In this document: positions 1 through 64,000 of the stretch, in pieces
How positions within the stretch are numbered: position 1 is the stretch's first letter
How the letters are laid out: the number at the start of each line of letters is the position of its first letter
Assembly: GCA_038207335.1 (NCBI GenBank)
Contig: JBBQZX010000027.1
Location: 1-64,000 of the forward strand
Direction of reading: 5' to 3'
Source: Chthoniobacterales bacterium
GTDB lineage: Bacteria; Verrucomicrobiota; Verrucomicrobiia; Chthoniobacterales; Chthoniobacteraceae
DNA: 64,000 bases
The notes under the pieces: model-generated
The model's database searches: none
The model's input: the letters and a program-made list of their open reading frames with translations, nothing else
What the model was told of the DNA's origin: nothing
Position numbers and translations under genes: made by a program

Positions 1-99
1 GACGGCGCCGCCGAAGCTGACGCGATCAAGAAAAACGCCGAGGACGCGGCTAAGACGCTCGAAAAGAAAGCCGACGAGGTCAAGCACGCGCCGAAGTAG
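1..99 (+). CDS. 3' end of a Lys/Ala/Glu-rich hypothetical protein (truncated by window edge)
   Basis: Frame 1 reads DGAAEADAIKKNAEDAAKTLEKKADEVKHAPK* and is followed by a terminator hairpin. Confidence 0.6.
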   Translation, partial: DGAAEADAIKKNAEDAAKTLEKKADEVKHAPK

Positions 100-129
100 A
101 AACCCTACCGCGCGCTTGCAGCGCATTTC

Positions 130-166
130 AAAAGCCCCGGCTTCCCCGTGAAGCCGGGGCTTTTTT
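130..166 (+). terminator. Rho-independent terminator (possibly bidirectional)
   Basis: AAAAGCCCCGGCTTC-cccgt-GAAGCCGGGGCTTTTTT: perfect stem plus T tract. Confidence 0.85.
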
Positions 167-207
167 GCGTCTGGCCTTTGGGACAAATTCACCTACACCA
201 CCGACCC

Positions 208-564
208 ATGAGCCAGCCCGCCGTCAGCATTCACCCCTATTTCAAAGTCCACCCCGGCCAACTCGACGCCGCGCGCGCCCTGCTGCCGCAGTTCGTCGCC
301 CGCACCGCCACGGAGCCGAAGTGCTGCTACTACGAGTTCACCGTCAACGGCGATGAGGTCTTTTGCCGCGAGGCTTACGCCGATGCCGAGGGCACGCTGG
401 CGCATTTGGAAAACGTGGGCGCTTTGCTCGGCGAAATGCTCAAGCTCTCCGACCTCACGCGCCTGGAAGTCCATGGCCCGGCGGCGGAGCTGGAAAAGCT
501 GAAAGGGCCGCTGGCGGCGCTCAATCCGGCGTGGTTCGCCTACGCCTGCGGCGTGGAGCGGTAG
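208..564 (+). CDS. ABM/putative quinol monooxygenase-like (dimeric alpha-beta barrel) protein
   Basis: MSQPAVSIHPYFKVHPG...TATEPKCCYYEF...REAYADAEG.LAHL pattern typical of ABM-fold proteins. Confidence 0.7.
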   Translation: MSQPAVSIHPYFKVHPGQLDAARALLPQFVARTATEPKCCYYEFTVNGDEVFCREAYADAEGTLAHLENVGALLGEMLKLSDLTRLEVHGPAAELEKLKGPLAALNPAWFAYACGVER

Positions 565-579
565 CCGCCGCCGGGTTTT

Positions 580-1653
580 CTACTCCACCAACTTAACCGT
601 TCGCTTTTCCCGCGCGCTCAGTGCCGCGCTATCCACGATCTGTTGGCCGATGCGTGCGATCTCGGGATGCAGCGGCCCGCGCTCAAACTCGCCGCCCGCG
701 AGTGCTTGGAGCACGTATTGGATCGGGTTCTGGAAAGGCGCGCGCACCTCGTCCGCAGCCACCTCGTAGCCCTCGGGCCGCTCGGCCGTCTGCACGCGCA
801 GATGCGTGGCGTAGTCGTAGGCGCTGATCGTCCCGCGCGTGCCGCAAAGGACAAACCCGCACTTGGGTTGCGGCTGCAAAATCCACGGGTCGGTGAAGGT
901 GCCCCAGCGCGTCTCAATCTTCGACAAACCATGCGCGTATCGGCAGACGGTGACGCTGTGCTCATCGACCTCCAGCCCCTCCGGCACATCGACGACGCAG
1001 GTCACCTCGATCGGCTTCCGACCGCCCTGAAACCACGTCCCGACCGTCGCCCCATAACCCGCGTAATCGAGCAGAGAGCCGCCGCCCTGCGCCTTGTGAT
1101 AAAACCAGCTCGCGCGTTTTTCCTCCGCCGTCGGCACCGCTTCGACTTTGTCCGCGCGATGAAAAAGCGGCCCGCGATTTCCGCCGTAGTGATGGAACTC
1201 CAGCAACTCGCCGATCGTCCCTTCATCGAGCAAACGCTTCGCCGTGATGTAGGCCGGATACCAGCGAATGGGCCAGTTGATCGCGAGCAGCTTCCCGGTC
1301 GCGCGTTGCGCCTCGATCATCACATCTGCCTCCGCGAGCGATGCCGCGAACGGCTTTTCGACCATGATGTTCACGCCGAATTCCGCGACCCGTTGCGTCC
1401 ACAAACCATGCTCCGCAGTCGCCGGGCAGAGTACCACGAGGTCGGGCTTCGTCTGCTCGATGCACGCGCGGTAGTCGGTGAATTGGCGTTCGGCCGGGAT
1501 GGAAAATTTGCGCCCTGCGTCAGCCATGCGCGCGGGCGTCTCGTCGCAGATGCCGCAGATTTCGGCGTTTGGATGCTCGTGCGCGACGCGCAGCAAGTCG
1601 CCCATGTGCATGTGGTCGAAATTGATCCCGGCGATTTTCCAAGTCTTGCTCAT
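580..1653 (-). CDS. Gfo/Idh/MocA family oxidoreductase
   Basis: N-terminal Rossmann-like region, VEKP motif, GGGSLLDYAGY motif. Confidence 0.85.
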   Translation of the reverse strand: MSKTWKIAGINFDHMHMGDLLRVAHEHPNAEICGICDETPARMADAGRKFSIPAERQFTDYRACIEQTKPDLVVLCPATAEHGLWTQRVAEFGVNIMVEKPFAASLAEADVMIEAQRATGKLLAINWPIRWYPAYITAKRLLDEGTIGELLEFHHYGGNRGPLFHRADKVEAVPTAEEKRASWFYHKAQGGGSLLDYAGYGATVGTWFQGGRKPIEVTCVVDVPEGLEVDEHSVTVCRYAHGLSKIETRWGTFTDPWILQPQPKCGFVLCGTRGTISAYDYATHLRVQTAERPEGYEVAADEVRAPFQNPIQYVLQALAGGEFERGPLHPEIARIGQQIVDSAALSAREKRTVKLVE

Positions 1654-1960
1654 GCCCGCATTTTTAACCGCCCCGCCGGGCTGGTGGGAATCTCGGAGAT
1701 TTGCGGTGACGATTCTGTCCGGGCAGCTACGGGGAGTCACTGATCCGCTCTAAAAGGAGGGGCCGTCGCGGGGTTGAGGGCGAGCTTGTCGATGATCGGC
1801 TGCGGGGAGTCGAAGTTTGGCTTTCCCACGGTGGGTTCGTCGCGGAGCGGAAGTTGGGCGGTGCTGCTCTCGAGCGTCGCCCGCCAGTCGCGGATCGGGC
1901 CATACAAAACGCGCACATCATCGTGCGGCCTTTATCAGCCGCGTGACGGGAAACCTCCAA

Positions 1961-3289
1961 CTACAACCTTCGCCGACGTAGACGCTGTGTTCCGCCGAGG
2001 AGGCCGAGGCCGCTCAGGAGGGCGAGCGCGGCGCTCGGCTCTGGGACGGCCAGCAAGACGACCGAATTCTGACTTGCGCCCGCGTTGTAATCCAAGCGGT
2101 AGGTGTTTCCGGAAATGGTGAACGTGGTGGAATTCGGATTCGTGCTCGAATCGTAGTCGCTGATCACATTGCCGCCGACCCGGAAGAGGCCGCCGCTGTA
2201 ATTGCCGCTGTAAATGATGAAGGTGAAGGTGCCGCTCGTGATCGGCGTCGCTCCGAGGTCGGTGATGCTCAAGACCACCGAATCATCGCCCGCTAGCGTC
2301 AGATTGCCGGTGATGGAGTCTAAATCGCTGCTGCTCGCCCCGCTGTCGATCTCGAGCTTGAAGATGGAAGCGCTATTCAGCGTGACAGATCCTGTATTCA
2401 AGAGTCCCGGGCTGGCTCCCGGCGACAGCGTCCCTCCGCTGTTCACGATCACGGCTCCCGTCGTCCCGCCGGCCCCGCCGAGCGTGCCGGGGCCGCTGAC
2501 CGTCGTCGTGCTCCCGGCAATCGAGCCGTTCACAAGCAGTGTGCCAGCGGTGACCGTCGTAGCCCCGGTGTACGTATTCGTGCCGCCAAGCGTGAGCGTA
2601 TTGGCACCCAGTTTTTTAAACCCGATGGAATTGGCTCCGCCGTTGGTGTTCCCGATATCGCTGTTGTAGGTGAAGTCTCCGCTCGTCGTATCCAGACCCA
2701 GGCTGGACCCGTTTTTAAAGCCCCCGGAAGCCGTGCCCAGCACCTTCAAATTATCGAGATCCGGGGTCGTGAATTCGATGTCGATTCCATTTTGTTTGGC
2801 GGCTCCCACTCGGAAAGCGGCGGTCGCGCCACTGTTCAAGATGAGTTTCGCATCGGTCCAGTTCGCCTGGGTGCTGCTGTAGAGGGACATCCGGTTGGCA
2901 AAATCCAGGGTGCCGGCGTTGACCGTGGTGGTCCCCGTGTAGCCAGAGGCCGCGGCCATCACCATCGTGCCGGTCCCGGCCTTGATGACATTGCCACTGC
3001 CGATCCCTCCACTGAGCTGCAGATCAATCGCCGACGCTTCGTCCTGGACGTTGAACGTCTTCGTCAAACCGCCCGCGTTGGACATCGATGTCTCGATAAG
3101 CGCCGTGGCTGGGCTCGACAGAATGTTGATCGTCGTGAAACCGCCTTGATCGGTTCCGGTCCAATTACCACCCGTCATATTGACGGTAGTGCTCGGGCCC
3201 AGGTTCTCCACATTGCTGATGAATGTGCCGCCCACGATATTCACCAACGAGAACCGATTGGTTCTGGACGTGTTTAAGTTTGAGGCCAT
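1961..3289 (-). CDS. PEP-CTERM surface protein with autotransporter-associated beta-strand repeats (5' end apparently truncated or frameshifted)
   Basis: Repeats KAGTGTMVM...YTGTTTVNAGTL and KLGANTLTLGGTNTYTGATTVTAGTL; C-terminal VPEPSA + hydrophobic segment + RRRR; no in-frame signal peptide. Confidence 0.8.
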   Translation of the reverse strand: MASNLNTSRTNRFSLVNIVGGTFISNVENLGPSTTVNMTGGNWTGTDQGGFTTINILSSPATALIETSMSNAGGLTKTFNVQDEASAIDLQLSGGIGSGNVIKAGTGTMVMAAASGYTGTTTVNAGTLDFANRMSLYSSTQANWTDAKLILNSGATAAFRVGAAKQNGIDIEFTTPDLDNLKVLGTASGGFKNGSSLGLDTTSGDFTYNSDIGNTNGGANSIGFKKLGANTLTLGGTNTYTGATTVTAGTLLVNGSIAGSTTTVSGPGTLGGAGGTTGAVIVNSGGTLSPGASPGLLNTGSVTLNSASIFKLEIDSGASSSDLDSITGNLTLAGDDSVVLSITDLGATPITSGTFTFIIYSGNYSGGLFRVGGNVISDYDSSTNPNSTTFTISGNTYRLDYNAGASQNSVVLLAVPEPSAALALLSGLGLLGGTQRLRRRRL

Positions 3290-3702
3290 CCGGTTTGTCC
3301 AACGACGGGTCGCGGAGCGATCAGCATCAACAACGTGAACATCAGCGCTGCTCGCTCTTTGGAGGCTCGAAACTGCAGAGCAGCAAAATCCTCTGCGGCA
3401 GCAATCTCGGCATCGTAAAGGTAGGCCACGACCTAAAGGGTGGTTCGGGTTTCGTATTCGGATTCTTTCAGACCGCCGGCAAGATCGGCGCGGTCGAGCA
3501 ACCTGATTGCCTGAAGCCACGAATCTCAGAGCGGTAACGTCCCACTGAGATTTAGTGAAGGGGCATGGCGTGCCGCCTGTGTGGACGCGGCGCTCTGCGC
3601 GCCATGCCAGTCCATCTGGCACATCAGATCTCCTGTCGTGTCCGCCGCAGTGCAGTCGTCAGAGCATTGAAAATGGCGCGAAGAGTGCTATCAGTATTTG
3701 TA

Positions 3703-5841
3703 ATGATTCGCTGGCTGCGCATTAGAAAACCTAAGCCGAACTCGGCGAACGGCGCGCGGAGAAATGGAACGCCTTCGGTCTCTCACGCCACTCCAGCAGA
3801 AGGTCTCGCGAATCTCCCGATCGACGCGGAATCGCTGAAGCCGCATCCGATCCTCTCGCTGCTTCCAGCCGACGCTCTGAATCGTCTGCTCGCGAAGCCC
3901 GCGTTTTCCGAATACCCGAAAGGAACCGTCGTATTCAAAGAGGGCGCCCCGTGCGATGCCATTTTCGTCATCATCAGCGGGCGCTGCGAATCACTCGTCC
4001 GCGGCGGAAATGGCGTCAGTCTCGTCGAGGAAGTCTTCGGCCCCGGCGACACTCTCGGCGAGCGCGCGCTGCTGAATCGAGAACCGTACCGCAGCACCAT
4101 CACGGTCGCCACGCACAGCGTTTTGCTGCGCATTCCTGCGGAGGAATTGGACGAGCTTTTCACGCGCGACCCGAGCATTGCGGGGCGTTTCGCGCAGACC
4201 GTGACGGAGCGGCTTCGCCGCCTCCGCGAGCGCCAGCTCGGTCGCAGCGCCACCGTCCGCCGCATCGTCTCGCTCTTCCCGATTTCACCGCGCGTCGATG
4301 CCCTCGCCGTCGTCCGCCAGCTTGCGAAATCCATCCACGCGCTCACCGGCCAGAGCCTCCTCATCATCCACGCCGGCGCCTCGCACGCCGCGGCGAAACT
4401 CAGCGACTGGCCCGCGCTCGACCGCGTTTCGCACGGCGAATTCCGATACCACGAACAGCTCCGCGAGCACGACTCCGGATTTCACGAGCTGCGCCTCGAA
4501 ATTAGCCATGGTACAAGCTCCGCGAGCCACATCGCTCCGTTGCTAAGCCACTGCGGACGCCACTTCGACTACGTCATCGTCCACGTTCATCCCGAGATCC
4601 CCGTGCCCGTCTCGATCGAGACGATGATCCAGTCCGACCTGTCGTACGTGCTGCTCCAGCCGAGCGTGCAAAACCTCTACGACTTCCAGCTCCTCATCCG
4701 CGAGTTGTGCGACCGCACGCACGGCAATTGCCAGCACGTGAAGCCGATCCTCTTCGCAGAGGAGCACGTGGCCGCTGCCGACATGCACGCGACTCTCAAG
4801 CAACTCGGCCACCCGCTTCACTCCTTCGCGCGCGGGTTTCCGCTGAGCAAAGATCACAGTTCGGGAGACCATCGATATCACCTCCACATCAATCGCCTGG
4901 CGCGCGAAGTCGCACGCCGTCGGGTCGGCCTCGCGCTCTCCTCCGGCGGCGCGAAAGGGCTCGCACACATCGGCGTGATCCAAGTGCTCGAGGAAAATGG
5001 AATCGAGATCGACTGCATCGCCGGCGCGAGCATGGGCGCCTACATTGGCGCGCTATGGGCCTACGGGCTCGACGGCGCGCAACTCGAGAAAACCGCTCGC
5101 GAGCACGAGGGCCGCTGGGGTCTCTGGTCGCTCGTCGAGCCGTCCTTTCCGCCGCGCCAGGGATTCCTCCGCACGCGCCGCGTCGCGCATCGGCTCCGGC
5201 GCTCGATCGGCGAGGCGCATTTTTCCGACCTCGTTCGACCGCTCCGCGTCGTGGCCACGCACCTCGACACACTAGAGCGCGTCATCTTCGCCAGCGGCGA
5301 AGTCGCCGAGACCGTCTCGGCCAGCATCGCGATCCCGGGTGTCTGCGTTCCGGTCACGATCGACTCGGAAACGTACATCGACGGCGGCATCGCGGATCCT
5401 TTGCCAGTCGATGTTTTGGAGGAAATGGGCATCGAGCGAATCATCGCCGTGAACGTCATCCCGCCGCCTGATAAATTGCGCCAGTGGCTCGACCTCGAAC
5501 GCGAGCAACACGGACACGTCTCGCGCTTTCAAAAGCTGCGGCGCTCGTTCAGCGACCGGTTCAACTACTTCGCGCACGGCAACATCCTCGACACGATGCT
5601 TCAGGCCGTGAACGGGGCGCAAACCCGCGTGGCCGAGGCCGCAGCGCTGCACGCCGACGTGCTCCTGCGCCCGCTTTCGTGCGATGCCTACTGGCACGAT
5701 TTTCGCAAGCCCGCCAAATACATCGCGCTCGGCCGCAAAGCCGCCGAGGACCACTTGCCCGCGCTTCGTGCGCTGGCGCAACCCCATGAAAAACGCCCCA
5801 CGCCACCGCTGGCCATCGCGCACGACTTCCGCGCTGCGTAG
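3703..5841 (+). CDS. Cyclic-nucleotide-binding domain + patatin-like phospholipase
   Basis: cNMP domain (VVFKEG...FGPGDTLGERALL...YRSTI); patatin motifs SSGGAKG, GASMG, DGG; start codon uncertain. Confidence 0.88.
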   Translation: MIRWLRIRKPKPNSANGARRNGTPSVSHATPAEGLANLPIDAESLKPHPILSLLPADALNRLLAKPAFSEYPKGTVVFKEGAPCDAIFVIISGRCESLVRGGNGVSLVEEVFGPGDTLGERALLNREPYRSTITVATHSVLLRIPAEELDELFTRDPSIAGRFAQTVTERLRRLRERQLGRSATVRRIVSLFPISPRVDALAVVRQLAKSIHALTGQSLLIIHAGASHAAAKLSDWPALDRVSHGEFRYHEQLREHDSGFHELRLEISHGTSSASHIAPLLSHCGRHFDYVIVHVHPEIPVPVSIETMIQSDLSYVLLQPSVQNLYDFQLLIRELCDRTHGNCQHVKPILFAEEHVAAADMHATLKQLGHPLHSFARGFPLSKDHSSGDHRYHLHINRLAREVARRRVGLALSSGGAKGLAHIGVIQVLEENGIEIDCIAGASMGAYIGALWAYGLDGAQLEKTAREHEGRWGLWSLVEPSFPPRQGFLRTRRVAHRLRRSIGEAHFSDLVRPLRVVATHLDTLERVIFASGEVAETVSASIAIPGVCVPVTIDSETYIDGGIADPLPVDVLEEMGIERIIAVNVIPPPDKLRQWLDLEREQHGHVSRFQKLRRSFSDRFNYFAHGNILDTMLQAVNGAQTRVAEAAALHADVLLRPLSCDAYWHDFRKPAKYIALGRKAAEDHLPALRALAQPHEKRPTPPLAIAHDFRAA

Positions 5842-7279
5842 CTGGCAGCTCGCCCGCTTGCGCACTTACTTGCGCGACACGGTCCTGCCGTTTTCGTCGC
5901 ACTACGGCGCGCTTTTTCGACGGGAAAATATCGACGTCTCCACGCTGCGGACGCCCGCCGACATGGCCCGCATTCCTTTTACCGCGAAGCTCGATTTTGC
6001 GACCGACGGCGCGATGAGCGACCCCGTCCGCGATTTCGTGCTCGTGCCAGACGAGGCGATTTTGGCGCGCCGATTTTCGAGCATCGCCCGCGCGCTCGTT
6101 CAAGGCCGCGCGACTGTCGCCGAGGGCTTCGAGTGCGAGTTTCGCCCGCTGCTTTTGACCAGCACCACGGGCCGTTCCGCCGAGCCCGTTCCATTTCTCT
6201 ACACCGCGCACGACATCGCAAATCTCGAAGTCGCGGGCGCGCGTGTCATGCGCGTCTGCGGCAGCACGCGCGAGATGCGGATGATCAATATGTTCCCGTT
6301 TGCGCCGCATCTTGCGTTTTGGATCACGCATTACGCGGGAACTGAGCGCGGCGTTTTCGTGCTGAGCACGGGCGGCGGAAAAACGATGGGAACCGACGGA
6401 AATCTGCGGCTCACGAACAAGATCAAACCCGACGTGCTGATCGGGATGCCGACGTTTTTATATCACCTTTTGAGTGAGGCGGTGAACGACGGCGTAATGT
6501 TGCCGAATCTCAAGCTCATCGTGCTCGGCGGCGAAAAATCGCCGAGTGGAATGCGGCGAAAATTGCGCGCGCTGGCGGCGCAACTCGGCGCTCCGAAGAT
6601 CGACGTGCTGCGGACTTATGGCTTCACCGAGGCGAAGCTCGCGTGGGCCGAATGCCCGTTCGAGGAGGACGCGGGCTCGGCCGGATACCATGTCCATCCC
6701 GACCTCGCGTTCATCGAAATCGTCGATCCGAAAACCGGCGAGGCGCGCGGCGAAGGCGAGCCCGGCGAGATCGTTTTCACGCCGCTGAATGCGCGCGGCT
6801 CAGTCGTGCTGCGATATCGCACCGGCGATTGCATCGACGGCGGACTTTACCACGAGCAGTGCCCATTCTGCGGACGCCGCGTGCCGCGCCTCGTCGGCGA
6901 AATCTCGCGCAACTCCGACGTGCGAGAACTGCACATCGACAAACTCAAAGGCACGCTCGTCGATTTCAACCACCTCGAACACGTCCTCGACAACGTTGGC
7001 CATGTGGGCACCTGGCAGGTCGAACTACGCAAGCGCCACGACGATCCGCACGAAGTCGATGAGTTGATTTTGCACATCGAAAAACTCGACGACTTCCCCG
7101 AACTGCAGCTGGCCGCACTGCTCGGCGAGCGCTTCGCGAGCGAACTCGAAATCCATCCGAACCGCGTCGAATTTCACACCGCAGAAGAGCTGCGGCGCAA
7201 GCAGGGAGTCGGCACGCAACTCAAAGAACAGCGCGTGGTCGATCACCGGCCCGCGGCGAAATTGGAGGCGATCAAATGA
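5786..7279 (+). CDS. Phenylacetate-CoA ligase (PaaK)-like AMP-forming ligase
   Basis: IPFTAK, IGMPTFLYHL, LGGEK, YGFTE, IEIVDP.TG, RYRTGD motifs of the ANL superfamily. Confidence 0.8.
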   Translation: MKNAPRHRWPSRTTSALRSWQLARLRTYLRDTVLPFSSHYGALFRRENIDVSTLRTPADMARIPFTAKLDFATDGAMSDPVRDFVLVPDEAILARRFSSIARALVQGRATVAEGFECEFRPLLLTSTTGRSAEPVPFLYTAHDIANLEVAGARVMRVCGSTREMRMINMFPFAPHLAFWITHYAGTERGVFVLSTGGGKTMGTDGNLRLTNKIKPDVLIGMPTFLYHLLSEAVNDGVMLPNLKLIVLGGEKSPSGMRRKLRALAAQLGAPKIDVLRTYGFTEAKLAWAECPFEEDAGSAGYHVHPDLAFIEIVDPKTGEARGEGEPGEIVFTPLNARGSVVLRYRTGDCIDGGLYHEQCPFCGRRVPRLVGEISRNSDVRELHIDKLKGTLVDFNHLEHVLDNVGHVGTWQVELRKRHDDPHEVDELILHIEKLDDFPELQLAALLGERFASELEIHPNRVEFHTAEELRRKQGVGTQLKEQRVVDHRPAAKLEAIK

Positions 7280-8553
7280 TGAACAACATCAGCCTGAGAT
7301 TTACCGCCGGTGGCTCCGCGATGTCTGAGCGCCTCGTCATCGTGGATGGGGTTCGCACCCCGTTTTGCAAAGCCGGCACCGACCTCGCCAGCCTCGCCGC
7401 TGACGAACTCGGACGTATCGCCGTCAGCGCGCTGCTCACGCGCACCGGGCTCGATCCCGCGCTCATCGACGAGGTCATTTTCGGCTGCGTCGGCCAGCCG
7501 ATGGATGCGGCGAATATTGCGCGCGTCATCGCGCTGCGCGCTGGCATCCCGCAGTCCGTCCCGGCGGTCACCGTGCATCGAAATTGCGCTTCCGGCTTCG
7601 AGTCGATCACGACGGCATTCGAGCGGATGAGCGCAGAGCGCGGCAGCATCTTCATCGTCGGCGGCGCCGAGAGCATGTCGCAGGTGCCGATGATCTATTC
7701 GCAAGACGCCGCCCAGAAATTCGCCGCACTCGCGAAGTCCAAAACCACGGGTGCAAAACTGTCCGCGATGAGCGCGTTTCGACCCCGCGATTTCGAGCCG
7801 CGCATCGGTTTGAAAATGGGCCTCACCGATCCCGTGAGCGGCCTGAACATGGGCGAAACCGCGGAGCTGCTTGCGCGCGAAAATGGGATCACTCGTGAGG
7901 CGCAGGACGCCTTCGCGATGCGCTCCCATCAGCACGCGCTCGCCGCAGCCGACAAGCTCGCTCAGGAGATTTGCCCAGTCTTCTTGAACGGCAAAGCAAT
8001 CACCCGCGACAACGGCCCGCGCACCGACCAGTCGATGGAAGTGCTCGTCGGTCTGCGGCCCATCTTCGAAAAACACGGCAGCGTGACCGCTGGCAATTCC
8101 TCCCAAGTCACCGACGGTGCAGCCGCGCTGCTCGTGATGACCGAGTCGCGCGCCTCGGAGCTGGGGTTCAAGCCTCTCGGCGCACTCATTGACTACGCCT
8201 ACACCGGCTGCGATCCCGCGCGCATGGGCCTCGGCCCGGTCTTCGCGATCGACCAACTCGAGCGCCGCACCGGCCGCAAACTCGCCGACGCCGACCTTGT
8301 CGAAATCAACGAAGCTTTTGCCGCGCAAGTCCTCGCCGTGCAGCAGCGCCTGCCTGCGCTCGTGCCCGATGAAAAGCTGAACGTCAACGGCGGCGCCATC
8401 GCGCTCGGCCATCCCGTCGGCGCGACCGGCGCGCGCCTCGTGCTCACCGCTTTGCGTGAGCTGGAGAGGCGCGATCAAAAGTCCGCGCTCGTCTCCCTGT
8501 GCGTCGGGGGTGGGCAGGGAGCCGCCCTTTGGCTGGAGCGCATTACATCATGA
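7276..8553 (+). CDS. fadI: Acetyl-CoA C-acyltransferase (thiolase, FadI/FadA-like)
   Basis: RTPF, NCASG (catalytic Cys), NEAFA, GHPVGATG, CVGGGQG; ATGA overlap with the upstream gene (alternative start 7321). Confidence 0.9.
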   Translation: MMNNISLRFTAGGSAMSERLVIVDGVRTPFCKAGTDLASLAADELGRIAVSALLTRTGLDPALIDEVIFGCVGQPMDAANIARVIALRAGIPQSVPAVTVHRNCASGFESITTAFERMSAERGSIFIVGGAESMSQVPMIYSQDAAQKFAALAKSKTTGAKLSAMSAFRPRDFEPRIGLKMGLTDPVSGLNMGETAELLARENGITREAQDAFAMRSHQHALAAADKLAQEICPVFLNGKAITRDNGPRTDQSMEVLVGLRPIFEKHGSVTAGNSSQVTDGAAALLVMTESRASELGFKPLGALIDYAYTGCDPARMGLGPVFAIDQLERRTGRKLADADLVEINEAFAAQVLAVQQRLPALVPDEKLNVNGGAIALGHPVGATGARLVLTALRELERRDQKSALVSLCVGGGQGAALWLERITS

Positions 8554-10634
8554 AAAACATCCGCCGCGACTTCACCTCCGATCGAGTGTGCATCCTCACA
8601 TTCGATCGTCCTGGTTCTTCCGCCAATATCTTCGACCGCGACACGCTCGACGAACTCGACGCGCATCTCAGCCAACTCGGCGACGCGCGCGGGCTCATCA
8701 TCACGAGCGCGAAAGACTCGATTTTCATCGCGGGAGCCGACCTCCATTCGATCCAGAAAATGAGCGCGGGCGAGCTGCGCACTTTCATCGAGTTCGGCCA
8801 GATCGTCTTCAATAGGATCGCCGCGCTACCCATTCCCACAGTCGCCGCGGTGCATGGAGTCGCGCCCGGCGGCGGCTACGAAATCTGTCTGGCGTGCGAC
8901 TGGCGCATCGCCTCACCCGACCGCGTGACGAAGCTCGGCCTGCCCGAGACGCAGCTCGGCATCCTCCCGGCCTGGGGCGGCTGCACGCGGCTGCCGCGGC
9001 TCATCGGTGTGCCGGCTGCGCTGGACATCATCCTCGCAGGGAAAACCGTCGCCGCGAAACATGCGCTGAAGCTCGGAATGATCGACGAAATCGCGCCCCG
9101 TGAATCGCTCGTCGCGGTCGCGGAAAAGTGGCTGGAACGCGGCAAGCGGCACGCGAGCCTTTCGCACTCCGCGCCGGTCAATGCGGTGCTCGATACGGTC
9201 ATCGGATTAAAAGCACGCGCCGACGTCTTGAAACGAACGCGCGGGCATTATCCAGCAGTGGAAAAAGCGCTGGAAGTCGTGCTTGCAGGCGCATCCGCAT
9301 GGCACGAAGCCGACTCGCTGGCGCGCGAGCGTGAGGCGATCAGCGATCTCGTCACGCTGGACTCGACGAAAAACCTCCTGCGCCTCTTCGTTCAGCAGGG
9401 GCGGGCGAAGAAGCGGAAGCTCGAGCCCGTTTCCGGTGTGGCGGTTTCTCCCGTCGCGCAATGCGCGGTCATAGGTGCGGGGATCATGGGCTCGGGCATC
9501 GCCCAGTGGCTCAGTGCGCGCGGCCTCGGCACGATCCTGCGCGACATCGATGCCGCGCGCGTGGCAGCGGGAATGGCGAATGTTTCCAAGCTCTACGCCG
9601 ACAGCGTGAAGCATCGCGTCTTCACCGCGAACGAGGCGCGCATAGGCTTCGAGCGCATCTCGCCTGCCGCGACCGAGGTGCCGCTGACAAACACCGACAT
9701 CGTGATCGAGGCGGCTTCGGAAAAGATGGAGATCAAGAAATCGATCTTTCGCCGGCTGGATGAAATCACGTGCGAAGACGCGATCCTCGCGACGAACACC
9801 TCCGCGCTTGCCGTCAGCGAACTCGCCGCCGCGACCAAGCATCCGGGTCGCGTGATCGGCCTGCATTTCTTCAACCCGGTCCATAAAATGCAGCTCGTCG
9901 AGGTGGTGCGCGGCACCCAAACGAGTCCCCACGTGATCGAGCGTGCGCTGAAATTCGTGCAGAAAATCGGCAAGCTGCCGGTACTCGTGCAGGACAGCCC
10001 CGGCTTCCTCGTGAACCGCATTTTGCTGCCCTACATGATTGAGGCCGGGCTGCTTTTCGAGGAGGGCGTGCACATCGAGGAGATCGACGGCGCAATGCTC
10101 GATTTCGGAATGCCGATGGGTCCGCTGCGGCTGATCGACGAGGTCGGGGTGGACATCTCCGAAGACGTGGCGAAGACACTCACCGAGGCGTTTCCCGCCA
10201 GGATGCGGGTGCCGGCAATCCTGCCGCAGATGATGACCGCGGGCCTGCTCGGCCGCAAAGTCGGCAAAGGCTTTTACATCCACAGAAAGGGCGATGACCC
10301 GCAGGTGAATCTCGGTGCCATCGCGCTGCGAAGCGGTTCCCGCACAGCGTTCGCGCGCGAGACGCTCCAGCAGCGAATGGTTCTGCTGATGGTCAACGAG
10401 GCCGCGCGCTGCCTCGAAGAAAAGCTCGTCGAGACGCCCGACGACATCGACTTCGCGATGGTGATGGGCACGGGCTTCGCGCCATTTCGCGGTGGCCCGC
10501 TGGGGTATGCCGACAGCGTCGGTACGCAGCAGATCGCCGCGCAACTCACGTATCTGGCGGAGAAAGTGGGGCCGCGTTTCGCGCCGTGCGAGCTGCTGCG
10601 AAAAATGAACGGCGCTTTATTTTATGAGAGGTGA
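8550..10634 (+). CDS. fadJ: Fatty acid oxidation complex alpha subunit (enoyl-CoA hydratase/3-hydroxyacyl-CoA dehydrogenase)
   Basis: Crotonase motifs AGAD, GGGYE, LPETQLGILP; dehydrogenase motifs GAGIMGSGI, TNTS, HFFNP, PMGP. Confidence 0.92.
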   Translation: MKNIRRDFTSDRVCILTFDRPGSSANIFDRDTLDELDAHLSQLGDARGLIITSAKDSIFIAGADLHSIQKMSAGELRTFIEFGQIVFNRIAALPIPTVAAVHGVAPGGGYEICLACDWRIASPDRVTKLGLPETQLGILPAWGGCTRLPRLIGVPAALDIILAGKTVAAKHALKLGMIDEIAPRESLVAVAEKWLERGKRHASLSHSAPVNAVLDTVIGLKARADVLKRTRGHYPAVEKALEVVLAGASAWHEADSLAREREAISDLVTLDSTKNLLRLFVQQGRAKKRKLEPVSGVAVSPVAQCAVIGAGIMGSGIAQWLSARGLGTILRDIDAARVAAGMANVSKLYADSVKHRVFTANEARIGFERISPAATEVPLTNTDIVIEAASEKMEIKKSIFRRLDEITCEDAILATNTSALAVSELAAATKHPGRVIGLHFFNPVHKMQLVEVVRGTQTSPHVIERALKFVQKIGKLPVLVQDSPGFLVNRILLPYMIEAGLLFEEGVHIEEIDGAMLDFGMPMGPLRLIDEVGVDISEDVAKTLTEAFPARMRVPAILPQMMTAGLLGRKVGKGFYIHRKGDDPQVNLGAIALRSGSRTAFARETLQQRMVLLMVNEAARCLEEKLVETPDDIDFAMVMGTGFAPFRGGPLGYADSVGTQQIAAQLTYLAEKVGPRFAPCELLRKMNGALFYER

Positions 10635-10676
10635 GGGTGCGCTACCCGGAGCTTCAGACTCGCGCAGCCTGATTTT

Positions 10677-12578
10677 ATGAAGACACAAACCGAAGACTCC
10701 GCACCTGCGATCGATACCTCCAAGATGTCGCCGGAGCAGCGCGCAGCTCTGGAACTCACGGAGGCAGCGCGCGAGGCGACCGATGCGGAGCGCGGCTTTT
10801 GCGGCGGGCTTTTCATGGGGCAATTCCATCTCGACGCGCTTCATCCTTTTCCCCGGCAGACCGCGGAGGCGCGCGACCAGGGCGATGCATTCCTCGCGCG
10901 ACTCGGCACTTTTTTGCGCGAGCGCGTCGATCCCGATGAGATCGATCGCACGGGCGAAATCCCGCAGGAAGTCTTCGACGGGGTCGCGAAGCTCGGAGCG
11001 TTCGGCATCAAGATCGCGACCGAATATGGCGGGCTCGGACTTTCACAAACGAACTACTGCCGCGCGGCGATGCTGCTCGGCAGCCACTGCGCGAATCTCA
11101 CGGCGCTCGTCTCAGCGCACCAGTCAATCGGCGTGCCGCAGCCGCTGATTTTGTTCGGCACGGAGGAGCAAAAGCGGCGCTTTCTGCCGCGCGTGGCTGG
11201 CGGGGAAATCTCGGCATTTGCGCTGACCGAGCCACGCGTCGGCAGTGATCCCGCAAAGATGGAAACGCACGCGGAGCCGACGGAAGACGGGCGGCATTTC
11301 GTCATCAATGGCGAGAAGCTGTGGTGCACGAATGGGATCAAGGCGGGCGTGCTCGTGGTGATGGCGAAGACGCCGAGCAAAAACGGGCGCAACCAGATCA
11401 CGGCGTTCATCGTGAACACCGACACGCCGGGCGTGGAGATCGTGCGGCGCTGCCGTTTCATGGGGCTGAAGGCGCTCTACAATGCGGTCGTGCGGTTCAC
11501 CGAGGTTAAGGTGCCGGTGGAGAATATTTTGCTCGCGGAGGGCAAGGGCTTGCGGGTCGCGCTTACCACGCTTAACACGGGCCGGCTCACGCTCCCGGCG
11601 GGCTGCACGGGGTTGTCGAAACGCTGCCTCGAAATTGTGCGGAAATGGGCGGGCTCGCGGGTGCAGTGGGGCGCGCCGATCGGCCAGCACGCAGCGATCG
11701 CGGAGAAAATCGCGAAGATCGCCGCGGAGACGTTTGCGATGGAATCGATGACGCTTTTTGCCGCCAGCATCGTCGATCGTGACAAGAAAGCGGACGTCCG
11801 GCTCGAGGCCGCGATGTGCAAACTGTGGGCGAGCGAGCGGTCGTGGGAGCACATCGACGCCACGATGCAAATCCGCGGCGGACGCGGCTACGAGACCTCG
11901 CAATCACTCGCTGCGCGCGGCGAGGAGCCGATCCCGGTCGAGCGGCTTTTCCGCGACTCGCGGATCAATACGATCTTCGAGGGTTCGAGCGAAATCATGC
12001 GGCTTTTCATCGCGCGAGAGGCGCTCGATCCGCATTTGAAAATCGGCGCGCCGGTGCTCAACACTCAGCTCCCGCGCGATGTGCGTCTGCGGGCGGTAGT
12101 GAGTTCGGCAAAATTTTACGCAACGTGGTATCCGCGGCAGTGGCTCGGAGGCAGCACCGGAGGCGGATTGCGCGCTCCGCTGCGGGGGCACGTCCGTTAC
12201 GCTGCGCGGACTGCGCGGAGGCTGGCGCGCAGGCTTTTTCATGCGATGGCGCGCTTCGGTCCGAAGCTCGAACGCGAGCAGGTTTTGCTGGGGCGTTTCG
12301 TCGATCTCGGGACGGAAATCTTCGCGATCACGGCGACCTGCGCCCGCGCAGAGAGCCTCGCGACGCCAGAGTCCACGGCGCTCGCGGACTACTTCTGCAA
12401 GCGCGCGCGCCTGCGAATCGACGAGCTTTTCACCGGGATCGGAAGCAACGCCGACCGCGCGGGATACCGCGTGGCACAGGCCGTTCTCGCGGGAGAGCAC
12501 GAATGGGTGGAGGGCGGCATTCTCGATTCGTCGCTCGCAGGGACGTCGGCGGAAGGCGCGGGGTCCGTGTCTGGGTAG
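10677..12578 (+). CDS. Acyl-CoA dehydrogenase (long, VLCAD-like)
   Basis: FALTEP.VGSD, NGEKLWCTNG, GGRGY, IFEGSSEI. Confidence 0.92.
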   Translation: MKTQTEDSAPAIDTSKMSPEQRAALELTEAAREATDAERGFCGGLFMGQFHLDALHPFPRQTAEARDQGDAFLARLGTFLRERVDPDEIDRTGEIPQEVFDGVAKLGAFGIKIATEYGGLGLSQTNYCRAAMLLGSHCANLTALVSAHQSIGVPQPLILFGTEEQKRRFLPRVAGGEISAFALTEPRVGSDPAKMETHAEPTEDGRHFVINGEKLWCTNGIKAGVLVVMAKTPSKNGRNQITAFIVNTDTPGVEIVRRCRFMGLKALYNAVVRFTEVKVPVENILLAEGKGLRVALTTLNTGRLTLPAGCTGLSKRCLEIVRKWAGSRVQWGAPIGQHAAIAEKIAKIAAETFAMESMTLFAASIVDRDKKADVRLEAAMCKLWASERSWEHIDATMQIRGGRGYETSQSLAARGEEPIPVERLFRDSRINTIFEGSSEIMRLFIAREALDPHLKIGAPVLNTQLPRDVRLRAVVSSAKFYATWYPRQWLGGSTGGGLRAPLRGHVRYAARTARRLARRLFHAMARFGPKLEREQVLLGRFVDLGTEIFAITATCARAESLATPESTALADYFCKRARLRIDELFTGIGSNADRAGYRVAQAVLAGEHEWVEGGILDSSLAGTSAEGAGSVSG

Positions 12579-12740
12579 CGAAGCCGCCGCGGGAGCTGTG
12601 CGAACCCAGCAAACTGTGCCGTCGTGGCGCGACTGTGTGTCTCAAGGTGTGCCAAAATCCGGTCGGTGTCGCACGGTCTGCTCTGACGCTTGTTGGCTTA
12701 TGTTGCTTGTAATCAGTCGAATATGACAGATCAAAGTGAG

Positions 12741-12756
12741 AGGCGTGGCGGCTGCT
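12741..12756 (+). promoter_or_regulatory. Possible sigma-54-type -24/-12 promoter of dnaK
   Basis: AGGCGTGGCGGCTGCT has exact GG-N10-GC spacing about 35 nt upstream of the dnaK ATG; imperfect match to TGGCACG-N4-TTGC. Confidence 0.35.
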
Positions 12757-12789
12757 GATAGATCGCTCCCACATTTTCGACACACAATT

Positions 12790-14730
<1,941 letters not shown>

Positions 14731-14833
14731 GTCGCGAGACCTAACACTTTACCGACCCAAAACGCTGGCTCACGCCGGCGCGCGGCGTCTCAGTAAAACC
14801 AAACAAAGTAACCAACAGAAAAAAACACATACA

Positions 14834-15127
14834 ATGGCAGTCAACGTTCGTCCCCTCGGGGACCGGGTTCTTGTCAAACCCATCGAAGCTTCAGAGACAA
14901 AAAAAGGCGGTATCATCATTCCTGATACTGCGAAAGAAAAGCCACAGGAAGGCGAAGTCGTCGCACTCGGCACCGGCAAGCGTGATGAAGACGGCAAACT
15001 CATCGAGTTCACCGTCAAAAAGGGCAACAAAGTCCTCATCCCGAAATACGGCGGAACCGATATCAAAATCGACGATGAGACCTATCTTATCATGCGCGAA
15101 GACGACATCCTCGGAATCGTCGGCTAA
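14834..15127 (+). CDS. groES: Co-chaperonin GroES
   Basis: PLGDRVLV...[16 protein letters not shown]. Confidence 0.99.
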
Positions 15128-15157
15128 ACCAGCAACCTTCACCTCAACTACTACTAA

Positions 15158-16813
<1,656 letters not shown>

Positions 16814-16850
16814 AGTCCCTCGTTCAGCTAGAAGCTGAAACAATCAACAG

Positions 16851-16886
16851 CAGCCGGACTCAGCAATGGGTCCGGCTGTTTTGTTT
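16851..16886 (+). terminator. Rho-independent terminator of dnaK-groESL
   Basis: CAGCCGGACTCA-gcaa-TGGGTCCGGCTG followed by TTTTGTTT. Confidence 0.8.
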
Positions 16887-16998
16887 GCGCCCGTCGGTAT
16901 GGGGGTTCGGGGGAGGGGAAGGTCGGAGGGGTTTGCGAAGAACGTCGGTGCGGCGTTTGATGAGGGGAACGGGGGGGTGCGATGCTGTGTGAGGCACG

Positions 16999-17145
16999 GT
17001 GGATGAAGCTCGGAGTGGGATGGACTGTGGGTTGCCGATCATTCACCGTGATTTGGGCATGGTTGATCGTTCTCGGGGGATCATGAATGATCCTTTTTGC
17101 ATCATTGACCTACCAACTTGGTCAATTGATTGTCGATTTAGGATC
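16999..17145. repeat. Degenerate 21-bp tandem repeat array (7 clear units)
   Basis: Units begin RTK(G/C/A)AY at 16999, 17020, 17041, 17062, 17083, 17104 and 17125; five of them end in ATC/ATG. Confidence 0.6.
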
Positions 17146-17423
17146 AATCCGGACAAACGTCTCTGTGGGGAGGGTGGTTTGGGGGCTGAAGGTGTTGCTT
17201 TTTGATCTGTCGCAGGGGTTCGGAAGGCGGAGGTGCGCGATCTTAGGCAGAAGAACGCAAGGCTTGGGTGCCGGGGCGTCGTGGTCCGCATCACTAAGAA
17301 ACCACGGGCTCGGGGACTCTTCTGGGACTCGAAACGCGTTGCGCGTCTGAGATCTTCGGATACTCCTACACGCCCGATTTTCGACACGACTCCCACGCAG
17401 GCCCGCAAGCTCCCGCTTTTTTC

Positions 17424-18083
17424 ATGAATTTCCGACTTTCGATCCCATCGTCCGCGCTGGTTTTGGCGCTGTTTTGTGGCGGGTGCAGGCGGCAGGAGGT
17501 GCGGGTTTACACGGCGCCGAAGGATGTGGAGGTGCCGATGACGGCGGCGGCCGATGAGCACGCGGGGCATGGGGAGGGGGAGCATCCGGCGGAGTCTCCG
17601 GTGCCGAGTGCGGAGCGGCCGCATCCGAAGCTGGCGTGGACGCTGCCGGCGGGTTGGGAGGAGACGGCGCCGGGGCAGATGAGTCTGGCGCAGTTTCAGA
17701 TCAAAGCGCCGAGCGGGCAGGCGACGGTGAATATTACTCCGCTGCCGAATCTGGCGGGGAAGGAGGCGATGGTGGTGAATATGTGGCGGCAGCAGGTGGG
17801 ACAGCCACCGCTGGCGGATGCGGATGTGGTGGGTGCGTTATCGCCGGTGTCGGTGGCGGAGGGGAAGGGGCAGCTTTTCGAGATCGCGGGGGATAAGGAG
17901 GGGGCGCCGACGCGGATCGTGACGGCGATGCTGAATCGGCCGGACGGGAGTTGGTTTTTTAAGTTGTCGGGGGGTGAGGCGGCTGTGGTTGCGCAGAAGC
18001 CGTCTTTCCTCGACTTTCTCAAGTCCGTCCGCATCGGCGCGCCTCCGGGTCCGGTGCCTTCGGACGAAACCAAGCCTCAATGA
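17424..18083 (+). CDS. Hypothetical lipoprotein, first gene of the cytochrome c biogenesis cluster
   Basis: Lipobox-like LFCGGC, His-rich linker, WTLPAGW...VNMWRQQVG...SWFFKLSG; ATGA overlap with the resB-like gene. Confidence 0.75.
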   Translation: MNFRLSIPSSALVLALFCGGCRRQEVRVYTAPKDVEVPMTAAADEHAGHGEGEHPAESPVPSAERPHPKLAWTLPAGWEETAPGQMSLAQFQIKAPSGQATVNITPLPNLAGKEAMVVNMWRQQVGQPPLADADVVGALSPVSVAEGKGQLFEIAGDKEGAPTRIVTAMLNRPDGSWFFKLSGGEAAVVAQKPSFLDFLKSVRIGAPPGPVPSDETKPQ

Positions 18084-19573
18084 ATCACCCGATCTGGAAA
18101 TTTTTTACGTCGCTTCGGCTGACGGTGGTGTGTCTGGCGTTTGGGATCGTGCTGGTGTTCATCGGGACGGTGGCGCAGGCGGATGAGGGGCTGTATCAGG
18201 CGCAGGCGCGTTATTTTAAGCAGTGGTTCGTGTGGATGCCGACGATGTTTGGGCACCGGCTGCCGCTGGCGCTGCCGGGTGGGTATTTGATCGGGACGGT
18301 GCTGCTGGTGAATTTGGCGGCGGCGCATTACAAGCGGTTTGTCTGGAGCTCGAAGAAGGTGGGGATTCATCTGACGCATCTCGGGATCGTGGTGCTGCTG
18401 GTGGGGCAGCTCTCGACGGATATGCTTTCGCGCGAGAGTCATCTGCGGCTGCGGGAGGGGGAGACTCGGAATTACACGGAGAGTCACCGGGAGCATGAAC
18501 TGGTGTTTTTAACGGATGGGACGCAGCCGGGGACGGATGAGGTGGTGTCGATCCCGGAGTCGATGGTGGCGAAGAAGGGGGAGATCGCGAATGACAAGCT
18601 GCCTTTCGCGGTGCGAGTGCGGACGTATGAGACGAATGGCGAGGTGCTTTCGCGGGCGAAAGTGGTGGATTCGGCGGGGAAGCTGGGGACGGCATTGGCG
18701 ACGGTGCAGGGGCAATTTTCGAGCGTAGAAGGGCTGGTGCCGCAGGCGGAGCGCGCGGTGGAAAGTGAGGGGCGCGCGAGTGTGTGGCGCGATGCGCTGG
18801 CTGCGGTCGGGGAGAAGGACACGGCGGATCTCGTCGCGGCGGCGAAGCGCGTGGCGGCTCAGCCGGAGCGCGAGGGGAAATTGCGTGCAGAACTGGTGGC
18901 GCGGTTTCAGCGGGAGATGCTGACGCGTTTCAAGCAGCAGGGTGGCGCGATGCAGGTGGCGGCGGAGCATTTGGAAAAGAAGGAACCGGTGACGACGGAG
19001 GCGTTCCCGGTGCTCGCGGAGAGCGGGTCGGGCCCGCTGGTCGTGGCGCTGCCGCAGCCGGAGTCGAAGGAGATGGACGCGGCGAATACCCCGTACGCGG
19101 TGGTGGAGCCGATCCAAGCGGGGAAGAGCCTCGGAAGCTGGATCGTGTCGCCGTGGCTGGACCCGCAGGAGATCGAGGTGGGAGGGAAGACGTGGCGCGT
19201 AGCGATGAGGTCGGAGCGGACGTATCAGCCGTTTTCAGTGAAGCTGCTGAAGGCGACGCACGAAGTTTATCGCGGGACGGAAATCCCGAAGAATTTCCAG
19301 AGCCGCGTGCGGATCGAGAATGCGTCGCGCGGGGAGAACCGGGAGGTGGATATCTACATGAACAACCCGCTGCGATACGCGGGGCTCACTTTTTTCCAAT
19401 ATCAGATGGGCGCGGATGAGCGGGACGCGAGCATCGGGACGAGCACGCTACAGGTGGTGCGGAATCCGAGCTGGCTGACGCCGTATCTCGGCTGCGCGCT
19501 GGTGGCGCTGGGGATGGTATGGCAGTTTTTGTATCACCTCGTGGGGTTCATCAAGAAACGGAGAACTGTATGA
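18080..19573 (+). CDS. resB: Cytochrome c biogenesis protein ResB/CcsB (system II)
   Basis: FFTSLRLTV, GIHLTHLG (conserved His), PKNFQSRV, MNNPLRYAGLTFFQ, C-terminal TM helix. Confidence 0.85.
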   Translation: MNHPIWKFFTSLRLTVVCLAFGIVLVFIGTVAQADEGLYQAQARYFKQWFVWMPTMFGHRLPLALPGGYLIGTVLLVNLAAAHYKRFVWSSKKVGIHLTHLGIVVLLVGQLSTDMLSRESHLRLREGETRNYTESHREHELVFLTDGTQPGTDEVVSIPESMVAKKGEIANDKLPFAVRVRTYETNGEVLSRAKVVDSAGKLGTALATVQGQFSSVEGLVPQAERAVESEGRASVWRDALAAVGEKDTADLVAAAKRVAAQPEREGKLRAELVARFQREMLTRFKQQGGAMQVAAEHLEKKEPVTTEAFPVLAESGSGPLVVALPQPESKEMDAANTPYAVVEPIQAGKSLGSWIVSPWLDPQEIEVGGKTWRVAMRSERTYQPFSVKLLKATHEVYRGTEIPKNFQSRVRIENASRGENREVDIYMNNPLRYAGLTFFQYQMGADERDASIGTSTLQVVRNPSWLTPYLGCALVALGMVWQFLYHLVGFIKKRRTV

Positions 19574-21603
19574 AAAAGTGGATTCCTCTCATCTTCGCCG
19601 CCGTGTTCGCGGCTTGGGTCGTCGCCGGGCTGCGCGCTCCGAGGGATAAGGCGGGCGAGTTCGCTTCGCAGGAGTTTGGCCGCCTGCCGATCGTGGCGAA
19701 TGGGCGGTATCAACCGCTGGATTCGCTGGCGCGAAATTCCCTGCTGCAGCTTCGAGAAAAGCAGACGGCAAATCTTGAGCCGTGGAAGGACAACTCCGCG
19801 CATCCGAAGATCATCCCGGCGATCGACTGGCTCATGGCGATGCTGATGAATCCAGAGCTGGCGGATACTTGGCCTGTCATTCGAATCGATCATCCCGAAC
19901 TCGTCGGTTTGCTCGCGCTGCCGGGTGGCGCGGATGCGGAGAAGCAGACAGATGGGAAGCATTTTTCCTGGAACGCGATGAAGGAGAAGATCGGCGTGCT
20001 AATGGATGAGTCGCGGCGCGCGGGGAAGATCGACTCGTCGAAGCGGACGCCTTACGAGCAGGCCGTCATCCGGCTTGCGACGACGATCGGGAATTACGCG
20101 CGGCTGCAAAATGCAATGGAGCCGCATCCGTCGATCGTGACTGCGCTGCTGAAAAGCGACCCGAGCCAGAATGCGCAGATGTTTCTAAAGCTGGTCGATG
20201 AGACGCACCCGCCGGACGTGAAGGACTGGCGCGCTGAGCTGGCAAAATTCCGCGAGAACCGCGAGCGGGAGCTGGCGGCGTTTGAGAATGCGCAGGGCAA
20301 GCGGCCGTTCGATGAAGCGGCGTTTGATTCGTTCAAGCAGAACATGGTGCGCTTCGAGGCGATGGGGATGGAGGGCCAGCCGATGCTGATCCCGCCTGCG
20401 ACCGCGGGTGATGACGGCAAGGATGGTTGGCAGCGCACGGGCGATGCGCTGATGGCGGCGGCGCAGCATGCGGATCCGGGAACGCCGGTGCCGCCCGCGC
20501 TCGGATATTACGCGGACATGGCGACGGCGTATCGGGAGGGGCAGCCGGAAGCTTTTAACGCGGCGCTGGAGCGGTTTCGCGGGGTGCTTTCGACGCAGTT
20601 CGAGCCGCAGCTGAAGAAGGGCGCACGCGAGCAGTTCTTCAACGCGTTCGAGCCTTTCTACAAAGCGATGGTGATCTACGTGACGGCGTTTCTGTGCGCG
20701 ATCGTGTTTTGGTTTGCGCCGCTTCGCTTCGAGTGGCTGCGGCGCAGCGCGGTGTGGCTCGTGGTCGTGGCACTCGTCGTCCACACGAGCGGCTTGCTTT
20801 TCCGCATGACTCTGGAGGGCCGCCCTCCGGTGACGAATCTCTACTCGTCCGCGATCTTCATCGGCTGGGGCGCGTGCATCCTCGGGCTCGTGCTGGAGCG
20901 CTTTTGGCGCAACTCCATCGGCGTCGTGGTTTCGAGCGTGATTGGCTTTCTCACGCTGATCATCGCGCATCATCTTTCGCTCAGCGGCGACACGATGGAA
21001 ATGATGCGCGCGGTGCTCGACACGAATTTCTGGCTCGCGACGCACGTCGTCGTCGTGACGCTCGGATACGCGTCAACATTCGTCGCCGGGTTCCTCGCGA
21101 TGATCTACATTTTGCGCGGCGTCTTCACGAAGTCGCTCGACGCGGCGACGGCGAAATCGCTCGCGAAAATGGTCTATGGCATCGTGTGTTTTGCCACGCT
21201 GTTTTCATTCGTCGGCACCGTGCTCGGCGGCATCTGGGCGGATCAAAGCTGGGGCCGTTTCTGGGGCTGGGACCCGAAGGAAAACGGCGCGCTGATCATT
21301 GTTCTTTGGAATGCGCTGATCCTGCACGCGCGCTGGGGCGGCATGGTGCGCGAGCGCGGGCTGATGAATCTGGCGATCGTCGGCAACATCGTCACGAGCT
21401 GGTCGTGGTTCGGCGTGAACATGCTGGGGATCGGCCTGCACGCTTACGGATTCATGGACGCGGCGTTTCACTGGCTGCTCTTTTTCGTCTGCACGCAGCT
21501 CCTTTTCATCCTGCTCGGCTCGCTGCCGCAGCGGCTCTGGCGCAGCTTTTCAAAAGACGTAAGCACTCCGAAATCGGGCGGTCTGCTGCCGGTCAGCGCT
21601 TAG
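19570..21603 (+). CDS. ccsA: Cytochrome c biogenesis protein CcsA (system II) with large N-terminal soluble domain
   Basis: WWD motif WGRFWGWDPKE, WLATH, GLHAYG. Confidence 0.92.
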   Translation: MKKWIPLIFAAVFAAWVVAGLRAPRDKAGEFASQEFGRLPIVANGRYQPLDSLARNSLLQLREKQTANLEPWKDNSAHPKIIPAIDWLMAMLMNPELADTWPVIRIDHPELVGLLALPGGADAEKQTDGKHFSWNAMKEKIGVLMDESRRAGKIDSSKRTPYEQAVIRLATTIGNYARLQNAMEPHPSIVTALLKSDPSQNAQMFLKLVDETHPPDVKDWRAELAKFRENRERELAAFENAQGKRPFDEAAFDSFKQNMVRFEAMGMEGQPMLIPPATAGDDGKDGWQRTGDALMAAAQHADPGTPVPPALGYYADMATAYREGQPEAFNAALERFRGVLSTQFEPQLKKGAREQFFNAFEPFYKAMVIYVTAFLCAIVFWFAPLRFEWLRRSAVWLVVVALVVHTSGLLFRMTLEGRPPVTNLYSSAIFIGWGACILGLVLERFWRNSIGVVVSSVIGFLTLIIAHHLSLSGDTMEMMRAVLDTNFWLATHVVVVTLGYASTFVAGFLAMIYILRGVFTKSLDAATAKSLAKMVYGIVCFATLFSFVGTVLGGIWADQSWGRFWGWDPKENGALIIVLWNALILHARWGGMVRERGLMNLAIVGNIVTSWSWFGVNMLGIGLHAYGFMDAAFHWLLFFVCTQLLFILLGSLPQRLWRSFSKDVSTPKSGGLLPVSA

Positions 21604-21608
21604 CGGAA

Positions 21609-22061
21609 GTGCCCGCGATTTTCCTCCAAAATCGGCAGCGATCCGTGCGCTTCGATCTCGCGTGGCTGCGGCGCGTGGCGGCGGCCGCGGTGGAGAAATG
21701 TTGCGATGTTTCGGCGGATGGGCGCTTTGCCTTGAAGGCGCTGGATGAGGTGGAAGTCGCGGTCGTTTCCGATCGCACGATCGCGCGGGTGCATCGCGAT
21801 TTCATGGCGATCCCCGGAGCCACGGACGTAATCACTTTCGCCCACGGCGAGATCGTGATGAGCGCGGAGACGGCGCGCGCAAACGCGCGGGAATACGGCC
21901 ATACGGCCGCGGAGGAATTAGCGCTTTACACGGTGCATGGGTTGCTCCACCTGAATGGCTTCGAGGACAAAACTTCGCGGGATGCGATTCGGATGCGACG
22001 CGTCCAGAGCCGCATCCTGCGAGAGTGCCTCGCACAAACTCCCCATCCCCAACGACCATGA
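21609..22061 (+). CDS. ybeY: rRNA maturation RNase YbeY
   Basis: ATDVITF...GEIVMS...HGLLHLNGFED; GTG start just after ccsA. Confidence 0.85.
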   Translation: MPAIFLQNRQRSVRFDLAWLRRVAAAAVEKCCDVSADGRFALKALDEVEVAVVSDRTIARVHRDFMAIPGATDVITFAHGEIVMSAETARANAREYGHTAAEELALYTVHGLLHLNGFEDKTSRDAIRMRRVQSRILRECLAQTPHPQRP

Positions 22062-23065
22062 AATCCCTCCGCCCACATCTCGTCGCATTTTCACTCGCCG
22101 CCCTGCTCGCCGCTCCGCTCGCGCGGGCTCAACAGCAGGACGCGCCGCCTGTCGATACCGCGCAGCTTTTGCAGGCACTGAAGTCGATGCGTGAGCAGCA
22201 GGCCGCGCAGATGAAGGCGCTGCGCCTGAAAGCCGCGAGCGCCGTGCAGAGCGCCGCCGCGAGCGGAGCCGCCGCGGCGGCCGCGTGGGAGGAGGCGGTG
22301 AAGCAGACGCAATTCAACGGTGCGGATCACGAGGCGGCGACGTTCCGCGACTGGAAAGAAAAGGAGGGCGATGCACTCAAAGAGCCGGAGGTGCAAAATG
22401 CTGCTCGGCTGTATTTTGTCTGGCTCGGGATCACGCTCCAGCGCTCGGCCGGTGGGGTGGTGAAAGACATGCTGCCGCAAATCGTGCAATTCACGAAAGA
22501 GGTGACGGCGGATGCGATCGCGATGGACGCGTTTGACGAGAAGATGAAACGGGAGAAAGAGCGCCGCTCCGCGAATGCGAAAGAGAAGGTGAAAGACGAC
22601 GCCGTCGCGCGGCGGATGCACGATCAGATTTTGCGAAAAGGACTCGCGGGATCGCCGCCCGTGCAGGCGATGAAAATCTCGGATTACGTGAACGTCGGGA
22701 AGTGGGAGGGGGCGGCGGGAAATGTGGACGGGATTTTCAACAACATCATCCTGCCCGAGCTGCGGGCTGAGCGCGACCCGCGGCTGCTCGAGTATTGGGA
22801 CATGAAAATCAAGCGCGAGGGCGAGGTTGCCGCGAAGTCGAAGCTGGCGTTCGACTCGGATAAATTCACGCAAGTTCGGCGACCGGAGCTCGCGTGGGCA
22901 AAGGCGCAGGACGAGGCGCTCATCGGACAGCGGAACCGCGCGATCAGTGACATGTTTACGCTCATCAAAAACTATCCTGCGCACCCGAATGCCGCCGAAT
23001 GGATCGGTGGACTCGAGGCGCTGCTCGTGCCGGCGCAGCCTGTGACGCCGGTGCCGGCGCAATAG
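22058..23065 (+). CDS. Hypothetical secreted alpha-helical protein
   Basis: Signal peptide MKSLRPHLVAFSLAALLAAPLARA; good codon usage; ATGA coupling with ybeY. Confidence 0.75.
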   Translation: MKSLRPHLVAFSLAALLAAPLARAQQQDAPPVDTAQLLQALKSMREQQAAQMKALRLKAASAVQSAAASGAAAAAAWEEAVKQTQFNGADHEAATFRDWKEKEGDALKEPEVQNAARLYFVWLGITLQRSAGGVVKDMLPQIVQFTKEVTADAIAMDAFDEKMKREKERRSANAKEKVKDDAVARRMHDQILRKGLAGSPPVQAMKISDYVNVGKWEGAAGNVDGIFNNIILPELRAERDPRLLEYWDMKIKREGEVAAKSKLAFDSDKFTQVRRPELAWAKAQDEALIGQRNRAISDMFTLIKNYPAHPNAAEWIGGLEALLVPAQPVTPVPAQ

Positions 23066-23077
23066 CATTTCCGCACG

Positions 23078-23359
23078 ATGGCGCAGGTCGAACTCGAGGA
23101 CGAAACGGAGACGCGCGAGGACCTCGATGTGCCGTGGATCGTGATCGTCCACAACGACCCGGTGAACCTCATGAGCTATGTCACGCGCGTCTTTCAGCAA
23201 GTCTTCGGATTCGCACGCGCGAAGGCCGAAAAGCACATGCTGGAAGTGCATCAAAAAGGCCGCTCGATCGTGTGGAGCGGGCTGCGCGAGCCGGCGGAAA
23301 ATTACGTGCAGCAGCTCCACAGTCACCTCCTCCTCGCGACACTCGAGCGGCGCGTTTGA
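23078..23359 (+). CDS. clpS: ATP-dependent Clp protease adaptor ClpS
   Basis: WIVIVHNDPVNLMSYV...MLEVHQKGRS. Confidence 0.93.
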   Translation: MAQVELEDETETREDLDVPWIVIVHNDPVNLMSYVTRVFQQVFGFARAKAEKHMLEVHQKGRSIVWSGLREPAENYVQQLHSHLLLATLERRV

Positions 23360-23372
23360 AAAGGAGGGGCGT

Positions 23373-23864
23373 GTGAGAATCCGGCGAATCGACGAGCAGT
23401 CAGTCGCGATCAGCGGGCTCGATGTCTTTTGCTGCGAACTGCTGCACCAGATCGCCGTGAGCGCGGAATCCAACGACCCGAAAGTCCGTGCGAGGCTCTT
23501 CACCTCACCGACTCGCGGCGACGAGGCGGAACTTCAGCGCGACTGGGAAAAATACGTGCATCCTGACCTCCGCCGCATTTTCCAGTCCGCGGTCGAAGTC
23601 GTGAAGAGCGACCTCCGTGATTTTCCGCCCGACGCGCCCGCCGATTTCCACACGCTCACGCTTCCCGTCAGCCATCTCGACGCGTGGATTCACGCGCTGA
23701 ATCAAGCGCGCCTCTCGCTCACCGCGACCCACGATTTTGGCGAAGCCGAGATGGAGCGCCCGATCGCGACGGACGGGGACACCCGCGCCCTGGCCCTCTT
23801 CCAGACGCACTTCTACGGCTTTTTGCTGGAGTGTTTTCTGCGCGAAGTGGACTCCGGCGAGTGA
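23373..23864 (+). CDS. DUF2017-like protein (clpS neighbour)
   Basis: AAGGAGG RBS + GTG; RLF..P...DW..YV.PDL and AW..ALNQARL motifs; position after clpS. Confidence 0.7.
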   Translation: MRIRRIDEQSVAISGLDVFCCELLHQIAVSAESNDPKVRARLFTSPTRGDEAELQRDWEKYVHPDLRRIFQSAVEVVKSDLRDFPPDAPADFHTLTLPVSHLDAWIHALNQARLSLTATHDFGEAEMERPIATDGDTRALALFQTHFYGFLLECFLREVDSGE

Positions 23865-23944
23865 GCCCGCGCCGAGCTTCATCGCGCGAAACTTGTGCTT
23901 GCGCGAAAACGCGCGGCTGCTAGAAATCTCACCCCTTCAAAAAA

Positions 23945-24026
23945 GCTCGGATGGTGAAATTGGCAGACACGTACGTTTGAGGGGCGTATGCCGCAAGGCG
24001 TGGGGGTTCAAGTCCCCCTCCGAGCA
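23945..24026 (+). tRNA. tRNA-Leu(GAG)
   Basis: Acceptor GCTCGGA/TCCGAGC, D arm with GG, anticodon arm TACGT-TTGAGGG-GCGTA, long variable arm GCC-GCAA-GGC, T arm GGGGG-TTCAAGT-CCCCC; CCA not encoded. Confidence 0.96.
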
Positions 24027-24107
24027 CTCTCTCCGCGCGAATCGGCGCTGCCCATGGAGGAAACTGCTCATTGACCCGTCTCACTGCTGTGGCGAAAAGT
24101 CGGCGGC

Positions 24108-25175
24108 GTGAACGGCATGCGCCTCTTCCTACTGCACTGCGTCCGTCGGGTTTTTATTTCGAGCATCGCCATCGCCGGTGGACCTTTGCTGGCAGCGCAG
24201 GACGAGGCGCGCGGGGGATTCGACGTGAAGACGACCGACTCGCGGATCGAGGTCGCGGGCGAGGCGTTGGACTTTGCGATCCCGAAGAGAGGTTACGTCA
24301 CGGGAGTCGCGGCGGGGAGTTTGGTCGATAAAAAGACCGGCTTCCACGATCCGGGATTTGGGCTTGATGTCGTCGATTTTTTGCTCGAGCCGGGGGGCGA
24401 TGCGGCGGACCGCGCGCAGCTCGCGGAGAACATGCGCTACGACGTGGGGAATCTTTTCCACGGACAGCGCGAGAAGCGGATCATCGAGGGGCCGCAGATT
24501 TGCACGCAGGCAAAGACGCTCGCGCCGGAGGTTATTCGCGGCGCGGATTTCCTCGCGGTGAAGCAGAGCTGGAACTTCACCGATGCCGCGCCGGGCAGGA
24601 AAAAGGGCTCGACGTGGGAGCAGACGATCGTCGTCCCGCGCAGCGCGAGATACTTCATCGCGGCGGATCGGATGACGGTGGTGAATGACAGCCCCGCGCT
24701 CGCGTTTCGCCTCGATCTGCCGGGGCACATCCGGCACAGCGGCGGCGACACTTTCAGCGAAATCTACCTCAGCTACCTCGGCCACATCGCGCCGTCAGAG
24801 TTCCTCACCGACTTCGCGCCGGATGCGAAATTCAACTACCGCCGCGACGCCGGCAAAGTGCCCGAGCGCATGATCCGCGCATACCGCCTCCGCGATCCCA
24901 AGACTGGCCGCGACGGCCCGTGGCTCGCGGGCATGACGCTGAACCCCGCGGACGTGAGCGAGGCGTGGTGCCACCAGCGCGGCTACGTGTGCTTCATCGA
25001 GGAAATCGGTGAGCGGTCGATCAAAGCGGGCGCGTCCTTTGGCGCTGCCTACGTCATCGGATACTTCGATTCGATCGAGGAAATGAACGCGGTTTACGAC
25101 CGCTTCAAGGGCAGCAGTATCCTCACGGCGAACGAGAAGGCCTGGAAGCTCACGCCGGAATCTCCGGCGCCCTGA
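24108..25175 (+). CDS. Hypothetical secreted beta-rich protein
   Basis: 355-aa ORF with host-like codon usage and a signal-like N-terminus; no recognisable motif. Confidence 0.7.
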   Translation: MNGMRLFLLHCVRRVFISSIAIAGGPLLAAQDEARGGFDVKTTDSRIEVAGEALDFAIPKRGYVTGVAAGSLVDKKTGFHDPGFGLDVVDFLLEPGGDAADRAQLAENMRYDVGNLFHGQREKRIIEGPQICTQAKTLAPEVIRGADFLAVKQSWNFTDAAPGRKKGSTWEQTIVVPRSARYFIAADRMTVVNDSPALAFRLDLPGHIRHSGGDTFSEIYLSYLGHIAPSEFLTDFAPDAKFNYRRDAGKVPERMIRAYRLRDPKTGRDGPWLAGMTLNPADVSEAWCHQRGYVCFIEEIGERSIKAGASFGAAYVIGYFDSIEEMNAVYDRFKGSSILTANEKAWKLTPESPAP

Positions 25176-25252
25176 GGAGGGGAATAGTTGTCGATCCGTG
25201 CGGAAGGCACATCCCGCTCTCAAGCAATGTCGCTTGTCCCGGATGCCAGTCG

Positions 25253-25705
25253 CTACTTTGCGAGAAGCCCGCGGAGCGCGGGAATGGCGAACCCTTTCAC
25301 CACGACGCTGCGCAACTCCCCAGTCCCCGACTTGAGCGCGAGTTCGTAGCCCTCCGCGCGCAGGAGGTATTGCTCGATCACCGCTCGCTCCGGATCGCCG
25401 ATCCGATACTCACCCACGCCGTGCGCCTGAAAATCCTCAAACTTCACCCCGCGATCCCGTGTCTCGGTCGAATCCGAAAGCACCTCGACGATGAGATCCG
25501 GGATGGAAAACTTAATCGTCTCATTTGCGAACGCCGCCGTCTTCTCCGGCGCAAAAAAAACGACATCCGGCTCGTAATCGTTGCGGGGGAAGACACAGAG
25601 ACATTTCTCCATCTTCACGCCGAGCTTCCTGCTTTCCACATGCGCGCGCAGCAGCGTCGCGATGTTTAACGTCACATCGAGATGCACATATTCGGGGGAG
25701 CCCTC
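25253..25705 (-). pseudogene. Uma2-family (PD-(D/E)xK) endonuclease remnant
   Basis: YEPDVVF, PDLIVEVLSDST..RDRGVKFED; N-terminus missing; EYRIGDP instead of EYWIVDP. Confidence 0.7.
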
Positions 25706-25777
25706 CGCCGGTTGTGGCGGTGGCGTAATTGAACGGAGTTTGTCGCGTTTTTTTGTCGCCCGGCGCCGACTCGCCAT

Positions 25778-25972
25778 CGCTTCGGATTGCCAAAAGAGTT
25801 CTCCGCAAGTGTAGCCGCGGAAAAGTTCATCGTGAAATCCTTGGATGTCCCAGCCGAGCAGCCTCCCGTCGGTCCCCGCATCATCCGGGCACCACCGCGG
25901 ATGATACTACTCGAGTTGATGTAACTCACCGCAGCGCGGGCATTCAACGAATATAGGACGAGGAGGTTGCAT
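25778..25972 (-). pseudogene. Zn-ribbon-like gene fragment with internal stop
   Basis: GGAGAGG RBS + ATG; MQPPRPIFVECPRCGELHQLE*YHPRW...TDG...YTCGELFW; TAG at 25909-25907. Confidence 0.45.
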
Positions 25973-26202
25973 ATGCCTCTCCTACGAACGAGCCGGTTGA
26001 GTTTCTACTCGAACCAAGCGAACTGGGGAAATTCGCGGAATTGAGCGGAAAAGTGGGGCGAGACGATATTTCTTGACCAGATTTTAACCCTTTTCGCGTT
26101 TTCCTTGTGTTTGCGCGGTTCGTGTTCATACCCATCGACGAAGAGCATCACCCAAAAAATTCGGTTGCCGGATGCGCGGATCCTCGTCGCGATGGGAACC
26201 GG

Positions 26203-27333
26203 CTATTTCGCTGGCGTGGGGATGACGGTGACGCCTTCGGTGAGGGCGTCGGAGGGGTTGACGACGACTTTGTCGGTGGGGGTGACGCCGCCGTTGATTT
26301 CGACGGCGGAGCCGAGGTCGCGGCCGAGGGCGACGGTGCGAAAGGTGATTTTGTCGTTCTCGACGAGGGCGACCTGCGGGCCTTCGGCGCGGAAGAGGAT
26401 TGCGTTCGCAGGGAGGGTGAGGAGTGCCTCGGGTCTGGCTTCGGCGAGGCGGACTTGGGCGTAGCTGCCGGCGAGGATTTCGCCTTTCGCATTATCGACT
26501 TCGAGCTCGGTGAGGAGTGTGCGCGTGGCGGCATCGAGCGCGCCGGCGGTGCGGATGAGTTTGGCCTCGAACTTCTCGCCGGGCCGCTCGGGCAGTGTGA
26601 GTTCGGCGGTCTGGCCGACGACGGTGCCGCGCGCGTAGTTTTGCGGGACGCGGACGAAGACGCGCAGCTTGTCGGTCTGCGCGAGGCGGAAGAGTTCCTG
26701 GCCTTCGCCTGCGCTGATGAGCTGGCCGACGTCGAGGTTTCGCGCGGTGATGGTGCCGGCGAATGGCGCGGTGATTTTCGCAAAGGCGGCGACCTGTTCG
26801 AGCCGCTGCACGTTGGCCTTCGCAGCATCGACGGTCGCTTTTTTCAAATCGGCGTCGCCCGCTTTTTCATCCGCCTCCTGCGCGCTCACGGTTTTCCCGG
26901 CGAGCATTTCCTTCCAGCGTTTGGCGGTGGAAATCGCGAGGTCGCGCGCGGCTTCGACCTGCACGAGCTGGGCGCGGGCTTGGGAAAGTTCGCGGTCGGT
27001 GTCCGGCGTATCGAGTTCGGCGAGGAGCTGGCCGGCTTCGACTTTCGCGCCGAGATCGACGAGCCAGCGGCGGACGTAGCCATTCACGCGGGCGAGGATG
27101 GACGCCTCGCTGACGGGCTTTAGCTCGCCTGAGAGAACGAGCGCCGAGCCGACTTTTGCCGGGGTGGGGGAGACGACGGCGACGTTCGGAGCGGCGAGGG
27201 CTTTTGTGTCGTCCGCGACCTGGTGACGAGCGCGCAGGCGAGGTACGAGGCCGATCGCGAGCCCGCCTGCGAGCAGGAGGAAGATGAAGAAGAGGAGGCA
27301 GCCGACGCGCGGCGGTTTCGACGGTGCGTTCAT
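26203..27333 (-). CDS. RND efflux periplasmic adaptor (MFP)
   Basis: ARVNGYV...GAKVEAGQLLAEL, ITAPFAGTIT lipoyl-like halves. Confidence 0.92.
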   Translation of the reverse strand: MNAPSKPPRVGCLLFFIFLLLAGGLAIGLVPRLRARHQVADDTKALAAPNVAVVSPTPAKVGSALVLSGELKPVSEASILARVNGYVRRWLVDLGAKVEAGQLLAELDTPDTDRELSQARAQLVQVEAARDLAISTAKRWKEMLAGKTVSAQEADEKAGDADLKKATVDAAKANVQRLEQVAAFAKITAPFAGTITARNLDVGQLISAGEGQELFRLAQTDKLRVFVRVPQNYARGTVVGQTAELTLPERPGEKFEAKLIRTAGALDAATRTLLTELEVDNAKGEILAGSYAQVRLAEARPEALLTLPANAILFRAEGPQVALVENDKITFRTVALGRDLGSAVEINGGVTPTDKVVVNPSDALTEGVTVIPTPAK

Positions 27334-27339
27334 GGATGA

Positions 27340-30300
27340 TCAGGCGTGCTGGAGCTCGCGCTCGGGCTTGGTTTCGTCCGGGAGTTCCTGCTCGGGCTCG
27401 GGCGGTTTTCCGCGATGGCAGAGGCTGAAGACGACGGGCACGAAGAAGAGCGTGGCCACGGTGGCGAAGAGCAGCCCGCCGATGACGGCGCGGCCGATGG
27501 GGGCGTTTTGCTCGCCACCTTCACCGAGCCCGAGGGACATGGGCAACATGCCGATGATCATCGCGAGCGCGGTCATGAGAACGGCGCGCAGGCGGGTGAC
27601 GCCGGCGTCTTGCGCGGCTGCGGTGGCTGGGATTCCGCCGCGGAAATTCGTGCGGGCAAAGGTGACGACGAGCACGGAATTCGCGGTCGCCACTCCGAGG
27701 CTCATGATCGCGCCCATGAGCGCCGGGACGCTGAGCGAGGTGTGTGTGACCCACAGCGACCAAGCGACGCCCGCGAGCGCGCCGGGCAGCGCGCTGATGA
27801 TGATGAGCGGATCGAGCCAGCTCTGGAAATTCACGACGAGCAGGAGATAGACGAGGACTATGGCGCCCGCGAGGCCCCAGCCGAGGCCGAGGTAGCTGGA
27901 GCGCATGGTCTCGGCCTGGCCGCGGACGAGGAGGAAACTACCGCGCGGCAGGTCTTTTTTCGCGGCGTCGAGGATCGGCTGGATGTCGCGCAGCACGCCG
28001 CCGAGATCGCGCCCGCTCACGCCGCCGAAGACGTCGATGACGGGCAGCACGTCATAATGCGAGATGACCGTCGGGCCTTCTGTGCGCTTGATTTCCGCGA
28101 CGTTCGCGAGAATTTGGCCATTCGCCTCGCCGGCGGTGCCGCCGCTGACCGGCACGCTTTCCAGCGCGCTGATCGAGTCCATCACATGCTCCGGTGCGCG
28201 GATGTTGATCTGGTATTGGATGCCGAGTTTTGGGTTGAGCCAAAAGGTCGGCTGCACCTGGCCGCTGCCGCTCAGCGCGAGCAGGACGGAGTTCGCGACA
28301 TCGCGTTCGGTGAGGCCGAGTTCGATCGACTTTTCGCGGTTTACATCGACGGCGAGATGCGGCAGGTCAGCGGGCTGCTGCACGCGGACATCGACGGCTC
28401 CGGGAACGCTGCGAATTTTATCCGCAAGCCGAGTGGCGATGGCGCGGCAGGCGACCTGATCGCGGCCATACACCTGCACGTCGAATGGCGCGGGCAGGCC
28501 GAGATTCAGCGTCTGGCTGACGATGTCGGCGGCTTGGAAATAGAAGACGATGCCGGGAAAATCGCGGTTCAGGCGGAGGCGGAGCTCGAGGACGTAGTCG
28601 CGCGTGGGGCGGTGGTCGTGCGTGAGCGAGACGAGGATTTCGGCGTCGCCGGTGCCGATGACGCCGCTGTTGCTGTAGCTGAGCGCGATGCCGGAAAAGG
28701 GGATGCCGATGTTGTCGAGAACGCCTTCGATTTCGTGCCGCGGCACGACCTCACGGATCGTCTGCTCGATGCGCTCGACGAGGCGCACGGTTTCCTCGAT
28801 GCGAGTGCCGCTGCGGGCGCGGAGATGGAGGCGGAATTGCCCGCCATCGACCTCGGGGAAAAAGTCCTGACCGAGCTGGGAAACAAGCAGCAGCGAGGCC
28901 AGGCAGAGCGCGAGGAAAACGGCGGCGAACATTTTCCGATGATGCAGAGCCAGCTCCAGGAGGCCGCGATAGCTGTTTTTGAAACGCGTGAAGCCGTGCT
29001 CGAATGCGTGCTGGATGTGGATGAATGGCGCGAAGATTCCGCGCGGCGGCGGCTCGTCGGCATCGTGCTCCTCATCCTCGTGGCTGTGATACGGCGAGTT
29101 GCGGTAAAACCACATGACGAGCGTTGGCACGAGGGTGCGCGAGAGGACGTAGCTCGCGAGCATTGCAAAAACGACGGCCTCCGCGAGCGGCACGAAGAGG
29201 AAACGCGCGACGCCGGTGAGGAAAAACATCGGCACGAAAACGATGCAGATGCAGAGCGTACTGACGAATGCGGGCAGCGCGATTTCCTGCGCGCCGTCGA
29301 GGATGGCGACGAGCAGCGGCTTTCCCATGGCCATCTGGCGATGCACGTTTTCGATCTCGACCGTGGCGTCATCGACGAGGATGCCGACGGCGAGCGCGAG
29401 GCCGCCGAGTGTCATGAGATTGATCGTCTCGCCGAGGGCGCTGAGGCACGCGAGCGAGGCGAGCACGCTGAGCGGAATCGAGAGCGCGATGATGATCGTG
29501 CTGCGCCACGAGCCGATGAAAAGCAGGATCATGATGGCCGTGAGCGCAGCCGCGACGACGCCCTCTTTCAACACGCCGCTGATCGCTGCGCGGACGAAAA
29601 GCGACTGATCGGAGAACTCACGCACCTCAAGATCGGGATCCACGGTCGAGAGCACGCGAGGGAGCTGCTCCTTGATCCGGCGAACGACTTCGAGCGTGGA
29701 GGCCGCGCCGCTTTTCATGATCGTGATGAGCGCGCCGCGCTCGCCGTCGCGCCGCACGACGTTCGTCTGCGGCTCGAATCCGTCGCGCACCTGCGCCACA
29801 TCGCGGAGGTAGATCGTGGTGCCGTTGACGACTTTGACGGGGATGTCGTTGAGGTCGGCGAGCACGGCGGGGCTGCTGTTCACGTCGATCGCGTATTCGG
29901 TGCCGCCGATTTTCGAGGTGCCGCTCGGAAGGATCAAATTTTGCACGTTCACCGCTTCGACGACGTCCTGTGGGCGGAGGTTTTTCGCCTTCAGTGCGGT
30001 GAGGTCGAGATCGACGACGACGGCGCGTTTTCGTCCGCCGTAAGGCCAGGGGATTTGCGCGCCCGGAATGTTCGCGATGCCGACGCGCACTTGATTCAGC
30101 GCGAGGTCGGCGACTTCCTGCTCGCTCAGTTTTTTGCTCGTGAGGCTGTACTGCAGGATCGGGACGGTCGATGCGTTGTAGCGGATGATGAGCGGCGGCG
30201 TCTGGCCCGGCGGCATCTGGCGGAGCAGCGTCTGCGCGACGGCGGTGAGCTGGGCGACCGCGCCATCGACGCTCGCGCCGGGCTGGAGGAAGACCTTGAT

Positions 30301-30573
30301 GATTCCAACTCCCGCGAAGCTCGTGGACTCGACGTGCTCGATGTCATTGACCGTGGCTGAGAGCGCGCGCTCGTGGTTGAAAAGGATGCGCTGCTCGATG
30401 CCTTTCGAGTCCATGCCGGCGTACTGCCAGATGATGGAGACTACCGGGATATTGATGGAGGGGAAGATGTCCGTCGGTGTCTTCAGCAGGACGTAGGGCG
30501 TCAGCAAAAGGAGGACGAGCGAGGCGACGATAAAAGTGAGAGGCCGGCGCAGGGCCAGGCGGACGATCCACAT
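27340..30573 (-). CDS. RND efflux permease (AcrB/AcrD/AcrF family)
   Basis: 1077 aa; GILVDDATVEIEN, RLRAVLMT, two TM clusters. Confidence 0.95.
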   Translation of the reverse strand: MWIVRLALRRPLTFIVASLVLLLLTPYVLLKTPTDIFPSINIPVVSIIWQYAGMDSKGIEQRILFNHERALSATVNDIEHVESTSFAGVGIIKVFLQPGASVDGAVAQLTAVAQTLLRQMPPGQTPPLIIRYNASTVPILQYSLTSKKLSEQEVADLALNQVRVGIANIPGAQIPWPYGGRKRAVVVDLDLTALKAKNLRPQDVVEAVNVQNLILPSGTSKIGGTEYAIDVNSSPAVLADLNDIPVKVVNGTTIYLRDVAQVRDGFEPQTNVVRRDGERGALITIMKSGAASTLEVVRRIKEQLPRVLSTVDPDLEVREFSDQSLFVRAAISGVLKEGVVAAALTAIMILLFIGSWRSTIIIALSIPLSVLASLACLSALGETINLMTLGGLALAVGILVDDATVEIENVHRQMAMGKPLLVAILDGAQEIALPAFVSTLCICIVFVPMFFLTGVARFLFVPLAEAVVFAMLASYVLSRTLVPTLVMWFYRNSPYHSHEDEEHDADEPPPRGIFAPFIHIQHAFEHGFTRFKNSYRGLLELALHHRKMFAAVFLALCLASLLLVSQLGQDFFPEVDGGQFRLHLRARSGTRIEETVRLVERIEQTIREVVPRHEIEGVLDNIGIPFSGIALSYSNSGVIGTGDAEILVSLTHDHRPTRDYVLELRLRLNRDFPGIVFYFQAADIVSQTLNLGLPAPFDVQVYGRDQVACRAIATRLADKIRSVPGAVDVRVQQPADLPHLAVDVNREKSIELGLTERDVANSVLLALSGSGQVQPTFWLNPKLGIQYQINIRAPEHVMDSISALESVPVSGGTAGEANGQILANVAEIKRTEGPTVISHYDVLPVIDVFGGVSGRDLGGVLRDIQPILDAAKKDLPRGSFLLVRGQAETMRSSYLGLGWGLAGAIVLVYLLLVVNFQSWLDPLIIISALPGALAGVAWSLWVTHTSLSVPALMGAIMSLGVATANSVLVVTFARTNFRGGIPATAAAQDAGVTRLRAVLMTALAMIIGMLPMSLGLGEGGEQNAPIGRAVIGGLLFATVATLFFVPVVFSLCHRGKPPEPEQELPDETKPERELQHA

Positions 30574-30623
30574 GCGAGTCTGTCAGATGAATCGCGTAGT
30601 CTCGCGCGATGGCTGCCTCTGCG

Positions 30624-30660
30624 CTTGGACGCGCTTGCTCGGAAGTAAGGACGTTCTTGC
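30624..30660 (-). promoter_or_regulatory. Putative tandem AraC-family binding sites upstream of the RND permease
   Basis: Minus strand: GCAAGAACGTCC and GCAAGCGCGTCC direct repeats 22 bp apart. Confidence 0.5.
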
Positions 30661-30661
30661 G

Positions 30662-31573
30662 CTACCAGCGCGCCGCCGCGAACTCGCTCGGACTCACCTT
30701 GAGCACGCGCTTGAAGTGCCGCGCCATGTGACTCTGGTCGGAAAAACCGCACTCGCGGGCGATCGCCGCGAGGTTCCACTCGCGCCCTTTTGCGCGGATC
30801 AATTCCTGTGCGCGATCGACTCGCAGACGGATGAGGTAGTCGTGAGGCGGATGCCCCGTCGCGGCCTTGAACTGGCGCGCAAAGTGAAACGGACTTACGC
30901 CCGCGACTTCCGCGAGTTCCTCGAGCGCGAGTGAGTCGCCGAGCCGCTGGCGCATCAGTTCCACCACTTTTAAAACCGCAACTGGCGGTGCGGCTTGGGC
31001 GGGTTTCGTTCCGCGAAGGTGATCGAATTCGCGCAAAAGCAACACCGCGATCGTGCGCGCGATTCCTTCCGCGGCCAACGCGGAGCCGGCCAGAGCATCG
31101 AGTTCGCGGCCGAGCTGCTGCATGAGCGCGCAGGCGGGATGAGAGGTCGTGAGTTTGCGATTGTTCGTCTCAGCGGGAATCGCCATCGAAGCTCCGAGTT
31201 CGGCGGCGATGCGCTCGAAGAACCACGGCTGAAAACCGAGCATCAGCACGCGGACTTCACCTTTCCAGCGGAACGCGACGCGATGGCCCGCAGGCGTGAA
31301 TCTTCCATCGCCAGCGGCGTAGCGGACCGTCTCGACTTTCTTCCCGAGAAGGACTTCCGATTCGAGCGGGCGGAGAAAGCTATAAAAAACATGCTGCCGG
31401 ATTCCGGTTGGGTAGTTGACCTCGCCTGAGTTTCCACGCCGCTCCTGAACGATTATTCCCGGCCAGCCGACTGAGCGCCGGACGACCGTGATCGACGCCG
31501 GGACATACGTCTCCATATCGACGGGAGGCAAGCTGGAGTGAGGCTTCACGGGCCGCGATTGTTTCCTGCTCAT
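30662..31573 (-). CDS. AraC family transcriptional regulator
   Basis: LEELA..AGVSPFHFARQFK...IARECGFSDQSHMARHFKR. Confidence 0.95.
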   Translation of the reverse strand: MSRKQSRPVKPHSSLPPVDMETYVPASITVVRRSVGWPGIIVQERRGNSGEVNYPTGIRQHVFYSFLRPLESEVLLGKKVETVRYAAGDGRFTPAGHRVAFRWKGEVRVLMLGFQPWFFERIAAELGASMAIPAETNNRKLTTSHPACALMQQLGRELDALAGSALAAEGIARTIAVLLLREFDHLRGTKPAQAAPPVAVLKVVELMRQRLGDSLALEELAEVAGVSPFHFARQFKAATGHPPHDYLIRLRVDRAQELIRAKGREWNLAAIARECGFSDQSHMARHFKRVLKVSPSEFAAARW

Positions 31574-31635
31574 GCGAAAATGCGAGCACAGCGGGCGGGT
31601 TGCGCCCGGGGCAGGGCTCGGCGAGTCTCGCGCTT

Positions 31636-34600
31636 GTGAAAATCCGATTCCTCCCTCGGCTCCGTGTTCTATTTCCGCCGATCATCTTCGTGCTTACCGG
31701 AGGAGCGTTCGCTGCGGAGATCGATGTGAGCAAACTGCCGGTCGCGGCGGCGGCGTTCGACTTTCAAAAAGACATCCAGCCGCTGCTGGAAAATGCGTGC
31801 GTGCGGTGTCACGGCGCGGAAAAGCAGAAGGGGGGGTTTCGCATCGATACGCGCGCCGGGCTGATGAAAGGCGGCGAGGATGGGAAGGCGATCGTGGAGG
31901 GGCAGTCGGCTGCTAGCCCGCTCATTCACTACATCGCGCGGCTGGTGGAGGATCTGGAGATGCCTCCGAAAAAAGAGGATGCGCTGAAGCCGGAGCAGAT
32001 CGGCGTGCTGCGCGCGTGGATCGACGACGGCGCTAAATGGCCCGCCGAGCTGACGCTCGCGTCGCCGAAACGCGCGGGCGATGGGCCGGACAAGCGCGAG
32101 TATTGGGCATTCAAACCGCCGGTGCGTGCCGCGCTGCCCGCGGTGAAAAACGCGGCGTGGGCGCGCGAGCCGATCGACAGTTTCGTCCTCGCGAAACTCG
32201 ACTCCGAAAATCTTACGCCGTCCGCGGAGGCCGATAAAACCACGCTTTTGAGGCGACTGAGCCTCGATCTCGTCGGGCTGCCGCCGACGATTTCGGAGGT
32301 CGATGAGTTCCTAGCCGATGCTTCGCCGGATGCGTATCGAAAGCAGGTCGAGCGGCTGCTCGCGTCGCCGCACTACGGAGAGCGGTGGGCGCGCGACTGG
32401 CTCGACGCGGCGCGATACGCCGACAGCGACGGCTACGAAAAGGACAAGCCGCGCGTCGCGCATTTTTACCGCGACTGGGTGATCGACGCGTTCAATCGCG
32501 ACCTGCCTTACAGCGAATTTGTGATCGAGCAATTGGCTGGCGATCAGCTTCCCAATGCGACTCAGGAGCAGATCGTGGCGACGGGATTTCTCCGCAACTC
32601 AATGATCAATGAAGAGGGCGGCGCGGACCCGGAGCAGTTTCGGATGGAGGCGATGTTCGACCGGATGGAGGCGGTGGGGAAAAGCGTGCTCGGGCTCACG
32701 ATTCAGTGCGCGCAGTGCCACGACCACAAATACGATCCGATCTCGCAGCATGAGTATTTCCGGCTCTTCGCGTTCCTAAATAACGACGACGAATCGCAGC
32801 CGCTCGTCTTCACGCCGGAGGAGCAGATGCGGCGCGCGGATGTGCTGCGGCAGGTCGGCGAAATCGAGGCGGAGCTGGCGCACGAAAATGCGGATCGGAT
32901 CGCGGCGTGGGAGGATGAATGGAAGCAGCGCGCGCAGCCGGAGTGGCGCGTGATTCAACCGATCGTCGAGGACATTTCGACCGGCGGGCAGCGGTATTTG
33001 CCACAGGCGGACGGGTCGTTCATCGCCGCGGGCTATCAGCCGACGAAGCACGAGGCGAAGATGACGATGAAGCTGCCGGATGCGAAGGGGATCACGGCGT
33101 TTCGACTCGAGGTGATGAACGATGCGAACCTGCCCGCGCAGGGGCCGGGGCGGTCGCATCTCGGGACGTTTGGGCTTACGGAATTCAAGGCCGAGGCGAG
33201 CGGAGCGGATGGCAGGATGCAGGCCGTGAATTTTTCAAAGGCGGTCGCCGACCTCGAGCCGGCGCCGGAGACGCCGGTGCGGCGGGAATTCAATGAGAAA
33301 GAGCCGAAGCATCGAGTGATCGGACCGGCGAGTTACGCGATCGATGGGAACGAAGAGACTGCTTGGTCGAACGACGTCGGGCCGGGGCGGCGCAATCACG
33401 CGTGCGTCGCAATTTTCACCACGGAGAAGCCGGTTGCGAATGACGGCGACGGAACGCTCACGATCAAGCTGACGCAGAAGCACGGCGGGTGGAACTCGGA
33501 CGATTTGCAGGGGGATAATCTCGGGCGTTTTCGCATCGCGGTCACGACTGCGAGCGATGCGGATCGCGACTTGATTGCTCCCACTGCGCGCGAGGCGATG
33601 GCCGTGCCGCGGGAGCAGCGCGATGCGTCGCAGAAACACGCGATTTTCGCCGCATGGCTCGCCGCGCAGCCGGAGCAAAAGGATGCGCGCGCCGCGATCG
33701 ACGCCCTGTGGAAGCAGTATCCAGAGGGGACGACGCAGCTCGTGCTTTCGGAGCGCACGAAGCTCCGCGAGACGCACATGCTGAAGCGTGGCGACTGGCT
33801 GAAGCCCGCGCGCGTCGTGACGCCGAACGTGCCGGCGATCCTGAATCCACTGCCTGCGAATGCGCAGGCGACGCGGCTGACTTTTGCAAGATGGCTGGTC
33901 GATCCGAAAGCGCCGACGACCGCGCGGGTCTTCGTGAATCGCGTGTGGCAGCATTATTTCGGGACGGGAATCGTGGCGACGCCGGAGGATTTCGGGACGC
34001 AGAGCGAGGCGCCGTCGCACCCGGAATTGCTCGACTGGCTGGCGTGCGAATTCATGGGGAGCGGCTGGAGCGTGAAGCATTTGCAGCGGCTCATCGTGAA
34101 CTCCGCGACGTATCGGCAGTCGTCGCGCACGACGCCGGAGATCATCGAGCGCGATCCCTACAATCGGCTGCTCGCGCGCGGGCCGCGGTTTCGGGTCGAA
34201 GGCGAAATCGTGCGCGACATTCAGCTCGCCGCGAGCGGCTTGTTGAATCCCGAAATCGGCGGACGCAGCGTGATGCCGCCCGCGCCCGCGTTTTTGTTTC
34301 AGCCGCCGGCGAGCTACGCGCCTTTCCCGTGGATCGAGGAGAAGGACGGCGAGCGATACCGCCGCGCAATCTACACGTATCGCCGCCGCACGACGCCGTA
34401 TCCGATGTTGCAGGCATTCGACACGCCGGAGGGGAATGTCTCGTGCATCCGCCGGAGTCGCTCGAACACGCCGCTGCAGGCGCTGATGACTTTGAACGAA
34501 ACGCTCGCGGTTGAGGCTGCTCGCGCGCTGGCGCGGCGGACGCTGGAGGAAGGCGGGAGCAGCGATTCCGCGCGGATCGAGTACGGCTTTCGGCGCTGCC

Positions 34601-34824
34601 TCAGTCGCGCGCCGAGCGATGCAGAACGCACCGCGCTTTTGGAAGTCATCGCAAAACAAACCGCGCGCATTTCCGCGGGCGGCGTGCGCGCGGAGGAGGT
34701 CGCAAGCGGGAAAAACGAGCCGCTCGCCGAGCTTCCGGCTGGCACGACGGCAGCGCAATTCGCCGCCTACACGGTCGTCTCGCGCGTGTTGCTGAACTTG
34801 GACGAAATGATCACAAAGGAGTAG
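31636..34824 (+). CDS. PSD1 / planctomycete cytochrome C domain protein (DUF1549 + DUF1553)
   Basis: CVRCH and CAQCH haem motifs; [39 protein letters not shown]. Confidence 0.92.
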
Positions 34825-34829
34825 ACGCC

Positions 34830-36272
34830 ATGAACCACCTCGAACATTTCCAAACGCAATTGCGGCAGCAGGTTGCGCGGCGGTGGTTTTTCCGGCAGTG
34901 CGGCGTCGGGCTGGGGTCGATCGCGCTCGGATCGCTGCTGCGCGATGGGCTGATTTCATCGGCTTCAGGGGCGGGGATGCTGGAGAATCCGCTGGCTCCG
35001 AAATTGCCGCATTTCGCGGCGAAAGTGAAGCGGGTGATCTTTCTTTTTCAGGCGGGAGCGCCGAGTCATCTCGAGCTTTTCGACTACAAATCGGAACTCG
35101 TAAAATGGGACGGGAAGCTGCCGCCCGCGGAGCTGCTGGAGGGTTATCGCGCGGCGTTCATCAATCCCAACAGCACGCTGATGGCGTCGAAATACAAGTT
35201 CGACAAACACGGGCAAAGCGGGGCGGAGCTGGGCGAGTTACTGCCGCATCTGGCGGAGGTCGTGGATGACATCGCGATTGTAAAGTCGATGCAGACCGAC
35301 GCTTTCAATCACGCGCCGGCGCAGATTTTCATGAACACGGGCGCGACGCAATTTGGCCGGCCGAGCATGGGAGCGTGGACGACCTACGGGCTCGGGAGTG
35401 AGTCGCAGGATTTGCCGGGATTCGTCGTTTTTTCCACCGGTCAAAAAGGAACGAGTGGCGGAGCGAGCAATTACGGGTGCGGATTTTTGCCGACGGTTTA
35501 TCAGGGCGTGCCGTTTCGCGGGCAGGGCGATCCGGTGCTGTTTTTATCGAACCCCGCGGGCATCGACGCGACGATGCAGCGCGACACGCTCGACGCGATC
35601 AAGCAGCTCAATGAGCAGCATTTTGGGGCGGTCGGTGACCCGGAAATCGCGACGCGGATCAACTCCTTCGAGCTCGCGTATCGGATGCAGACGAGCACGC
35701 CAGACCTAATGGACATCGCGAAGGAGTCGAAGGAAACGCTCGAGATGTACGGCGCGGAGCCGGGCAAATCTTCGTACGCGAACGCGTGCCTGCTCGCGCG
35801 GCGTCTCGTCGAGCGTGGGGTGCGATTCGTGCAGATTTTCCACGAAGCGTGGGATCACCACGGCGGTTTGACGAAGGGCTTGAGGGACCAGACGGCGGCA
35901 ACTGACAAGCCGAGCGCGGCGCTCATCAAAGACCTCAAGCAGCGCGGTTTGCTCGAGGATACGCTCGTGATTTGGGGCGGGGAATTTGGCCGAACGCCGA
36001 TGGTGCAGGGCGGCAACGACGGGCGCGATCACCACCCGAATGCATTTTCGATGTGGATGGCGGGTGGCGGTGTGAAGCGCGGCATCACGCTCGGAAAGTC
36101 GGACGACTTCGGCTTCAACGCGATCGAGGACAAAGTGCACGTCCACGACCTCCACGCGACGATCCTGCATCTGCTCGGCTTTGATCACACGAAGCTCACG
36201 TATCGTTTTCAAGGGCGCGATTTTCGTCTGACCGACGTGCGCGGGGAGGTCGTGAAAAAGCTGCTCGCGTAG
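34830..36272 (+). CDS. DUF1501 family protein (Tat-exported, sulfatase-like fold)
   Basis: ARRWFF Tat-like motif; [34 protein letters not shown]. Confidence 0.9.
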
Positions 36273-36337
36273 ATTTCGCGAGCGCGTGCGTGGAAGATTT
36301 GGCAAGGCGCGCGCGCGTCGCGTAGCCTCCTCAGCTC

Positions 36338-37465
36338 ATGAAAAAACTCTGCGCGATTTTCTCGCTTGCGGCGGCTTCGGTGGCGCTCGCTGTCGAGGTG
36401 CCGACGATCACCATTTCAAAAAGCGACAAGCTCAGCATCGCGGTGAACGGGCTCAGTGGAGAGGTTGCAAAAGTGCTCGAAAACGACCTCGCGATGTCGG
36501 GTTATTTCAAGATCACGCCTCCGGGCGCCTCAGGGTTTCTCGTGAGCGGGAGCGGAGGCGGGACGCTGAATGGAAAGGTCGAAGATCACGGCGGGAAGAC
36601 CGTGTTGAGCAAGTCATTCAGCGGTTCGGCGCGGAGTCAGGCGCATCAGTTTGCGGATGAAATCGTGGAGACGCTGACGGGCGCGCGCGGCATCGCAAAT
36701 ACGCGTGTGGCGTTCGTGGCGACGAAGACGGGGAAGAAGGAAATCTATCTCGCGGATGCGGATGGCGCGGGGGTTACGGAGCTGACGCACGACGGAAACA
36801 TCAGCGTCGCGCCGTGCCTCAGCCCGGATGGACGTTCGCTCGCTTACACCGGCTACAAGAGCGGCTACCCGGATGTGTACGAGATCAATCTCGCGAGCGG
36901 AGCGCGCAATCGGATCATCAAATTTCCCGGCACGAATTCTGGCGCGGCGTATTCGCCGGATGGCGGGAAAATCGCGCTGACTCTGAGCAAGGACGGCAAC
37001 CCGGAACTTTACGTCACGAGCGCGAGCGGTGGCGGCGCGCGGCGGCTCACGCGGACGCCGGGAGTCGAGTCGTCGCCGACGTGGTCGCCGGATGGCGGCG
37101 AGATAATTTACTCGAGCGACGACCGCGGCACGCCGCAGCTCTATCGCATCTCGGCGAGCGGCGGCAGCGGGCAACTCATCTCGACCGGACACGGCTACAA
37201 CACAGAGCCGAACTGGTCGCCCGATGGAAAAAGAGTGGCGTTCAATGTGCGCGAGGGCGGCGGCTTCGCGGTGGCGATTCTGGAGCTCGCGAGCGGGCAG
37301 ACGCGGCTCGTCGGCGACGGGCAGGACCCGGCTTGGGGAGCGGATTCGCGGCACCTCATTTTCGCGAGCGGCGGCGCGCTGATTTTGCTCGACGCGCAGA
37401 CGGGCCAAAAGACAACTCTCGTCAGTGGCCTCGGCAAAATCTCCGAGCCGACATGGTCCCGCTAA
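36338..37465 (+). CDS. tolB: TolB-like beta-propeller protein
   Basis: AHQFADEIV..LTG.RG, repeated WSPDG (PD40) motifs; adjacent to pal. Confidence 0.88.
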   Translation: MKKLCAIFSLAAASVALAVEVPTITISKSDKLSIAVNGLSGEVAKVLENDLAMSGYFKITPPGASGFLVSGSGGGTLNGKVEDHGGKTVLSKSFSGSARSQAHQFADEIVETLTGARGIANTRVAFVATKTGKKEIYLADADGAGVTELTHDGNISVAPCLSPDGRSLAYTGYKSGYPDVYEINLASGARNRIIKFPGTNSGAAYSPDGGKIALTLSKDGNPELYVTSASGGGARRLTRTPGVESSPTWSPDGGEIIYSSDDRGTPQLYRISASGGSGQLISTGHGYNTEPNWSPDGKRVAFNVREGGGFAVAILELASGQTRLVGDGQDPAWGADSRHLIFASGGALILLDAQTGQKTTLVSGLGKISEPTWSR

Positions 37466-37476
37466 CCTTCAAAAAA

Positions 37477-38001
37477 ATGCACCTCTCTCGTCCCCTTCGC
37501 ACCGCTTGCATCGCCACTTTGGCACTCTCGCTCAGCTCCTGCGCGAGCTGGAAAAAGGGAGGCAGTGGCAGCGGCGGCGATTACGGTGGCAGCGACAGCG
37601 ATTCGGTAAATGGGACCGCGCTGCCCGATCGGCAGGAGGGGGTCTCTTTTCTCGGCGAAAATGTGGATCGCAACAAATTCAGCCCGGTGCATTTCGGTTA
37701 CGACAGCTTTTCGGTGAGCGGGGACGAGCGCGGGAAAATTCGCGAGGTTGCGGAGTTCATGCGGAGCAGTGAGAAGTCGATCATCATCGCTGGCTTCACG
37801 GACGAGCGCGGCACGCCGGAATACAATCGTGGACTTGGCGAGCGGCGCGCGCAGGCCGTGCGGTCCGCGCTCATCTCGGCGGGCGCGGATGGCAGCCGGT
37901 TGCAGACTGTGAGCTTCGGCGCGGAGTTGCCCGTCGATTCCAGTTCGGGCGACTCCGCGTGGGCAAAAAACCGCCGCGCCGAATTCGGCGTCGTGCGGTG
38001 A
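37477..38001 (+). CDS. pal: Peptidoglycan-associated lipoprotein (OmpA-like domain)
   Basis: Lipobox LSSC; VHFGYDS, GFTDERGT.EYN..LGERRA, AKNRRAEF. Confidence 0.92.
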   Translation: MHLSRPLRTACIATLALSLSSCASWKKGGSGSGGDYGGSDSDSVNGTALPDRQEGVSFLGENVDRNKFSPVHFGYDSFSVSGDERGKIREVAEFMRSSEKSIIIAGFTDERGTPEYNRGLGERRAQAVRSALISAGADGSRLQTVSFGAELPVDSSSGDSAWAKNRRAEFGVVR

Positions 38002-38027
38002 ATCGTGTCTGAAAAACCTCCCGCGCG

Positions 38028-39134
38028 ATGACGTGGGATTATCTCATCGTCGGCGCGGGATTCGCGGGCTCCGTGCTCGCGGAGCGGCTCGCGAGCCAAT
38101 GCGGCGCGATGTGTCTCGTCATCGACCGGCGCGAGCACATCGGCGGGAATGCGTTCGACAAATTCGATGCCGCGGGCGTGCTCATCCATCCGTACGGGCC
38201 GCACTATTTCCGCACGAATTCCGATCGCATCGTCGCGTATCTCAGCCAGTTCACGGAGTGGCATCCGGTCAATTACAAAATCCTCGCGTGGACCGGCGGG
38301 CGATACTGGCAGTTCCCGATCAATCTCAACACGTTCGAGCAACTTCTTGGGCGCCCATCATCGAGCGAGGAAATGGAGGCGACGCTCGCCGAGTGGCGCG
38401 TGCCGATCGAGCGCCCGGCGAACTCCGAGGAGATCATCCTGAGCCAGGTCGGCGAGCGGCTCTACGAGATGTTTTTTAAGAGCTACACACGCAAGCAATG
38501 GCAGCGCGAACCACGCGAACTCGACGCCTCGGTCTGCGGTCGCATTCCGATTCGAACCAACCGCGACGACCGGTTTTTGAGCGAGAAATTCCAGGCTCTC
38601 CCGACGCGCGGATACACCGCAATCTTCGAGAAAATGCTCGCCCATCCTGCGATCGAAGTCCGGCTCGGGACCGACTACCGCGAAGCGCGCGCGCAGGTCG
38701 ATTTCAAGAGGTTGATTTTCACCGGCCCGATCGACGAATACTTCGATCACTGCTTCGGCCCACTGCCTTATCGCTCGCTGCGTTTCGAGCCGGAGACGTT
38801 CACGGATCGCGAGTTTTTCCAGCCGGCGATGCAGGTGAATTTTCCGAACGACCATGATTTCACGCGCATCGTGGAGATCAAGCACGCGACGGGTCAGGTG
38901 ATCCCGGCGACGACGATCGTGCGGGAGTACCCGCAGGATTTCGGTCCCGGTCGGGAGCCCTACTATCCGATCCCCGCGCCCGCCGCGCGCGCCCTCTACG
39001 AACGCTACGCGGCGCTCGCGGCGGCGGAGCCGAAGGTGACTTTCACCGGACGCCTCGCGACCTATCGCTACTACAACATGGACCAAGTCGTCGGCATGGC
39101 GCTTGCGGATTTCGAGAAGCTGCGGGCAGGGTAG
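38028..39134 (+). CDS. glf: UDP-galactopyranose mutase
   Basis: GAGFAG, HIGGN, YGPH, EPYYP, GRLATYRYYNMDQ. Confidence 0.95.
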   Translation: MTWDYLIVGAGFAGSVLAERLASQCGAMCLVIDRREHIGGNAFDKFDAAGVLIHPYGPHYFRTNSDRIVAYLSQFTEWHPVNYKILAWTGGRYWQFPINLNTFEQLLGRPSSSEEMEATLAEWRVPIERPANSEEIILSQVGERLYEMFFKSYTRKQWQREPRELDASVCGRIPIRTNRDDRFLSEKFQALPTRGYTAIFEKMLAHPAIEVRLGTDYREARAQVDFKRLIFTGPIDEYFDHCFGPLPYRSLRFEPETFTDREFFQPAMQVNFPNDHDFTRIVEIKHATGQVIPATTIVREYPQDFGPGREPYYPIPAPAARALYERYAALAAAEPKVTFTGRLATYRYYNMDQVVGMALADFEKLRAG

Positions 39135-39283
39135 CGCACGCGTCACGCGTATCGGTGGACTCGTCCCGACTCGACGAACTTTATAAACGCTGCGGTTCGT
39201 TTGCGCGCGCTGGGACAAGGCACGCGCGTTAAAAAGTTCGATTCGACGGGACGCCGATCGCAAACTTGGGACGAGTGGGCTAC
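39131..39283. repeat. REP/REPIN-like palindromic element
   Basis: GTAGCGCAC...GTGGGCTAC ends; nested inverted repeats CGTCCCG/CGGGACG and CGAACTTT/AAAGTTCG. Confidence 0.6.
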
Positions 39284-39322
39284 TCGGTGCCGGGACTCGC
39301 GCGTTAGCCGATTTTTTACGAG

Positions 39323-40117
39323 CTACGCTCCGCGCAAAAAGCCAGTGAGCGGGCTGGTAGCGGACGCGGCATCGAGACGGTCGGCAAGGCCGATGTCGAA
39401 TGCCTCGCGTCCGGCCTCCACTGCTTTTCTGAATGCCGCGGCCATTCGCGCAGGATCGTTTGCAATCGCGATTGCGGTGTTCACGAGCACGGCGGATGCG
39501 CCCATTTCCATCGCCTCCGCGGCTTGGCTCGGTGCGCCGATGCCGGCATCGACGACGACGGGTACGGTCGCCTGCTCGATAATGATCTCGATCTGCGCAC
39601 GCGTCTCGATGCCACGGTTGCTGCCGATGGGCGATCCGAGCGGCATCACCGTCGCGGCACCGACATCTTGAAGCCGCTTCGCGAGCACAGGATCCGCGTT
39701 GATGTATGGCAGGACGGTAAAGCCTTCCTTCACAAGAATCTCCGTCGCTTTCAGCGTCTCGATCGGGTCGGGTAGCAGGTATCGCGGGTCGGGATGAATC
39801 TCGAGTTTCACCCAATCCGAGATGCCCGCCGCGCGCGCTAGCCGCGCCAATCGAACCGCTTCCTCTGCGTTCATGGCGCCGCTCGTATTTGGCAAAAGCA
39901 GATATTTTTTCGGATCGATAAAATCGAGGATGTTGGCGAATGCGTCCCTTTTTCCCGACAAGTCTGCGCGGCGCAAAGCGACTGTTACGAGCTGTGTGCC
40001 GCTCGATTCCAGCGCGGAGGCCATTGCTTCGTTCGAGGAAAACTTGCCTGTGCCGAGCAGGAGCCGCGATTGGAATTCGCGCCCGGCGATGATGAGCGGC
40101 GGCGAGGAAAATAACAT
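39323..40117 (-). CDS. thiG: Thiazole synthase
   Basis: [35 protein letters not shown]. Confidence 0.97.
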
Positions 40118-40187
40118 GAACGCGCGACGCTAAGGACGCGGTCCCGATCGCGCAAGTTGCGTGATTTCACCAACTCCCATCTTGAGA

Positions 40188-40775
40188 ATGCGCGCCAGAA
40201 TTTTACCTTTCGTCGTGCGCGGAATCGAACCTTCATCCAGCAGTTTTGCGGGCTCGCTCCTCATTGCGCAGCCGTCGCTGGGCGATCCGAATTTCCGCAA
40301 GACCGTCCTTTTCATCTCTTCGTACGATCCGAAAGAGGGGACATTCGCGCTGATCTTGAATCGTCCGGCGGAGCGCACGGTCGGTGATGTCCTGCCGGAA
40401 AAGGAACTCGGCGTCTTGAATCGCGTGCCTGTTTTTCTCGGCGGTCCGGTCGGTGCAGATCAGCTCGTTTTTGCCGCATTCGAGTGGCATCCCGATACGC
40501 AGCGAATCGAATGCCGGCACCACCTCGGCATCGACGAAGCGCAGCAAAGCGCAGTCGCGCAAAACACGGTCGTTCGCGCATTCATCGGCTACGCGGGATG
40601 GACGAAAGGCCAGCTCGAAGCCGAACTGCAACAGAACGCGTGGCTGCTCACAAAACCGACTCCGGGCGCACTCGACATGGGCCACAGCAAGACGCTTTGG
40701 CGCGAATTGCTCAGCGGCTTCGGTCCGAAATTCCGGCTTGCCGCCGAGGCGCCTGACGACCTCTCGCGAAACTGA
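40188..40775 (+). CDS. YqgE/AlgH family protein
   Basis: LLIA.P.L.DPNF.KTV, LILNRP, GGPV, GYAGW..GQLE.E; start could instead be GTG 40215. Confidence 0.9.
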   Translation: MRARILPFVVRGIEPSSSSFAGSLLIAQPSLGDPNFRKTVLFISSYDPKEGTFALILNRPAERTVGDVLPEKELGVLNRVPVFLGGPVGADQLVFAAFEWHPDTQRIECRHHLGIDEAQQSAVAQNTVVRAFIGYAGWTKGQLEAELQQNAWLLTKPTPGALDMGHSKTLWRELLSGFGPKFRLAAEAPDDLSRN

Positions 40776-40795
40776 TTCCGGCGCACCGCTTTTCT

Positions 40796-40889
40796 AACCA
40801 CGAAGGCACGGAGGCACGAAGGGGGGAGTTTTCGCGGTCGGTGACGTGTGCTTTTTGTTCCTCTTTCGTGCCTTTGTGTCTTCGTGGTT
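40796..40889. repeat. Inverted repeat built from short 8-9 bp periodic units
   Basis: AACCACGAAGGCACGGAGGCACGAAG ... TTTCGTGCCTTTGTGTCTTCGTGGTT, between convergent genes. Confidence 0.7.
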
Positions 40890-40895
40890 TTGTTG

Positions 40896-41369
40896 TCAGG
40901 GGCGCCGGTCGGCGGAGACTTTGTCGGCGTCAGCGAATTGCTCGATGCGGACTTTGGCGGCGCCTTTTTCGACGAGACCGATGACGGTGGCGGCGTCTTT
41001 GCACAGGTCGATGGAATGGGCTCGGTGCACGCCGCGATCCGTGATGCGGACGAGGACGGAACGCGCATTGGCGAGATTCCTGACGCGGACGGTGCTGCCC
41101 ATCGGGAGGCGATCGGAGGCGGCGGTGAGTTCGCCCGGCGCGCGCTGAGCGACGCGCGAATCCTCGGCGGGATCGTACCACGTCGCAGTGCCATTTTCGC
41201 TCGAGACGACTCGCAGCTCGGGCGTGGACTTCGGGGTGGTGGGAGCGGATGCCGCCGAATTCGCAGGCGCGGGCGCGGGGGCGCGGCGGCAGGCACTGCC
41301 GACGGCGACCAGCGCAACGGCGAGGAGCAGAAATTTACCACGGATGAGAGGGTCGTGAGGGGGGGGCAT
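40896..41369 (-). CDS. RlpA-like double-psi beta-barrel lipoprotein (lytic transglycosylase family)
   Basis: Lipobox-like GSAC; GTATWY, LTAA...LPMGS.VRV.N, RITDRG, IDL. Confidence 0.82.
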   Translation of the reverse strand: MPPPHDPLIRGKFLLLAVALVAVGSACRRAPAPAPANSAASAPTTPKSTPELRVVSSENGTATWYDPAEDSRVAQRAPGELTAASDRLPMGSTVRVRNLANARSVLVRITDRGVHRAHSIDLCKDAATVIGLVEKGAAKVRIEQFADADKVSADRRP

Positions 41370-43530
41370 CAAGGACTTCGCGCACTTTGCGGCTGAGGAC
41401 CGCAGTGGTGAAAGGCTTTTGCAAAAACTGCACGCCGGCGGCGAGCACGCCATCCTCGGCGATCTCCGCATCGGAGTAGCCGGATACGAAAAGCAGCTTC
41501 GTGAGAGGACGCGCGAGGAGGAGTTCGGCGGCGAATTCCGGGCCGGTCATCCGCGGCATTACGACATCGCTCACGAGCAGGTCGATCGGCCCCGCGTGCT
41601 CTTGCGCGATGCGCAGGCCGTCCTCACCGTTCGACGCGCAAAGCAGCACGTAGCCTTGATCCGAGAGCACAGCGCAAACGAGTTCGCGCACGATTTCCTC
41701 ATCTTCGACGACGAGCACGGTCTCGCCGCGCGTGCGCTTCGCGACGGGCTCCAGCTGGGCCGGAGGCGGATCGACCGGCGCGTCGGCGCGCGGCAGGTGG
41801 AGGGTGAAAGTCGCGCCTTTTCCCAGCTCGCTCTCGACGGTGATCGCGCCGCCGCTCTGGCTCACGATGCCATAGACTGTGGCGAGGCCGAGGCCGGTGC
41901 CTTTGCCGGGGGCCTTTGTGGTGAAGAAGGGCTCGAAGATGCGGCCCCGGGTGTCGGCATCCATGCCGCAGCCGGTGTCCTGGACGGCGAGTGTGATGTA
42001 TCGGCCGGGGGAAAGGACCGCACCTTCTCCGCCATCCGCCGCGGTGACGAGGCGCTCGCCGGTGTGCATGGTGAGCACGCCGCCGCGCTGCATGGCGTCG
42101 CGGGCGTTCACGCCGAGGTTGATGAGCACCTGCTCGAGCTGCGTGGGGTCGGCGAAGACGCGGGCCTCGCGGGCGCCAAGCGCGACGCGGAGGTCGATCT
42201 GCTCGCCGATCACGCGCCGCAGCAGCTTTTCCATCTCGCGGACGAGGTTATTCAGGTCGATCACGCGGGGCTGGAGGATTTGCTTCCGGCTGAAAGCGAG
42301 GAGCTGCCGCGTGAGGTCGGCCGCCTGCTGGCCAGCTTTTAAGATGAGCCCCGCCTCTTCGCGCGTCGTCCCCGCGGGCGCGCGGAGCCCGATGAGTTCG
42401 GCGTATCCGATGATCGCGGTGAGGAGGTTGTTAAAGTCATGCGCAATGCCTCCAGCGAGGCGCCCGACTGCGTCCATTTTCTGCGAATGCCGCAAGCGCT
42501 CTTCGCTGTCGCGGAGGGCCTCCTCCGTGTGCAGGCGCTCTGCGGTTTCGCGGATGAGCGTCTCGCGCTGCTCGAAAAACGCACCCACCAGTCGTGCGAA
42601 GTCGCCGAACTCGTCGCCCATTTTTTGCAGTGGCTCGAGGCATTCCGGATCCTGCTTTTGGAGGCAAATCGAGAGCGTCTTCAGCGGCCTGCTGACCCAG
42701 CGCCGTAGCGAAATCAGGAGCGCGAGAAAGAGCACGAGTGCGAAGCCGAGCACCCAATAGAACAGCCGCTCGCTGGAGCGATTCATCCGCGCGACGATGG
42801 GCGAATCGTTGCGGATCGAGAGCGCAGCGATGGGCGCTCCGTCCCAGCCGGGGAGCACGCGGATGAAGCTCACGGCGCGGCTGCCGGGCAGCGCATCCGC
42901 GAGCCGCGGGGCGGCATCGGGCGGAGCGAAAGCGATCTCGTTTCCGGTGAAGATAGACATCTCGTGCAGCTCGGCATTTGACCAAAGCCGGCCCGCGAGG
43001 AAGTAGCCGCGGCGGGGTGTGACGCGCGCACCGTCGTCCGAGGGATGCACAGTCGCGCCGTTGATTTCCATGAGCCCCAAGCGCGGCACTTTCGCAAAAA
43101 AATGGCAGCGGCGGGGGCCGTCGAGCAGCTTCTGCATCGCGCCCGGCGGCAGCGGCACGGTCGCGAGCGCGTCGGAGTAGAGGAGATTGCGAGTGAAGGC
43201 GATGGTGCCATCCGGGTGATAAGCCCAGACCGCATGGGCGCGGTAGCTCGTGAGCGTCGTGTCGGTGATATTCGCCTCCGCCCACGCACGGTCGCCGCGC
43301 TCGATAGCGGTGACCATGTCGTCCCACGCGCTGAAGTAGTTCACGAAAATCTCGAACGCCTCGCCCCAGTGCTCGCGGAACTCGTCGAACGAATGCTCGC
43401 GCTCCTCCTGCCGTGTCGCCGAGATCGCGCGGAATTTCTCGCGCTCGTGAAATTTCAACGCGACGAGCCCAGCGACAAAAGTTGCCACGACTGCGAATAG
43501 CAGCAGGCCGAGTTTTGCGCGGACTTTCAT
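41335..43530 (-). CDS. Hybrid sensor histidine kinase/response regulator (CHASE4-like sensor)
   Basis: AHDFNNLL H-box, NARDAM, DTGCG, GTGLGL, C-terminal receiver (DVVMP, FLQKP); periplasmic AWDDM motif. Confidence 0.92.
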
Positions 43531-43549
43531 GGAAAAGCGCGCCCGGCGG

Positions 43550-44356
43550 TCACTCGCGCACGCGCTGTTCCTTCATCTCAGTGAAATGAAGACCGCCCGC
43601 GTCCTCCTGGATTTTGAAGCGATTCACCGTGCGGCCGGCGACGGAGTGCGCAGGACTTTTGTATTTGAAAGCGATGCGAAAAGTGACCTCGTGTCCTCCG
43701 CCCTTTACGGGACTCATCTTGAAATCCAGCAGATCGTAGTGCCGCTCCGGCCAGCGCTGGTAGAAGCGCCGGACATCGCGCGCGACGAATTCGCGATCGA
43801 CTTTCCCGTGGTCGAAATAATTCAGCCGATCGGCGTAAAACTTCATCTCGGAAGCAAGCTGGTTCGTCTCGCAGGCCACGAGGTAATCGGCGACGAAGGC
43901 GTGAGCCTTTGCCGCAAAATCGGAGTCGGGCGGGACCTCCGCAGGCTCCGACTCCGGCTCGGCATCGGCCGGCTCCGACGGCGCCTCGCCGACTGGGATG
44001 AGCGTTTTCTCGCCGAGCTCCTCGAGCAATTTCCGGTCGCTCTCGGCCAGGTCGCGTGCCACGTCACTGCGCAGCACGGGCACCTCCGGCCACGGCTCCA
44101 CGGGCTTTATCGGCGCGGCGAGATTTAGTGAGCGCAGGGTCTCCGGGGTGGGCTCGCCCGTGGATGCAAAGCCTTTGCGCGCCTGATAACTGCGGATCGC
44201 CGAGAGGGTCTCCGGAGTTTTGCGTCCATCCACTTCGCCGAAGTAGAGGTTGCGTTTGCGCAACTCCTCCTGGACGCGCCGCACCTGTTCGTCGGCGCGC
44301 GCTGAGAGCGCGACGAGCATGGCCGTGAGGAGGAGGGTGAAGGCGGAGATTTTCAT
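43550..44356 (-). CDS. Secreted peptidoglycan-binding domain protein with NTF2-like C-terminus
   Basis: Signal peptide; VQEEL...Y.GEVDG...T..AI..YQ...G...TG (PG_binding_1 pattern). Confidence 0.75.
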   Translation of the reverse strand: MKISAFTLLLTAMLVALSARADEQVRRVQEELRKRNLYFGEVDGRKTPETLSAIRSYQARKGFASTGEPTPETLRSLNLAAPIKPVEPWPEVPVLRSDVARDLAESDRKLLEELGEKTLIPVGEAPSEPADAEPESEPAEVPPDSDFAAKAHAFVADYLVACETNQLASEMKFYADRLNYFDHGKVDREFVARDVRRFYQRWPERHYDLLDFKMSPVKGGGHEVTFRIAFKYKSPAHSVAGRTVNRFKIQEDAGGLHFTEMKEQRVRE

Positions 44357-44505
44357 GGGGAACGCCGCAGGCTAAAGGATCTTCGCGGCGAAAGCGCAAT
44401 CGGTCTTGTATCATTTCTCGGACCCGGAGTCCGTTCGTTTTTCCAAATGCGCTTGCGCCTGCGCTCGCCGGCGCGCGATAGTCCGCGCTCTTTTTGACCA
44501 GAAAC

Positions 44506-45798
44506 ATGCAGACTTTCGGCATCGGACTCGCGGGGATGGGCAACGTCGGCGCAGGTGTTTACAAACATCTGACGCAGAATCGCGCCCTGCTCCGGGAGCG
44601 GCTTGGCTACGAACTTGAGGTGAAGAAAATCGCGGTCCGGGATGTCTCGCGTCCCCGTGGGATCGCCGTTCCGGGCGAGTTGCTCACGACGGACTGGCGC
44701 GATTTTCTCGACGATCCGGAGTTGCAAATCGTCGTCGAGCTCATGGGACAAAAGGCGGAGAGTCTCGAGCTGATTCTCGGTGCGATCCAGCGGAAGAAGA
44801 TCGTGGTGACCGGCAACAAGGCGCTGCTGGCAGAGCGTGGGAAGGAGATTTTCGAGGCCGCATTTTTGTACAAAGTTCCGGTTTTTTTTGAGGCTGCGGT
44901 CGGCGGTGGAATTCCGATTATTAAGGCGATTCGAGAGGCGTTCATCGGGAATCACATCCAATCGATCCACGGCATCGTGAATGGCACGAGCAACTACATT
45001 TTGACCCGAATGACGGAGGCCGGGATGGGCTTCCACGAGGCGCTCCGCGAGGCGCAGGAGGCGGGCTACGCGGAGGCCGATCCGGCGCTTGATGTGAATG
45101 GGGGCGATGCAGCGCACAAGGCGATCATCCTCGCATCGCTGGCCTACGGATTTTGGGTGCCGCCGGAGAAAGTTTTCGTGGAGGGGATCGAGCAGCTCAC
45201 CGCGGCGGATATCTGCTTCGCGCGGCGGCTCGGGTATCGCATCAAGCTCCTCGCGATCATCAAAGCCGAGGCCGGCGAGATCGAGGTGCGCGTGCATCCG
45301 ACGCTCATCCCTGAGACGCATGTGCTCGCTAGCGTGAACGGTGTTTTCAACGCGATGGCGGTGCGCGGCGACGTGGTCGGCGAGACGCTCTTCTACGGCC
45401 GCGGCGCAGGCCAGGACGCCACGTCGAGCGCAGTCATCAGCGACCTCGTCGAGGCGGCCGATGCGCTCGCGGCACCGCGGCGCAATCTTGGCTTCATGCC
45501 GCACGGGCTCTACGGCACCTGCAAGCCGATCGCCGGGATCGTTTCGGAGTATTACTTGCGCCTCGCCGTCGATGATCGGCCAGGCGTCATCGCGCAAATC
45601 GCGAGCATTCTCGGCGAGTTGAATGTTGGCATCTCCTCGATCCTCCAGCCCGAGGCGGCGGAGGGCGAAGTCGCGTCACTCGTTCTCATGATCCATCGCG
45701 CGAGCAACTCACAGATCGACTCTGCGCTCGCAAAAATCGGCGCGCTTGGCTGCGTGAAAAAGGCCCCTCGCATGATTAGAGTGGAGCACTTCACATGA
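44506..45798 (+). CDS. hom: Homoserine dehydrogenase (with ACT domain)
   Basis: [37 protein letters not shown]. Confidence 0.97.
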
Positions 45799-46889
45799 CC
45801 TTCCGACCCCTCCATGATCGCGGCGTCATTGCGCGATGGCAGCAATATTTGCCGGTCACGGATTCGACGCCATTCGTCTCGCTGAACGAGGGCTCAACGC
45901 CGCTCATCCACTCGCCAAAACTGAGTGCGCACGTCGGTCGCGCGTGCGAGGTTTTCGTTAAATACGAGGGGCTGAATCCGACCGGGTCGTTCAAGGATCG
46001 CGGGATGACGGTCGCGCTTTCCAAAGCGGTGGAGGACGGCGCGAAAGCAGTCATTTGCGCCTCCACCGGGAACACCTCCGCCGCCGCCGCCGCGTATGCC
46101 GCTCGCGCGGGGATCACCTGCGTCGTGCTTTTGCCGGCGGGGAAAATCGCGTTTGGTAAACTCGCACAGGCGTTCATGTACGGCGCGCGCGTCATCGCGA
46201 TTGACGGGAATTTCGACGACGCATTGCGGCTTGTGCGAGAGATCGGCGAGACCGAACCGATCGCGATCGTGAATTCGATCAACCCGCACCGTTTGCAGGG
46301 CCAAAAGACAGCGGCATTCGAGATTATCGAGGAGCTGGGTGACGCGCCGGATTTTCATGTGCTGCCGGTTGGCAACGCTGGAAACATCAGCGCCTACTGG
46401 CTCGGCTACAGCGAGTTTTTCGACCTAAAAAAGGCAACTCGACGCCCGAGAATGATCGGATTTCAAGCGTCCGGCTCCGCGCCGATTTTCCACAATCAGG
46501 TCGTGGAAAATCCCGAGACTGTCGCGAGCGCGATCCGCATCGGGAACCCTGCGAGCTGGGATTTTGCGACCGCCGCGCTGAAAGAGAGCCGCGGCGCAAT
46601 CGACATCGTCACCGATGAGGAAATCCTTGCCGCGCAAAGCTGGCTTGCGGCGAACGAGGGAATTTTTGTCGAGCCTGCGAGCGCCGCGAGCATCGCGGGG
46701 CTTTTTAAATCACTCGATCCCTCGCGGGTGGAGGAGCGACGTTTTCCGGAAATTCCAGAAGGCAGCCGGATTGTCTGCACGGTGACCGGCCACGGACTCA
46801 AAGACCCGGATGTCGCGAAGGAGCAATGTGGCTCAGTGATTCCGGCGAAAGCGGAGAAAGGCGAAATCCTCCGGCTGATCCAGGGCTGA
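45795..46889 (+). CDS. thrC: Threonine synthase
   Basis: [10 protein letters not shown] (PLP Lys), ASTGNT, PVGNAGN, TGHGLKD. Confidence 0.96.
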
Positions 46890-46954
46890 ATCCCCGAACC
46901 TGCCTGCGGGAATTGACAGACTTTCGCACGGCGCGGATGCTCCGCCCCCTTTTC

Positions 46955-48733
46955 ATGAATTCGCCGTTTCGCTGGATAGATTCCACCTCTTGGGAACTCG
47001 ACCTTTTCGGTCTGCCGCACCAGATTCCGTGGCCTGCGGATGCCGATGAGAAGAGCGCTGCCGAGGATCCGTTCGACTCGGAAACGCTGGTCCGGGGGAT
47101 CGAACTCATGGGAGACGAAGCGGGCGAGCCGTGGATCGGATTCAAACGCGCGTACGCGCATTTCGAGGAGCTTTCGGAGGCGCTGGAGGATTCGGAGATC
47201 CGACGTGCGCGTGAGATTCTTGGCGAGATCGAGGCGGTGCATCCCGGCACCTCGTTCCGCATTTTTCACGAAGCGAATATCGCTCAGCGCGAGGGCCGTT
47301 TTGATGACGCAATCGCTCTTTTCCAACAGGCAGCGGAGAAGACGCCGCTAATCACGGAGATTTGGAATAATCTCGGCGTCGTCTTTGCGATGACCGGGCG
47401 TCGGGAAGAAGCGGTTGCGGCATTTCGCAAAGTGCTCGCGATCGACCAGAACAATCACGTCGCACTCGAAGGCATGACGCAGGTGCGCGAACTTGTGAAG
47501 CTGATGCGCGACGCGGCCGACCCGAAGTCGGCGATGTATGTGGAGTTGCCGGTTTTCAAGCAAATGGCCGCGAAGCAAATCGACGCGATCTCAGGCGATG
47601 CGGCTCAACTGCTCACGTACGGCGAAGAGCTGGTGAAGACGGGAATGGTGCCGGACGTGGGACTGAGCGCTTTGGAAAAGGCACGCGATCTTCAGCCCGA
47701 GGATCCGCGCACGCTTTTCACCCTCGCCTCAGCGTATCGCGCGATGGGAAAAATCGTCGAGTCGCGCACCATCGCGGTGCGCATGACGGAGCTGCTGCCG
47801 GAGAGCGACGAGGCGTTTTTTCACCTCGCGCAAATCTGTAACGCGATGGAAGACTCCGCCGCTGAGCGCGCCGCGCTGGGGAGAGCGGTGGAGCTGAATC
47901 CGAACATGCAGGCGGCCCTCGCGGTCTGGTTCCAATTGAAGCCCGGCGAGCACGATCCGGCGAAGGAGCAGCAGTTGCTCGATTTTGCGGAGAGCAAAAA
48001 CTCGTGGATGGCATTCATCCTCGCGAGCGCCCTGTGCCGCGAGCGCGGCGATTTCAAGCGGGCGATGAAATTGGCCGAGCGCGCGGTCGACCTAGCGCCG
48101 GATTCCGAGGAGGCACTGCTGCATTTCACCGCGACGATCGGTGATGCGAAAGACATCGCGAAGCTCGCGAAGGAAGTGAAGCCTAAGGTGATCAGCGGCA
48201 AGTTTTCACGCCGGCTTGTTTGGAATTACGCGCATGTTTTGCGGCAGGTCGGGCTTGCGCAAGACGCGCTCGCGGCGCTGAAAAAAGCGGCATCTGGCGA
48301 CGCGCCCGACGATTTCAAGGCGGCGTGCGTGACTACGATCGAGGCGTGGAGTGGGATGCTCACCGGCACGGGCGTGCCGCTCGAGGTGCATCAATCCGGC
48401 GTGCTGCTGCGCGACGTGCTGCTCACGGTCGATGACGATGACGGCGGCGTGGTGCTGAGTGCCGGGGCGCGTTTGCCGGAGCAGGGGAGTTTCAAATGGC
48501 GCGCGGACGGTGTGGAGACGAGCGTTTTTTTGCAGCAGGGCCAGAGCGGCGGCGCACCGGAGCCGCAGAGCCTCGGTGAGTTCAAGATCCGCGGCATTCA
48601 AACACAGCCTGACGGCCCGACGACGATCGAGTGCCACATCACCGCGCTGGCTGATGGCGCGCTGCACTTCCGCGCGGCGCAAAACGGCAGGCGGTTGCCG
48701 GTCGGCTGGGCGCCGCCGCGCGTGCGTGTGTAA
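46955..48733 (+). CDS. TPR-repeat protein with C-terminal Hsp70 substrate-binding-like domain
   Basis: Multiple TPRs (IWNNLGVV...EAVAAFRKVLAIDQ; AVELNP); C-terminus aligns by eye to the DnaK SBD-beta. Confidence 0.75.
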   Translation: MNSPFRWIDSTSWELDLFGLPHQIPWPADADEKSAAEDPFDSETLVRGIELMGDEAGEPWIGFKRAYAHFEELSEALEDSEIRRAREILGEIEAVHPGTSFRIFHEANIAQREGRFDDAIALFQQAAEKTPLITEIWNNLGVVFAMTGRREEAVAAFRKVLAIDQNNHVALEGMTQVRELVKLMRDAADPKSAMYVELPVFKQMAAKQIDAISGDAAQLLTYGEELVKTGMVPDVGLSALEKARDLQPEDPRTLFTLASAYRAMGKIVESRTIAVRMTELLPESDEAFFHLAQICNAMEDSAAERAALGRAVELNPNMQAALAVWFQLKPGEHDPAKEQQLLDFAESKNSWMAFILASALCRERGDFKRAMKLAERAVDLAPDSEEALLHFTATIGDAKDIAKLAKEVKPKVISGKFSRRLVWNYAHVLRQVGLAQDALAALKKAASGDAPDDFKAACVTTIEAWSGMLTGTGVPLEVHQSGVLLRDVLLTVDDDDGGVVLSAGARLPEQGSFKWRADGVETSVFLQQGQSGGAPEPQSLGEFKIRGIQTQPDGPTTIECHITALADGALHFRAAQNGRRLPVGWAPPRVRV

Positions 48734-48735
48734 GT

Positions 48736-49593
48736 TCAGCGCGCGAAGCGGAAAAAAGCGTTCGCCGCCGTCTCGGTTTGCGCGGAGATTTGATCGACCG
48801 ATGTGCCGCGAAGACGCGCGATGTGCTCCGCGACGAGGCGCGTGTGGGCGGGCTCGCACCGTTTTCCGCGATGCGGCACGGGCGCTAGAAATGGGCAGTC
48901 CGTCTCGACCATGAACGAGCCGTCGGGCAGTCCGGCGGCGGTCTGCTGCACGGTCGCGGCGTTTTTGAAAGTGACGAGGCCGGTGAATGAGACGAGATGA
49001 TTTTGTTCTCGGAGTTCGTGTGCTTGCGCGAGGCTTTTTCCGAAGCAGTGAAAGACCGCGCGGAGCTTGCCGGCGTACGGCGCGAGGATCGCAAGCGTGT
49101 CGTCCCACGCATCGCGCTCGTGAATGATAACGTTCAGTCCGAGCTCGATCGCGAGTTCGAGTTGCTGCTCGAATACCGCCGCCTGCGTGGCTTTCAACGA
49201 GCCGTCAGCCAGAGCATTGGGAAATTCGCCCGGCAGCTCCGTGCTCACCGCGCCGACAGCAGCCAGGAAAAAACCTGGCGTGCTGAGGCTCGGCAGCCGG
49301 TGGTAGTCGAGGCCGATTTCACCCATCGCGACGACCCGCTGGCTTTCCGCGAGCGCGCGCAGTTCTTCAATGAAATCCTCACCTGCCTCGTTCGCGGCAT
49401 TCGGATGTATGCCGATCGCCGCGAAAACGTTCGCGTGCTTCTCCGCAAGCGCGACCGCCCTCCGGCTCCCTTCCACCGAAGTCCCGATCGTCACAATTCG
49501 CCGCACGCCTGCTGCCTCCGCTCGCGCGAAAATCTCCGGCAAACCTTCCTCAAACTCCGGAAAGTCGAGATGCGCGTGGGTGTCGGTCAGCAT
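48736..49593 (-). CDS. tatD: TatD family hydrolase
   Basis: DTHAH, GIHP, GEIGLDY, IHER, HCF, ETDCPFLAP. Confidence 0.93.
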   Translation of the reverse strand: MLTDTHAHLDFPEFEEGLPEIFARAEAAGVRRIVTIGTSVEGSRRAVALAEKHANVFAAIGIHPNAANEAGEDFIEELRALAESQRVVAMGEIGLDYHRLPSLSTPGFFLAAVGAVSTELPGEFPNALADGSLKATQAAVFEQQLELAIELGLNVIIHERDAWDDTLAILAPYAGKLRAVFHCFGKSLAQAHELREQNHLVSFTGLVTFKNAATVQQTAAGLPDGSFMVETDCPFLAPVPHRGKRCEPAHTRLVAEHIARLRGTSVDQISAQTETAANAFFRFAR

Positions 49594-49675
49594 TTAGGGA
49601 TGATCAAATTGGCATTTCGCATCCGCTCCGGTCTCACGGTCGGACTGCGTTACCAATTCCCGAAATCCTAGACCC

Positions 49676-50524
49676 TTACTTCTTCCCGTAACCCGCCTTC
49701 GGCTTGCCGTTCGCGTCGAGTTTGTCGCACGCCCAGAGGATGCCGTTGGTCACGAGATCCAGATATTTCGGATCTTCGACGGTCGCGTTGTTGTGGCCGA
49801 TCGTGGTGCTGAAGACGCGCGTGTGTTTCGCGCCGTATTCATTCGTCCAAGCGACGACGGTCTCGGTCGACTTCTCAGCGCCCGTCTTGTCTTTGGAAAC
49901 TTGCGTGCCTTTCGCGAGCGCCTTGGCGGTGAGGATTTGGACGTTGTTGTAAAGCTCTTCGTTGATCGTCGTCCAGTCGGTCATGCCTTTCGTGATTGGG
50001 CTCTCCGTGTCTGTGAAGTGAATCGCAATCGGGAGTTGCGCGCCGTGGCCGGTGGATTGCAGGCCGAGATATTCGTACCAGTGCGAATTGTCCGCGCCGG
50101 GCTCGACTGGTTTACCGTAATTTCCGAACCGGTAGCAGTGCATTGCGCAGTGGAGATTCACGCCGGGGATGCCGTCTTCCCGGTGCGGCTTCAGCACGCC
50201 GGCGATGACTTCGGGATCGCTGATGTCGGCGGCGCATTCATCGTGAATCACGAGATCGTAGCCTTTCGCGTAGTCTGGATTTCCGTAGATGGGCAGCGGT
50301 GGCTTCGTGGACTTGTCGTCGGTGTGAATCTGATCGACGACGATATTTGCGCGCTCCTCAATCCCCTTCTTCAAGATGTCCTTTTGCTTCGGATAGTCGT
50401 GGCAGCAGCCGCCGGTGAGCAGCAGGACCTTGAGGGGCTTCAGTTGGTCTTCGGCGGAAGCGCGGGGAGCGATCAACGCGAGAGAAAGTGCGAGCAGGGA
50501 AGGAAGCAGGAGGAGTTTTTTCAT
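49676..50524 (-). CDS. ThuA-like (class I glutamine amidotransferase fold) secreted protein
   Basis: Signal peptide; KVLLLTGGCCHDY, EELY, RVFSTTIGH, GILWAC. Confidence 0.8.
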   Translation of the reverse strand: MKKLLLLPSLLALSLALIAPRASAEDQLKPLKVLLLTGGCCHDYPKQKDILKKGIEERANIVVDQIHTDDKSTKPPLPIYGNPDYAKGYDLVIHDECAADISDPEVIAGVLKPHREDGIPGVNLHCAMHCYRFGNYGKPVEPGADNSHWYEYLGLQSTGHGAQLPIAIHFTDTESPITKGMTDWTTINEELYNNVQILTAKALAKGTQVSKDKTGAEKSTETVVAWTNEYGAKHTRVFSTTIGHNNATVEDPKYLDLVTNGILWACDKLDANGKPKAGYGKK

Positions 50525-50875
50525 GTGTGAGGTAAAGACGAATGCCGCACGGTTTGTTTGAGCGAAAGCCTCAAATTTCTCCCGGGACGAAACTCGGTCC
50601 GTCGATGGCTCTTCAGTGCCATTGAGAAATCGCAACTTTGAAGCAACCGCGCAGCCCCGGAAATCGTTTGAACACTGGGGCCGCGTGAGTGTCAGAGGAT
50701 TCATTAACCAACTTGACTACATACGCCGGGTGATAATTTTTTTTGCTTGCAGCGCTGACCGGACGTGTGATTCAATGTAAATACATTTTCTCGGAACAAA
50801 TCCCAACATTCCCACTCACATCATCGTTATCAGTTTTGCATGACAGTTGCTTGACAAAGAATTGAGAGGCACAAA

Positions 50876-51757
50876 ATGAACTACAAGTCCGGCGAAGATT
50901 CCGATACAGGGATCAAAATCTACCTCCGAGAAATCGGCCAAATTCCTCTGCTCACCATTGAGCAGGAGATTGATCTCGCGGCGAAAATCAAGCGTGGCGA
51001 CAAAGAAGCGCGCTCGCTGATGATCCGCTCGAATTTGCGCCTCGTGGTCAAGATCGCGCACGACTACGCAAATTTGGGGATGCCGCTCCTGGACCTGATT
51101 TCCGAGGGAAATATCGGGCTGATGAAAGCGGTCGAGCGCTTCGACCCGGCGAAGGGCGGGAAACTGAGCACCTACGCGGCGTGGTGGATCAAACAGTCGA
51201 TCAAGCGCTCGCTCGCGAACCAGAGCAAGACGATCCGCCTGCCCGTGCATCTCGTGGATAAGATTTCCAAGATGCGCCGCGTCGCGATGCAAATGAGCGA
51301 GGAACTCGGTCGCGAACCGACGGATGACGAACTCGCAGAAGAGGTCGGACTTTCCGCGAGCAAAGTGACGCAGCTCAAGTCGGTGTCGGTGCGCCCGGCT
51401 TCGCTTGATGCGCCGCTCAGCGACGACGACACGACGGCGTTTGGCGAGATTGTAGGCGATAGCGAAGCGCGGACGCCGTTCGAGCAATTAAGCGACCAAA
51501 ACATGCGCGAGGAAGTCGGCGATTTGCTGAGCGTGCTCGATGATCGCGAGAAGAAAATCATCTACTCGCGCTTCGGGCTCGACGGCGGCAAGGCGAAGAC
51601 GCTAGAGGAAGTCGGCAAGAAATTTGGCGTCACTCGGGAGCGCATCCGGCAGTTGCAGAATATCGCGCTCATCAAGCTGCGCCGCGCTTTGCAGAAAAAG
51701 GAGCGGCCCATCGAGCACCTGTTACCTCTGCTTGCGGAAGACGCTGGCGACGAGTAA
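50876..51757 (+). CDS. Sigma-70 factor, RpoD/RpoS-type lacking region 1.1
   Basis: YLREIG, NLRLVV.IA, DLISEGNIGL.KAVERFD, STYA.WWI, TLEEVG..FGVTRERIRQ. Confidence 0.93.
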   Translation: MNYKSGEDSDTGIKIYLREIGQIPLLTIEQEIDLAAKIKRGDKEARSLMIRSNLRLVVKIAHDYANLGMPLLDLISEGNIGLMKAVERFDPAKGGKLSTYAAWWIKQSIKRSLANQSKTIRLPVHLVDKISKMRRVAMQMSEELGREPTDDELAEEVGLSASKVTQLKSVSVRPASLDAPLSDDDTTAFGEIVGDSEARTPFEQLSDQNMREEVGDLLSVLDDREKKIIYSRFGLDGGKAKTLEEVGKKFGVTRERIRQLQNIALIKLRRALQKKERPIEHLLPLLAEDAGDE

Positions 51758-51819
51758 AACGCATCGAAATCAATCTTCAAGGGCGCGTCACGAAAGTGGC
51801 GCGCTCTTTTCGTGAAGGC

Positions 51820-53424
51820 CTATTCGGATGCCAAGAGGTCCGCCGGGGAGGGCCGATTTTCGCGGAGAAGATATCGGATTTCGTGCGGCGCGAGTTCGCG
51901 GTCTGCGATGAAAAGTTCATCGATGTCGCCGCGGAAAGATCTGCCGTTGCGCCCCGCAGCGGGAGCACGTCCGATCCAAAGTTCATTACCAGCTTGTGCG
52001 CCGTCCACGATTGCCCGGTGCCGCCCGCCTCCGCGAGTCGAGCCGCCTTCGAGTCTGCCATCGACGTAGCATTTGACCTGCATCCGTCCGTCTGCGTGTG
52101 CGCTTGCAGGTAGGACGACCGCGAGGTGATGCCACTGCCCATCGCGGAGCGAAGTAGTGCCGACGCGGGAATTGCGGCCGATGCCCGTGCTGACTGCACC
52201 GAGCGCGCCGAGAGTTGGGTCGGCGTTCCAACTGATCGTGGCGAGCCGCGCGCTTTTGCCGGGGAGTTGCCAGGCCAGCATTGCGCCCGCGTCGTCGAGC
52301 GAAGCCCCAGCCGGCACGCGTGTCCAGAATGCGATGGTGCGTGCAGCGCGCTTTCCGGGGCGGGGGAGGGGAGCAGTGGCGAAAGTCGCGCCATCGAGAT
52401 GCAAAGCATTTCCGTGCAATCCGACGATGTGCGCGGCAGCAGCCGCGGGTTCGAGCCGCGCGTCGAACGAGCCGCGCATTTTGTCGCTCAAATCGGCGCG
52501 AATCGCCGGGCCCTCCGCGTCATCGAAGCTCCAGTGGACATACTCCGGGGCGCGCGCAGCACGCTCGAATGAAACCTGCCTGGCGAGCCGCGCGAACTTC
52601 TGCTCGCGATCGCGAATGTCACTCCTGCCGCCGCGAGCGAAGCGCGAGGCCTGCTTTTCTCGAAGCGTAACCGGCGCGCTCAGCCGACCATTCGCATCGC
52701 TTGCCGATGCCTCCACGGCACCCTCGAGCACGAGCACTTCGGCGGCACCGTTCCCGTCCGCGATCATGCTGAATTCCGTGCCGAGATCGACGACCTCGAC
52801 CGCGGGATTCTCGATGCGAAAACCCACAGCTTCATGCGGCACTTTCGCCGTCAGCGTCCCGCGCTCGAGCACGGCGTCCCACGCGGAATTCAGCTCCAGC
52901 GACGCCGGCCCCTCCAGTTCGACACGCGCTCCGCAGTCGAACGTGATCTCCGCGAAGCCGCTTCGCAGCTTGATTTGCTGGCCACGGCGCAATGCGTCTC
53001 CGATGGCGAGCGCGGCTCCGTCCCATTGGATATCCTTCCCGCCCGACAGCCGCGCGACCGACTCTTCCACTTCCGTTTCATTGTCCGCGAGTTCTTCGGA
53101 ATGCTGTCGCCGAGCCGAATCGCCAAACCAAATCGCGACCATGATTTCCGCCGCAGCCGCGAGCCCGGCGAGCGTCCACCACAGCGCCGCGGGCCGCTTT
53201 TTTAGCACGATGACGCGCGCATCCGGAGCCTCGGATTGCATCTCGCTTGCGTAGCTGAAAAGGCTCGCCGAAAGCGACATCGCGCGGACGTAAAAACGCC
53301 GGGCATCAGCAGAACTCGCGAGCATCTGCGCGAGACGCGCTCTCTGCGCGTCGGTGGCACGCCCATCCGCGAGAGCGCTGCACAGTTCGTTGAGTTCCAG
53401 AGTTTCGGAGTCAGTGAGATTCAC
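51820..53424 (-). CDS. FecR-like anti-sigma factor with LamG-like domain
   Basis: N-terminal helical domain + TM; VVDLGTEF, V.EG.V FecR motifs; DGQWHHLAV..YVDG LamG motif. Confidence 0.85.
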   Translation of the reverse strand: MNLTDSETLELNELCSALADGRATDAQRARLAQMLASSADARRFYVRAMSLSASLFSYASEMQSEAPDARVIVLKKRPAALWWTLAGLAAAAEIMVAIWFGDSARRQHSEELADNETEVEESVARLSGGKDIQWDGAALAIGDALRRGQQIKLRSGFAEITFDCGARVELEGPASLELNSAWDAVLERGTLTAKVPHEAVGFRIENPAVEVVDLGTEFSMIADGNGAAEVLVLEGAVEASASDANGRLSAPVTLREKQASRFARGGRSDIRDREQKFARLARQVSFERAARAPEYVHWSFDDAEGPAIRADLSDKMRGSFDARLEPAAAAAHIVGLHGNALHLDGATFATAPLPRPGKRAARTIAFWTRVPAGASLDDAGAMLAWQLPGKSARLATISWNADPTLGALGAVSTGIGRNSRVGTTSLRDGQWHHLAVVLPASAHADGRMQVKCYVDGRLEGGSTRGGGRHRAIVDGAQAGNELWIGRAPAAGRNGRSFRGDIDELFIADRELAPHEIRYLLRENRPSPADLLASE

Positions 53425-53966
53425 ACATTTCCCTCGGTGGCGAGTTGGTTGCTCACACAGTCGAGCAGCAGTTTGCGCAGCCGCGTGAGCGCTTTGTAGG
53501 CGGCCTCCAGCGTGCGCCCAGAGCGGCGCGCCGCGTCATCCACGCTGCTCCCCGGCTCGTATCTCGTGAGCACGAGTTCGCGGTCGCGCGGAGCGAGCTT
53601 TTTGAGACACTCGGCGAGTGCTTCATGGCGTGCGCCGGTTTCCTCAGCCATCTCGGAAGCGGTTTGCGCGAGCGCATCGACGACTTCCTGATCGAAGATC
53701 ACTTTTGCCCGCGCAAATTTCTGCCGCGCCGCGCGCACCTGCCAATATGCGATCTGGCAGGCCCACGCGGCGAAGTCCGTCCCGATCGTGAATGCGTCGA
53801 ATTTTTCGCACACGACGAGGCTGGTCTGTTGCAGGAGGTCTTCCGCATCGTGCCGGTCCGGCACGAGCGTATAGATGTAGGAGAAAATCCGCCGCTGGTG
53901 CTGCGTCATCAGCAGCATCAGATGCTGCGCGCGGGAAAGATCACCCGCGGCGGATTCATCCTGCAT
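53421..53966 (-). CDS. ECF sigma-70 factor (Rhodopirellula/Verrucomicrobium type)
   Basis: DAEDLLQ, F.AWA..IA, L.ECL.KL, ALTRLR..L.DC; overlaps the FecR gene start. Confidence 0.9.
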   Translation of the reverse strand: MQDESAAGDLSRAQHLMLLMTQHQRRIFSYIYTLVPDRHDAEDLLQQTSLVVCEKFDAFTIGTDFAAWACQIAYWQVRAARQKFARAKVIFDQEVVDALAQTASEMAEETGARHEALAECLKKLAPRDRELVLTRYEPGSSVDDAARRSGRTLEAAYKALTRLRKLLLDCVSNQLATEGNV

Positions 53967-53984
53967 CGGTATCGTGAACGCGGC

Positions 53985-54347
53985 TTAGGCGTTCTTCTTT
54001 TGCTTCGCGCCTTTCGCTTTGCCCTTCGCCGCGCCCTTGCCGCCTTTGGCATGGACTTTCAGCGCGTCGATTTCCGAGTCGTCGAGCTTGCCATTGCTGT
54101 TCGAGTCGAGCGATTTCATCGTGGCGGACTTGTCGGTCTCGAACGCTTTCCGCAATGCGTCTTTTTCGTCGCCGTCGATTTTTCCATCCGAGTTTTTGTC
54201 GTATTCGCGGATGATTTTGGCTTTCTCGCGACGCTCGGTTTTGTCGCCCTTGCCCGCTTTCTTCGCGCCTTTGGCAGCGAGGGCGGAGGTGGGCAGCGCG
54301 AGGCCGAGTGCGCAAAGAACGAGTGTGAGGATCGGGAGTTTTTTCAT
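53985..54347 (-). CDS. Small secreted EF-hand protein
   Basis: Signal peptide; DKNSDGKIDGDE and DSNSNGKLDDSE loops. Confidence 0.82.
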   Translation of the reverse strand: MKKLPILTLVLCALGLALPTSALAAKGAKKAGKGDKTERREKAKIIREYDKNSDGKIDGDEKDALRKAFETDKSATMKSLDSNSNGKLDDSEIDALKVHAKGGKGAAKGKAKGAKQKKNA

Positions 54348-54567
54348 GTTTTGGAGTTTTTGAGTTTGGCTTGTGTGTGTACCGCTCGTGGCGAAACCGC
54401 AGAGCGGAAGAAAGTTTCCTTTCTCGCAAACGTAACAGCGCGCCGTTCGCAGATTAGGACAACGACTTCGCATTTATTTTCATCGAGAAAGGCGAGGCGC
54501 GGGCATTGTCACACGCGATTTTCCGTGGTGAGATCAGCTCCTTTTTCCAACCCATACCCCACATAAA

Positions 54568-55719
54568 ATGAGCGACAAGAAATCACTAAACATCGGCATC
54601 GTCGGATACGGATTCATGGGCCGCACCCACGCGAACGGCTTCCGGCGCGTGAGCAATTTTTTCGACCTGCCGATCAAGCCCGTGCTGAAGGCTGCGTGCG
54701 GACGCGATGAGGCGAAGCTGAAAAGCTACGCGGAAAAATGGGGCTGGGAGACGACTGAAACCGATTGGCGCAAACTCATCGACCGCGCGGACATCGATAT
54801 CATCGACATCTGCACGCCAAATGATTCGCACGCCGAAATCGCAATCGCCGCGGCGCGCGCGGGCAAGATGGTGATGTGCGAAAAGCCGCTCTCGCTAGAC
54901 GGTCCGCAGGGCGAGGAAATGGTGCGCGAAATCGAGAAGGCGGGCGTCGCGAATATGGTCTGGTACAACTATCGACGCGTGCCGGCGGTGACGCTCGCAA
55001 AGCAGATCATCGACTCCGGGAAGCTCGGGAAAATCTTCCACTATCGAGCGAAATTTCTGCAGGACTGGACGATCAATGCCGATATCCCGCAAGGCGGCGC
55101 AGGGCTGTGGCGGCTCGACGCGGCGGCAGCCGGGAGCGGCGTGACGGGCGACCTGCTCGCGCACTGCATCGACACCGCGCTTTGGCTGAATGGCGGCATC
55201 GAGACGGTCAGCGCGATGACCGAGACTTTCGTGAAAGAGAGAAAACACACGGCGACCGGCGAGATGCAAAAAGTCGGCATCGACGACGCGTGCGCGTTCC
55301 TCGCGCGATTTGGAAATGGCTCGCTCGCGACGTTTGAATCGACGCGGTATGCGCGCGGGCACAAGGCGCTCTACACATTTGAGATCAATGGTGAGAACGC
55401 CTCGATCGCGTGGGATTTACACGACCTGCACCGGCTCCAATTTTTCGACTACAAAGATGAGGGGCAGCTCCGCGGCTGGCGATCGATCCACGTCACCGAT
55501 CCGGATCATCCGTACATGGGAAATTGGTGGGTGCCTGGTTTGCAGATCGGCTACGAGCACACGTTCGTGCATCAGGTCGCCGATTTTCTGAGCGGAGTAG
55601 CAGAAGGAAAACCGGCCGCGCCGACGTTCCGCGACGCGCTCGAAACGCAATACGTTTGCGACGCCGTCCTCGCTTCGGCGAAAAGCGGTCAGTGGACTCC
55701 CGTGGCCAAGCTCGACTGA
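54568..55719 (+). CDS. Gfo/Idh/MocA family oxidoreductase
   Basis: GYGFMG, CEKP, GDLLAH.ID. Confidence 0.9.
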
Positions 55720-55834
55720 TTCGCTCGCGCTGACGGTCGATTTTGAGCGCTGTTTCGGCTGCGCTTTTTCGTCCCGCGATTCGAGAAAATCTCGACTCTC
55801 GACAGCGCCGCCCGCGTCTCCTATTTCGCGCATC

Positions 55835-57763
55835 ATGCAGCAGCCTTGGGACATCCCCGCAGCCATCTCACTTTACAACATCGACCGGTGGGGCCTCGGC
55901 TACTTCTCGATCAATGAGCTCGGAAACATCCAGGTGTTTCCAACGCAAAACGTCGCGACGCCGATCGACATCATGGATGTCGTGGCCGAGGCGCGGAGCG
56001 AATACGGGCTCGGATTTCCGATGGTTTTGCGTTTTCAGGATTTGCTGCGAAATCGTGTGGAGACGATCAACAAGGCGTTCACGTCCGCGATCGAGGAAGC
56101 CAGTTACAAGAACGTCTATCGCGGCGTTTTTCCGATCAAAGTGAACCAACTTCGCGAGGTCGTGGAGGAGATCATGGACGCGGGCACGCCGTTTCATTTC
56201 GGCATCGAGGCGGGGAGCAAGCCCGAGTTGCTCGCGGCGCTCGCGATTCACAAAGACCCGGAGTCGCTGATCATCTGCAACGGCTATAAAGACGCGCTTT
56301 TCATCCAAAATGCACTGCTCGGCGTGCGGCTCGGAAAGCGCGTGATTTTGGTCGTCGAGAAGCTCGAGGAGCTGTCGCAAATCCTGGCGGTTTCGAAGGA
56401 AGTCGGTGTCGAGCCGATCATAGGCGTGCGCGTGCGGCTCGCGTCCAAGGGCTCTGGCAAATGGGCGACGAGCGGCGGTGAAAATGCGAAGTTTGGGCTG
56501 AGCACGGCGGACCTCGTTGCGGCGAGCACGACGCTGAAAGCCGCGGGGCTCGCGCATTGCCTGAAGCTCGTGCATTTCCACGTCGGCTCGCAAGTGCCCG
56601 ACATCGGCACGATCAAGCGCGCGGTGCGCGAGGCGGCGCGATTTTACACGAAGATCGCGAAGATGGGGCACGCGCTCGAATACCTCGATTGCGGCGGCGG
56701 GCTCGGCGTCGATTACGATGGCTCGCGGACGGCGTTCGAGAGCTCGACGAATTACACGCTGCAGGAATACGCGCGCGATCTCGTCTGGAATATCATGGAC
56801 GTGTGCGACTCGGAAAAAGTCGCGCACCCGACGATCGTGACCGAGAGCGGACGCGCGATCGTGGCGCATCATTCCATCCTCATCGTCGAGGCATTTGGCT
56901 CGATCGAAAAGGACCGTCCGGCGATTGCGGTCGAGCCGAGCAAGACCGATCCAAAGTTGCTCGCGGACATTCTCGACATTCAAAAAAATCTGTCGCGGCA
57001 GAACCGGATGGAAGGCTTGCACGACGCGCAGCAGATCAAGGAGCAGGCGCAGAGCATGTTCGACCTCGGGCTGCTCGAACTCGAAAGCAAGGCGAAGATC
57101 GAGACGACTTACTGGCAGATCGCGGCTGAGATCGTGAGCTTTTGCGCGGGGATGAAATACATCCCGGAGGAAGTGAAGGATCTCGAGACAGCGCTCAGCG
57201 ACCAGTACGTTTGCAACTTTTCCGTGTTTCAGAGTCTGCTCGATCATTGGGCGCTCGGGCAGCTCTTCCCGGTCATGCCGATTCACCGGCTCACGGAGTT
57301 CCCCGAACGCAATGCGACGCTCGTCGATATCACCTGCGACTCGGATGGAAAGGTGAGCAAATTCATCGACCTGAACGACGTGCGCGAGACGTTGCCGCTG
57401 CACAAGCTGAAGCCTGGAGAACCTTACTACGTGGGCTTCTTCATCATGGGCGCGTACCAGGACATCATGGGCGATTTGCACAATTTGTTCGGCCGCGTGA
57501 ATGAGGCGCACGTTTTCCTCGACGAGGACGAAGAGAGCGGCTGGTATATCGAAGAGACGATCGAGGGGAGCACGATCGGCGAGGTTCTGACGCTGACTCA
57601 GTGGGACAAAAAAGAACTCACCCGGCAGGTGAAAGTGCAAGTCGATGCAGCGATAAAAGGAAATCGCTTGAAGCCGAACGAAGCGATGAAGCTTCTGGCA
57701 AACTACGAGCGTGGCCTGAACGGCTACACCTACCTGACCTTTAACGGCGCAGTGGCGAAGTAA
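55835..57763 (+). CDS. speA: Biosynthetic arginine decarboxylase
   Basis: FPIKVNQ, EAGSKPEL, HFHVGSQ, GGGLGVDYDG, TCDSDG, GAYQ...G.LHNLFG. Confidence 0.96.
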   Translation: MQQPWDIPAAISLYNIDRWGLGYFSINELGNIQVFPTQNVATPIDIMDVVAEARSEYGLGFPMVLRFQDLLRNRVETINKAFTSAIEEASYKNVYRGVFPIKVNQLREVVEEIMDAGTPFHFGIEAGSKPELLAALAIHKDPESLIICNGYKDALFIQNALLGVRLGKRVILVVEKLEELSQILAVSKEVGVEPIIGVRVRLASKGSGKWATSGGENAKFGLSTADLVAASTTLKAAGLAHCLKLVHFHVGSQVPDIGTIKRAVREAARFYTKIAKMGHALEYLDCGGGLGVDYDGSRTAFESSTNYTLQEYARDLVWNIMDVCDSEKVAHPTIVTESGRAIVAHHSILIVEAFGSIEKDRPAIAVEPSKTDPKLLADILDIQKNLSRQNRMEGLHDAQQIKEQAQSMFDLGLLELESKAKIETTYWQIAAEIVSFCAGMKYIPEEVKDLETALSDQYVCNFSVFQSLLDHWALGQLFPVMPIHRLTEFPERNATLVDITCDSDGKVSKFIDLNDVRETLPLHKLKPGEPYYVGFFIMGAYQDIMGDLHNLFGRVNEAHVFLDEDEESGWYIEETIEGSTIGEVLTLTQWDKKELTRQVKVQVDAAIKGNRLKPNEAMKLLANYERGLNGYTYLTFNGAVAK

Positions 57764-57791
57764 GATTTGAGGTGGCGATCTGAAAGGCCCA

Positions 57792-57814
57792 CGGCGGTTG
57801 TAAACCGCCGCTCC
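57792..57814. repeat. REP-like hairpin between convergent genes
   Basis: CGGCGGTT-gta-AACCGCCG-CTCC (reads GGAG + hairpin on the minus strand). Confidence 0.5.
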
Positions 57815-57824
57815 GAGTGGGCGC

Positions 57825-58391
57825 TTAGCCTTGAGGCGATTGGCAGAAACGCGGGTGCGGCGTTGACGGATGGCGCTCGCGGAAGGTGCGTGAGAGGAGG
57901 ACGTATTTTTCCGCCCACGCTTTGATGCCGGATTGCTCCTCGAGCGTCAGCGTTCGCACGATTTTCGCGGGCGAGCCGAGGATGAGCGAGCCGGGTGGAA
58001 ATTTCCTGCCGCCAGTGACGAGCGCGCCCGCGCCGATGATCGAGCGCGCGCCGATTTCCGCGCCATCGAGAACGATCGCGCCCATGCCCACAAGCACTTC
58101 ATCGGCGATAGTGCAGGCGTGCAGGATCGCTTTGTGGCCGACGGTGACGAGTTCGCCGACGAGCGTGGGAAAATCGTCCGCGAGGTGAACGACCGAGCCG
58201 TCTTGGATGTTCGAGCGTGGGCCAATGACGATGCGATTGATGTCGGCGCGGAGGACAGTTTGAAACCAAACGCTCGACTCTTCGCCGAGCGTGACGTCGC
58301 CGATGAGCGTCGCATTTTCCGCAATGAAAGCGGTCGCATGAACCCGTGGTTTGACCGCCAGAAATCGCTGCATTCGCTCGTCGAAAGTCAT
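57825..58391 (-). CDS. Gamma carbonic anhydrase family protein (YrdA/PaaY-like)
   Basis: Hexapeptide repeats; LRAD, NIQDG.VVH, VGH..ILH. Confidence 0.9.
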   Translation of the reverse strand: MTFDERMQRFLAVKPRVHATAFIAENATLIGDVTLGEESSVWFQTVLRADINRIVIGPRSNIQDGSVVHLADDFPTLVGELVTVGHKAILHACTIADEVLVGMGAIVLDGAEIGARSIIGAGALVTGGRKFPPGSLILGSPAKIVRTLTLEEQSGIKAWAEKYVLLSRTFRERHPSTPHPRFCQSPQG

Positions 58392-58575
58392 GATTCAAAC
58401 TGGCGGCATGGCGATCCGCGATCAACCGGGAAAGCTGTGTGGCAAAGGCTTTGGGCCGAATTAAAAGATTTGAAGAATTTGTTGACTAACATTTTCCTCA
58501 GTGCCAGAACTCCGACTGCGCTGCGGCGAAAGTCGTCGCTGACAATCAACCCCTCAAAACTAAACATCCTCCGAA

Positions 58576-58857
58576 ATGAATAAGGCAGAACTCGTCGCCG
58601 CAGTCCAAAAGACCCTCGGCAAAGACACCAGCAAAGCGCAAGCGGAACGCGCTGTGGAAGCAGTCGTAGATGGCATCAAAGGTGGCCTCAAAAAAGGCAA
58701 GGCAGTGCAACTCGTCGGCTTCGGCACTTTCAAAGTGGCGTCACGCAAAGCCCGCATGGGCATCAACCCGAAGTCGGGTGAGAAGATCAAAATCAAGGCT
58801 TCAAAGAGTGTGAAATTTTCCGCCGGCAAGGACCTCAAGTCCAAACTCGGCAAGTAG
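58576..58857 (+). CDS. hup: HU DNA-binding protein
   Basis: MNKAELV...VQLVGFGTF...R.G.NP.SGE.I.I. Confidence 0.96.
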   Translation: MNKAELVAAVQKTLGKDTSKAQAERAVEAVVDGIKGGLKKGKAVQLVGFGTFKVASRKARMGINPKSGEKIKIKASKSVKFSAGKDLKSKLGK

Positions 58858-58880
58858 AGGATTTCCCCCTCGAAACCCCT

Positions 58881-58919
58881 GAGAAACCCCGTTTCGCGGA
58901 GCGAAACGGGGTTTCTCTT
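58881..58919 (+). terminator. Rho-independent terminator after hup
   Basis: GAGAAACCCCGTTTCGC-gga-GCGAAACGGGGTTTCTC perfect 17-bp stem. Confidence 0.85.
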
Positions 58920-59036
58920 GTACCGATTCGGATACTGTTTCGCTTAGCGCCTTTGCGACTTTGCGGGCAAAAAAGCCGATCGCGAGTTTGTAGTTTTGCC
59001 CGTTTCCGAACTCTGGCGCGGTGATACGATCCGCGC

Positions 59037-60317
59037 ATGTTTCCCCGACTCTTCCCAACGCTCGCCATTTGCATGATTGCCGCAAACCTTTTGGCAGAGC
59101 CATTTCCCGAGCCTTCGCAGCTCCCCGCTCAAGCGGGTTTGCCGGAACCGCTGATGATGAGCGATGGCACCCGAGTTGAGTCGAAGGATCAATGGTTTTC
59201 AAAACGTGCTCCGGAATTGCGCGCTCTCTTCCAGCGATATGAGTACGGGGTGATGCCGGCGAAGCCGGAGGGCTTTGATGCGAAGATTGTGCGTACCGAT
59301 TCGCAGGCGCTCGATGGAAAGGCGACGCTGAAGGAAATCCTGGTTCACTGTACGAGCCCGGACGCGACTGTGCATCTACTCGTGATCGTGCCGAATGAGC
59401 GGCAAAAGCCCGCGGCTTGTTTTCTCGGGATGAATTTCAACGGCAATCACGCGCTGCTCGCCGACCCGAAAATCCACCTGCCGGAAGGCTGGGTGCGCGA
59501 CGGTGATGAGCGCGCGCACGACGACGGACGCGGAAAGGAAATCGCGAATTGGAGCATCGCGCAGACGATCGCGCGCGGATACGCATTCGCCTCGTTCTAC
59601 AGTGGCGATGTCGTGCCGGATAAGGCGGTGCTCGCGGTCGAACGTCTCAAAAACTTTGTGGTGCAGGGAAAATCCGCAGAGGACGTGAATGCACCCGCGA
59701 CGATCGCCTGCTGGGCGTGGGGCTTCTCACGGATGATCGACTATCTCGTCACGGACAGGGACATCGACCCGAAACGCATCGCGGTCGTAGGGCATTCGCG
59801 CAATGGCAAGACCGCGCTGCTCGCAGGAGCAATGGACGAGCGGGTCGCGCTCACGATTCCGAGCCAGGCGGGCTGCGGTGGCAGCGCGCCGTGCCGACTT
59901 TCGCAGAAAATGGCTGCGCTGCACACCGATGGACGCCCGATCGCGGAGACCGTGGCGGTCATCAACGAACACTTTCCACATTGGTTCTGCGGAAACTTCA
60001 CGGCATTCGGAGCAGCCGTGGAGAAGCTACCTTTCGACCAGCACGAGCTCATCGCGCTGTGCGCACCGCGACCTGTTTTGCTTTCCTGCGCGACTGCCGA
60101 TCAGTGGGCGAATCCCAGCGGCCAATTTGAGATGCTGCGAGCCGCCGACCCTGTCTATCGGCTCGTCTCCGGCGAGGGCTGCGATGCGACCGAGATGCCT
60201 GATCCCGGTAAACTTGTCGCCAGTCGGCTCGGCTATTTCATCCGCCCCGGCAAGCACTCGATGACCGCCGAGGATTGGAGCGCGTGGCTCGACTATGCCG
60301 ACAAATGGCTGAAGTGA
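59037..60317 (+). CDS. CE15-like glucuronoyl/acetylxylan esterase
   Basis: Signal peptide; AWGFSR..DYL, GHSRNGK nucleophile motif, LPFDQH.L.AL.APRP, RPGKH. Confidence 0.85.
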   Translation: MFPRLFPTLAICMIAANLLAEPFPEPSQLPAQAGLPEPLMMSDGTRVESKDQWFSKRAPELRALFQRYEYGVMPAKPEGFDAKIVRTDSQALDGKATLKEILVHCTSPDATVHLLVIVPNERQKPAACFLGMNFNGNHALLADPKIHLPEGWVRDGDERAHDDGRGKEIANWSIAQTIARGYAFASFYSGDVVPDKAVLAVERLKNFVVQGKSAEDVNAPATIACWAWGFSRMIDYLVTDRDIDPKRIAVVGHSRNGKTALLAGAMDERVALTIPSQAGCGGSAPCRLSQKMAALHTDGRPIAETVAVINEHFPHWFCGNFTAFGAAVEKLPFDQHELIALCAPRPVLLSCATADQWANPSGQFEMLRAADPVYRLVSGEGCDATEMPDPGKLVASRLGYFIRPGKHSMTAEDWSAWLDYADKWLK

Positions 60318-60454
60318 GGCTACCGACGGGCAAACTGCGCGTAACTGAGCGCGGCCGGATTTTTAGCAGGAAACAAGAAAACAGGAAAGTGGAGTGACGT
60401 GCCTCTCCCCCCATTTTCCTGCCTCATCCCCGGGAGAGATCGCCTGCCCGCGGG

Positions 60455-60844
60455 CTATTTCGGCGCTTCGTCGGACTTCCACTTCTCCCGCCCGCGCTTC
60501 ACGATTTCGTTGAATTTCGGAATCTGCGCCGGGTTCAAAATCCCGCGCACTTTCGCCTCGGCGTCATTCAATGTCTGCTCGACCTGCGGCTCGGTTTGTT
60601 GGCGCAGCGCACGCAATTTGATCCGCGTATCCAGCGCGATTTGCTGAAGCATTTCCTGCTGCGTGTGGTCGAGATCGAGTTCGTCCTTCAGCCGGTGCAC
60701 AATGACGGCGACGACTTTCTCGGGCCCGCCGATGACTAGGTCGCGCACCTTTTGCTGGATGACTCCGGAGGTCACCGCGACGCCGACAACGACGCCGAAG
60801 AAAAAAATCAGGAAGACGCCGATGCAGCCTTTGAGCCGTTTCAT
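60455..60844 (-). CDS. Small helical membrane/periplasmic protein (Spy/CpxP-like) in ECF operon
   Basis: N-terminal TM; ELDL...Q and ILNPAQ..KF motifs; ATGA coupling. Confidence 0.7.
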   Translation of the reverse strand: MKRLKGCIGVFLIFFFGVVVGVAVTSGVIQQKVRDLVIGGPEKVVAVIVHRLKDELDLDHTQQEMLQQIALDTRIKLRALRQQTEPQVEQTLNDAEAKVRGILNPAQIPKFNEIVKRGREKWKSDEAPK

Positions 60845-61149
60845 CGCTTGTCTCCCGTCATATAGGCCATGAGCGTGCGCCCGTCCGCGCCCTGCACCGC
60901 CTCGACGAGCGCGCGGCTCTCCACATCGACGCGCGCGGTCGAGCGAGTCCACAGCCCGGCCGCGATGGCGAGCGCGGCGAAGAACGGCGCGAGCCGCCAT
61001 GCCCACGCATTCACGCTGCCGCCGCGCTCCTCGCGCAGCCGCGCGAGGAGGCGCGTCTCGAAGCCGTATTCCGCGCGACTCGTGTCGATGGGCTGCTCGC
61101 GCGCGGCGCGGAAAAGTGCGTCGAGCTGTTCGTCGGGATTATTTTTCAT
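60841..61149 (-). CDS. Putative anti-sigma factor
   Basis: LD.LFRAAR...GFETRLLARLR + single TM; directly downstream of an ECF sigma. Confidence 0.7.
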   Translation of the reverse strand: MKNNPDEQLDALFRAAREQPIDTSRAEYGFETRLLARLREERGGSVNAWAWRLAPFFAALAIAAGLWTRSTARVDVESRALVEAVQGADGRTLMAYMTGDKR

Positions 61150-61759
61150 GGAAAGGTTCGAGGATCTTTTTCAGCGATTGGCGCGCGCGAAAGGCGCGGA
61201 CTTTGACGTTGCTCTCGCTCCAGCCCGTGAGCTGCGCGACCTCGCGGATCGTCCGCTCCTCGATCTCGCAAAGTGTGAGGATGAGCCGTTCGTCCGCCGC
61301 GAGTTTCTGCATCGAATGCGCGAGAAGCTCGCGCGCATTTCCCGCTGAAATCGCCGCATCGACCGAGCCGTCGCACGTTTCGTAATCGACCGAATCGAGC
61401 GGCACCTGCTCGCGGACGCGTCGCTCTTTTCGCAAAAAATCGTAGCACGCCGAGACGATGATCCGCGACAGCCAGTGCTCGAAAGGCGCGTCGCCGCGGA
61501 ATTTGCCCAGGTTGCGAAACACGCGCACGAATACGTCCTGGCAGATGTCATCGAGCTGATGATCGTCCCGCGCGAATCGCGCCGCCGAGCCGAAGACGCG
61601 GCGTCGATGCCGCCTTACGAGTTCGGCAAAAGCGTCGTCATCGCCGCCGAGCGTCGCGGCGACGAGTTCGCCGTCAGCGGAGACGTCGAGGGGCGGCATC
61701 GGCGAGGTTTTACGCTCAGCGATCAGCACTGGCAATGCGGGCATCGAAAGCGCGGGCAC
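61139..61759 (-). CDS. ECF sigma-70 factor (RpoE-like)
   Basis: D..AF.ELV.RH, QDVFVRVF..L..FRG, WL.RI, VKVRAFRAR; start codon uncertain. Confidence 0.9.
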   Translation of the reverse strand: MPALSMPALPVLIAERKTSPMPPLDVSADGELVAATLGGDDDAFAELVRRHRRRVFGSAARFARDDHQLDDICQDVFVRVFRNLGKFRGDAPFEHWLSRIIVSACYDFLRKERRVREQVPLDSVDYETCDGSVDAAISAGNARELLAHSMQKLAADERLILTLCEIEERTIREVAQLTGWSESNVKVRAFRARQSLKKILEPFHEK

Positions 61760-61871
61760 GGCTCGAAATCAGGGAATTTCTTTCACATCCCGCAGACGCG
61801 CGTGAGGCGGCGCGCGTTACAAATCCGGCGGCACAATCGGCAAGGCTCCGGCACGCGATTTAGGTGCGTCC

Positions 61872-63671
61872 ATGAACGGCACCCCTGAATCCACCTCACC
61901 CCGGAAATTCTACACGCTGCTCACGATCGTCGTCCTCGTCGGAAGTCTATACTTTGGCCGCGAAGTTTTTCTTCCGCTCGTCCTCGCGATCCTGATCAGT
62001 TTCCTCCTCGCGCCGCTGATCAATCGGCTCGAATGCTGGAAATTGAACCGGGCTTTTTCGGTCATCGTGACCACGTTTTTCACGATGGGGGTGATCGGGA
62101 TCATCGGATACATCCTCGCCGGGCAGGTGCTCGATCTTGCGAACGAGCTGCCGAAATATCAGACGAACTTGCGGGCCAAAATCGAGTCTCTGAAGACTTC
62201 GGAGAACAGCCCAATCAGCAAAGCGACCAAGACGCTTCGCGAACTCGCGGTGGAGGTTTCCAATCCGGCCGCAGCGCGCCCGGCTGCTCCCAAAGCTCCG
62301 GACGTTCCCGTGCAGACGGCCGTTCCAGTGAAAGTCGTGGAGTCCACCGCCAGTCCGCTGGAGTTGGCGGAGAGTTATATCGGGACACTTCTCGGCTACC
62401 TCGCCTCCGCGGCGATCGTGGCGTTGTTCGTCATCTTCATTCTCCTGGAACGCGAGGACTTACGCGATCGCATCATTCATCTCGTCGGCAAACACCGCCT
62501 CCATCTCACCACGCAGGCGCTCGACGATGCGGCGCAGCGCGTGAGCCGATACCTCCGCGCGCAACTCATCGTCAACGCGACCTACGCGATCCTCATCGGG
62601 ACGGGGCTTTATTTCATCGGCATCCCCAACGCCATTTTGTGGGGCATCCTCGCGGGACTTTTCCGGTTCATCCCGTACCTCGGGCCTTTTCTTGGAGCGG
62701 CTTGTCCGCTCTCGCTCTCGTTGGCTGTGGCTCCTTCGTGGACGGCACCGTCGCTCACGACCGGGCTTTTCGTCGGCGTGGAATTGGTCTGCGCCAATGT
62801 GGTCGAGCCGTGGCTCTACGGCGCGGAGACGGGACTTTCACCGATGGCAGTGATCGTCGCTGCCGTATTCTGGGGCTGGCTGTGGGGCATCCCGGGGCTG
62901 CTGCTCGCCACTCCGCTCACCGTCTGTCTCGCGGTGCTCGGGAAACATATCCCGGGTCTCGTCTATCTCGATATCCTCCTCGGCGACAAACCGCCGATCG
63001 CTCTCGGCGACCGGCTTTATCAGCGTTTGCTCGCGCTCGATGAGGAAGAGTCGCTCGAACTCGTTGAAAAGCACATCGCCGAGGTCTCGCTCGCCAGCGC
63101 GTACGACGACGTAATTCTCCCTGCCATTCGACTCCTTGAGCAGGAGCGCCGCGACGGCTCGCTCAGCGCGGATTCGCGGCAGGAAATGTACACGCTCGTC
63201 CGGCGCCTCCTCACGGACATCGACGAAACGCCGCCGCCGCCCGACGACGTCGCAGTGCCGGTCCTCTGCCTCCCCGCGAGTAATGCGGCGGACGAAGTGG
63301 CGGCGATCATGCTCGCGCACCTTTTGGGAAAGCGCGGCGTCATGGCGCGCGTGCTTTCCAGCAAATCGCTCGTGAGCGAAATGATCGAAGTTTCCGCAAA
63401 GAGCGGCGCACCCATCCTCTGCATCTCCGCTGTGCCGCCCGGCTCTGTGATGCCCGCCACTCATTTGTGCAAGCGGCTTCGCGGGCGGTTGCCGGAGGCG
63501 CGGATCGTCGTCGGGCTGTGGCGCGAGGCCGATGTTGAGCGGCGTCAGCAGCGGCTCAAGCGAGTGAATGCAGACGACATTTTCGTGAAGCTCGACGCGG
63601 CCGCGAACGAGATCGCGATGGTCGCCGGGCTCGGTGGAAAGGCGTCCTCCGCGCCGGTCGTAAGCGCCTGA
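61872..63671 (+). CDS. AI-2E family transporter with cytoplasmic C-terminal extension
   Basis: FLLAP, FIPYLG, N..EP.LYG...GLSP, WG..G.LLA.PL. Confidence 0.9.
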   Translation: MNGTPESTSPRKFYTLLTIVVLVGSLYFGREVFLPLVLAILISFLLAPLINRLECWKLNRAFSVIVTTFFTMGVIGIIGYILAGQVLDLANELPKYQTNLRAKIESLKTSENSPISKATKTLRELAVEVSNPAAARPAAPKAPDVPVQTAVPVKVVESTASPLELAESYIGTLLGYLASAAIVALFVIFILLEREDLRDRIIHLVGKHRLHLTTQALDDAAQRVSRYLRAQLIVNATYAILIGTGLYFIGIPNAILWGILAGLFRFIPYLGPFLGAACPLSLSLAVAPSWTAPSLTTGLFVGVELVCANVVEPWLYGAETGLSPMAVIVAAVFWGWLWGIPGLLLATPLTVCLAVLGKHIPGLVYLDILLGDKPPIALGDRLYQRLLALDEEESLELVEKHIAEVSLASAYDDVILPAIRLLEQERRDGSLSADSRQEMYTLVRRLLTDIDETPPPPDDVAVPVLCLPASNAADEVAAIMLAHLLGKRGVMARVLSSKSLVSEMIEVSAKSGAPILCISAVPPGSVMPATHLCKRLRGRLPEARIVVGLWREADVERRQQRLKRVNADDIFVKLDAAANEIAMVAGLGGKASSAPVVSA

Positions 63672-63737
63672 GAGGCGTGATCGGTTTCGCGCAAAGTTGC
63701 CGCATCGGGAGCCGCGAGTAAGTTCCCGCCACGCGCG

Positions 63738-64000
63738 ATGGACGATCAACCTTTCGACTTTTCCACACCGGACGATGCGCCCGGAATCGCAGATCGCCTC
63801 GACGCCCTCATCGCCGCATTTCCACCCGGCGAACCCCTGCGGATGGCGCTGCTGGAGCTGCGAATGGAATTCGCCGAGCACGAGGAAATGATGGGCGAGG
63901 CACGGCAGGCCATCGAGAAAATGGAGGCGATCATTAAAAAACTCAGCTCGCCCGCGAACCGCATCGGCACCTTCATCGGCGCGCCCGGTGGAGTCACCGC
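63738..64000 (+). CDS. 5' end of probable ARC/Mpa-type proteasome AAA ATPase (runs off window)
   Basis: Open frame MDDQPFDF...EARQAIEKMEAIIKKLSSPANRIGTFIG: coiled coil followed by a P...G motif, like the ARC N-terminus; ATPase domain not visible. Confidence 0.5.
   Translation, partial: MDDQPFDFSTPDDAPGIADRLDALIAAFPPGEPLRMALLELRMEFAEHEEMMGEARQAIEKMEAIIKKLSSPANRIGTFIGAPGGVT

Follow-up and report, generated by a model that had tools for sequence, protein, structure and literature searches.

A gene within the 64,000-nucleotide stretch of Chthoniobacterales DNA analysed here (the window) encodes a protein, P0001, in which a TPR solenoid is followed by a detached domain homologous to the β-sandwich of the Hsp70 substrate-binding domain (SBD-β). 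P0001 is not an Hsp70, because both the nucleotide-binding domain (NBD) and the helical lid (SBD-α) are missing, and it is a member of the SBD-β homology group by sequence and fold. The Hsp70 SBD, normally treated as inseparable from the ATPase, occurs here as a stable and conserved domain of a non-Hsp70 protein. No description of a TPR protein with a detached SBD was found in the open-access literature searched, and the architecture, which the original prediction did not recognise as characterised, is apparently undescribed so far. The reverse case, an Hsp70 minus its peptide-binding domain, and fusions of NBD plus SBD appear in PMC7159879 and PMC11090510, respectively. The features of the gene and its surroundings are compiled in Table 1.

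Table 1. Features of the window discussed in the text, with window positions
Feature	Position	Strand	Basis or remark
Canonical DnaK of the window (comparison)	12790..14730	+	Of the three Hsp70 types in the genome, the one nearest to the domain
hom-thrC, 65 bp upstream of the TPR-SBD gene	44494..46889	+	Frequent, not constant neighbour
Gene for TPR + DnaK-SBD-β-like protein (P0001)	46955..48733	+	ORF, 592 aa
Conserved N-terminal module, aa 5-27, two predicted strands	46967..47035	+	Alignment, model
TPR/helical solenoid, aa 60-466	47132..48352	+	Pfam, AF2 model, fold search
Predicted β-hairpin within solenoid, aa 180-197	47492..47545	+	Model
Extension ahead of SBD-β-like domain, aa 467-484	48353..48406	+	Structural alignment
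DnaK-derived SBD-β-like sandwich, aa 485-586 (DnaK about 396-501), eight strands	48407..48712	+	Profile, AF2, structural alignment
L1,2 equivalent, aa 491-498, acidic, Gly-rich	48425..48448	+	Family alignment
Pocket edge and L3,4, W515-V524	48497..48526	+	Profile, family alignment
L5,6 equivalent, variable	48596..48625	+	Family alignment
Short Pro-containing tail and stop codon, at the place of the DnaK helical lid	48713..48733	+	Alignment, model

Domain organization of P0001

The start methionine of P0001 has its equivalent at the start of the homologs. By-eye inspection shows no signal peptide, which suggests a cytoplasmic location. Within the short N-terminal module, residues W7, W13, E14, L20, P21, P25, W26 and P27 are invariant; no known match was found for this module, and an Atlas search with residues 1–100 gave nothing informative. 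Pfam TPR families cover about residues 76–459 and, like the model and the fold searches, reveal a superhelix of 34-residue helix-turn-helix repeats, in agreement with the TPR/helical repeats predicted for the N-terminal part. The conserved solenoid residues W137, E338, R362, R364, E385, R420 and W423 are candidates for a partner surface, and those of the last repeats (R362, R364, E385, R420 and W423) may, together with the invariant N-terminal Trp/Pro motif, form partner surfaces. OGT, Tom70/71 and P58IPK share the TPR superhelix, but the matches are generic and none of these scaffolds and co-chaperones has an Hsp70 SBD. Inspection by eye against the known motif shows no clear carboxylate clamp of the Hop/CHIP/Tom70 type, and the window DnaK lacks the EEVD tail that such a clamp would bind. 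P0001 had no NCBIfam match at cut-off and its C-terminal domain none at all; a promoter scan gave a result at chance level.

The full-length AF2 model (pLDDT 93.1) matched only TPR proteins in fold searches, and the C-terminal domain was therefore folded alone. The resulting model (pLDDT 93.6) contains eight sandwich strands arranged in two four-stranded sheets. Foldseek and VIA-align both matched it to Hsp70 SBD-β, with Z up to 13.1 and an rmsd of 2.5 over 106 residues, whereas no non-Hsp70 chain among the 48,161 compared exceeded a Z of 4.9.

Sequence comparisons point in the same direction. The Pfam HSP70 match to residues 526–578 of P0001 is weak (E 0.0013, below cut-off), while the domain alone scores 21.1 bits against a cut-off of 20.6; 17 of 56 family members match PF00012 at E ≤ 0.1, and no other family is matched. 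The last 122 residues align with the window DnaK in BLASTP with a pairwise E of 8e-5. In a phmmer search of the PDB the best 30 matches listed were all Hsp70s (top E 1.6e-4), and with a profile of the domain built from 56 family sequences the best 60 of 67 matches were likewise all Hsp70s (top E 4.9e-7). Although identity to DnaK is only about 17–21%, P419, Q442, G443, L454 and G455 (DnaK numbering) are invariant in all 98 sequences compared. Homology of the domain to Hsp70 SBD-β is thus well beyond chance.

The original prediction had noted this likeness by eye in the last ~100 residues, and both the profile and the comparison of the modelled domain with the DnaK SBD bear it out. The span given for the domain, about 48400–48690, has to be corrected to about 48407–48712. 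The alignment by eye of VLLRDV to the DnaK linker is also shifted from its proper register, as residue 480 corresponds structurally to DnaK 391 and the position of D487 is Pro in 80 of 98 sequences. Residues 480–485 superpose on DnaK 391–396, the interdomain linker; the sequence differs there, and profile matches begin only at DnaK 411. Residues 466–471 were considered as an NBD end or a substrate peptide and rejected, since this likeness was seen by eye and is backed by no alignment.

Two further parts of the prediction, the missing NBD and the missing lid, also hold. Residues 60–466 are TPR/helical according to Pfam and the models and leave no NBD, which supports the proposed independence of ATP. 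The chain ends 4–15 residues past the last conserved Trp (W585) in all 98 sequences, and neither AF2 model (full-length or domain) has a helix after the last strand. None of 1151 candidates of 1037–2960 aa scored as a longer fused form, which is weak evidence.

An Atlas search with residues 465–592 matched clusters of short (95–139 aa) bacterial Hsp70-domain proteins. Its matches include a DUF5716_C cluster (score 0.90), and DUF5716_C may, as a lead only, be another SBD-like domain.

Distribution, conservation and origin of the family

About 100 full-length homologs were found, of about 590 aa and with 41–77% identity. The TPR-SBD gene is present in 98 of 138 Chthoniobacteraceae genomes, nearly all-or-none by genus, and gives a single match in 95 of 99 positive genomes (source genome counted); no copy turned up in 218 genomes sampled from the order's other families, for each of which five candidates were scored. 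Labels of the 70 GTDB loci are mostly Chthoniobacteraceae, Chthoniobacterales or Spartobacteria, including Chthoniobacter flavus Ellin428, the rest being broader or discordant. A whole-library HMM search yielded 73 matches, among them distant members with 20–29% identity and the same architecture, and a metagenome scan with one distant member returned no locus. When a sample of the phylum was searched with the domain profile, weak matches (≤32.6 bits) came from 125 of 350 other genomes; most lay in frames as long as DnaK, the identity as DnaK being confirmed only for the match in the source genome. The meaning of the family is limited by its confinement, within the genomes searched, to one bacterial family, and by the chance that its groove has simply been retired.

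Three genomes (G681, G686 and G689) carry divergent extra copies (L096–L099) in variable contexts. These copies adjoin SseB-, DUF4469-, DUF5131- and GMT-wHTH-like genes, and two of them share a neighbouring unannotated ORF of about 240 aa.

The domain (conservation 0.65) is as conserved as the TPR part (0.61–0.69) and hence maintained. Among the three Hsp70 types of the genome, canonical DnaK scores best against the domain (E 5e-7), followed by the HscA-like group (6e-5 to 3e-3) and the lidless group (0.018–1.3), which points to canonical DnaK as the probable origin of the domain. Descent from the genome's lidless 519-aa Hsp70 was rejected on account of the worst score of the three main types.

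Anatomy of the peptide site

With the SBD-β of DnaK and other Hsp70s (PF00012; 7KRT, 4B9Q, 1DKX) the domain shares the eight-stranded sandwich, the five invariant residues listed above and pocket positions that are hydrophobic, though substituted. It differs from DnaK in being fused behind TPRs and in lacking not only NBD and lid but also the arch, L3,4, L5,6, the latch, K414 and N415 in their DnaK form. Positions are given in E. coli DnaK numbering, which was taken from the HMM alignment for 411–492 and extended without gaps, the N-terminal offset agreeing with the structural alignment; counts refer to 98 sequences, one of 99 having been dropped for a gap near the C-terminus. The roles of DnaK residues 404, 426, 429, 436, 438 and 467 in the peptide site follow PMC8215388, those of 414, 440, 481, 484 and 148 follow PMC4595643 and that of 483 follows PMC7968864.

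The pocket positions I401, F426, V436 and I438 are occupied by hydrophobic residues or Thr in 98, 98, 94 and 98 of the 98 sequences, respectively. The equivalent of I401 is L, I or V, that of I438 is V, I or L, and F426 is replaced by W in 96 of 98. At V436, which corresponds to T522 of P0001, the main family has small residues (T, V and A in 38, 27 and 24 of 98 sequences) rather than a blocking Phe. Position 474 is Cys in 97 of 98, and L1,2 is conserved and acidic and has the DnaK length in 92 of 98. Since the four pocket positions are still hydrophobic, peptide binding of narrow specificity is possible. The surroundings of the pocket have changed: arch position 404 is mostly D, P or E (49, 19 and 15 of 98), arch position 429 is variable, L3,4 is shorter than in DnaK in 90 of 98 (by three residues in 81), L5,6 is shorter by 1–5 residues in 60, and latch residue R467 is not kept in the family. 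Of the positions at which the NBD docks, K414 (Ala in 89 of 98), N415 (Gly in 98 of 98) and I483 (Ala in 61 of 98) are lost, while D481 and L484 are retained in 83 and 80 of 98. In 10 distant members the pocket positions vary, and Q442, G455 and a terminal LxxxW stay.

For a statistical comparison we used a list of 15 peptide-site positions, of which those without a role named above are general background. At these 15 positions the family is 7% identical to DnaK versus 19% elsewhere, a depletion that is not significant (P 0.08 for identity, 0.33 for BLOSUM). For the nine loop/polar positions the values are 3% and 18% (permutation P about 0.03), to be read with the facts that four position sets were tried and that part of the site list is general background. 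The six hydrophobic positions show no depletion, and their conservation within the family is 0.77 compared with 0.65 for the rest. Other NBD-less fusions also use a detached DnaK SBD-β as a module, but they keep a near-canonical site, which is 61% identical to DnaK versus 37% elsewhere (top 0.2% of random sets), in a comparison set that was itself selected by likeness to DnaK. That set comprised 23 of 37 domains (13 clearly multi-domain proteins), short or doubtful records having been dropped; eight Hsp70-like proteins had been set aside before it was chosen.

A predicted open, ATP-like conformation

The modelled domain resembles ATP-bound or docked Hsp70s (VIA-align Z 12.1–13.1 for the best 12 listed) more than peptide-bound or isolated SBDs (8.7–10.0). 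Individual values are 13.1 for 7krt, 12.9 for 4b9q and 5e84, 12.2 for 4jn4 and 11.5–13.1 for AMPylated BiP; we take the AMPylated BiP and ATP-state structures in this ranking to be domain-docked Hsp70s. Foldseek ranks the conformations in the same order, with E 1.1e-5 and rmsd 3.4 for 4jn4 (ATP) versus E 4.8e-4 and rmsd 5.3 for 4jnf (isolated SBD). This ranking is not due to the short L3,4 alone, because 4jn4 and 4jnf carry the same shortened loop and yet differ, and because the loop-modified isolated BiP SBD 5e86 reaches a Z of only 9.7 as compared with 12.9 for ATP-BiP. The SBD-β-like domain is thus predicted to adopt an open, ATP-like, low-affinity shape.

In the alignments to ATP-state structures, model residue 11 (P475) pairs with residue 148 of the chain in 7krt, 4b9q and 5nro and with 178 in BiP. 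In DnaK, NBD residue D148 contacts L484 where the NBD docks on SBD-β (PMC4595643). Because residue about 475 superposes on D148, the extension 467–484 appears in the model to occupy the NBD-docking position, as judged from few residues only.

What such a shape would mean for peptide binding depends on the source, since the ATP state of DnaK is a non-binder in PMC7968864 and a fast-exchange binder in PMC8215388. According to the former, the restraining state binds peptide poorly if at all; according to the latter, ATP-state Hsp70 has a 10–50-fold lower affinity and exchanges fast. Peptide binding, with a fast off-rate, persists in the DnaK SBD after loss of the lid (PMC6017645). If the predicted shape is real, the domain would be a small NBD-free stand-in for the open or restraining state and would allow a direct test of peptide binding.

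Possible functions

The explanation that we favour, though held tentatively and with slightly less than even confidence, is that P0001 is a TPR solenoid capped by an open-locked, DnaK-derived sandwich whose groove is largely retired, and that it works independently of ATP as the scaffold of one dedicated partner, not as a general chaperone. The extension 467–484, lying where the NBD normally docks, would possibly hold the sandwich open; the partner would be held mainly by the conserved Arg/Trp surfaces of the TPRs and by faces of the sandwich outside the groove, and any binding of peptide in the groove would be weak and fast-exchanging. Given the predicted open, weak-binding shape, a scaffold seems likelier than a chaperone. 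Favouring this reading are also the low identity of the site to DnaK, the variation of the pocket in distant members, the maintenance of the domain and the absence of chaperone genes from the surroundings in 70 loci. It is weakened by the hydrophobic pocket with its small V436 equivalent and by the conservation of the six hydrophobic site positions, and further because the depletion at the 15 positions is not significant, the conformation is that of a predicted structure and similarity to DnaK guided the choice of the comparison set.

The same pocket features underlie the main rival, a peptide receptor of narrow specificity, which we regard as a possible but rather unlikely alternative. Here the groove would be in use, its specificity shifted by W426, C474 and the acidic L1,2 to a single client motif in the way that HscA is specialised for IscU, and the TPRs would hold either the remainder of the client or another protein. 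The near-invariance of W426 and C474 in the main family and the preserved L1,2 agree with this, as does the residual binding of the lidless DnaK SBD described above. However, the pocket residues are at the same time part of the sandwich core, arch and L3,4 have become variable or shorter, distant members lack the pocket residues and the modelled shape is ATP-like. Non-canonical use of the SBD is known from Hsp110/Sse1 and Ssz1, which match the domain structurally (Z 10.2 for Sse1, 9.6 for Ssz1) but are eukaryotic and both retain an NBD. A precedent is HscA, in which changes in pocket and arch, with a weak latch, narrow specificity (PMC8215388). In contrast to P0001, HscA keeps NBD, lid and J-protein coupling, and the P0001 domain is nearer to DnaK than to the HscA-like group of its genome.

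The original prediction of a holdase or substrate adaptor stands in its second part, an adaptor role being plausible still. A general ATP-independent holdase, in which the detached SBD would bind exposed hydrophobic segments of many clients and prevent aggregation, is improbable. True SBD-β homology and the hydrophobic pocket would be compatible with it, and an open site with fast exchange might in principle buffer clients, but arch, L3,4, L5,6 and the R467 latch are not kept, there is neither a lid nor more than a single site per chain, identity of the site to DnaK is low and the 70 loci offer no chaperone gene context. Moreover, in either nucleotide state Hsp70s acting on their own suppress aggregation poorly (PMC8215388).

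Very unlikely, in our view, is a role as regulator or decoy of the host DnaK, in which an ATP-like SBD mimic would dock in trans on the DnaK NBD or engage J-domain proteins and so tune the cycle; an ATP cycle driven by J-proteins and NEFs is impossible in cis, as there is no NBD. The closeness of the domain to canonical DnaK, its modelled shape and the retained D481 and L484 would fit such mimicry. The losses at K414, N415 and I483 argue against it, and in the model the protein's own extension sits at the docking position. In addition, a survey of 33 genomes showed no NBD-only Hsp70 that consistently accompanies the gene; by the same finding, a split Hsp70 with an NBD-only partner was rejected.

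Gene neighbourhood

Surveying architecture and neighbourhood showed the protein to be conserved in Chthoniobacteraceae, with dnaK or groEL in none of 70 related loci (flanks up to 6 kb, many shorter); the window dnaK lies 32 kb from the TPR-SBD gene. In 28 of 60 informative loci the gene immediately upstream is thrC, and in 20 of 63 the gene immediately downstream is aspartokinase-like, but an assembly factor or scaffold for the threonine-pathway enzymes Hom, ThrC and aspartokinase is highly improbable, since the link is missing from about half of the loci, divergent paralogs occur in unrelated contexts, and hom adjoins thrC also in 13 of 13 non-carrier loci (16 non-carrier genomes searched, thrC match in 13), one of which has hom-thrC-ask contiguous. 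As non-carriers hold hom-thrC together too, the link is most simply inherited gene order within one clade.

The TPR-SBD gene and a convergent tatD end 2 bp apart (48733–48736), an arrangement found in 2 of 70 related loci. Further downstream (51820–53966), a sigma-70 family gene is followed by a FecR/LamG-like anti-σ candidate, both labelled by eye.

Other detached SBDs and a lidless Hsp70

SBD-β recurs in several non-Hsp70 architectures and is therefore reusable as a module. P0171 (304 aa) is an ECF σ factor fused to a lidless DnaK SBD-β (residues 189–286) without NBD and with a largely intact peptide site; its cluster has five members with two full-length records. It is a candidate for a σ factor that senses unfolded peptides, and no relevant paper on an ECF σ–SBD fusion was found in the open-access literature searched. 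P0149, P0150, P0156, P0168 and P0181 contain two tandem near-canonical SBD-β domains and no NBD; four of them have signal-peptide- or lipoprotein-like N-termini (by eye), four end in a lid, and P0149, P0150, P0156 and P0168 are tandem-SBD lipoprotein-like proteins. Further NBD-less SBD-β fusions are P0147 and P0176 (both kinase/DnaJ_C), P0165, P0173, P0190, P0163 and P0182. These include a Ser/Thr kinase with two SBDs and DnaJ_C, two SBDs, one with SHOCT, and forms that by eye are membrane-anchor-like or zinc-ribbon-like.

It is tempting to speculate, though we consider it doubtful, that the SBD sandwich is a free mobile module in bacteria. In the TPR-SBD family its own N-terminal extension would take the place of the ATPase domain and freeze the sandwich ATP-like and open, so that, mounted on a TPR scaffold, it would receive clients without nucleotide and exchange them fast; in the sister fusions (kinases, lipoprotein-like proteins and the ECF σ factor) the module, left intact, would sense unfolded peptides. 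If true, the frozen-open receptor would represent a naturally locked form of the very Hsp70 state on whose affinity for peptides opinions differ. Detached SBDs that keep intact sites, taken as a wider group, may merit separate study.

A conserved 519-aa Hsp70 (L003, G000:C36:26640-28151, and L076–L085) consists of NBD, long acidic linker insertion, SBD-β and one short helix, with no lid. A match of such span occurs in 27 of 33 family genomes, with no co-occurrence with the TPR gene. L003 is flanked by a GrpE-like gene on one side and a J-like/FGE-sulfatase-like gene on the other, both recognised by eye.
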